DNA from: Scyliorhinus canicula
Taxonomy: Eukaryota
Reading direction: 5' to 3'
Length of the DNA stretch: 64,000 bases
Assembly (NCBI RefSeq): GCF_902713615.1
Contig: NC_052153.1
Span: 53,112,763 to 53,176,762, forward strand
Shown: in pieces, positions 1 to 64,000 of the stretch
Layout of the letters: each line of letters begins with the position of its first letter
Position numbering within the stretch: the stretch's first letter is position 1
Program-made: the position numbers and the translations under genes
Notes under the pieces: model-generated
What the model saw: the letters and a program-made list of their open reading frames with translations, nothing else
Told to the model about the DNA's origin: nothing
The model's database searches: none

Positions 1-621
1 TCATGAGAGCTGCTTGTGACAATAAGCAATTTTCATTTCATTTCATTTCTGGCTAAGATAGGCATCAATACATACAAGTAGTTATTTTAGAGAATTCAGA
101 GTTCGAGTGATCTCTCTGGCTACTTCTGATCAGCTGGATGGGTTAAGGAGGAATTTTCCATATTTTCCTTCTTCAAATTTTCCTTGGTTTTTACCTAGCC
201 TTTCCTCTCTCCCATTGATTTGGGTGCACTGAGAGTGTATATATAGTGATTGGCAAGGTATTAACTGTATGGTACAGGCTGGGTGCACCACAGGGGTCAT
301 TGTTCATATACCCAGCTTTCTTTGTTCACTTAAAGGTGGCCAATTCAGCTACAGTTCCACTAATGCTAGTAGGCCTTGCATAAGCGGGTAGTCAAGCACC
401 CAAAAGGCCATTTAATAGAAGGTGTCAAAGGATGATAGCCAACTTTGATGCTATTCTCAACTGATGTGCACACACATGCATCTTCCACCGGAGTCAGAAG
501 CCAAGCTTTTATGCAGAAATTTAAACTAATTTATTCCTCGTTAATCCAAGGATACTCGAGGCCAAACACAGCGAGCACGCTAACCCCATGGATCAACAAT
601 AGTCAACCTAGCACAGAACAG

Positions 622-802
622 ATCATAGAATCATAGAATTTACAGTGCAGGAAGAGGCCATTTGATTAATCGAGCCTGCACCGGCCTATGGAAAGAGCAC
701 TCTACTTAATCCCACGCCTCCAGCCCGTAACCCACCTAATCTTTGGTCACGGAGGAGCAATTTTGCACAGCCAATCCACCTAACCTGTACATCTTTGGAC
801 TG
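622..802 (-). mobile_element. HE1-type V-SINE 3' part with CR1-type tail, inserted in an older tRNA-SINE relic (about 330-870)
   Basis: (atcataga)n tail, ttacagtgcag...ggcc, ccaatccacctaacctg..catctttggactg. Confidence 0.8.
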
Positions 803-1135
803 ATTGAAACTAGGACATTTTTGGTACGTGTTGTGCAGTACCACACTACACACAGTGGACATTTATCAATAGAACATCAGAAATATCCTTAATTTTAAAC
901 ATGTGAACACAGGAACAAAGAATGATAGCAATTGTCCCGTTTGTAAAATGATTGTGACAAGTGAGTTAAATACATTTTACCTTGAATTAATTTGAACAGT
1001 TTCTTAGTTATAGAAGTGTTCTAAAACAATTACTTCTATTCTTGATCTTCATTTTAGACAGAAATCCTACAACGCACAACAGAAATGATCACCTAAAACT
1101 GCATTTACAAACAAATTTAAACTGATGACAGTTAC

Positions 1136-1200
1136 CTGTCTATGCAAATTGTATTCATACTATCGATTCGCATGTATAGCATCTCCGTGGCTTGTGCAAG
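1136..1200 (-). CDS. NCBP1: NCBP1 exon 12 (LAQATEMLYMRIDSMNTICIDR), 65 nt; gene continues left of the window
   Basis: tcag|CTT...AG|gtaac. No exon 13 found in 1-1135. Confidence 0.96.
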
Positions 1201-1999
1201 CTGAGATTTACCAGTTAAGCAAAACATGAAACATGTTTATCAGAAAATTACAATTACAAAGGACAATTACAAGGGAAATTTTTCATGCAGCAGGTGGCTA
1301 GGATCTGGGATGCACTGTCTGAGATTCTGGTGTAGGCAGATTCAGTCGTAGCTTTCAATGGGGAATTGAATAATATTTCAATAGAAAGCATTTGCAGGGC
1401 TTAGGGGAAAAAAGGTGAGGAATGGGACTAGCTGACTTATTCTTGTAGAGAGCCAGCATGGACAAGACACGCTTATTCTAAGCGTACCAATTTGTGAAGA
1501 GAAAACTTAAGGTCCCACAATCGCAGACAGAGATTACTCTCAGCAGCTATTATCGGGCGAGTGAGTCAATAATTTCCACTTTTAAAACAGATTTGTGTGT
1601 GTTTGTACCAGTAAGTTCCTCATACTATACAGCAATCCAGCATTCAATGAGACCTATAATAAGGAGAGTGTCCAATTGAGCTTCATTTGTATGACAACTT
1701 ATCATGCCTCAGAGTCATCTCAAAGTGCTTCACAGGATTTGAAGCTCAAGCAGTTCAAAGAGTCAAAACCAAAAGCAGTGGAAAGCTAGCAAGAAGCATT
1801 TCAAAGCATTTCTCTGCTTTTGGGTCAAGAGAAAACCTACCCAAAAAGAATAATGAAAACAATCCACATAACTTATGAACATTATTAAACAGACAGGAAG
1901 GCATTTGATATTGGAAATACTCTCCTCTTATGCTTACTCCTGAGTTGTTAGCATTGAGTAAATGGTTCTTTCAAATAACTAACATTGCCAAAAGGATAC
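1201..1999 (-). other. NCBP1: U12-type (minor spliceosome) GT-AG intron 11 of NCBP1
   Basis: 5' site GTATCCTTTT; branch-like TTGCTTAAC at 1222-1214, 13 nt before the exon; no polypyrimidine tract. Confidence 0.9.
1270..1475 (+). mobile_element. Old CR1 LINE 3' fragment inside the U12 intron
   Basis: Degenerate CR1 ORF2 end and 3'UTR (ttttcatgcagcaggtgg...ggatgcactg...gggactagctg). Confidence 0.6.
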
Positions 2000-2110
2000 C
2001 ACTTGTGGTAAAGAGCCAGGCTGCAGCTTGCAGAGTTCGATCAACAGTGTTGTATACATGACCTCAATATGAGGGGGTAAGGGCAACTGGAAAAGTTCTC
2101 CGAAGACAAC
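2000..2110 (-). CDS. NCBP1: NCBP1 exon 11 ([37 protein letters not shown]), 111 nt
   Basis: gtag|GTT...GTG|gtatcctttt (U12-type donor). Confidence 0.97.
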
Positions 2111-2494
2111 CTACACAAACAATCATTAACATTATTGAAAAAACACTTGTAATTTACTGGAAGTGAACAGAAATACATATTCAACTGCATAAATGTGTTT
2201 ATAGAATCACAATTACCCCACCCCATCTTGTAGTCTTAGAAACTCTAGTTCCTTAGCAAAAGCATCATTGGCAAAACTGTCAATCAATAGATGCTAAAAT
2301 GTCAGTTTTGTTTTGTAATGTGTATACATACACTGAGGCGCTTTAACACATAAAAGCTGCACCACATTAGCCAAGTGGACCAAGGCTTTCTAACAAGTAT
2401 GTACCACTGAAATGATAAACAAAATCATGCTGAAGGAACTAGGGGAATCTCTTCCTAAAACCTAACACTATTAAAATATGGTCTGAATATAAAC

Positions 2495-3500
2495 TATAGA
2501 ATAGAATGTAGAGGACAGTCGGAGACCATTTAGCTCATTGTGGCTCTTTGGTAGAGCTATCCACCAGTCCCACTCCCTTCCTCCTTCCCTATTAACACTG
2601 CAATTGCTTTCATTTAGAAATTCATCCAATCCCCTTTAGAAAGTTACTTTGAATCCTCTTCCTGCACCTTTCAGGCACGGCATTCCAGATCACAATACCT
2701 CAGCATAAAAAGAGAGATTTCCTCATGTGACCCCGGCTTCTTTTGTCAATCACTTTAAATGTGTTTCATCTGGTTACTGACCCTTCTGTCACAGGATATA
2801 GTTTTTCCTTATTTGACCATGACTCTTCCATGATTTTAAACATCACTTTCAAATTGCCTCTTTAGCTTCTCGGTTCCAAGGAGAACACCAGTTTCTCAAG
2901 CCATCCCACAGAACTTAAGTCTTCCATCTTTAGTATCATTCTGGTAAATCTCTTCTGCATCCTCTCCAAGACCACACTGTATGTCCTTCCTAAAAGTGTG
3001 GTGGCCAGATTTGAAAATAATACTCCTGCTGAGGTTTAATCAATGATTCATAAAGATTTAGCATAGCCTCCTCATTGTTGTACTCTATTCCTCTATTAAT
3101 AAAGCCGAGAATCCATATGCTTTAAAAAAAAAAAAACAGCCTTCTCTGCTTGTCTGCTGCCTTCAAAGATTTGTGTGCCTACTTCAGCTCTCTTTGATGA
3201 AAATGTGCTGTTTAGTCTGATACTATCCTCCTCATTTATAACTACAGTTGTGGTATTTGCAAACTTTAATGTACTGTATATACAAGTCCAGTTCATTAAT
3301 TTATGTCAAAAAGAGCAGTGATCCCAAAACCAAACACTGGGAATACAACAGCACACTTCGCTACAGTTCAATAAACAACAGTTCTCTGCTTTCTGTCCTT
3401 TTAACCAATTTTGTGCCCCTCCTTCCACTGTACCTTAAATCTCTTGGGTTTTTCTTTCAGCAACGAATCAGCATACATTCAGCATGTCTGAGGCTTTATC
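2495..3500 (-). mobile_element. Old CR1 LINE 3' fragment
   Basis: Minus-strand tail (atagaatagaatgtag...ccatttagctc) followed by degenerate RT C-terminal sequence. Confidence 0.65.
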
Positions 3501-3699
3501 CAGCATTAGGTCATTGGAAAGGTTTCTTTCTAACATATAGCTTATCTTGAACAGCTCACACAATCTCTAGTTCAGTAAAGTGAATTTAAAAAAAAATATT
3601 TTTAACTTCACTTCTATCGGTCTAATTTTCTATACTTTGGAATCAAGTCTCCAGTAAGATAAAATGTGAGTTACCAACTTTCATTAAAAAGGAACACAC

Positions 3700-3763
3700 C
3701 TCCACTATATGGTAATTCAGAGGAATCTTGTTTTTTCCAGGATAGCTAAGCAGCTGTGCAGCA
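3700..3763 (-). CDS. NCBP1: NCBP1 exon 10 (AAQLLSYPGKNKIPLNYHIVE), 64 nt
   Basis: acag|T...GAG|gtgtgt; phase consistent. Confidence 0.96.
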
Positions 3764-4194
3764 CTGTCAGAGAGAAGAAAATCAGCCAAGGGAATTTAAG
3801 GCAAAACAATAGAAATGTAAATTACAAATGTCACAGAATTACATTCAGAATCTCGACTATGAAGCTGAAATATGTCAGTGGCCCCCAGAAAATGAAGAGT
3901 TTACATTCTTTCACAGACCAAATTTAACAATTCAGTCTTAACATACTTCATCAAGTCTGCAATTTCAATACCAAGATCAATCACTAAACGTTAAAGAACA
4001 ATCTTAAGATAAAGGACCATTGCCAACGGCAACTTAAATTGATCGAGGTCCCAATAGTTAGCAGACAAACCCACAAATTATTTTAAGAATTTTTGCTTTC
4101 TCTTCCCATTTCCTTATCAAATTCGGCTGCTTCAACAGTAACCTTCCCTCCATCATAAGATCAGAATGTTCACTGGTATTTGCAAAGTGTTCAG

Positions 4195-5360
4195 TCCCAT
4201 TTGCGACTCTTCAGATACTGAAGCATGTCTATGTCCATATGCAACAAGACCTGAACAACATTCAGGCTTTGGCTAATAAATAGCAAGTGATATTAACATC
4301 CTTTAAGTGTCAGGGAATAACCCTCTTCAACAAGGGCAAATCTTACCATTGTCCCTTCACATTCAATGGCATTTATATTGTTGAATTCCCCGACTATCAA
4401 TATCCTTGGGATTACCGTTGACCACAAACTAATCTGAACCAACCATACAAATGCTGCGGCTATTTTTATTTAGGGGAAGGGTTCACCAGTCTGGAGGAGC
4501 TAAGGGAGAGGGTAGAGCTGCCGATGGGGAGTGAGTTCAGGTACCTGCAGTTTAGGGATTTTGCGTGAAAGGTCTGGAGGGGGTTTGCTAGGTTGCCAGG
4601 ATACACCCTGCTGGAGCGACTACTGCTCCGGATGTGGAAGGGGAGGGAAGAATTGTTGATATATACAAGTGGCTGGGGAGCAGGGAGGTGAAGATCAAAG
4701 AGAAATGGGAAGCGGAGTTGGGAAGGGAGATCAATTGGGGACTATCGAGTAAGGCACTGCCACGGGTAAACGGGACCTCCTCTTGTGCAAGGATGAGCCT
4801 GATACAGTTTAAGGTGGTGTACAGGTGCATATGACTCGGGCGAGAATGAGTGGGTTCTTTCAAGGGGTAGCAAGAGTGCGAGAGTGTGTGTGGGTGGGGG
4901 CCAGCGAATCAAGCACATGTTTTGGGGTTGCGAAAAATTGGGAAAATTCTAGGCGGGAGTGTTCGCGGTCTTAGCCAGGGTAGTGGAGGAGGAGGTGGAC
5001 CCGGAATCTTTGATGGCGATATTTGGGGTTTCAGAGAAGCCAGAGCTCATGGAGAGGAGGAAGGCCGATGCCGTGGCCTTCGCCTCTCTGATTGCATGGC
5101 AGCAAATCTTGCTGGAGTGGCCGGCGGCATCGCCACCGGGGGTAGCGGCATGGTTGGGTGATCTGTATGACTTCCTGCAGTTAGAGAAGATAACGTACAA
5201 GTTAATAGGCTCAGCAGGGGAGTTTGAGAAAAGGTGGGGGATGTTCCATCTACAAGATGCACTGCAGCTACTTCCACCACCTTCTTGATGGTAATTAGTA
5301 TGAGCAACAAATTGTGGCCTTGCCAGTGGCGTTCATATGCCAGGAAGGAATTTTTAAAAA
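4195..5360 (+). mobile_element. Second CR1-clade LINE fragment interrupted by an L1 ORF2 3' piece (about 4465-5245)
   Basis: Flanks resemble the LINE at 47770-48610 and 53335-54360. The insert translates to L1 C-terminal motifs (SSCARMSLIQFKV, AFASLIA, LEKI). Confidence 0.75.
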
Positions 5361-5531
5361 TACTAGCTATTTCCAGCATTTCTAATTGTTAACTATATTT
5401 ATGGTAATTTATATACACACACACAACCATATGCTTACACAAAACTTAAATTTAATCTGATAATATACCCCCCCCCCCCCCCCCCCCCCCAATAAAATGT
5501 TACTGCAGTACTGAAACAAAGCAGACGTTAC

Positions 5532-5629
5532 CATGTCTTTCTTTCCTTCCAATGAGATTTGATGATGTATTGCAGATTCTCCTCAATTACATATCTCTCA
5601 ACAGAGTGACTACCAGGCATTACTGGGCC
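5532..5629 (-). CDS. NCBP1: NCBP1 exon 9 (GPVMPGSHSVERYVIEENLQYIIKSHWKERKTC), 98 nt
   Basis: ttag|GGC...TG|gtaac; translated by hand. Confidence 0.97.
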
Positions 5630-5777
5630 CTAAAAGAAGAGATAATAGTTTAGGTGTCAAATTTATCTTAAATGTTCAGTGTCCTTATAACCAAAAGAAA
5701 TAAAGACAACCAACTGTCAATAAAATATGGTACCTGAAACTATAACTAGAAGATTAAGACAATTCATGGTCTTAAAT

Positions 5778-7586
5778 GTTCAGGAAGAAGACAAAGACAA
5801 CGTTGTCGAGGAGAATACTGAAATACAGGCTACTAGACTAGAAGGGCTTGAGGTACACAAGGAGGTGGTGTTAGCGATTCTGGAAAGTGTTAAAATAGAT
5901 AAGTACCCTGGGCCGGATGGGATTTATCCTAGGATTCTCTGGGAAGCTAGGGAGGATATTGCTGAGCCTTTGGTTTTAATCTTTAAGTCATCTTTGTCTC
6001 CAGGAATAGTGCCAGAAGACTGGAGGATAGCAAATGTTGTCCCCTTGTTCAAGAAGGGGAGTAGAGATAACCACGGTAACTATAGACCAGTGAGCCTTAC
6101 TTCTGTTGTGGGAAAAGTCTTGGAAAAGTTTATAAGAGATAGGATGCATAATCATCTGGAAAGGAATAATTTGATTAGAGATAGTCAACATGGTTTTGTG
6201 AAGGGTAGGTCGTGCCTCACAAACCTTATTCAGTTCTTCGAGGTGGTGACCAAATAGGTGGATGAGGGTAAAGCAGTTGATGTGGTGTATATGGATTTCA
6301 GTAATGCGTTTGATAACGTTCCCCATGGTAGGCTATTGCAGAAAATACAGAGGCATGGGATTCAGGGTGATTTAGCAGTTTGGATCAGAAATTGGCTAGC
6401 TGATAGAAGACAAAGGGTGGTGGTTGATGGGAAATGTTCAGACTGGTGTCCAGTTACTAGTGGTGTACCACAAGGATCTGTTTTGGGGCAGCTACTGTTT
6501 GTCATTTTAATAAATGATCTGGAGGAGGGCGTAGAAGGATGGGTGAGTAAATTTGCAGATGACACTAAAGTCGGTGGAGTTGTGGACAGTGCAGAAGGAT
6601 GTTACAAGTTACAGAGGGACATAGATAAGCTGCAGAGCTGGGCTGACAGGTGGCAAATGGAGTTTAATGCAGAAAAGTGTGAGGTGATTCATTTTGGAAG
6701 GAATAACAGGAAGACAGAGTACTGGGCTAATGGTAAGATTCTTGGTGTTGTGGATGAGCAAAGAGATCTCGGTGTCTATGTCCATAGATCCCTGAAAGTT
6801 GCCACCCAGGTTGAGAGGGTTGTTAAGAAGGTGTACGGTGTGTTAGCTTTTATTGGTAGAGGAATTGAGTTTCAGAGCCTTGAGGTCATGTTGCAGTTGT
6901 GCAAAACTCTGGTGCGGCCGCATTTGGAGTATTGCATGCAATTCTGGTCGCCGCATTATAGGAAGGATGTGGAAGCATTGGAAAGGGTACAGAGGAGATT
7001 TACCAGGATGTTGCCTGGTATGGAGGGAAGATCTTACGAGGAAAGGCTGAGGGACTTGAGGCTGTTTTCGTTAGAGAGAAGGTTAAGAAGTGACTTAATT
7101 GATGCATACAAGATGATCAGAGGGTTAGATAGGGTGGTCATTGAGAGCCTTTTTCCTCGGATGGTGAGGGGAGATAGATATAGGACAGATGTCAGAGGTA
7201 GGTTCTTTACTCAAAGAGAGTAGCAAGGGCGTGGAATGCCCTGCCTGCAACAGTAGTGGACTCGCCAACACTAAACGCATTCAAATGGTCATTGGATAGG
7301 CATATGGACGATAAGGGAATAGTCTAGATGGGCTCAGAGAGTAGTAATTGCGTGGAATGCCCTGCCTGCAACAGTAGTGGACTCACCAACACTAAACGCA
7401 TTCAAATAGTCATTGGATAGGCATATGGACGATAAGGGAATAGTGTAGATGGGCTTTAGAGGGGTTTCACAGGTCGGCGCAATATCGAGGGCCGAAGGGC
7501 CTGTACTGCGCTGTAATGTTCTATGGTTCGGCACAACATCGTGGGCCGAAGGGCCTGTTCTGTGCTGTATTGTTCTATGTTCTATG
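5778..7586 (+). mobile_element. 5'-truncated HER1-like CR1 LINE (RT domain); internal stop at 6255-6257
   Basis: ORFs 5727..6257 and 6258..7223: [33 protein letters not shown]. 3' tail gggccgaagggcctg...(ttctatg)n. Confidence 0.95.
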
Positions 7587-8767
7587 GTCAATAAAACTGC
7601 AAACCTACAAACTGATCAGCTTCAACAGATAGAAAGTATTTTGCATCCCCGACACATTTCAGTCTATCAAGATTGACTACAAAGTAATATATTCCAATAA
7701 TGGAAGCAATCCAATGGCAGAAATGATCAATGGCAAGATTTTAAGTATACAAAACTAGTATAGTAAACAAAATAAAACTAAGAAGTTAAAAGAATAATTC
7801 AAAAAGACAATTTTAAATGAGTGAAGTCAGGCAAAATGCAACACCATCAGTGTTGCAATTCGTGCCTGGAATCAGACAGTATACCTGGACACAAGTGACA
7901 TATGTATTTTAAATGTAAGCACATCGGGTGAATTGACAATTTTCAAATAAATATGCATTTCCCTTTTACAAACTGTTATCAAGGATGAGAAATGTCCATC
8001 GTTTGGCAGATTTCTGACACCGGTCCTTCAGAAATCCAATTCATTCAATCAGGAGATGTGGCCAGTATTGTGGGTGGGACCGACCCTCAAGTGAGAATTT
8101 TTTAAACCAGCGCACATAGATTGAAGAATTATGAATGACCTGAACATAATTTGTGCTTAAAATTCCCAAATCTTCTGTGCTGTTTTAGCCCATTTAGGCA
8201 AATAGCACACCTGGAGGAAACTCCTGCCCAAAGAATTTTTACCAAGGAAAGTCAATCACTGCAAAAGGTTAGAAAGACCATGTATCCTGTGAGATTGTCC
8301 CAAATGTATCCATGGCAAAGGATTAAATTAAAATTATAAATCCTTTGCTGACAGCAAGACGATCTTCACTTGTTAATCATGAAAAGTTAAATTTACCAGA
8401 TATAACAACTGCAAAGGAAATACTCTGTTTTTATCTAGGAGCAGAGAAAAGGCCATAAATACAAAAGGAGGAGGGGTGAAGATCATCTAGTTCCACAAGC
8501 CATTTATTACAAGCAGTGCCCAGTTTACTGGAAATTTATAGCACTTTTTTATAATGTGGTGAAACGCAAATATTTCTAGGCCAAGGCCACTTCAAATGGA
8601 TGCAATTGTAAAAGTACCACGAGATCAGTAGTTACTTACACCTCACAAAAGATCCAATTATCCAATTGAGAAGTTTAAAATTATTGGAAAGTTAGGCTAT
8701 TATGCTTGCACTGAGATTTTTGCACCTAAATGTCATATTTAAGCATAATATAATTTACTGACAACAT

Positions 8768-8812
8768 GATGTGAAGTTGCCGGCGTTGGACTGGGGTGAG
8801 CACAATAAGAGT
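8768..8812 (-). mobile_element. Penelope-like terminal fragment
   Basis: Reverse complement of the tgtgctcaccccagtccaacgccggca terminus at 14819-14846. Confidence 0.6.
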
Positions 8813-9407
8813 ACTGACAACAGTTCACTCCATATTTTGAAATAGTGAAAGCGGGAAGGGGGCGGATAAAGGAGACAACTACTGTAAAGATACTATGCAA
8901 TTACACAAGAGTGCTCCTGGTACATGCACAAACCACCCCTTAAATTCAATCTCCCCCTTCAAATTAAAGCCAAGTCCTCGATGAATTCAAATAATTTTAG
9001 GAATTTGGATTTGTCTATCAAAGAACACACTTTGGTTTGCTAGAGTCAAATGTTCAGCCAGCAATAATAGCTATTATAAGATGATTATTTTTATAGAATT
9101 TTACATCTGTACACTATACAGGGGTGGGTGTTTAAGGCGGGTTCCCCTCTCCCATCCTTGCTGCTCCTCCAGTCTAGATTCTGTTTCTGGAGCAGCAAAA
9201 GCTGAAATGTGACAACCTGTGATTGGACGAGTTGGCGAAGCCAGCGTGGGAGAGACATAATCTATGATTGGAGGAACAGCTCTGTCTCTCCCATGCTTGT
9301 TGCTCCCCCAATCACAACTCTGCAGTCAGTCCCCGCTCTGACAGTTGTGATTTTGTAAAGTCCCGTAGCAGGACTGCCCGCTAAATCCTGACCTCCTTGG
9401 CAGCCGG

Positions 9408-9791
9408 CCTTTCTTTTTCGGTTAGCTGCTGGTGGTGGAGGAGGAGTCCGCAGGAGATCAGGTAAGAGTCATGGCCAAGTCCAAGAATCACACCAACCAC
9501 AATCAGCCCAGCAAGTGGCACAGGACAGGGATCAAAAAGCCCAAGTCTTATTGGTTTGAACCCCTGAAAGGAGATGATCCCAAGTTCCTGAGAAACATGC
9601 GGTTTGCCAAAAAACACAACAAAAAAAGATCAGCTAAGGCTCAAAGCAAAAAATAAAGTTGTGATCACGAAGAAAAGGACTGGCAGTGTTGACGATTTAA
9701 CATTTACTGTCCTTGAAGATGGCAGCCATGTGATATCTTGTATTCCAAATTATTTATTTTGAATAAAATCTAATTGGGACTTTAGAAAAAA
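9408..9791 (+). pseudogene. RPL29: Processed RPL29 (eL29) retrocopy, ORF 9471-9656 open, antisense within NCBP1 intron 8
   Basis: [12 protein letters not shown]...GIKKP...[17 protein letters not shown]. Intronless, with a TOP-like CCTTTCTTTTTC at 9408, AATAAA at 9762-9767 and a short A-run at 9786-9791. Several normally invariant residues are changed. Confidence 0.9.
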
Positions 9792-10970
9792 GCCCCATAC
9801 CAGCCCCGAAGAGCAGAACATATATTTAAAATAATGGATTTCTGAAGGACCAGTGTCAGAAATCTGCCAAACGATGGACATTTCTCATCCTTGATAACAG
9901 TTTGTAAAAGGGAAATGCATATTTATTTGAAACGGGCACAGAGAAAAAGCAGGCAATAGGGACTAAATGGATGGCTCTGTTAGGAGAATTGGGTCAAGTG
10001 CTATGGGGGAAGTATACGACATTCTGATTCTGAGCCACAATCTCGCTACTTGTAGTCCTGCCATCACTTTTCTACTTCCATAATATAGCACACAAGTTAT
10101 ACTGAGATTTTACAATGTACTGTTAAAATTACACTTCGAATTCTATCTTCAGTTTGGGTTCCAGTGCCACAAAAAAAACAAGAGCACAGAAAAGAGCAAA
10201 ACTGGTTCTGAAAGCAAAGATAACGGCAAATGAGCCAGGATTGGCAAAGTTCACTTTCTTTCTATACTGTGAAGCTTCTGACTTCTGTTTGAAATAATTT
10301 ACCAAGCTAGCTAATAACAGTAACATTATTGGGACTATTCAAAATAGGACAGTTGGTGTATGAGGGACTGCAAGTCAATGATATTTTGCCATCCAAGATC
10401 GGTGTTGTCTGTCTTAAACCATGGCACCCATCACTGAAGTAGCACATTAACAAGGAACCAGAGCAACAGCTGCATTTCCCCCTCTATCATTTCCTAACAA
10501 TTAATTTGACAGCACATCCTGGCTCCATTAATCAGTGTCTTACGCAGAAATAACCCCATCAATTTGATTTGAGAGAGAAGACTGTTACATGTCACAAAAA
10601 GGACAAATTATCTTTCCTTAAGGTTGAGTTAAGTGCTTGTAAGATTGTCCGCATTCAAACTAACCATTAAAAGTCAATTACTCTAACCAAGCTAAGAAAT
10701 GAATCTACGTGAAGTGGGAAACAGAAAATTCAATTCATTTTTGAGTTGCGAGTGGCTGATTACATATTAAATATTTACTGTTTTTGATATCCAATTTGTT
10801 TGTCCTAGCATTTATATATCCAATGTCTTGTATTTATGGCATATGTTTAACATAGAAAGAAGTCCCAAGGTATGTCACAGAGGCACAATCAGATTTGAGG
10901 AAAAAAAACATTTAGTAACTAATACTTATCACTAGATGACCACTCAGCCAAAATGAACATTACTGCATAC

Positions 10971-11186
10971 CTCAGGGGCATCTGTATAGTCAAACATCCT
11001 GAAAATGACTCGTGGCACAGGATACATGGAGTCCTTTGTGTGAGGAGGTGGGGTGAAAGGTGGCAAGTTATGTTGCAACGCCTCACAGAGTACGCTGTCA
11101 AAAGCCAAGTATGGTCTTAAGATGTGTTTCTCCTGCCAACGATCCTTTTTCATCTTCTGAATTTGGGCCCAAAGGCAGTCCAAGTA
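10971..11186 (-). CDS. NCBP1: NCBP1 exon 8 ([17 protein letters not shown]...[11 protein letters not shown]), 216 nt
   Basis: acag|TAC...GAG|gtatg; ORF track 10944..11201. Confidence 0.97.
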
Positions 11187-11539
11187 CTGTAAAGAAATCA
11201 TTGTCCTTTAATATGGTGATAAATTAGGCTTTGATCAGTCATTCATTCATACATTGAAATGTAATATTTGCAACTTTGAAACTTTTCTATTGCATTTATT
11301 CTAACAATTATAAACAAGGTTAAAATCATTGTCAAAATGAGACAGTATAAATGGTGCAGGAGGGTGTAGCAAGTTAACAGATAGCACTGAACAATCTGAC
11401 AAAGGAATTTAACCACTAGAGACAAGAATTTTAAATCGCATTGTGAGATCAGGAGTCAATGTAGGTCAGCAAGTACAGGAGTAATAGATGAATGGGTAAT
11501 CTACAGATACATTAGTTTTAAATGAACTGAAGTTTAGGA

Positions 11540-12175
11540 AGGCAGCACTGTAGCACAAGTGGATAGCACTGTGGCTTCACAGCGCCAGGGTGCCAGGTTC
11601 GATTCCCTGCTGGGTCACTGTGCGGAGTTTGCACGCTCTCCCCGTGTCTGCGTGGGTTTCCTCTGGGTGCTCCGGTTTCCTCCCACAGTCCAAAGACGTG
11701 CAGGTTAGGTGGATTGGCCATGATAAATTGCCCTTGGTGACCAAAAAGGTTAGATGGGGTTACTGGGTTACGGGGATAGGGTGGAAGTCAGGGTTTAAGT
11801 GCGTCGGTGTAAAATATAAAATATTTTATTATGGATAAAATGAATTGGGTACACTAAATTTTTTTTAAAAACCCATTAAAATGCTTCTCTGAAGGGAAAG
11901 ATTAAACCATGTGTATTACACACATGGAACCATGGTCTGCGACAAGGCACCATAAACTGCAAGAGCAAAGCTCAAGTTGCTCATCATCTCAAGGTTAAGA
12001 TGTTACTGCCAAGGAATATATCAAATATATCCAAAGTCATTATTCTATTTAATACATAGAAATGTAATTTTTACTGCTCGTTATATTTTACTTTTACATC
12101 GACCCACTTAATAAAATATTGCCGACTCGATGGGCCGAATGGCCTCCTTCTGCACTGTATGCTCTATGTTCTACG
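11540..12175 (+). mobile_element. HE1-type V-SINE split by an insertion of about 310 bp (11810-12119)
   Basis: tRNA A/B boxes and V-domain gagtttgcacgctctccccgtgtctgcgtgggtttcc. The CR1-type tail gactcgatgggccgaatggcctccttctgcactg resumes at about 12120. Confidence 0.85.
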
Positions 12176-12739
12176 GGTGGACAATCAGAGACTGGTTAGC
12201 GGACACTGAAATTGTGCCATAACAACATATCCTGGAAAGGGGCTTATCAAGTTTGCATACAAATGCAGCAGCACACTGAACTCAATAACTACTCCTCTGG
12301 CAGGATCATAATGACCTTAGCCAGAACATAAATGCTTGAAGAATTAGATTTTGTATTATACTTTAAAAAAAACACATTATAAGAACACAATGTCCATCAA
12401 TAGGAAGCTTAGATCTTGTGGGAATCATATGCTCTGAAATGGTTCCAGAATGGGCCTCCAGGGATGTATTCACACGACTAGCCAGCATGAACCAATGCTG
12501 TTGAAACTGTTCTACACTGATCAAAATATATGAATGTAGTATAAAGCAGCAATATGTGGGAAGATAATGCATAAAAAGCATGCAGTAATTTGGGGCAATA
12601 GTTTAAATCTGTAACCAAGTCCCACTAGCAATGTTAGCCACAAGTAAATTGTAAGATCATTTTTAGATTACCGCCAAAACATTGGTACTGCATGATATCC
12701 CCCATTTTCCTAAACTGCCCATTTTCCAAAAATTTTTTT

Positions 12740-13080
12740 CATCGTCGCAGGCTATGCCAACATTTATTGCACATCCCTAATTGCCCTTGAGGGGGGTAGT
12801 TAAGAGTCAACCACATTGCTGTGGGTCTGGAGTCACGTGTATGCCAGACCAGGTATTGATGTCAGATTTCCTGCCCTAAAGGACAATAGTGAACCAGATG
12901 GGTTTTTACGACAATCGACAATGGTTTCATGGTCATCATTAGACTTTTGATTTCCAGGTATTTCACCGAGTTTAAATTCCATCACCTGCCATGGTGGGAT
13001 TTGAACCCAGGTCTCCAGAGCATTATCCTGGGTCTCTGGATTACTAGTCCAACAATACCAGTATGCCACTGCCACCCCAC
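12740..13080 (-). mobile_element. Second tRNA-derived SINE family (MetaSINE-like core; name tentative)
   Basis: Minus-strand B box GGTTCAAATCCC and core ttgtcgtaaaaacccatctggttcact. 3' tail shared with the LINE ending at about 53340. Partial copies at about 39712-39815, 50100-50330 and 59060-59160. Confidence 0.75.
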
Positions 13081-13490
13081 AACTTCCCTTTCCTGGGATA
13101 ATTTCAGTAATAATTTTACAGTTTACAACAAGTGGCAATCTCCATGTAGCTCGATTTACACATCCTTTGTTTGGGGGGGGGGGGGGGGGGGGGGGGGGGT
13201 GAAGAGTTATGTTCTCCCCTTTCCTCAGTTCTTGTAGGCCACATAATCTGCCTGTTGTCACCTGCAAAGGCTGGCCTGTAACTGTGCTAGAAAGCACAAA
13301 GACATTAATAATTTGCATCCTGATTTTATTTGTGGAGAACCATCCAACTGTCCTCTCCCTATATTACCACATCTGGAACTGCAGCCTCTCTATGCAGCCT
13401 TGTACCTATGACCAATGCCCTGAAGTGTAGCATGTTACTACACCATCTGCCACAAAGTGTACTGGTTCACATGTAACAACAGATAAGAGG

Positions 13491-14549
13491 ATGGCGGGTT
13501 CCTGGGGTGGCACAGGGCGGGCATTAGGAAGTTGGGAGACCTGTTCATTGACGGGAGGTTTGCGAGCCTGGGTGAACTGGAGGAGAAGTTTGAGCTCGCC
13601 CCGGGGAATATGTTCAGGTACCTTCAGGTCAAGGCGTTTGCTAGGCGGCAGGTGGAGGGGTTCCCTTCGCTGCCCCCACGGGGGGTAAGGGATAGGGTGC
13701 TTTCGGGGGTGTGGGTCGGGGATGGGAAGGGTCAGGAGGTGGAGGCTGCGTCGGTAGAGGAGCTGAAGGCTAAGTGGGAAGTGGAGCTGGGGGAGCAGAT
13801 TGAGGAGGGGACATGGGCGGACGCCCTGGAGAGGGTGAACTCCTCCTCTTCATGTGCGAGGCTTAGCCTCATCCAGTTCAAGGTACTGCACAGGGCTCAT
13901 ATGTCCGGGACGAGGATGAGCAAGTTTTTTGGGGGTGAGGACAGGTGCATTAGGTGTTCAGGGAGCCCAGTGAACCATGTCCAAATGTTTTGGGCATGCC
14001 CGGAACTGGGGGAATTCTGGCAGGGGGTGGCGAGGACGGTCGAGGGTGGTAGGGTCCAGGGTCAAGCCAGGCTGGGGACTCGCGATATTTGGGGTTGGGG
14101 TGGAGCAGGGAGTGCAGGAGGCGAAAGAGGCCGATGTTTTGGCCTTTGCGTCCCTAGTAGCCCGGCGGAGGAATTTGCTGCAGTGGAAAGATGCGAGACC
14201 TCCGAGCGTGGAGACCTGGATCAATGACATGCCGGGATTCATTAAGCTGGAGAGGGTCAAATTTGCCCTGAGGGGGTCGGTACAAGGGTTCTTTAGGAGG
14301 TGGCAGCCTTTCCTCGACTTTCTAGCTCAACGATAAGGAACTAGGTCAGCAGCAGCAACCCGGGGGGGGGGGGGGGGTATTGTTTAAGTTAATTTGCTTA
14401 TTGTTAATTTATTTTGTTGTTTATTGGGTTTGGGGGGGTTTGTTACATGCGTTGTTACGGGTGCTGGGGGTGTTTATTATTATTGTTATTATTATTGTTC
14501 TGTTGATATATATTTTTCAAAAAATTCGAATAAAAATTATTTTAAAAAA
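13491..14549 (+). mobile_element. 5'-truncated L1 with G-run 3'UTR, AATAAA and A-tail
   Basis: L1 ORF2 C-terminus nearly identical to 43650-44560. TSD aacaaca(g/a)ataagagg at 13475-13490 and 14550-14565. Confidence 0.92.
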
Positions 14550-14703
14550 AACAACAAATAAGAGGGTCTTTGAATAAACTCCAGACATGATCACATATAG
14601 AATAAAGTGCTTAGTAATAAGCAGGGACTGTGGTACAAGTCACTGCATGTAGCCATTAGTTTTTCACCTCCTCTAGACCCTTTTGATCTTTCCTCATATT
14701 TCT

Positions 14704-14851
14704 AGTAAGAAGTCTTACAACACCAGGTTAAAGTCCAACAGGTTTGTTTCAGTGCTCCAAAAGCTCGTGTTTGAAACAAACCTGTTGGACTTTAACCTGG
14801 TGTTGTAAGACTTCTTACTGTGCTCACCCCAGTCCAACGCCGGCATCTCTA
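14704..14851. mobile_element. Penelope-like fold-back element
   Basis: 48-bp inverted arms at 14704-14751 and 14772-14819. 14-bp direct repeat cctcatatttctag at 14692-14705 and 14852-14865. Confidence 0.8.
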
Positions 14852-15439
14852 CCTCATATTTCTAGCAACCCAGTCTCCTTCCTTTCCAAAGTATTGAGAG
14901 GAGCATCAATTCCACTTTTCCACAGTTCAGGCATTCAGGACAGAAAGAAATGGCAAAATATAGAAATAATATAAAGAATTGCAAGACACTTGTAACTATA
15001 CTGGTGAGCAGTTAAAATAGGTATTTTTAAATGATTGAGGTTGGAGAATGTTAGTATTTCTCAACAGTTAAAACATTCTTTTAAAAGAGTGAAAGTCCCT
15101 CTTTACACTTTCCCAATTTCCATTTTATCCTTCAGCTAAGATTAAATGCAAAGTCTGAGCTTATGATTTCTGTGTATCATTTCAAAGAGGATGTTCCCCA
15201 ACTTGACCTTGTGATAATCAACTGCTTTTCATCTCATCCAATGAGAAAAGGAGAGTTCAAATTATCTCAAGGTTCCTCCAATTGGTGCAGCAAACAGTAT
15301 TTGTCGGAGGTCACTTAATAAGAAGACCATTTCTCAGACAACTGCACATGGCATAACCACATGTCAGAACTAGGTTTACAAAATTCATGCCCAAGGCTCC
15401 TTAAGAGAAAAAGTGTTGACTTTCAATTCGCCTTCTCAC

Positions 15440-15509
15440 CTCTTCCTGTACTTGAGGTTGCTCAACAGTCCAGCATTGCAGCATTGGTACATGATGCTTT
15501 TGGCGTGTC
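15440..15509 (-). CDS. NCBP1: NCBP1 exon 7 (TRQKHHVPMLQCWTVEQPQVQEE), 70 nt
   Basis: gcag|G...GAG|gtgag. Phase-2 start matches exon 6. Confidence 0.95.
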
Positions 15510-15686
15510 CTGCAAACAGATTCAGAAAATAGCAAATTTAAGTCTTGGCCCCACATGCAAATTTATTATAGTATTAGAAGAGAGTTCTGTACCAAACCTG
15601 CTATTACACAAATAGTCCTAATGGTTCCAATGCATCTCCAAAGAAGTACTTCAATAGGCCCCATATAACCCTAAAGAGCGCAAAAT

Positions 15687-16548
15687 GTTACAATCCCAGT
15701 TGATGTTATAACTGAACGGGAAATCCCAGAATAGAACCCTGACTCAAAAGATTGTAACTTTTACTTTAAAAAAAATAAAACATGGAAGAACAGAGTCACG
15801 AGACCGCTAATTAACCTTAACAAGAATATTTTATTAAAAATGAAAAGTTGATTATACAATACTCCTTAACTTATCCCATAGCTTACAAATGCACACAGAT
15901 TTTAAGATTAACAGGGAATAGAAAGGAATACTTCAGCAAAAATGCTCTTATTAACACAAGTCCCTTCAATCACACAGACTGGCATTACTGCAAATATCCT
16001 TCTGCCTGTCATGTTCCAATGCCATTTCAACTTTCTGTGACTTTACTGAATAGTCGTTTGTTCTGGTTCCCAGTTCCGTTAACATCTGGTCATTTCTCTA
16101 GTTTCCTTAACTAGATGGACTTTAGGTTTCCGGCAATTATTTTCTTTACTCCTTGGTATGGCTTTTCTTCTAGCAAGTCTGAGAGAGACATTCCCTTTTT
16201 AGCCTTATAAAACCAACTGTTGCCAGCAGAGCTGCGAGAGCGGCCTTCTGTCTCAAATTCAGCTAAACTAAAACTTAAAAGCTTCTCTACCTTACAAGGC
16301 CTCAATTGTGGAGCAACCACTGCTGGTTTATATACTCTTCATGACGTAGCCCTTTCTGAGCATAATAGGGTCACAGTTGGGATTGAAACCACCCCCACAC
16401 ATACAAACACATTTGTCCAGCATGAATCTAACTAAGGATTTTACCCTTCCAGGCACAGAAAATTAAATTAAATGAAACACACTTAAAACTATCCCTTCTT
16501 TCTAATGTTTATTAATACAAATATAAATCCCTTATGTTTTCCTAACTT
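15687..16548. mobile_element. Probable solo LTR (ERV/Gypsy-like)
   Basis: Starts TGTTACAA and ends ...ttcctaac(t). Non-coding, with minus-strand AATAAA and TATAAA-like motifs. No clear TSD. Confidence 0.45.
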
Positions 16549-16564
16549 AAATACAATAAGTTAC

Positions 16565-19038
16565 TTTTTTTGGGAAAATATTTTTATTCAAGTTTTTGAT
16601 ATTTTAATATTTTAAATTCACAACATATCAAAGAAGAATCAACACACCCCCGTCAGAACCTCACCCAAACACCCCACTTTGCTCCCACCTGATCAGCTGA
16701 CGGTGACCAGCTCCTTGAAATGTAGTACAAACAAACCCCATCTCGTGGAACCCCTCAGTCTCCCCAGCCACACCGAGGCACAGGTTAGTGCAACTACCCG
16801 TTACCTCAACAGAACCCACCTGCGAGCGATCAGCAAAGCACAGGCTAAAACATCTGGCTCTGCTCCCATCTGCAGCTCCGGAAAGTCCGACACCCCAAAT
16901 ATGGCTCACAGTGGACTGTGCTCCAAATCCACATGCAAGAAGGCCAACATGGTGCTGAAGGACGACCTCCAAAATTTCTCCAACTTGGGGCAGGACCAGA
17001 ACACATGCGCATGATTGGTTGGGCCCCTCCCACACTGCTCACAAGTACCTTCCCGCCTTCAAACAACCGACTCATCCTCGACTTCGTCAGGTGCACACTA
17101 TGTACTAACTTTAGCTGCATCAACCCAGCCTTGCACAAGAGGTTAAGGCATTCACCCTCTGCAACACCTCACATTACAACTGCTCCTCCAGCACCATCTC
17201 CAACTTGGCCTTAACCTCCTCCAACGATGTCATATCCACCTCCAAAATCCTCCCATAGATCGTTGAGATGACTCTTCTTCCCCCAATAATGAGGAGGATG
17301 GTGCCACCGGAAAATTCAGAAAGACCTTTCTCGCAAAATCCCTCACCTGCATATATCTGAAAGCCTCCCCCTCGTGGGATCCCAAATTTCTCTCCCTACT
17401 CCTCCAAATTCACAATCCTCCCTTCTAGAAATAAGTCCTTCATGTCAATCACCACTCGCTTCTCCCATCCCTGAAACCTATTATCCATCTTCACTAGCTC
17501 AAATCCAAAGCTCCCTCAGATCGGCATCAACTTCGACCCCGCCCCTAACCTAAAGTGTTGCCGAATTTGCCTCCACATTTGCAACGTGAGCACCACCACC
17601 GGACTCACCGAATATTCCCCTGGGGAAAATGGGAACGGTGCCGTTGCCAGCACCTGCAACCCTGTACAAGAGCCTGCCTCCATTCTCACCCACAAAGTCT
17701 CTGGTTCCCTGCTCCAACTCCACACCTTCTCCGCAATTGCAGCCTAATAATAATACTGTCGCCTTTTCTGAAGCACCTCTTAATCCTTGCCACCTTATCT
17801 GCCCACACAATCAACAAAATTATCCGTTCCAACGCCATAAAAAACGTTTTCCACAAAAAGACCGGTAGGCAGGGAAATAAAAATAAAAACCACAGCAAAA
17901 TATTCATTTTAACCACCTGCATCCGGCCTGCCAACAATAGTGGAAGACTATCCCATCTCACTTAATCCGCCTTGACCCTACCCATCAGACTCGTAAAATC
18001 CAATTTACGGAGCCGTGATAAATTGCCCTTATTGTTGGGTGGGGTTACTGGGTTATGGGGACACATGACTGTCTCATGACTGACACATCCTCCCGAGGCT
18101 CTGACCTATACAACTTTTCATAAAACTCCTCAAATGCCTTGTTCACCTGCTCCAGTGGCACCACGAAATCCTGAAGCCAAACAATCTCTCACAGCCGCCT
18201 GCCAGTGAAGCTGGTCTGCCAGCAAGTGGCTGTCCTTCACCACACAACCCCTTCGTCAGCCATTAGTGCTGAATCGCTTTTCCTGTGGACAGACGTTCAT
18301 ACTTTGCCTGTAATTCCTTACTCCACCCCAGAAGATCTGGTGTAGGATCCTCCACATACTTTCCATCCATCTCGAAAATTTCCTCAACCATCCGCTGCCG
18401 CTCGTCTCTTGCCTCCCTGTCCACCAGAGCCTTAAACAAGATGATCTCATCCCTTACGCCTTCAATGGCTCCCACACCACTCATGGCGAAACCTCAATCA
18501 TCTTTCCACCTTTGCATAAAAGCTCGAGTCTGCCAACAGCCCCACATCCAACCTCCACGCAGGTCTCTGTGCCTGCCCCCTTCCCAGGATCACATTCATC
18601 CAATACAGTGCGCTCCCCATAATAAGAAAGTAAATCCTTGAATATATATTATGTACTGGTCTCGCTAAGTCAACATCTTCTTCATAATCCTACTTACAGT
18701 TTGGGACATACACGGCAACCCTGCACCATAAACCACCCCTCCCAAACACCCACTACTATTAACGTACCTCACCCCTGGTCAGCCACCACCTTCTGTATCT
18801 GAAACCTCACTCTCATGCCCACCAATATCGCTACCCCATTCCCTGGGCCCTACTATCAAGGCCCGAGTGCAACATCTGACTCACCCACCCCTTCCAAAGC
18901 CTTACCCGATCCTTCACCCTCTGATGAGCCTCTTGCAACAGCACCACGCTAGTTTTCAAGCTCTTCTAATGCGAAAAAACTCTCACCCATTTCACTGCCC
19001 CCCCCCAAGCCATCGCACATTCCACATTACCAAACGGA

Positions 19039-19079
<41 letters not shown>

Positions 19080-20010
19080 TCTCACCCCCTCCCTCTCCTA
19101 TAACCGCTACTCCTGGCCCCCTTGAGCTGCAAGACACAGCCCTACCCTTAGCCACCTCAGTCACCTATCCCTCCTCCCTTCTCAGAAGCCCCCCAGCCAC
19201 TTCCTCTAGAAGCCACTTCTCCCAGTTTTGTCCCATCCCCCCACCATTCATACATGCCAGACCCATTGAAACCTGTCCACAAAGGTTCCAATGACCCTGG
19301 ACCCTCCGCCTCCCATCTCGCTCCCATTCACTAGCCAACCCCTGCCAGAACCCCAGCCAAATATCCAAAAAGAAAACTTACATAAAGGCTCCCCACATCC
19401 AGACCTTCCAAACCCCCAACACAACCCCTCAAACCAAGAAGAAACAAATTCCAACAAATTTCCAGGTCCGCCAACCTAGCTCTCAGTCCTTTGTTACTCT
19501 CCACCGCCCTCCACAGCTCCTCACTCATCGAGGTGAACTGGTCGCTGTGCCACGACAATGCCTCCTCCACCCCCTCAACAACAGTACTTACTCCCACACC
19601 ACCGTCGATGTCTTTGCCAAAGCCTCTTTTATCGGGTCAAGAGTTTCATCCACCCACTCCTCGAGCTAGGCCATCATCTCCATTCGATGCCTGTCGAAGT
19701 GCTCGGAAAACAGTCGCTCAAACTCTCCCATCACTTTGGCCCCCTTATCCAATGTTATGGGTGGCGCCCTACCCGGTGAGCTTGCTCTCGTCATCTTTGC
19801 TCCCACTGGACTCCCCACAATGCTCGCCGGCAGACTATCACTCGCACCCTTTCTTCCCGGATTCTTTTTCTGGGATTTCGATGTCCTTTGGTTGCCGCAA
19901 CTTTTTGAACAATCAATCATGCAAAATTCTCCCCAAAATCTGGGCGAAAAGGGCTAAAACCGAAAGCTCTAGCAGGAGCCACCCAGCATGTCATCACCCT
20001 AAGTCCCCCA
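16565..20010 (-). mobile_element. Internally deleted L1 (5'UTR, ORF1 remnant, ORF2 fragments, A-tail)
   Basis: ORF1 coiled-coil remnant (19331..19920). ORF2 motifs LLLAGRMQVVKMNIL and GLMQLKLVH. Minus-strand AATAAA and A-run near 16565-16590. Confidence 0.85.
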
Positions 20011-20544
20011 CAATTATCAAGTTAAACCATTACATAAAGTCACAACTTCAAACCTAGATAGGACAATCCACTTTCTACCCCCGTTCACCTATGAGCCTGA
20101 AGGTTTGCCCCATTACTCCTTTAGGATATCAAGGGAATCAAAGGTATCGGGGATAGACAGGGGGGTCTGTAATCAAATCAGTCATGATCTTTTTAAATGG
20201 CAGAGTAGGTTTGAGGGTCAAATAGCCTAACCCAATTGTCTGTATGTTTGCTGAGAGAGTTAAAACAATTTCCAGCATCACAGAATTAAAACACTCGTTA
20301 CCTTATAACAACATTTTCCAACTATCCTTTGCTAGAAAGAGCAAGAGAGAACCTTATTCAATTGTTAAGATGTCAGGTGAAACAAGAGTGAGCAAACCCC
20401 GAGATCTAACTGAAATTCCAGTAAGACCAGTCAAACCAAAGTATGCAAATATTAGAATTATCAGCAATTTTTCCAGTTACTGAGATTAAACAATATATTG
20501 AAAGAATGAACATCCCATTTGCAGAAGCTAACAGGAAACTAAAT

Positions 20545-21220
20545 GTGTCTTTTTCTGGCTGGCAAAATGCAACAAGTGGTGTGCCACAGTGCGGAGACTA
20601 TTTACAATTTATATTAATAACTTGGACAAAGGGACCAAAAGTATGGTTCCTACATGAGGTCTCGAGGAGGCTACAAAGGGATATAGATAGGTTAAGTGAG
20701 TGGGCAACGGTCTGGAATACTGTGTACAGTATTGATCTCCTTATTTAAGGAAGGAAGCAGTCAGGAGAAGGTTTACAAGGCTAATATGTGGAATGGACAG
20801 GTTGTCTTATGAGGAAAGGTTGGACAGGCGAAGCCAGTATCTGCTGAAGTTTAGAAGAATAAGAGGCAACTTGACTAAAACTTAGAAGATTCTGGTGGGT
20901 CTTCACAAGGTGGATGCAGAGGGATGTTTCCTCTTGTGCGAGATTCTAGAACAAGGGGGTCATCTTCTAAAAATGAGGGGTTGGCCATTTGAGACAATGA
21001 TGAGGAGAATTTTCCTCTGAGGGCCTTGAGTCTTTGGAACTTTCTTTCTCAAAAGGCAGAGTTTTTGAATATTTTAAGGCAAAGGTAGATAGATTATCAA
21101 GGTTAGGCATGAATGTGGAGTTACGGTTACAATCAGAACAGTCATGGTCTTACTGAATGACAGAGCAGGCGCATGGGCCTGAGCAGCCTGCTCCAGCTCC
21201 TAATTCATATGTTCGTATGC
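20545..21220 (+). mobile_element. Degraded CR1 LINE 3' part
   Basis: SGVPQ and LQRDIDRLSEWA motifs; CR1 3'UTR. Confidence 0.8.
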
Positions 21221-23256
21221 TCACAAAAGTAAGAGATTAAAATGTTAATGTTGCAGACTAATCCAGATTTGAATCCATTAAACAAATACTTAATGATGCA
21301 TCTTCCCTCATGACATGATCAAAAGGGATTAGAATCAATGGTTTCAGAGTACCTTTTCAAATACATGTCAAAATTCCCTCCAAATGGTAACAGTAGAATG
21401 CACTTAGTTTAAAAAAAACTTGAACATGCTCATTTCCTGCACAGTAGGTGCCAAAATGGGAATACTAGATTGATTCCAGTTTACCAGGCTGGTAGATGCT
21501 GTTGTCTGCTGTCACTTGGCAGGAGGAAAGTAGACTTCTCTGTACAATAACACAGCTCTAAGCAGCTATTTAAAAGCGAGGGTATAAGGTGTAGCTGCAG
21601 TGAGCACTCCCAGGATAAGAGGCACAAATGTACAGCAATTCATCTCATTGAAATGTTTTAAAATTAAATCTACACCAGGAAGTCTCTGTCCTGGTCTGAA
21701 CTAGCTGCTTGTAGTCAGGACAGTGGTGAGATAACGGCAGTGAAGTTCACAGTCGTTGAATTTTGGAAAGGAAAACAATAAAAATAAAAGTGCAGCCGGA
21801 GTCCTGATCAGAATGCAACGGCCGTGTAGATGAGTAACAAACAAAAAGAGAATTAAACTGAGTTCTGGCATGCCAACAATCAAGCAGCCTGGTGACTTTC
21901 ACAAGAGGGGCTTATATTTGGGCGAGTAACCCATTGGTAATGAACTTTATCTCACTATTGGTCATCACTCAAAAGGGAAGTAAGCTTGAAAGGGGGTAAA
22001 CACAGCTTATGGAATTCTTGTATCTACCACATAACCACAAGCAGTCTCAAAGGCTGCTGAAACTCATTCTGTGCTCCCCAGCCTGTTTTTGCAAGCCCTT
22101 CTCCAAAATTTGGAACGGAAAAATATCCTAAGTGGGTATTCAATTTATTGGTGTCCAGGGGTGCAAGTTTTCAATTTGAACGATTAATCAGTCCCACTGC
22201 AGTATGCAGAGGGAATCCCAATTGTATAGGGGAGTTCAATCATATGGAAATGTGTTCCGGACCGTGCACTGCCCATGACTCCCAAGTTGCAGTACTTACA
22301 TCTGTCGATAGGGCAATGAAGTGGCCTCGGCTTTGCACCCCTCCTTGAGAGGAAGAGTGGTGAGCTGTGATGTTAACAAAAAAGGAATGACTGTTACATT
22401 GCATGATAAAGAAAAATACATTAGGGGAGGGAGAATTGTGGAGGGAGGTACTGCAGAACCAAAGCAAGGAGCACAGGGAAGCCAAGTTATTGATTTATAA
22501 TCAAAGAGTTTGGCACCAGCTTGGACAAAAGATGAATCTAACAGGCCATCATTGCTACTTTAATTTCTTCTAATTAAAGCAAATCTCATGGCTCAAAATA
22601 TTGAATATACCACTTGCTATGCTATGCAGACCTCAGTCAAAGACTGCTGGGCTTGAAACCCATGCCTGACAATAGCTTCAGAAATTAATTGAAAGGCTTC
22701 AGAAACATATTGGAATGCAAGCATTAATCCTTGCACAATCTTTCAAAACGCCATGCTCTGAAAGTCATATTTGAACCTTAGGATATCACTCATGAAAAAG
22801 GAAAACAGGATCTAAACTTATTACAGCAAGTGAGGTGTGTATACAAAGAAAAGTTAGCATTGAGCTGCAAGCAAACCCAAAACTAATTTAATGCTTAAAC
22901 TTTAGTTTTGCAGATACAATCTTTAAAATACTTAATTTCTTGGTTACTAATTTGTCTACCTACCTACGGTTGCATTCTCAGCAAGCTATAACATTGGCAC
23001 AAAACAGTTTCACTTTGCGCTGGCTCTTAGGAAGATGAATGTAAACCCATTGTCAGAACCCAGCGTGACTGCATCAAAGCAGAATGAGACTTAACTCTTT
23101 TCTCCAGAGAATCTCTCCTGCTTTACTATAGAGTGAAGAGCCTTGACTCAAGGTTTTGCACTATAATATCAGCACTGATGCAAAGAGCCTTTGCACCATT
23201 ACAACTATAATGTAAATACAGCTTAAAGGATTAGATACAATCACATAAATTTAAAT

Positions 23257-23516
23257 ATAACTACAAGGTTCGGGGTGGGAGATATAGGAAGGATGTCCGA
23301 GGTAGGTTCTTTACTCAGAGAGTGGTTAGGGTGTGGAATGGACTGCGTACTGTGATAGTGGTGTCGGACTATTTAGGAACTATCAAGCGGTTATTGGATA
23401 GGCACATGGAGCACACCAGAATGACAGGGAGTGGGATAGCTTGATCTTGGTTTCAGACAAAGCTCGGCACAACATCGAGGGCCGAAGGGCCTGTTCTGTG
23501 CTGTACTGTTCTATGT
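23257..23516 (+). mobile_element. CR1 3' end, same subfamily as 34627-34886
   Basis: Near-identical sequence and tail. Confidence 0.9.
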
Positions 23517-23601
23517 ATTATTCTCAAAATTGCTAGCTCTTCTAAGAGCTAGAAAGGAATTAAGAGATTGATTTTTTTTTTTAAAAAGAGTAAACTCTTA
23601 C

Positions 23602-23723
23602 TTCAGAAAACTTTCGATCTGCAATAGAATTCGATCCATTTCCACATCCTTTTTCTCATACAGCTCCTTTCCAACCCAGGGCAGAGAAGAGAGTACTGCA
23701 TTCACATACCAGTCACAGCGTAC
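23602..23723 (-). CDS. NCBP1: NCBP1 exon 6 ([41 protein letters not shown]), 122 nt
   Basis: gtag|GTA...AA|gtaag; translated by hand. Confidence 0.97.
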
Positions 23724-24009
23724 CTACAGCACAGTGAAAATTAAAATGTCAAACATTTGAAAACATTTTCAGCGCAAAATAACAACATAAACTAACTAGA
23801 ATACCTTTAAGTTCATACAATTGAGGTTTATAAGATTGTTAACTTTTAGGGCTGTGTCTTCAATTTCAGATAAAAAGATGGTAATTGGAACTGTTTTGAA
23901 GTCTGCCTGACAGAGTCTGGGTGGTTTGAGATTAAAGGAGGCACAAATTGTTTTACTAGGAAGGAAATGCTTCGTGTTGTAAGGGCCCTTATTTTCCATT
24001 TCTTTTTAG

Positions 24010-24332
24010 ATTATCATAGATTATCCTAGAATTTACAGTGCAGAAGGAGGTCACTCGGCCCATCGAGGCAACTCGGCTCTTGGAAAGAGCACCCTACCCC
24101 GAGGTCAACACCTCCACCCTATCCCCTAACCCAGTAACCCCACCCAACACTAAGGGCAATTTTGGACACTAAGGGCAATTTATCATGGCCAATCCACCTA
24201 ACCTGCACATCTTTGGACTGTGGGAGGAAACCGAAGCACCCGGAGGAAACCCACGCACACACGGGGAGGATGTGCAGACTCCGCACAGAGAGTGACCCAA
24301 GCCGGGAATCGAACCTGGGACCCTGGAGCCGT
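24010..24332 (-). mobile_element. HE1-type V-SINE, CR1-tailed
   Basis: V-domain, B box and (tatcataga)n tail. Confidence 0.9.
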
Positions 24333-24334
24333 GA

Positions 24335-25450
24335 ATCATTTTGATCCATTTAATGGACATATACCTTTAAATCAAGCAGAGGGAAGTGAGGAACTCAAAT
24401 GTTGCAAAATAGTACACTATGCTATTGGAGATTTAGCTTTTGAACAGCAGAACTCAGACTTTCTGACAACCGAGAGATCGGAGGGATTCGGTTCGATTGG
24501 CTGGCTGGTGGCCAATGAATTGGCCAAAGGCCATATTCTGCTCGGTGACAGGTGGTGATTGGGTCATACCTGTGTGGGATGGTTTGCAGAGAACCCAGGA
24601 ACGTCCTGGACACAGAGAGAAGAAGCTGCGAGCTGCTGTATATCTCTCTCTCTTTCTCCAGAAATGCTGCCTAACTTCTTTTCTGAACCCACAAAGATGT
24701 TTTGAGACCTGAATGAATCTACAGTGAAAACCATTACAGACTAAAAGCAAAAGCCTCCAAATGAAGGTCTAGACTGAAGAAAGGTGTACTGGAAGACATC
24801 CTCATAGAAACTTATAAAATTCTAACAGGACTAGATGCAGGTAGATGCAGGGAAGATGTTACCAATGATAGGTGTGTCCAGAACCAGGGGTCACAGCCTG
24901 AGGATTCAGGGTAAACCATTTCGGACAGAGATAAGGAGACACTTCTTCACACAGAGTGGTGAGCCTGTGGAAGTAGTTGATGCTAAAACTTTGAATATAT
25001 TCAACAGACAGTTGAATATAGGACTGGGGGAGAATGGGATCAAAGGCTATGGGGAGAAAGCAGGATTAGGCTATTGAGTTGGATGATCAGACATGATCGT
25101 GATGAATGGAGGAGCAGGCTCGAAGGGCAAAAGGCCTCCTCCTGCTCCTATCTTCTATGTATCTATGCATCTATATATCTAAAGAGAGGGGGGGGGGGGG
25201 TTAGGAATTAGGTACGTGTTAACCAGTTGTATTTGCTGCCTATTTACTTATTGTTATTGTTCTTAATAATAATTAATTGTGTTTAATTAATTATGTTTAA
25301 TTGGAAGAATTAATTGGTGACTGTAGTTATTGGGCAGCCAGAGACCAAAGACTTTGGGTATTTTCCAAGAATTAATTTGTTAATTTCAATTGTGTTGTGA
25401 CTCTGGGTCAAGTGGGGTGGGGTTTAACCGTGCATTAGCCCAGGGATGCA
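24335..25450 (+). mobile_element. Probable LTR relic interrupted by a CR1 3' fragment (about 24805-25175)
   Basis: CCAAT-rich U3-like part and AT-rich U5-like part. The inserted CR1 encodes RTRGHSLRI...FFTQ. Confidence 0.45.
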
Positions 25451-25660
25451 GACTTAAGAGACAATAGAAGCAGCCCGTGCGCCAACGGTGGACAAACTGA
25501 GAGTCTCCAAAGCCCCAGAAAGTGTTGAGAATGTCAGGTTCTAAACATTTGCACTTTAAACCTCCCTCTTAGTTACAAATTAAGAGAATTTGACTCAAAA
25601 CAATAACCACATCGGCATTTCTACTCGGATGCATTAAGACGCAATAAACAATTCGGACTA

Positions 25661-25885
25661 GGGTGACACGTGACACAGGGGTTAGCACTGCAGCCGACGG
25701 TGCTGATGAACTGGGTTTGAATCCCGGCCCTGGGTCACTGTTTGTGCGGAGTTTGCACATTCTCCCCATGTTAGCGTGGGTTTCACCCCCACAACCCAAA
25801 GATGTGCAGGTTAGGTGGATTGGCCACACTAAATTGCCCTTAATTGGAAAAGAAAATATTTGGGTACTCTAAAAAAATTTTTTTA
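25661..25885 (+). mobile_element. V-SINE of the short A-tailed subfamily, followed by a CR1 3' fragment (25885-26500)
   Basis: gggtttcacccccacaacccaaag deletion variant; ends ...gggtactctaaaaaaa. Confidence 0.85.
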
Positions 25886-26766
25886 ATAATTCAGAAGGCA
25901 AATGATATGTTGGCCTTCATTACAAGGGAATTTGTGTACAGGAGTAAGATGCCGCTACAATTATATACAGCCTTGATGAGACAGTACCTGGAGAATTGTG
26001 TACTTTATTGGTTTTCTTATCTAAGGAAGGGTATAATTAAGGGAGTGCAACAAGTTTCACCAGACTAATCCTGGGATGGCAGGATTGTTTTATGAAGAGA
26101 GATCGATGAAACTGGGCCCATATTCTCTAGAATTTTGAAGAATAGAAGTGATCTCATTTAAATTTATAAAATTCTTCAGGGTGTGGCAGGGTAGATGCAG
26201 ATGGGATGTTTCCCCTGGCTGGCGAGTCTATAACCAGGGCCACAGTCTCAGAATAAGGGGTAGGCCATTTAAGACTGAGACCAGGAAGAATGTCTTTACT
26301 CAGCGTGGTGAATGTTTGGAATTATCTACCCCAGAAGGCTGTGGAAGCTCAATCACTGAGCATGTTCAAAATAGACATGAATAGATTTCTGTATAGTAAT
26401 AACATATGGGAATAGTGGTGGAAAATGGAGTAGAGGTAGATGATCAACCATGATCTGTTTGAATGGCAGAATAGGCTCTGACCCAAATGCCGTTCCTATA
26501 ATACAGGCTGATGTGATTCACAGTGCAATAGTGAAGGGTGCAAAGTTGCCATTGTAAAGATCAGCTTGCAGGCTTGGAGAGAGGAGAGAGACTAGTTCTA
26601 GATCACAAGCCTTTAGTTTTACTCTGGGGATGTTGTCCAGGCCCACAGCCTGTCTTGACAAGCAGGACATATTATGAACAAGAAGGACATTTTGCCTATG
26701 TCCAGTCACCTAAGAGTACAGTAAAAGAAATGTAAAATACCCATAAAAACATATTTGGCTTCTTAC

Positions 26767-26874
26767 CTGTGGCACATCTTCTTCCTGTGTTACGTTGGCA
26801 AAGTTTTCAAACATTGCCACCATTGAAGGAGCAGCAATCACATGGCAGTTCACAAGATCAGACAGAAAGCGAAC
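26767..26874 (-). CDS. NCBP1: NCBP1 exon 5 (VRFLSDLVNCHVIAAPSMVAMFENFANVTQEEDVPQ), 108 nt
   Basis: gcag|GTT...CAG|gtaag; translated by hand. Confidence 0.97.
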
Positions 26875-27150
26875 CTGCAAAATGAACACAGCTTAATTGT
26901 AACATGCTGAAATTTGGTATACCGTATTTATCTATATTTACAATCCAAGATGACCACCAAACCCATACGACCAGAACAAAGACAAATATTTAGTCACCGT
27001 CAGTAGTCTACCCTTTCCACCCCACCCTGCCTCCCAACAGTCCCACAACCCAAATGAACAATAAATCAGCCAAAAGGCGATCAAAGACCGCACCTCATTC
27101 CACTCACCCATCCCCAAACAAAACAAGAACAAAAATCCTAAACTGATTAC

Positions 27151-29075
27151 ATTTTTCTTTTATAAATATTTTTATTCTGCATTTTCTCATTATCTTCAGA
27201 ATTTACACCCCACCAACAAACTGTAAACAGTAACGAATACAATGTCAATCCCCTTTATCATCAACAACGATCCCATCCTCCCACCACCCCCCAAAACAAC
27301 AGCCACCTGACAACAGAAGCATCAAATAAAACAAACCCTCCCAAGCTGGGTAGGAAAGGCAAAAAAGAAAAAGGAATCAGGAATGGCATATGGGTCACCA
27401 TTGACCTATACAGTCCACCCCACCTAATATTCAACGCCATCCAATACCTGAAAGAGTACTGTAAATGACATCTATCAATTATGGATGCCCCCCCCCCCCC
27501 CCCCCCCCCCCCGACTCCTCCCCTCCACTTCCTCTTGACTCACCCCGGCTAGACTCACCGAAACCTGTTCTACCAGGCTCAAATGGCCGTAGCTCCTCCC
27601 CCCCACCTCACTCCCATTCACTGCCCGGTTTCATGGAGGCCCCCGCCCGGGTCTCCTTCCCCCTTGCCCGGTCCCAGGTAAACCAAGAAATACCCTTTAC
27701 CCAAGCCCCAAAGAACCATCATTGCAAATGAAAGTCCCATCTCTTCCCTTGTCCAAATATATACAATGTTGGCTCATTTAGTACATACACTAACACGCAG
27801 TGAAAAAATAAAGTTACATGAGGCTACATCGGTCACGACTATTTCTCAATTCTGCCACAGTCCTGCCTTCGCAAACTCCTCCGCTGCTTCTGCCGTCCCA
27901 AAATAAAAGTGCTTGGATTTGTAGGTCACCCTCAATTTAGCTGGATATACTATGCCGCACTGCACCTTGCTGATGTACAGTGCCTTCTTCACCCAGCTGA
28001 AGGCAGCCCGCTCACTCGCCTTTGGTAGAGGCCTCCACGACTGCTGAGCCCGATCCAGTTCATCTCGGGAGGGATCGTCTCCCTCCCCCAATAGCCAACA
28101 TCGTGGCAAAATACTCCGTCGGTGTAGTGATCTGTACATCTACATCTGCACATACACCAGGGACTACTGACAGATGTAACAGCCACAGCATCACTAGAGG
28201 GCAACATCAGAGACGGGTATAAAGGGTCCAGCCCAAGGGAGGATCCGCCTCTTTCAGAAGCACAGGGCCAGCGAACAGCAGCAGACAGAGACAGCTCAGC
28301 ATAGGCAGTTTACCTTAGCTTCACTGGTCATACTGCTTGACTGTATATCTAGTTAAGCTCTGGAAAACAGAACAAACCCACTGAATAAAGTATTTGTGTT
28401 AACTGGAAGTCTACAATCTTTATTCAGATTTAGAGAATAACAGTCGGCCTGGGGCCTTCCACCCCTTCGGGCAGACACACAATCCTCAGATTCTGTCGCC
28501 TGGATCTGTTTTCCAGTCTTCCATTTTGGCTCGCAGACCCATTTTGGTCTCTATCACCGTCCACAACTCCTTCCCCATCGAGGTGAGTTGACCACTGTGC
28601 TGCGATAATGCCTCTTCCACTTCCTTCAGTGTCTCACCTTACTTCTGCACCTCCGCCGCAGCGCTTGATACCGCCACCCTCACCGGGGCAATCGTCTCCT
28701 CCACCAGCACTTTCAATACCGCCCCCATCTCCTTCTTCATTGCTTCCATGTGTTTTGTGAACTGTTTTTCAAGTTCCACAGCCATCACCTTGATCATGTC
28801 TTCTGCTGTGAACGATGCGGCCTCCCCTGGTGCTTAAACCTCCACTTTCCTTACAGTTCCTGCGCTGACTTTTTCACTCCCTGGCGGACTTCTGCTAACC
28901 CCCTTTTTCACGGTCGTTGTTCTCCCAACTTGGACATTTCTCCTCCCTGTGCCTTCTTACAGCCTTTTCAGCCTCCGTTGCTCCCGGGACCGGATGTTAA
29001 AACTCCGAAATCCCTATTCCCGAGCGGGAGCCCTCCAGTGTGTGGCTGCCTCCCGGCCGCCATCACCGGAAGCTC
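27151..29075 (-). mobile_element. Inner L1-derived element: 5'UTR, ORF1 (ATG 28937, stop 27846), last codons of ORF2, 3'UTR, A-tail
   Basis: Perfect 15-bp TSD tcctaaactgattac at 27136-27150 and 29076-29090. ORF1p motifs ENRSRRQNLRI and GIVYPAKLRVT. 3'UTR homologous to the L1 at 62040-62340. Confidence 0.9.
28123..28442 (+). mobile_element. 320-bp solo LTR (Gypsy/BEL-type) inside the L1 ORF1
   Basis: TG...CA termini; 5-bp TSD gtcgg at 28118-28122 and 28443-28447; TATAAA at about 28218; AATAAA at 28384-28389. Confidence 0.92.
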
Positions 29076-30879
29076 TCCTAAACTGATTACTTAAAACAAA
29101 ATCCTAAAGTAATGAACAGCAGATAACCCCACTCCTCCACTCCCGTTAAATAATTTTATAGCTAACAGGGTGAATCAGCCCCACCCTACATCTAACATTA
29201 AAACAAAAAGATAGAGGGAAAAAGAAAATCCACCTATTCCACAAACAATCCTAAAAATACAAACTACAAACTTGAGTAGAAAACCTTCCCAGCAAACCCC
29301 CATAATCACATACCCTCGCCCACAGAACATAAATCTCACAATAAATACAAATGCAGCGAACAATTAACAATTAATTTGCCCCTACCTCATGCTTCTTTAC
29401 AAACTCGTTTGCATCCTCTAACAGTCTCTCTTTTTAAAAGTCACTCAAAGATGTGCAGGGTATACCACCCCGAATCGCACAATGATTTTGTACAACATGC
29501 CTACTAGCAGGTTCTGGTCTCGCATCTTGATACATCCCGATGGCGTGGCTCTCCCATCAATAGTCTTTATGATGTTTCGCCCACTTCACGACCATACCTT
29601 CCGATCCATCTTCTCCAAGGCCTTCCGTTGCCTTTTCAAGGTCCTCAGACACCACCTGCTGCGGCTTCTTAAATTCTTCCAGCAAGAAGCTTGCCAACAT
29701 CTTGGCTGTACACGGAGAGGCCAAAGTCGCAGCAGGAGCCTCCAGCCATTTTCTCCACCGAGACTCACGTCGCTTCTGAGTCCGGCGATGATTCTTTGCC
29801 TGTCTGCTGCCTTGTGTTATACATGTTGGGCAATATTTTTTTTAGGTTTCTCACCACCCTCCCCCCTGCCACACATCACTCAATGACTGGGTGAAAAGGG
29901 TCAAAAACAAAGTACCCTGGCAGGACCCATGTATGCAACTGTTCACCACAAAGCTGCCACTGGAAGTCCGAAGTGATCTACTTTGCTAGCCTTGGAAATT
30001 GAAAGCAACTCTCCCAGTTTCAACACCACTAGATCTGTTCCTTCTCCTGTTCCAGTCATATTTCTTCCTCTGTTATGAAAACAGTTCCAACACTTAGAAG
30101 CCAATGAAACAATGCCCTTCCCTAGTCAATTTGGCATAGTTCAAATTGCAAAACAGCCAACATTAACTCAGTTTCATTTTGGCTTATATAAAACCACCAA
30201 GTTGTATGTATATAGCAACTTTAGCACTGCAAAACATTTCAAGGTCTTCCACATAGCAGATTTAGAGAACAACCAGTAACAAAACATTTAAGAGATGGCC
30301 AAAAGCACAGTCAGATGGATTTTTCAAAAAGATTTTAAAAATAAATAACAAGGCACAAGAATTTAGTAACAAAGTTCCAGACAGTACTGCGGCAACAGAT
30401 GAAGGCTGTACCATCACCTGGGAGAAGGAAGATCAGCAAGTGTGCAGGAGGTGAGATTTGGAAGGCCAAAGACATAGTAAAGGCTGAATGAGGTGAACTT
30501 GAAATGGCACCTTTAACATAAAAAAGGTCCCCACGTGCTTCATAAATAGGTGTAATGAAAGCGGACAGAACGCAACAAGGGAGAATGGTGGTGATAATGA
30601 TTTGTAAATGAGGATTCTGAATTTGATGCATGAAGAATGGGAAGTCAATGGATATTGTTCTGCTCTGGATAAACGCGCTGGACATGGTAGCAAAGGATGT
30701 GGCTCGAGAGGTTTAGAATGGATTGCGATTTGGAAAGTGGAGCTCAAGACACCAGCCAAGGAAGAGTTTAAGAAGAGAAATGCAGATAAGAATCGTAAGG
30801 ATGGTGTAAATCAGGCAAACGGGAGGTGGATGTATATGTTTGCACATAGCTCAATAAAAGGTGGCACACTATCAATAAG

Positions 30880-31870
30880 ACCATGAGAAATAGTAACAGG
30901 AATAAGACAGTGAGAAATAGTAACAGGAGTAGGCCATTCAGCCCTTCGAGTATGCTCCGCCATTTAATAACACCATGGCTGATCTAACACCCAATCTAAC
31001 CCCGTCCACTTTCTTGCATTCTCTCCATAACCCTTAATTCACCTGATTAAAAATCTATCAATCTCAAATGTTCAAGAGCTCGGCCTTCACAGCTTCCTGG
31101 AGTAAAGAATTCCAAAGATTCACCACTCTTTCAGAGAAGAAAGTCTTCCTCAAATCAGTCTTAAATGAGCACCCCTTTATTCTGTAACTCTACCCTGCAT
31201 TCCTACACTCTCCCACGAGTGGAAACATGCTTCCAACATTTACCCTGTCTACTCTGTCTAACCTCCTAAGATTCTTATATGTTTCAATCATATCACTTCT
31301 CATTCTTCTCAACTCCCAAGGAAAACAGCCCCAACGGCTTTAATCTTTCCCATATGGCAGTCCTTCCATACCCAGGATCATCCTAGTAAAGTTCCTCTGT
31401 TCTGCCTCCAGCGATAACATGTATGTATTTTCTTAAATAAGAGGACCAAACTATACACAGTATTCTAAACGTGACCTCACTGGTACTTTGTATAGTTGCA
31501 ACAACACCTTTTTACTTTTATACTCTAGCCCCATTAAAATTAAAGCCAGCATTCTATTTGCCGTTCCTATTTTCTTCAATACCACTATGCTAGTTTTCTG
31601 GGTTTCATGAACAACGACCCCAAATCCACTTGTGCTAAAACTTTCTGCAGTTTCTCTCCATTTAAATAATAATCCGCCTTCTCATTCTTTCTTCCAAAAC
31701 AAACCATCTCACATTTTCACCACACCAAATTCCATTTGTCCATTTTCTGCACTCAAATAACCTATCAATATTTCTCTATAAAGTATCTATATCCTCCCTA
31801 CAGCCATTTGTATCATCCGCAAATTTGGCCAGAGCACACACTGTTCCTTCCTCAAAATTATCAATATAAT
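30880..31870 (-). mobile_element. CR1 LINE 3' part with duplicated terminal unit
   Basis: KFADDT in ORF 31776..32030; aataagac..tgagaaatagtaacagg repeated twice at the 3' end. Confidence 0.85.
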
Positions 31871-32394
31871 TCAACCGCTGCATTGTGCTCGGCGCGGATC
31901 TGGGCATGCAGTTAAATAGGGGAAAGGGCAAAAATTGAGATTCATGTCTCCTCCTGGATGGCAAGTGCTGGATCACACCCAAATATGGCGTGCATATCAT
32001 CGATCCCATTAACACCAATTTCCATCTCATTAATGAGATTGAAGTCAGGGGGGCTGAAGCTTTCCAGGTTGGACCGCCCCCAGGCCGGTGGTGATGGCTA
32101 TTGCTAATAAGGAATTGGCCTTGTCAGTTGTGAGAGCACTTCCCAGCTGCAGTTTGTGTTTGCTGCTTTCTATTGATTAGCTGTAAATGCCTGGAGACTG
32201 TAGCTGAGAGCTTGTTTGCTGTATGCTGCTGCCTCTTTCCCTTAGACTTACTTGCAACTTTCTGGATGAAAAGAAGGAAGAAAGAAGGCCGTTGCCTTTC
32301 AGTCTATTTTACCTGGAGAGCGGCGAGGAGAGGATTTGGGCCTACTACTGGACTGAGGATGGAGGACTTGCTGAGTAGTCTGGATGTTTTTAAA

Positions 32395-34886
32395 AACAGA
32401 TTATGGATAGGTGTGGAGGTCTCAGGGTTGTTGTCATGGGTGACTGTAACTTTCCAAATATTGATTGGAACCTCTATAGGTCGAACAGTTCGGATGGGGC
32501 AATTTTTGTACAGTGTGTGCAGGAGGGTTTCCTGACACAATATGTGGATAGGCCGACAAGAGGGGGTTCCACATTGGATTTGGTACTGGGTAATGAACCA
32601 TGCCAAGTATTGGATTTGTTTGTGGGAGAGCACTTTGGAGATAGTGACCACAATTTGGTGTATTTCACTATTGCAATGGAGAGGGATAGGGCCATACAGC
32701 AGGGCAAGGTTTATAATTGGGGGAGGGGTAATTATGATGCGATTAGGCAAGAATTAGGGAGCATAAGATGGGAACAGAAACCGTCAGGGAAAGGCACAAA
32801 TGAAAAGTGGAGCTTGTTCAAAGAACAAATACTGCGTGTCCTTGATAGGCATGTCCCTGTCAGGCAGGGAGGAAATGGCCGTGTGAGGGAACCATGGTTC
32901 ATTAAAGAGGTTGAATGTCTTGTCAAGAGGAAAAAGGGAGAGTATGTCAGGATGAGAAAACAAGGTTCAGTTGGGTCGCTTGAGGGTTACAAGGTGGCAA
33001 GGAATGAGCTTAAAAAAAAAGGGCTCAGGAGAGCTAGGAGGGGGCATGAGAAATCCTTGGCGGGTTGGATCAAGAAAAACCCCAAGGCTTTTTACTCTTA
33101 TGTGAGAAATAAAAGAATGACCAGGGTGAGGGTAGGGCCGGTCAAGGACAGTAGTGGGAGCTTGTGTATGGAGTCAGAAGAAATAGGAGAGGCGTTGAAT
33201 GAATACTTTTCTTCAGTGTTCACCAAGGAGAGAGGCCATGTTTTTGAGGATGAGAGTGTGATACAGGCGGGTAGGCTGGAGGAGGTAGATGTTCTGAGGA
33301 AGGATGTATTAGCAATTTTGAAAAACCCGAGGGTCGACAAGTCCCCATGGCCAGATGGGATATATCCAAGGATTCTTTGGGAGGCAAGGGATGAGATTGC
33401 AGAGTCTTTGGCTTTGATCTTGGAGTCTTCATTGCACACGGGGATAGTCCCATAGGAATGGAGAGTGCCGAATGTTGTTTCTCTGTTCAAGAAAGGGAAT
33501 AGGAATGACCCTGGTAATTATAGGCCAGTTAGTCTTACTTCGGTGGTCGGTAAGTTAATGGAAAAGGTCACGAAGGATAGGATTTATGACTATTTGGAAA
33601 GATGCAGCTTAATCTGAGATAGTCAACACGGATTCGTGAAGGGCAAGTCTTGCCTCACAAATTTGATTGAATTCTTTGAGGTGGTAACTAAGTGTGTAGA
33701 TGAAGGTAGAGTAGTTGATGCCGTATACATGGATTTTAGTAAGGCGCTTGATAAGGTTCCCCATGGTTGGCTCATGAAGAAAGTAAGGAGGTGTGGGATA
33801 GAGGGAAATTTGGCCAATTGGATAAGTAACTGGCTATCACATAGAAGACAGAGAGGGTGGTGGTGGATGGAAAATTTTCAGACTAGGGACCAGTTACCAG
33901 CGGTGTACCACAGGGATCAGTGCTGGGTCCTCTCCTATTTGTGATTTTTATCAATGACTTGGAGGATGGGGCTGAAGGGTGGGTCAGTAAATTTGCTGAT
34001 GACACCAAGATTGGTGGAGTAGTGGATGAGGTGGAGGGCTGTTGTAGGCTGCAAAGAGACATTGATAGGATGCAGAGGGGCTGAAAAATGGCAGATGGAG
34101 TTTAATCCTGATAAGTGCGAGGTGAATCATTTTGGTAGAAAAAATTTGAATGCGGATTACAGGGTCAACAGCAGGGTTCTGAGGAATGTGGAGCAACAGA
34201 GAGATATTGGGGTTCATGTCCACAGATCTCTGAAGGTTGCCACTCAAGTGGATAAAGCCGCGAAGAAGGCCTATAGCGTGTTAGCGTTTATTAACGGGGG
34301 CTTGAGTTTAAGAGCCGCGGGGTTATGCTGCAACTATACATGACCCTGGTGAGACCACATTTGGAGTATTGTGTGTAGTTCTGGTCACCTCATTATAGGA
34401 AGGATGTGGAAGCATTGGAAAGGGTGCAAAGGAAATTTATCAGAATGCTGCCTGGTTTGCAGGATATGTCTTATGAGGAAAGGTTGAGGGAGCTAGGGCT
34501 TTTCTCTTTAGAGTGGAGGAGGATGAGAGGCGACTTAATAGAGGTTTATAAGATGATGAGGGGGATAGGTAGAGTGGACGTTCAGAGGCTATTTCCTCGG
34601 GTGGATGTAGCTGTTACAAGAGGGCATAACTATAAGATTCAGGGTGGGAGATATAGGAGGGATATCCGAGGTAGGTTCTTTACTCAAGAGAGTGGTTAGG
34701 GTGTGGAATGGACTGCCTGCTGTGATAATGGAGTCAGACACTTTAGGAACTTTCAAGCGGTTATTGGATAGGCACATGGAGCACACCAGAATGACAGGGA
34801 GTGGGATAGCTTGATCTTGGTTTCGGACAATGCTCGGCACAACATCGAGGGCCGAAGGGCCTGTTCTGTGCTGTACTGTTCTATGT
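32395..34886 (+). mobile_element. HER1-like CR1 LINE (APE endonuclease C-terminus plus RT), with stops and frameshifts
   Basis: VMGDCNFP, LDLVL, SDHN, SCLTNL, FADDT motifs; canonical tail. Confidence 0.95.
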
Positions 34887-35479
34887 TAATTAACACTACA
34901 ATCTAATTAAGAGCCGATGATATAACATTATTACAGTACTCAGGCAATGAATCTACAAATATTATGCTTGCTATAGAATGGTGTAGATATCACTTTGCAA
35001 AAGTCATTCAATTATGTTCATGCCAAACCAGGTGATGTTAGGATTTAACAGGACAAAATTAGATATTTTCAGGAAAGGTCACCGCATGCCAATTATGAGG
35101 TAACAGACTTTTATAATGGATATTGGATACATTAGCAAGGAATAATACATTTTTCAGCCAGGCTTGTTAAAGTGCAGTGTAGCTAATATATAATGTTCCA
35201 GTTGGTTGTCATTTTCATAATGTGAACAAAAATATAGAAATTATCACACTCTCAACATTATCAGCCCCCAATAATTGATTTATTAAACAGAGGTGCAAGG
35301 CCTCTACTGAAAAACATTCACAGTACTGAACATTAGTTTTAATCAAGCCAAAGTTGTACAGTGGCAAACATGACAGTATTATTGAGAATTTTTGAAGGTC
35401 AATTGATTGTGACCCAGTAAGCAGAACAAAGTGCGAAGAGATTTCGCAAACCGTCAAAAAAACAAATGGTAGCACTTAC

Positions 35480-35636
35480 AGTAAAAGATGCCTCATAGTA
35501 CATATTAGCTTTCAAAGTTTCCTTGAGCTGTCTAACCATAGCTTCGACAAATTCTCCACCAAAGTTGTAGTTCCTTGCATTTAACAGCCCCACCAATGTT
35601 GTGTAGACAGTTAATTTTTCAGGAAGCTGTCGTGCT
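35480..35636 (-). CDS. NCBP1: NCBP1 exon 4 (ARQLPEKLTVYTTLVGLLNARNYNFGGEFVEAMVRQLKETLKANMYYEASFT), 157 nt
   Basis: ctag|A...ACT|gtaagt. MIF4G-domain sequence; ORF track 35399..35830. Confidence 0.97.
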
Positions 35637-36055
35637 CTAGAGGGCAAAATAAGTATGCATTTTACTGATAATGTAAGCCAACAGAGGTGGGAGAAAAACC
35701 ACTTGCCTCCACATTTAAAATATTTCAATCTATTAGACCATTCTAATTTTCCTTTTGTGAATTTATTTCTCAAACAGAATGCGCAAAGCAATTTATTCAA
35801 AATACGAACAGTTAGTATGCTGCAATACATAACTATTTCCCCAAATGCTGTTTTTTTTATATTGGAAGCATCCCTCCCATGATAACCAAATATCAGTTGT
35901 GATTCACGGTGCCAATTTTCTCTAATTCTTCCATTTCACTCGAGCATTAATTTCTAACCTGTCCAACAAACTAAGGGTCAGACTATGATAATTCCTTATA
36001 ATATGTAATGTTCTGAAACAAATTTATCTAATGTATAACGTTTAATTCAACTTAC

Positions 36056-36156
36056 ACTGCACAAAGTATTCTCAGGATTTTACTTTTATAGTTTGGCAGG
36101 TCAGCTTCTAAAACTCCGGCTAGACCTTCCAGGTTGCTCTCCAATGAGGATGTGCT
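36056..36156 (-). CDS. NCBP1: NCBP1 exon 3 ([34 protein letters not shown]), 101 nt
   Basis: acag|...GT|gtaag. Also visible in ORF track 36052..36243. Confidence 0.97.
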
Positions 36157-36524
36157 CTGTAAATCAGAACATAAGAATCTGTATTTAGTGCATATGCCAG
36201 GACATGCAAGATGCCAGGGCTGATGGCATGTGCAAGGTGCCAAACAACATCAAAGGCTTTGGAGAAATGCAAGGCGATAACAACCGACTACTAATGGGGA
36301 GGACAATATTTAAAAGTTTGTGATTGAACTGGAAGATGGAAAACTCAGTACATATTTGAAAACATTGAGATGTAGTGAAAATACCTTTGTTGGAAATGTA
36401 ACTTTTGTTCCCAATCCTGACAGAGGCCTCAATTCCCACATCACAGTAAAAATTAGTTGACACACATTATTTCTAAATGTTCATCAGTAGGTTATTAAAT
36501 TAAGAGTGAAGTAAGAGGCTCTAC

Positions 36525-36610
36525 CTTTTCTCCTACACGACATATCAAAGATTCCAATCGATCTTCAATTTCAATTGGCTCAGATGTCCTTCTCCGTTTG
36601 TGAGGTTGCC
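36525..36610 (-). CDS. NCBP1: NCBP1 exon 2 (QPHKRRRTSEPIEIEDRLESLICRVGEK), 86 nt
   Basis: ttag|GG...AAG|gtag. Phase matches exon 1; second half of the NLS. One Gly shorter than the human sequence as recalled. Confidence 0.96.
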
Positions 36611-36644
36611 CTAATGGAAAATAAAACAAATCATCATTAATTCA

Positions 36645-36725
36645 AAACAAAAACAGAAAATGCTTGACAATCTCGACAGGTCTGTCGGCATCTGTGGAGA
36701 GAGAACAGAGCTAACGTTTCGAGTA
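36645..36725. mobile_element. Penelope-like fragment about 35 bp from the NCBP1 exon 2 acceptor
   Basis: Homologous to the arm at 61217-61300 (agaaaatgct...gcatctgtgg...gctaacgtttcgagt). Confidence 0.7.
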
Positions 36726-36840
36726 TGGATCTCTGTTATTTGGCTGAAATATTTTTGTTAAAACCAGCAACAAATAATTGCAAATTTTAGATGAGGCACA
36801 TTTTTTGTACATCTCCAGTCATATTAACATTGGATGAAGG

Positions 36841-37174
36841 TCATAGAATTTACAGTGCAAAAGGAGGCCAGTCAGCCCATCGAATCTGCACCGGCCCTTG
36901 GAAAGAGCACCCCACTTAAGCCCCCCACCCTATCCTCGTAACCCAGTAACTCCATGTAACCTTTTTGGACACTAAAGGACAATTTAGCATGGCCATTCCA
37001 CCTAACCTGCACATATTTGGACTGTGGAAGGAAACCGAAGCACCCTGAGTAAACCTACGCAGACATGGGGAGAAAGTGCAAACTCCACACAGACAGTTGC
37101 CCAAGGCCAGTATTGAACCCGGGACCCTGGAGTTGCGAGGCAACAGTGCTTCCCACGTGCCACCATGCCACCCC
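36841..37174 (-). mobile_element. Full-length HE1-type V-SINE, CR1-tailed
   Basis: tRNA head, V-domain and ctgtaaattctatga tail. Confidence 0.9.
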
Positions 37175-48610: not shown

Positions 48611-51600
48611 CCACTCTCAGCTTCCTATCTGTCAATCAATCCTTTATCCATGTTAATACATTACCTCCAACTCCGTGCACACTTACCTTGACTATTAACT
48701 TTTTGTGTGGCACCATGTCAAAAGCGTTTTGGAAATCTAGGTATACCACATCTACTGCTTCCCCTTTATCTACCTTACTCGTCACATCCTCAAAATAATG
48801 CCAATAAATTTGTCAAACAGGGTTTAAAACCATGTTGACTTGTTCTAGTTACACTATGCTTTTTGAAATGTATTGCGAACTCTCCTTTAACAATAGATTC
48901 CAATATTTTCATTTGGCTAACTGGCTTGTAGTTCCCAATTTTCTCTCTCCCTCCTTTCTTGAAAGGTGGAGCTACATTTACCAACTTCCACTCTGCTGGG
49001 ACCATTCCTGAATCTAATGAGGTATTGAAAATCGCAGCCAGCACATCCACTATCTCTGCAGCTATCTCCTTTAGAACTCTAGGGCATAAGCCTTCAGTCC
49101 CCAGGGATTAGTCACATTTTGGTCCTTTAAATTTCTCAGATACTTTTTCCACCATTGACATTAATTTCACTTCCACACTCTTTTTCACCCCTAGTTTACC
49201 GTCTATTTGTAGATTGAAACTGGTCTTCAATGCAACTGCCATTTCCTCATTCCCTATAATTTCCTGTGCCTCTGATTCCAAAAGACCAACATTAACTTTA
49301 GCTACTCTTGTCCTTTATATATACTTACAAATGCTCTTGCGTGTTTTTATATTACTGGCTAGTTTGCTCTCATTCCATTTTTTTTCCTTTTTATCAACTT
49401 TTTGGTTGCTCTTTGTTAATTTCTAAAACAATCCTGAGATTTGTTACTTTTCTTTACAATATTGTATGCCTCTTCATTTAATTTAACAGTATCCCTAACA
49501 TCCCAAGTGATTGACAGGTGGGGTTTTCTTAGTGACTTTTTGCTTTTCTATGGAATGTACTTTTGTTGGACATTTTGAATTGTTTACATTCTTCCCACTG
49601 TGTTTACAGCTATACCTTTCAGTCTATTTATCCAATTTACCTCAGCGAGTTCTCCCCTCATACTTTTGTAATTGGCTTTAAGTTTAAAATACTTGTTTGT
49701 GATTGTAGTACGTCACTTTCAAATTTAACCTGGAATTCAATGATATTATGATCACTATTTCCCAGTGGATCTTTTACTACAGCATTACTAATTAACCCTA
49801 CTTCATTGCACAATACTAGATCTAAGATAGCCTCATCCCTTGTTGACTCCAAAATATATTGGTCCAAAAACCGTTACAAAAACATTTCATAACCTCATTT
49901 TCTAGACCACCATTCAGGAAAGGTTAGTTGACAATACCAATTTACAGGCCAGCTAGCCTGACATCAGTGTCAGGAAAATGCTAAAATACATTAAGGAAGT
50001 GGTAACAGGACACTTAGTAAAATCATAATATGATTAGGCAAAATTATATTTGAAAATGTTTAAAGATGTAATTTGCAGGACAGGTTTTTTATTACTTATT
50101 CTTTCATTAGCTGCGTGCATCACTGATAAGGCCAGCATTTGTTTCCCATCCCGAATTTCCCTTGAACTGAGGCCAGTTTGGTACATCATTTCAGAGGACA
50201 GTCAAGAGTCAACACATTTCTCTGGATCTGGAGTGACATGTAGGTCAAACCAAGTTAGGATGGTAGATTTCTTCCCTAAAGGACATTGTAAACTACATCA
50301 GTTCTGGGTTTATCAATAAATTTAGTTTCATGACTTATGAAATAGAAATGTATGAAATAGAAGTACGCCATTCAATAAGATCATGCCTGATCTGTTTGTG
50401 CTGAGTTCCACATTCCTATCTACCCCCGATAATCTCTTGCCCAACAAGAACCATTTGCTTGCCTAACAAGAACTGATCTACCTCTGCCGTAAAAATATTC
50501 AGTGATCCCACCTCCACTACTTTCTGAGGTAGAGTTCCAAAGTCACACAATGCTCTTTTCCTCCTCATCCTTCTCCCACAGTAGCGACCTCTCATTTAAA
50601 AAACAGTGCCCAGCCAGTTCTGGATTCACCCACAAGAGGAACCATCCGGTCAATATCCACTTTTGTCAATACGGTTTAGGATCATAAATACATGAATCAA
50701 ATCATCCCTCACTCTTCTAAATTATGGCGGATACAAGCCCAGCCGTTCCAATCTATCTTCATAAGGCAACTGCTCTTCCAGGTGTCTAACTAGTAAACCT
50801 CCTCTGAACTACCTCCTAAGCATTTACATTCTTCCTTAAATAAGGAGACCAAAACTGCACACAGTATTTGAGATGCGGTCTCAATAATTCCCTGTATAAC
50901 TGAAGCATAACATCCTTGCTTTTCTGTTCCCACTCCCCTTTTTAATAAAGGATAGCATTGCATTAGCCTTCTTGATCTCATGTGTGACTCATGCAAGAAA
51001 ACATAGAGATCTTTTTTCACCTCAGTATTCTGCAGTCATTCTCCATCTAAAGGAATACTCTGCCTTTTTTTATTCTTCCTGCCAAAGTGAACAACTTTAC
51101 ATTTTCCCACATTAAACTTTATCTGGCAGATTTTTTGCCCATTCACTCAACCAATCGATAAGAACAAATATCGCACTGAGATAGAGGGTCAGCCATGATC
51201 CTTCAGAATGACAGAGCAGGCTCCAAGGGCCAAATGGCCTCCTCCTGCTCCTAGTTTCAATGTTTCACCTGCAAGCTCTGCATGTCTTCTTCACAACGTA
51301 CTTTCCTACTTATCATTAAGTCACCTGTAAATTTAGCTACCATGCCTTCACTCCCCTCATCGAAGTCATTGATGCAAATTATAAAAGGTTGAGTCCCCAG
51401 CAGACCCTGGGGGACTCTACTCATCACATCCTGCCAGTCCATTTATGCATACTCTGTTTTCTGCCAGCCAGCCAATCTTCAATCCGGGCTAATATGGTAC
51501 TTCCTACAAGAGTTTTTTTGTTTGCAATAACCTTTGACATGGCACCCTATCAAATGCTTTCTGAAAATTCAAATAGAGAAAGTCTAGAGGCTCGCCTCCA

Positions 51601-54600
51601 TCTACAGCATATTTTATTCCTTCAAAGAGCTCTAGTAAATTGGTTAAACATGATCTCTCTTTCATAAAACCATGCTGACTCTTCCCAATTACCTTAAGAT
51701 TGTCTTCATGCCCAGCTATTGTACCTTTAGTAATCAATTCTAACACCTTCCCAATGACAGGCATCAAGCTAACTAACCAATGGTTTTGTTTTTTCTTCCT
51801 CCCTCACTACTTGAATTTTCTTCCTCCCTCCCTACTTGAATAGAAGGGTTGTATTTGCTACTTTCTAGTTCTTTCATCAGACACCTCTTTTAAGACTCTA
51901 GGATGAGGCCCATCAGGACCCGGACACTTGTCAGCCTATAGTTGTTTGTTCAGTATTGCTTCCCGAGTGATTCTAATTTCACCGAATTCCTCCCTTCCCC
52001 GCCACCTCCAATTTACAGCTATTACTGGAATATTTCTTGCATCTTCTATGGTGAAAATGGGAACAATATACTTGTTAATTTCATCCACCATTTCCTCAAT
52101 TTCTATTATTAACTGCCCATTCTCACTCTCTCGAGGACCAACACTCACTTTATTTACTCTTTTCCTGTTTAAATACCTGTAGAAACTCTTGCTATCTTTT
52201 TATAGAACAGTACAGCACAGAACAGGCCCTTGGGCCCTCAATGTTGTGCCGAGCAATGATCACCCTACTTAAACCCACGTAACCCGTATACCCGTAACCT
52301 TACACTACGGGCAATTTAGCATGGCCAATCCACCTAACCCGCACATCTTTAGACTGTGGGAGGAAACCGGAGCACCCGGAGGAAACCCACGCACATACGG
52401 GGAGGACGTGCAGACTCTGTTCTCTGTTTTATATCTGTCTATATCTGTTTTATATACCTAGCTATTTATTTATTTTGATTAACCTTATCTACTTTATATT
52501 CTGACCAAACATCCTATCTGCCACTCACCTTTACGCAGTTATATGTTTCTTTCTTAAGTTTGATACTTTCCCTGACTTCTTTAGTTAACCAGAGAAAGTG
52601 GATCCTTCCTTCAGAATTTTTCTTTACAGCAGGACTACATTTATTCTGAGTATTCTGAAATGTCCCCTTCACTAAATGCCACTGCTTCACTATTGATCTA
52701 TCCTCTAGCCTAGTATCCCAGTTCACTTCACTTAGCTCAGCTTTTGTGCCCACATAGTTGTCCTTATTTAAGTTTAAAATACTAATCTTAGACCCACTCT
52801 TCGCCCTGTCAAACTGGATGTAAAATATAATCATATTGTGGTCACCACGACCTAGGGGTGCCTTTACTCTGAGGTCATTAATTAATCCTGTCACATTAAC
52901 CACACTAAGTACAATATAACCTGCTCTCTGGTTAGTTCCAGAATGTGCTGTTCCAATAATTAATCCTGTCACATTAACAACACTAAGTACAATATAACTT
53001 ACTCTCTGGTTAGTTCCAGAATGTGCTGTTCCAAGAAACTATCTCAAAAGCATTCATCCAGGTCGCTACTGCCAATCTGATTTTTCCAGTTTGTGTGTGG
53101 AATAAAGTCACCCATGATTATTACCGTTCCTTTGTTACAAGCTCCCAATACTTCTTCTTGTGTATGCTTTCCAACATTGTTACTGTAGGGATCCTGCAGA
53201 CCAGTCCCACGACAGATTAATTTCCCGTACGATACCAAACTGATTCCACATCCTGATCTCATGAACAAAGGTTATCTCTAACTGTTGCACCCATGCCACC
53301 CTCAATAAACAGTGCTCCCGGTCCATCTTTTAAAAAATTCATTTTAAGGGATGTGGGCATCGCTGGTTAAGCCAGCATTTATCGCCCATCCCTAGTTGCC
53401 TTTCAGAAGGTGGTGGCAAGTTGCCTTTTCAAACAGCTGCCATCCTCGAGGTGCAGGTACACCCAATGTGCTGTTAAGGAGTTCCAGGATGTTTCTCCAG
53501 CGACAGTAAAGGAACGGCAATATATTTCCAAGTCAGGGTGGTGAGTAATTTGGAGGGGAACCTCCAGGTGGTAAGGTTCCCAGGTATCTGCTGCTCTTGT
53601 CCTTCTAGATAGTAGTGGTCGTGGGTTTAGAAGGTGCTGTCTAAGGAATCTTGGTAAGTTACTGCAGTGTATCTTGTAGGTGGCTGCCACTGTTCATTGG
53701 TGGTGGAGGGTTTGAACGTTTGTGAAAGGGGGCTGTTCTGTCTTGGATGGTGTTGAGCTTCTTGAGTGTTGTTGGAGCTGCACTCATCCAGGCAAGTGGA
53801 GAGTATTCCATTACATTCCTGACTTGTGCCTTGTAGATGGTAGACAGGCTTTGGTGGGGAACTTGCCACTTGTCAGCCCAAGCCTAGATATTAGAACATA
53901 GAACAGTAGCACAGTAGAGGCCCTTCGGCTAACGATGTTGTGCCGACCATTTATCCTAATCTAAGGTCAATCTAACCTACAACCCTTCAATTTACTGCTG
54001 TCCACGTGCCTATCCAAGGGTCGCTTAAATGTCCCTAATGACTCAGACTCCACTACCTCTACTGGCAGTGCGTTCCACGCATTGTCCAGGTCTTGCTGCA
54101 TTTGGGCATCCCGACTTCTGACCTTACGATGGAAGGGAGCTCATTGATGAAGCAGCTGAAGATGGAGGGGCCTAGGACACTACCCTGAGGAACTCCCGCA
54201 GTGATGTCCTGGAGCTGAGATGATTGACCTCCAACCACCACAACCATCTTCCTTTGTGCCAGGTATGACTCCAACCAGCACAGTTTCCCCCGATTCCCAC
54301 CGACTCCAGTTTAGCTAGGACTCCTTGATGCCAAGGGCAATCACTCGCACCTCACCTTTAGATAGCTCCCTATTCTTCTTGAATGCCGTACGCTCCTCAA
54401 TATGCAGGACCTAATCCTTGTCCTCCTGCAGCCAGATCTCCGCAATAGCTATCAGATCAGATTTATTTACTTCAATATGCTCTATCAATGTATTAATTTT
54501 GTTATGAATACCACATGCATTTAGATATAGAGACTTTATTTTAATCTTTTTACTATCTTTGTAGCATCTAGTTTGGATTATTTGTGCAATCTTAAGTTTT

Positions 54601-55360
54601 TCTCTCTCAGTCCCTTCCTGTCATTCTTCAACATCATTTCCCACTTGACTATTTTCCTCTCTTCCTTCATCTCTATGCTTGAATATACCAGATCTTTCCA
54701 CATTTGATCCCTTGCCTCTACTATTTAGTTTGAAACCCGCTCCACTTCTCTAGTTCACAAGAATACTGGTCCCAACATGGCTCAGGTATAGACCGTCCCA
54801 ATGATACAGCCCTCACTTTCCCCAGTACTGGTGCCAGTGCCTCACAAACCGCTTCTCCCACATCAGTCTGTGAGCAACGTATTCGCCTCTCTAATTTCAT
54901 GTACCCTATGCCAATTTGGACACGGTTCAGGTAATAATCTAGAGATGATAACTTTTGAGGGTCTGCTTTTCAATTTAGTGTTTTGTCTTCATACTCTCTA
55001 TGTAGAACCTCTTGCCTAGTTCTTTACCAACATGAACCGCAACAACTGGATCCTTCCCTTCCCACTGCAGGTTCCTCTCCAGCCCTGAGCAGATGTCCCA
55101 AACCTGGGGACCAGGTTGGTAACATAGCCGTCTGGACTAGTGCTCTTTGCTGCAGAACAGTGTTGATCCCCTTCACTACCATTACATTCCTTTGTGCTCC
55201 CCCCACTTGAATGGCTTCCAGTACCACAGTCAAGGTCATTTTGCTCAACCAAACAAGCTGAGAGAACCTCAAACCCATTGGACAATTGCTGAGACTCACA
55301 CGCTTGCCCTCTGGGTCCCCTTACCTGCCTCATTCATATTTACACCCTCCAGTCCCAGTC
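48610..55360 (-). mobile_element. Stack of degraded minus-strand CR1 LINEs with nested SINE (52202-52416) and second-family LINE (53335-54360)
   Basis: [32 protein letters not shown] motifs and an ORF1-like LSNGFEVL motif; 78-bp tandem duplication at 52879-52956 and 52957-53034. Confidence 0.8.
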
Positions 55361-55394
55361 AGGATGCCTCATGTGGGGCCATATAACTCTATTT

Positions 55395-58300
55395 TATAGA
55401 GGTATACAGCACAGAAAAGGGCCTTCGGCCCATCGTGTCTGCGCTGATCAAAAACAACCATCTAAGTATTCAAATCCCATTTTCCAGCACTTGGCCTGTA
55501 GCCTTGGTATCTCAAGTGCACATGTAAATACTACTTAAACGTCATGAGGGTCTCTGCCTCCACCATCCTTTAAGGTAGCAATTTCAAGACTCCCCCCACC
55601 CTCTGGGTGACCTCTGAACCTCTTGACCGTTACCGTAAATCTAAAATCTCATCGCCTGGATGGCAGCACGCTGATTAGCACTACTTCCTCACAGCGCCGA
55701 GGACCCAGGTTCGATCCCGGCCAAGGATCACTGTCCGTGTGGAGGTTGCACATTCTCCCTGTGTCTGCATGGATCTCACCCCCACAATCCAAAGATGTGC
55801 AGGTGGATTAGCCATGCCCCTTAATTGGAAACATTTAAAAAAAACAAATGCCCCTTGGTCATCGATTCCTCCACCAAGGGGAAAGTTTCTTCCTGTCTAC
55901 TCTTAGCTATGCCCTCATAATTTTATGCATTTCAATCATGTCCCACCTTGTCTCCTCTGCTCCAAGGAAAACAACCCCAGTCTAGCTAATTTCTCTTCAT
56001 AACTAAAACTCCCCAGCCCAGGCAACATTCTGGTAAATCTCCTCTGCACCCTTTCCAATACTCTCCTATAATGTGGATTACAGAACTGCACACAATACTC
56101 TAGTTAAAGACTGATCAACATCTTATACAGTTTTTATACAGTTCCAGCAAAACCTCCCTGTTTTTAAACTCTGCCTCAGCTAATAAAGGCCTTCTATATA
56201 ACTTCTTAACCACTTTATAACCTGTCCTGCTACGTTAAGCGACCGGTGTACATGCGCACCAAGGTCCCTCTGATCTTCGCTGCTTCCCAGGGTTCTGACA
56301 TTCATCGTGTATTCCCTTGCCTTGTTTATCCTGCCCAGGTGAATTACCTCACGCTTGCCTGGATTGATTTTCATCCACTGATCAGCCCATCTGACCGGCC
56401 TGTCTGTATCCTCATGTAATTCAAGGCTACCCTCTTCACGATTTACCACCCCACCAATTTTTGTATTATCCGCAAACTTACTGATCAACCCTCCTATATT
56501 CAAGTCTAAATTATTTATATAAATCACAAACAGCAAGTGTCGCAACAATGATTCCTGGGGAACCCCACAGGACACAGGCGATCAGTCAGAAAAATACCTT
56601 CTACCACCATCTTCTGCTTCCTGCCACTCAGCCAATTCTGGATCCAATTTGCCAAATTTCCTTGGATTTCATGGGTTCTTACCTTCACTCAGTCTCCCAT
56701 GTGAGACCTTATCAAAAGCCTTGCTGAAGTCCATGTAGACTTCGTAAAATGCACTGCCCTGATCTACACACGTGATCACCTCTTTGAAAAGGTTGGTCAT
56801 ACATGACCTCGCCTTAACAAAACCAAGTTGACTATTCTTGATTAATCCCTGCCTCCAAATGCAAATCATTTCTGTCTCAGGATTGCTTCCAGTAGTTTTC
56901 CCCCCACTGAGGTTAGACTGACTGGTCTGTTTCCTGGTTTATCCCTTCTTCTCCTCTTGAATAATGGTACTACATTGACTATCCTCCAGTCCTGCTGTGG
57001 CCAGAGAGGAATTGAAAATTATTGCCAGCGCCCCTGCTATTTCCTCTCTTGCAACACTCAACAGTCTGATATACATTTCATCTCGCCCTGGATATTTGTC
57101 TACTTTTAAGCCTGCCTGGCAACTCAGACACCCCTCTCTGTCAAAGTTAATTTCATTACAGTCACAGACGCACGACAGTACAGAGGCCATTCAGCCCATC
57201 AATTCTGCACTGACCCTTGGAAAGAGCACTTTACCTAGGTCCAAGCCCCCATTCCATCCCCCAAATCACACCTAACCTTTTTTTTGGAAACCAAGAGCAA
57301 TTTGGCATGGCTAATCCACCTAGCCTGCACATCTTTGGATTGTGGGAGGAAACTTGAGCAACCGGACAAACCCACGTAGACACGGGGAGAAAGTGCAAAC
57401 CACACACAGTCACCCGAGGCCGGAGTCCCCAGCACTGTGAGGCAGCAGTTCTAACCACTGTGCCATTCTTCTCCCCAATTTCTATACCCGCATTGTCCCT
57501 CTCACTAGTGAACACTGGCAAAAAGTATTAAATTAGAACCCTACCTACGTCCTCTGGCTCCACATGCAAATTACACGGTGGTCCTTAATGGGCCCTTCTC
57601 GTCCTAGTTATCCTTTTACCCTGACGTATTTGTAAAACAACTTCAAATTTTCCTTTATTTTACCTACCAGTAACCTTTAATGCCCCTTTTTGCTCTAATT
57701 TCCTTTTCAAGTTCCCTCTTGTACATTCCCTCTAGGGCTTCTGCTAGTTTGAGCCCTCAATATCTGCCATAAACCTCCCTTTTTCTCTTTATCCAATGCT
57801 GTATATCCCTCAATAACCAGGGTATCTGGGATTTGTTGGTCCCACTCTTGTTCTTTATTGGAACATGTTGGCCATGTACTCTCCCTATTTCCTTCTTGAA
57901 TGCGTCCCACTGTTCTATCACAAGTTTACCTAACATGTTTCTGCTTCCAGTCCACTCTGACCATATCATATCTTATTAAATTCGGCCTTCTCTCAGTTTA
58001 GAACTTTGATTTCAAGCCCTTCTTTGACCTTTTCTACAATAATCTTGAATCTAACGGAGTTATGATCGCTGTCTGTAAAATGCTCCCCCCACTGACACTT
58101 CAACCACTTGTGCAAATCATTATCTAAAATTAAGTCCAGTACCGCCCACTCTCTTGTACTAGCTTAAAAAATTCACTTGGACGCACTTGAAGAATTCCAC
58201 TCCCTCTAAACCTTACACTCTATGACTATCCTCTTGGGGAAGTTGAAATTCCCCACTATTACTTTTACACTTCTCTGAAATTTGCCAACATATCTGCTCT

Positions 58301-58980
58301 TCTATTTCTCTCAGACTGTTCGGGGCCTATAGCACACTCCCAGCAATGTGACTGCTCCTTTTTGATTTTTAGGTTGTACTCATATGACTTAATTTGAAGA
58401 GCCTTCGAAGATGTCGCTCCCCCCTCCTTACTGTTGTAATTGATTCTTTGTTCAAAATTTTGACCCCCCCCTCCCCTCGCCTCTTTTACTCCCTTCCCCG
58501 TCTCACCTGAAGATTGTATATCCTGGAATATTGAGCTGCCAATCCTACCTCTCTCAACCAGGCCTCATTGACAGCAATGACATCATACCCCCATGTTTTA
58601 ATTTGTGCCCTCAACTCATCTGCCTTGCTTGTCAGATTCCTTGCATTAAAATAAATACCATCCAATCTTGCCAAATCCCTTGTGACTTAACTGGACAATA
58701 ACTTCTATGCCTTCATGACTCACTTCCTACCTCTTCTCATTTTGGCTGTACATCTCCCTCTGCTGATCCCAAACCCCTGCCAGGTTAGATTAAACCCCTC
58801 CAACAGCACTAGCAAACCACCCTGCAAGGATGTTAGTCCCATTTTGGTTCAGGCGCAACCAATCCGCCATCCCCCAACACGGTCCCAATGTCCCAGAAAA
58901 CGAAAGCCCTCCCTCCTGCACCAGTTCTCCGACCACGCATTCATCTGGACTAACCTCCTATTTCTATACTGGCCAGGACT
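55395..58980 (-). mobile_element. Long degraded CR1 LINE (EN start to 3' tail) with V-SINEs at about 55660-55845 (+, A-tailed) and 57175-57465 (-, CR1-tailed)
   Basis: YFNARNL...ELRAQI...EAW (EN start), YMDFSKAFDKV, KFADNTK. Confidence 0.85.
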
Positions 58981-59194
58981 TATGAACAAGATGTGTTTTA
59001 ATGTCAGCCAGGAGTTACACAGTCACCATTACTTTTTTCCAGATTTATTTCACAGAATTTGAATACCCCTTATAGTGACATCTGAACGCATGGTCCCAAA
59101 TCATTTGTTCAGGCCTCCGGATGACCAGTTCAGAATCATAACCACGATGCTACCGTACCTGATTAGTTTGGATTATTGCAGAGCCAGAACATGA

Positions 59195-59525
59195 TAGTGG
59201 GATCAGTTTGAGATCGATACCGGCCAAAAGGAAAAAACGGGACAGTGGGAACAGTTGGGGATTGATGCTGCCTATATAGGGAGAGGGATCAATTTGGGAC
59301 TGATATCGAGTCCTTGGAAGAGCACAGGGCTTGGGGATGTTTGGGATTGATACTGGGTTTAAGGGAGTGTGACAATGGGAATCAGTTTAGGATTGATACC
59401 GGGCTATAGGGACAGAGATGGGCAGTGGGATTATTTTGGGGTTGATGCGGGACAGAGGGAGTGAGGTCAGTTTGGGATTCATACGGGGACGTAGGAATGG
59501 AGAAGGGCAGTTTGGGATTCATGCA
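59195..59525 (+). repeat. Degenerate tandem minisatellite, core (c)agtttgggattgata
   Basis: About 8 imperfect copies spaced roughly 40-55 bp apart. Confidence 0.75.
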
Positions 59526-59810
59526 GAATGTTAAGAGCTACGGGAAAAGCAGGAGTAACTGAATGAAGGGGATTTGGTTTTGCAGAGCGGGAGTGAAGAC
59601 ATTTACACCAGTGGCTGAAACAGCTGGTTCCCGGTTCCCGCCGAAGTGGGTTGGAGGCAATGAAATCTACCGGCGCTGCCGTGGCCTTTCAGGGTTAAGG
59701 ACGGCTGTCACGGAATTGTGTGCAGGTAACGGGCCAACCGAGCGGCTCTCAGTGGTTAATGTGGCCGCCGGTGGAGCGCATGCATCGTGCATTGCCGCCG
59801 TTTCGCCTAC

Positions 59811-59844
59811 CGTCATTATCGTCGCTGTGTCGTCTCCTCGACAT
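59811..59844 (-). CDS. NCBP1: NCBP1 coding exon 1 (MSRRRHSDDND-G), 34 nt
   Basis: Reverse complement reads ATG TCG AGG AGA CGA CAC AGC GAC GAT AAT GAC G|GTAGGC, matching the CBP80 N-terminal bipartite NLS start. Lies in a CpG island. Confidence 0.96.
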
Positions 59845-60118
59845 GTCTGGGTGCTGTCAGAATCAGAAGCGGGGTGCTGGCCGGATGATACCGCCGGCTA
59901 ACTATCCACTCGCGGACCTTAACCACTCTCGAGACACTCACACGAACTCGCCCCCCTCCCCTAGATAATGGCGGACACTCCGCACAAGCGCTTCCGAGGT
60001 GAAAGTCGCATGTTCCCCAACTGCTTCCGGTTGTGAGTGGCGGCAGGCCGCTTTTACTTGGCGCCGGTTTCACCCTCACTCAGGATCGCGCCGCTGCCCG
60101 TGCTGGAGCCCCGCTGCC

Positions 60119-60247
60119 ATGGAGATGCCGTTCCATCCCAGCATGCCTGAGCCGGACGTTGAGAACTGTGAGAAATGGCGCGAGCTCAACGGCCGGCCGG
60201 CGCGCGCTAATCCGAGCCGCAAGCGCAGAGGGCCGGCCAGGAAAAGG
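60119..60247 (+). CDS. TSTD2: Probable first coding exon of TSTD2 (MEMPFHPSMPEPDVENCEKW...ARKR), 43 codons
   Basis: Strong Kozak GCCATGG and phase-0 donor AGG|GTGAGA. Head-to-head with NCBP1, as recalled for human TSTD2. Weak similarity to the recalled human N-terminus (MP...D.ENC, first coding exon ending in a basic patch). Later exons are not in the window. Confidence 0.65.
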
Positions 60248-60649
60248 GTGAGAGACCGGGGCGGGCGGCGGCTGGGAGACTATTTAATTATCCCCTGTTT
60301 GCCATTTCATAGAATTTCCACTGGGCGTGTGTTTTCCTCTTACCTCGGCCCTGTTCATTATTTTTAAATTGTGTTTATTTGTCATTTATTTCTGGTTCCG
60401 ACGAAGAGTCTTTTCCGGCTGCTGAATATTTTTCTGCCTTTTCAGATTGTCTACTCCTGCGGTTGCTAAATTTGGTGCTGTACAGAAGGTAGATAATATT
60501 GTGACGATGGGACTAAACTGTGCGGCTGTATTCGCACGATGTGGACTGTTTCGCAGATGCCTGTGAATCTGGCACTCCTGCCCAGTCTGGCATACAGGTG
60601 GCTCAAATAATAATAATACCCTTTGGGCTGCTGAATATAACCGCCAACA

Positions 60650-61900
60650 CCTGATGTGGATGGAGGATGAGCTTTTCTTGCAGGTGGCTGGGTTTATGTG
60701 GGATGTCAGTGCTGGCTATGGTTTCGCAAACGGCTTCTGAGCCCTCAGCTTTGCAGGCTGTCCTTCAGTGGGAACAACATTGTTGTTGGACGATAGAGAT
60801 GGCGGTGGACTGTCTGCTCGAGCAGCTGCCCTCACTTCCCATCTCTCAGCGTTTTTTGTCAGTGCTGCTTCTGTTTGGAAGATCTCAACACAATTTTTCA
60901 TGATGGATCCCCATTGTGACCATGATTGGGATACCTGCTTCCCATGTGTTGATTTCACGGAGGCTTTGAAATGTCTCCTTTGGCTCCCTGGCATGACGCT
61001 GAGCAGAGCACCTGTTTGGGCAGTCTTGAGTCATACACTCTGACGAATGTCCCGACCACCTCAGTTGATGTGATGTTATGATGGCTTCTACACTTGGCAT
61101 GTTTGTGTCTTGAAGGACACGTGTGTTTGCTCTTTTGTCATTGGTGATGACGTTCTAGAGCCTTGATTTTGTGTCTATAAAAATAAAAGCAAATTACAGT
61201 GGATGTTGAAATCTGAAACCAAAGAGAAAATGCTGGAAAATCTCAGCAGGTCTGGCAGCATCTGTGGGGAGAGAAAAGCTAACGTTTCGAGTCCAGATGA
61301 CCCTTTGTCAATCATCTGGACTGGAAACGTTAGCTCTTTCCTCTCCCGACAAATGCTGCCAGGCCTGCTGAGATTTTCCAGCATTTTCTTTTTGGTTACT
61401 GTGTCTATAGGTTGTCCGAGCTTTAGTACTCGAGAAGCACATGGTCATCCGTTCATGTAGTTTCTGATTGATTGATTTATTTATGAAACTTCTTGAGCTC
61501 AGTGTTGTTCTGCAGGCTGAAATCCTCTTGTGCTGATCAGCCCAGGAAAAAAACATTTTGTACCAGTATTATTGCCCCGTTTTCTCCTTCTGGGAATTCA
61601 TTAGGGGGATCTCCTGCATTAATAACAGTTCAATAACGGATAACAGTGGTCTGTGCAGCATGTGTTGACTGTAAGGAAGCGTGTGCAATAAGTCCTGCTT
61701 CGATCTTGTCTGTCACCAGGATGCCTTGAACTTTTTTGTGTGAAAAAGTTTGTTTATGACCACAAGATTGTCTCCAGCACACAGGATAAAGAGGCATACA
61801 CCATTCAAATTGGTCTTTCCAACCATGCTTTCCAGTGGTGTTTGGCCAAAGGGCATGGTTGTCCTTCATCTTGGCATTGATCTTTGACTGTGATAGTGCA
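60650..61900 (-). mobile_element. Degraded, internally deleted RTE-clade LINE
   Basis: QLRWSGH-type C-terminal motif (ORF 60885..61100) and a degenerate GKHG endonuclease region. Confidence 0.65.
61180..61399. mobile_element. Penelope-like fold-back element with hammerhead remnant
   Basis: Arms of about 85 bp (61217-61300 and 61312-61397); 10-bp direct repeat tgtgtctata at 61170-61179 and 61400-61409. Confidence 0.8.
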
Positions 61901-62039
61901 GCTGCCAGAATTGCATCTTAAGTTGGAATTAAAAAATTATTTTACCATCCTTGGGGTCTGAGGTAGTTGCATTAGCACTAATGAGGGTAACTTAAGATAG
62001 GATCAATGAGGACTTACGAGACCCTAACAGGAAGTATTT

Positions 62040-63628
62040 TTAAAATATTTTTATTCTCCTTTTCACATTTTCTCCCAAATTTACACCCAACAATAATCAG
62101 TAATGAATGCAATGTCAATCCCCATATCAACAACAACGATCCCATCCTCTCACCAAACCCCCAAACAGCAGCCCGCATGTTAACATAAACAAATAACAAA
62201 AGGGAATCAGGAATCACCTATAGTCACCATTAACACATACAGCCACACCCCCCCCCCCCCCATGTTCGATGTAATCCAATTCTCGAAAGTGCATAATGAA
62301 TAACGCCCATGAATTGTAGAACCCCTCCATCCTTCTCCTCAGTTCAAATTTGACCTTCTCAAGAGTCAAGAATTCCAGCAGGTCTCCATGCCTATTCTTC
62401 CAAAATAGCTCCGTAAACTGTCGATACTACCCCTCTTCTCCAGTCTCCCTGTCGTCAGCACCTCCTCCAGCAATGTGGAAGCCGGCTGTACTGGGAAGCT
62501 CTGTATCTCCTTTCTGGAAAAGTCTCGAACCTGCATGTATCTAAATATTTTCCCCTGTTCCAGCCCATTCTTCGCTAGCTGCCTGCCTTTAACAAACCCC
62601 GCCTGGTCTTTCCCTATCACCTCCGGTACACAGTCCACCATCCTTAAGGCCAAAATTTTGGCCAGCAATTTGGCATCGACATTCAGTGGGGAGATTGGCC
62701 TGCATGACCCACATTACTCTGGGTCCTTCTCACTTCAGGATCAGTGAGATCGAGGCCTGTGACATTGTTGGGGAAAGGACACCTCGCTCCCTTGCCTCAT
62801 TAAATGCCCTCACCAGCAGTGGGCCCAGCATCCCAGAAAGCTTCTAGTAAAATTCCAAAGGATAGCCATCTGGTCCTGGGGCCTTGCCCAACTGCATGGC
62901 CTCAAATCCCTCTACTACTTCTACAATCCCGATCGGGGCTTCCAACCCTTCCACCACCTTTGGAAACTCCAACCCTTCCAAAAACTGCCTCATCCCCTCC
63001 ACCCCAGGTGGGGGTTCCGACTCGTACAGCTGACTATAAAACTCCTTGAACACCCCATTCACTCCCGCTGGGTTCAAGACTGTGACTGTGCTAGCATCCT
63101 ACTGGCCTCCTCCCCATACTCGTATATCACCCCCTTGCCTTCCTCAACTGCCCCACTGCCTTCCCTGTGGATAATAGACCAAACTCCACCTGCAGCTTCT
63201 GCCGCTCGTTCAACATTCCCGCCTCTGGGGCTTCAGAATACCTTCTGTCCACCTGGAGTATTTTCCTAACCAGCCTATCCATCTGTACCTGCTCCACCTT
63301 CTTCCTACAAGCGCATGTTGAAATTAACTCCCCCCTGACCACTGCCTTCAGCGCTTCCCATACCATTGCTGCTGAAACTTCCCCCGTATCATTTATCTCC
63401 AAAGAGTTCTGAATGGCCTCCCTCACCCGCCCGCACACCCCCTCATATGCTAACAGTCCTACATCCAATCTCCATTGCAGGCGCTGACCGCCCTCCTTAC
63501 TCACCCATAAATCCACCCAGTGTGGGGCATGGTCCGACACAACTATCGTTGAATACTCGGTATCCACCACTCCTGCCCGTAAAGCCCTGTTCAAAATGAA
63601 AAAAATCATTTCGGGAGTTTTGTGTACG

Positions 63629-63670
<42 letters not shown>

Positions 63671-64000
63671 AACTCCATCGCTCATGGCCGTCCAAACCTC
63701 CACATGTCCACCCTCCCCCACCTACCTCCCAACTGTTCCATAAACCCCTTTTCGCTGCGGCTGGTACCCTCCATCCTGAACTCGACCGATCCAACCTCGG
63801 ATCAATGACCGTATTGAAGTTTTCCCCACCCCCACTCCATGATCAACTTATGCGAGTCCAGGTCCGGAATCTTCCCCAACACCCACCTCAAACTCCATGC
63901 CGTCCCAATTTGGTGCATAAATATTCACGAGTACCACCGGCACCCCCCTCCAGCTTCCCACTCACCATGATAGACCTACCCCTGAGTGTGCCACTATATT
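62040..64000 (-). mobile_element. Internally deleted L1 (EN, start of RT, 3' end), runs off the window
   Basis: SDHAPHW, KAPGPDG, GFVKGRQL joined directly to C-terminal FRYMQVRDF; minus-strand AATAAA. Confidence 0.9.

What the first reader, a model, noticed from the sequence alone, without database searches (positions are those of the whole stretch)
7941..9932. RPL29 retrocopy enclosed by a 98-bp near-perfect inverted repeat: Pack-type element or templated insertion
Seen: 7941-8038 and 9835-9932 are reverse complements at 97/98 positions and enclose 1.8 kb containing a promoter-like module and a complete processed RPL29. The right arm starts about 45 bp after the retrocopy's A-run and abuts what looks like a truncated CR1 3'UTR. 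Each arm ends internally in its own hairpin (GATTTCTGA-10nt-TCAGAAATC). The arm matches no other repeat in the window and no TSD is visible. Inference, three options: (a) TIRs of a non-autonomous DNA transposon carrying a captured retrogene; (b) a recent local template-switch duplication; (c) in either case a 98-bp dsRNA stem in NCBP1 pre-mRNA that loops out the antisense ribosomal-protein sequence.
Basis: partly seen in the sequence, partly recalled or inferred. Interest (0 to 1): 0.7.

Follow-up and report, generated by a model that had tools for sequence, protein, structure and literature searches.

The report
Young inverted copy beside old pseudogene
A 98-base stretch in an intron of a catshark NCBP1 gene was copied backwards 1.8 kb upstream fairly recently, by chance bracketing a much older dead RPL29 copy; it looks like an ordinary DNA-copying scar, not a transposon.

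Summary
Positions 7941-8038 and 9835-9932 are reverse complements at 97/98; the one mismatch is a CpG transition. Each arm carries the 9-bp/10-nt hairpin, no TSD is visible, and the arm has no other copy in the window. Short-read contigs from two samples of the species support both junctions of the left arm, so a mis-join is unlikely.

The enclosed RPL29 is an intact 61-codon processed copy. It is silent in the one RNA run examined, and every listed coding difference from the expressed parent changes an amino acid.

The key evidence comes from a sister species about 4.1% diverged. It has the interior, the RPL29 copy, the right arm and the right flank in the same order. Its contigs leave the window's sequence at 7936 and at 8038, within a few bases of the left arm's two boundaries.

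So the right arm is ancestral and the left arm is a lineage-specific inverted copy that replaced other sequence. This fits option (b), a template-switch or templated-repair event. The Pack-type transposon reading fails on TSD, family and empty-site tests. The dsRNA stem is physically plausible but untested. The scan noted similar scars elsewhere in this genome. This is a known kind of mutation, of low to moderate interest.

The parts
7941..8038 (.). Left arm: the derived, lineage-specific inverted copy of 9835-9932.
   Evidence: It matches the reverse complement of the right arm at 97/98. Both junctions are supported in two samples of the species (X1 records 1 and 2, X2 record 9). In the sister species the contigs stop matching at 7936 and 8038 and run on for 466 and 180 nt of unlike sequence.
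9835..9932 (.). Right arm: the ancestral template segment.
   Evidence: Sister-species contig record 22 runs colinearly from 9719 through the arm to 10790. X1 record 6 covers 9698-9882.
8009..8036 (.). Small palindrome (9-bp stem, 10-nt loop) at the inner end of the left arm. Its mirror is at 9837-9864.
   Evidence: The single arm-to-arm mismatch (8021/9852) lies in its loop.
9340..9815 (+). RPL29 processed-pseudogene block: 5'UTR with a TOP tract at 9409-9419, ORF 9471-9656, AATAAA at 9762, A-run at 9786-9791. It is older than the arm pair.
   Evidence: Pfam PF01779. The ORF is 87% identical to functional shark RPL29. Parent mRNA reads lie colinearly and carry the other letter at all 13 listed diagnostic sites, so none came from this copy. 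Other genomic contigs join 9339-9344 to 9816-9817 or 9854 without the block. The sister species shares both edges of the block.
9089..9339 (.). The 'promoter-like module': a dispersed repeat with an internal inverted repeat (9160-9188 / 9251-9280).
   Evidence: Summed contig depth is about 10 times baseline in species A and about 16 times in species B.
8039..8755 (.). Ordinary single-copy intron DNA forming the left half of the enclosed segment.
   Evidence: Depth is near baseline in both species. Sister-species records 18 and 19 align at about 3% divergence.
8756..8822 (+). A 45-nt SINE-head fragment (8767-8811) flanked by 11-nt direct repeats. It is absent from the sister species.
   Evidence: Joint 8755->8812 with 11 shared letters in X9. 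The direct repeats are at 8756-8766 and 8812-8822. Depth there is about 3x10^5.
10968..11192 (-). NCBP1 (CBP80) exon, residues about 227-299. It is the upstream exon of the host intron.
   Evidence: PDB search, E 9e-45 to CBP80 chains.
5531..5629 (-). NCBP1 exon, residues about 300-331. It is the downstream exon of the host intron.
   Evidence: PDB search, E 6e-14, contiguous residue numbering with the exon above.

Best explanation
The right arm (9835-9932) is resident intron sequence that both species share. After the two species split, one event in the window's lineage wrote a reverse-complement copy of those 98 bases 1.8 kb upstream, in place of other sequence. I infer that a polymerase switched template during replication or break repair. 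This corresponds to type 1-4-3-2 of the four-point template-switch model, at FoSTeS/MMBIR-like range. Copying may have ended just after crossing the small palindrome at 9837-9864. The 1.8 kb between the arms is ordinary intron DNA plus an older silent RPL29 processed pseudogene lying in a dispersed repeat. Its enclosure is incidental. The pair would form a 97-bp duplex in the NCBP1 pre-mRNA, but nothing indicates a selected function. Shown: the repeat, its reality in two samples, the shared right side and interior, and the break at both left-arm boundaries in the relative. Inferred: the direction of change (there is no outgroup) and the enzymology.
For: The arms match at 97/98 and the one mismatch is a CpG transition. 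In species A, contigs from two samples cross both left-arm junctions with no mismatch; X2 record 9 spans 7788-8798. In species B (run X9), record 22 is colinear from 9719 to 10790 through the right arm, and record 19 covers 8382-9481. Record 17 stops matching at 7936 and runs on for 466 nt of unlike sequence. Record 18 stops at 8038 and runs on for 180 nt. No joint connects 7936 to any other place in the stretch. A-B divergence over five unambiguous pieces is 98/2403 = 4.1%. Arms that had diverged independently since before the split should differ at 4 or more sites; P(1 or fewer) is 0.09. There is no TSD. The left interior is single-copy in both species. The mutation class is documented in PMC5453318. 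Earlier scan notes report similar scars in this genome; I did not test those.
Against: With only two lineages the polarity is not proven. The sister species could have lost the arm. I could not read the unlike sequence in the sister species, so replacement versus two independent insertions at one site stays open, and microhomology at the switch points cannot be judged. From the window alone, neither junction shows microhomology. A 98-nt copy made from 1.8 kb away is larger and more distant than typical short-range template switches. Other genomic contigs join the module to arm-proximal sequence (9816+, and one from 9854), so the right arm is at least partly dispersed-repeat sequence. That keeps a transposon-related origin alive. 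The identity argument alone is weak (P about 0.09).
Confidence: 0.62

Rival explanations
1. Transposon-related origin. Either the arms are the TIRs of a non-autonomous (Pack-type) DNA transposon carrying RPL29, or the left arm is a separate fragment of the same dispersed family that happens to lie inverted.
For: The repeat is long and near-perfect. The module next to the right arm is a dispersed repeat, and other genomic copies join it to arm-proximal sequence. About one extra diverged arm-like contig appears in each species.
Against: There is no TSD. 8039-8660 is single-copy, orthologous intron DNA in both species, so no 2-kb family exists. The sister species has the interior and right arm without the left arm, so the unit did not insert as a whole. 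The RPL29 block predates the arm pair. A fresh family insertion should differ from an old resident copy at several sites, not one. No hammerhead or other Rfam signal was found.
Confidence: 0.18
2. The inverted repeat is ancestral. The sister species lost its left arm by deletion plus insertion, and the arms in this species have been kept alike by gene conversion.
For: Polarity is unproven without an outgroup. Inverted repeats are known to be unstable.
Against: It needs a loss in the sister species whose ends coincide with both arm boundaries, within 5 nt on the outer side and exactly on the inner side. It also needs efficient conversion between 98-bp tracts 1.8 kb apart. Without conversion, 4 or more differences are expected and 1 is seen.
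Confidence: 0.08
3. The arm pair is a selected pre-mRNA stem (dsRNA) that loops out the antisense RPL29 sequence or regulates NCBP1 splicing or editing.
For: The predicted duplex has -173.8 kcal/mol, and 97 arm-arm pairs form in the MFE of the 2.07-kb transcript. Both arms lie in one intron.
Against: The left arm is absent from a sister species only 4% diverged, so the stem is not conserved. No RNA reads lay on the arms, so there is no editing evidence. The looped-out pseudogene is silent.
Confidence: 0.03
4. Assembly artefact: a mis-join or foldback chimera.
For: No single read or contig examined spans the whole 2-kb unit.
Against: De Bruijn contigs from two samples and studies cross the outer and inner junctions of the left arm with no mismatch. 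They break exactly where a two-copy 31-mer repeat predicts, at 7970, 7991 and 9882. A sister-species contig spans the right arm into the right flank.
Confidence: 0.02

Closest known systems
Template-switch mutations (four-point model, type 1-4-3-2; Loytynoja & Goldman 2017, PMC5453318) and FoSTeS/MMBIR-type templated insertions
   Same: A segment is replaced by the reverse complement of nearby sequence. This creates a new inverted repeat while the source stays in place. The event is seen as a lineage-specific difference between close relatives.
   Different: The copied tract is 98 nt and the template lies 1.8 kb away, which is longer and more distant than the short-range events that model was built for. 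Microhomology at the switch points could not be assessed.
Pack-TIR / Pack-MULE elements (Tan et al. 2021, PMC8277862)
   Same: Inverted terminal sequences bracket a gene-derived fragment whose parent lies elsewhere.
   Different: There is no TSD and no identifiable TIR transposon family. The bracketed DNA is mostly orthologous single-copy intron. The gene fragment arrived by retroposition before one of the 'TIRs' existed.
Ribosomal-protein processed pseudogenes
   Same: The copy is intronless with 5'UTR, CDS, 3'UTR, a poly(A) signal and an A-run. It is one of several RPL29 copies in the genome, is silent in the run examined, and carries amino-acid changes at otherwise invariant sites.
   Different: The ORF is still intact, which is unsurprising at 61 codons. 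The TSD is only a 12/15 candidate. The block carries about 30 nt beyond the mRNA on both sides, so it may be a secondary DNA copy of an earlier retrocopy.
Other inverted-copy scars noted by this scan in the same genome (s1-207387: 92-bp inverted repeat about 1 kb apart in a VPS53 intron; s1-228643: 208-nt inverted copy from 12 kb away)
   Same: A near-perfect inverted copy of about 90-200 nt of nearby sequence within the same gene region.
   Different: These are different loci and sequences. I did not re-examine them, so they serve only as leads.

Membership tests
Pack-type / non-autonomous TIR DNA transposon | Terminal inverted repeats | tested here: met
   The arms match at 97/98.
Pack-type / non-autonomous TIR DNA transposon | Target-site duplication flanking the TIRs | tested here: not met
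   The best flank match is 6 nt and not adjacent to the arms. It is reached by 213 of 500 shuffles.
Pack-type / non-autonomous TIR DNA transposon | TIRs belong to a recognisable multicopy TIR-transposon family | tested here: inconclusive
   There is no other copy in the window. Contig depth suggests only about one extra diverged arm-like copy per genome, and the left interior is single-copy. No genome-wide BLAST was available.
Pack-type / non-autonomous TIR DNA transposon | The whole unit is absent (empty site) at the orthologous place in a relative | tested here: not met
   The sister species has the interior, the RPL29 block and the right arm in place. Only the left arm is missing.
Template-switch / templated inverted insertion | The new segment is the reverse complement of a nearby retained source | tested here: met
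   The source is colinear in both species.
Template-switch / templated inverted insertion | A close relative lacks the copy, with breakpoints at the copy's boundaries | tested here: met
   X9 records 17 and 18 end at 7936 and 8038. Polarity is not fixed because there is no outgroup.
Template-switch / templated inverted insertion | Microhomology at the switch points | not testable with these tools
   This needs the ancestral sequence, which could not be read. None is visible from the window alone.
Template-switch / templated inverted insertion | Short range (tens to hundreds of bp), as in the short-range model | tested here: not met
   The template is 1.8 kb away. The event fits the longer-range FoSTeS/MMBIR class better.
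RPL29 processed pseudogene | Intronless copy colinear with the mature mRNA | tested here: met
   Parent mRNA reads lie without skips over about 9447-9752. The ORF matches PF01779.
RPL29 processed pseudogene | Poly(A) remnant and TSD | tested here: inconclusive
   AATAAA is at 9762 and an A6 run at 9786. The TSD candidate 9357-9371 / 9789-9803 matches at 12/15, which 60 of 500 shuffles reach.
RPL29 processed pseudogene | Not expressed and under relaxed constraint | tested here: met
   At all 13 listed diagnostic sites, every read (5 to 1541 per site) carries the parent's letter (one run only). The five listed CDS differences are all nonsynonymous.
Edited intronic dsRNA (ADAR substrate) | A-to-G clusters on both arms in RNA | not testable with these tools

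The most novel reading that the evidence does not exclude
This locus, together with the other 90-200-nt intragenic inverted copies noted by the scan in this catshark genome, may reflect a recurrent lineage-typical process rather than isolated accidents. One candidate is a LINE reverse transcriptase or repair polymerase jumping onto the host gene's own nascent pre-mRNA. The left arm's + strand equals the NCBP1 pre-mRNA sense sequence of the right-arm site. Such a process would seed long intronic dsRNA stems genome-wide.
Probability: 0.1. Interest if true: 0.55.

Novelty: new member of a known kind. Interest (0 to 1): 0.27.

Why it matters
The case shows that a striking 'TIR-flanked retrogene' can come from two unrelated events of different ages: an old retrocopy and a young inverted micro-duplication. 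It also shows that contigs from one sister species can separate the two. The locus is a clean, dated example of a longer-range inverted templated copy in a slowly evolving vertebrate genome. It creates a new 97-bp potential dsRNA stem in an essential gene's intron. That makes it useful raw material for studies of template switching and of how intronic hairpins arise. It reveals no new biology on its own.

Tried and rejected
1. Rfam scan of 7600-10400 at E up to 1 found only two chance-level hits, with no snoRNA or hammerhead, so the arm is not a known RNA gene or a Penelope pLTR.
2. A sensitive in-window BLAST of the right flank, module, arm and interior found no relatives. The 'CR1 3'UTR' label for the right flank is not supported within the window.
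3. Inversion by staggered breaks is rejected, because the junction between the interior and the right arm is colinear in the sister species.
4. Fold-back priming at the small palindrome is rejected as a simple model, because the arms are not centred on it.
5. A search for TIRs linking the module start to the arm end found only an internal module repeat.
6. P0002, a 92-aa RPL29-like gene model in Scyliorhinus canicula on another chromosome, could not be fetched because the file is too large.
7. The word 'RPL29' alone matched nothing.
8. I did not use the second sequencing-run run, because no further laying was possible.

Full report
**Observation**

The inverted repeat is real. Positions 7941-8038 match the reverse complement of 9835-9932 at 97 of 98 positions. 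The repeat finder extends the pair to 109 nt at 94%, but the extra 11 nt match at chance level. The single mismatch is 8021 C against 9852 A on the + strand, that is CCGG versus CTGG, a CpG transition.

- Each arm ends internally in the palindrome GATTTCTGA-N10-TCAGAAATC, at 8009-8036 and 9837-9864, with -8.8 kcal/mol as RNA.
- No other copy of the arm exists in the 64-kb window, even with a sensitive search.
- No TSD flanks the unit. The best flank match is a non-adjacent 6-mer that 213 of 500 shuffles reach.

**Host gene**

The minus strand encodes NCBP1/CBP80. The exon at 10968-11192 matches residues about 227-299 (E 9e-45). The exon at 5531-5629 matches residues about 300-331 (E 6e-14). 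The numbering is contiguous, so the whole unit lies in one intron of about 5.3 kb, and the RPL29 copy is antisense to the host.

**The enclosed RPL29**

The ORF at 9471-9656 encodes 61 residues and matches Pfam Ribosomal_L29e at E 5.8e-20. It is 87% identical to the 61-residue RPL29 of other sharks and 89% identical to an RPL29-like model in Scyliorhinus canicula.

- In an oligo-dT RNA run of the same species, reads pile up over about 9447-9752. At every one of the 13 listed diagnostic positions, all reads carry the other letter, for example 516/516 at 9552 and 1541/1541 at 9669.
- Those reads therefore come from the parent gene. This copy is silent in that sample.
- The five listed coding differences are all nonsynonymous and restore consensus residues in the parent: S13, R28, G53 and A54. 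That pattern fits a processed pseudogene whose short ORF has simply survived.
- Contig depth over the RPL29 part is several times baseline in both species, so there are several RPL29 copies.

**The 'promoter-like module'**

Summed contig depth over 9089-9302 is about 10 times baseline in species A and about 16 times in species B. Contigs in three runs join 9339-9344 directly to 9816-9817, or to 9854 with 26 letters between, without the RPL29 block.

- The module is therefore part of a dispersed repeat that continues into arm-proximal sequence.
- The RPL29 block (about 9340-9815) is an insertion into one copy of that repeat.
- A TSD candidate for the retrocopy (9357-9371 / 9789-9803, 12/15) sits in the right places, but 60 of 500 shuffles reach its score.
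- The claim that the right arm abuts a CR1 3'UTR is not supported by comparison with the CR1 copies in the window.

**Reality of the structure**

Logan contigs from two samples and studies of species A support the left arm.

- X1 record 1 covers 7591-7970 with no mismatch and stops 30 nt into the arm.
- X1 record 2 starts at 7991, which is 30 nt before the arm-specific mismatch.
- X1 record 6 ends at 9882, which is 30 nt after the mismatch on the other arm.
- X2 record 9 spans 7788-8798 with no mismatch, crossing the whole left arm.

These break points are what a two-copy repeat predicts for 31-mer graphs. A mis-join is unlikely.

**Sister species (the decisive comparison)**

Run X9 (species B) lies on the stretch at 98 substitutions over 2403 nt, or 4.1%, summed over five unambiguous pieces.

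- Record 19 covers 8382-9481, which includes the interior, the module and the 5' part of the RPL29 block.
- Record 22 covers 9719-10790, running colinearly from the RPL29 3'UTR through the right arm into the right flank.
- Record 17, a 1327-nt contig, matches 7602-7936 and then runs on for 466 nt that match nothing in the stretch.
- Record 18 matches 8377 down to 8038 and then runs on for 180 nt of unlike sequence.
- No joint connects 7936 to any other place in the stretch.

The interior, the RPL29 block and the right arm therefore predate the split. The left arm is missing in species B, and the breaks fall at its two boundaries.

The arms differ at 1 of 98 sites. Independently evolving arms older than the split should differ at 4 or more sites, and P(1 or fewer) is 0.09. 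That is suggestive on its own and is consistent with the contig evidence.

**Interpretation**

The most economical reading has three parts.

1. The right arm is resident sequence.
2. In the window's lineage a 98-nt reverse-complement copy of it was written 1.8 kb upstream, in place of other sequence.
3. The RPL29 pseudogene was enclosed by accident.

In the four-point template-switch description this is the 1-4-3-2 type that creates an inverted repeat (PMC5453318). The scale is closer to FoSTeS/MMBIR-type events.

If the + strand was being synthesised, copying ran from 9932 to 9835 and ended 2 nt after crossing the palindrome at 9837-9864. That palindrome could have promoted dissociation. This step is inference.

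Neither junction shows microhomology from the window alone. The proper test needs the ancestral sequence.

**Rivals**

- **Pack-type transposon.** This reading fails on the TSD, on the empty-site test and on the single-copy interior (criteria from PMC8277862). Because the right arm is at least partly dispersed-repeat sequence, a transposon-related origin of the left arm keeps about 0.18.
- **Ancestral repeat lost in species B.** This needs a deletion that matches both arm boundaries, plus gene conversion between 98-bp tracts.
- **Inversion by staggered breaks.** This is excluded by colinearity at the right arm.
- **Functional stem.** The duplex is strong, at -173.8 kcal/mol, and 97 arm-arm pairs form in the MFE of the 2.07-kb transcript. 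It is not conserved, and it could not be tested because no RNA reads lay on the arms.

**Context and limits**

Earlier scan notes describe similar inverted-copy scars in this genome, namely s1-207387 and s1-228643. I did not re-test them. They raise the possibility of a recurrent process but are not evidence for this locus.

Only one read-laying run was allowed, so three things could not be done. I could not read the unlike sequence in species B, examine an outgroup, or obtain genome-wide copy numbers from raw DNA reads.

Noticed in passing
window 8756-8822: A 45-nt fragment of the head of a very abundant SINE (depth about 3x10^5) is flanked by 11-nt direct repeats (TACTGACAACA) and is absent from the sister species. 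A head-only piece with a TSD-like repeat is not what target-primed reverse transcription normally leaves. It may be a second small templated insertion in the same 2-kb region.
   Followed up: partly
window 9089-9339: A CCAAT-rich 'module' is a dispersed repeat, roughly 10-17 copies by contig depth, with an internal 30-nt inverted repeat (9160-9188 / 9251-9280). Other genomic copies continue straight into sequence like 9816+. The family was not identified.
   Followed up: partly
window 9335-9815: A paralogous contig in species A (X2 record 12, 9335-9755, 5% different) shares sequence upstream of the TOP tract. The inserted block extends about 30 nt beyond the candidate TSDs on both sides. This RPL29 copy may be a secondary DNA-level copy of an earlier retrocopy.
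   Followed up: no
window 9389-9393: Three substitutions within 5 nt (9389, 9391, 9393) separate this copy from both the sister-species ortholog and paralogous contigs. This is a small mutation cluster in the window's lineage.
   Followed up: no
window 6600-7588: The 3' end of a CR1-like LINE on the + strand has its tail region tandemly duplicated: 120-nt units at 7215-7334 and 7336-7455 (95%), and 52-nt units at 7474-7525 and 7528-7579 (88%).
   Followed up: no
window 1135-5629 (minus strand): Open minus-strand segments at 3646-3795, 1982-2110 and 1135-1236 read like further NCBP1 exons. If so, the gene runs leftward through the window with multi-kb, repeat-rich introns. This rests on resemblance from memory and was not tested.
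   Followed up: partly
window 8491 and 10124: The sister species has a 17-nt and a 20-nt deletion relative to the window in otherwise colinear intron sequence.
   Followed up: no
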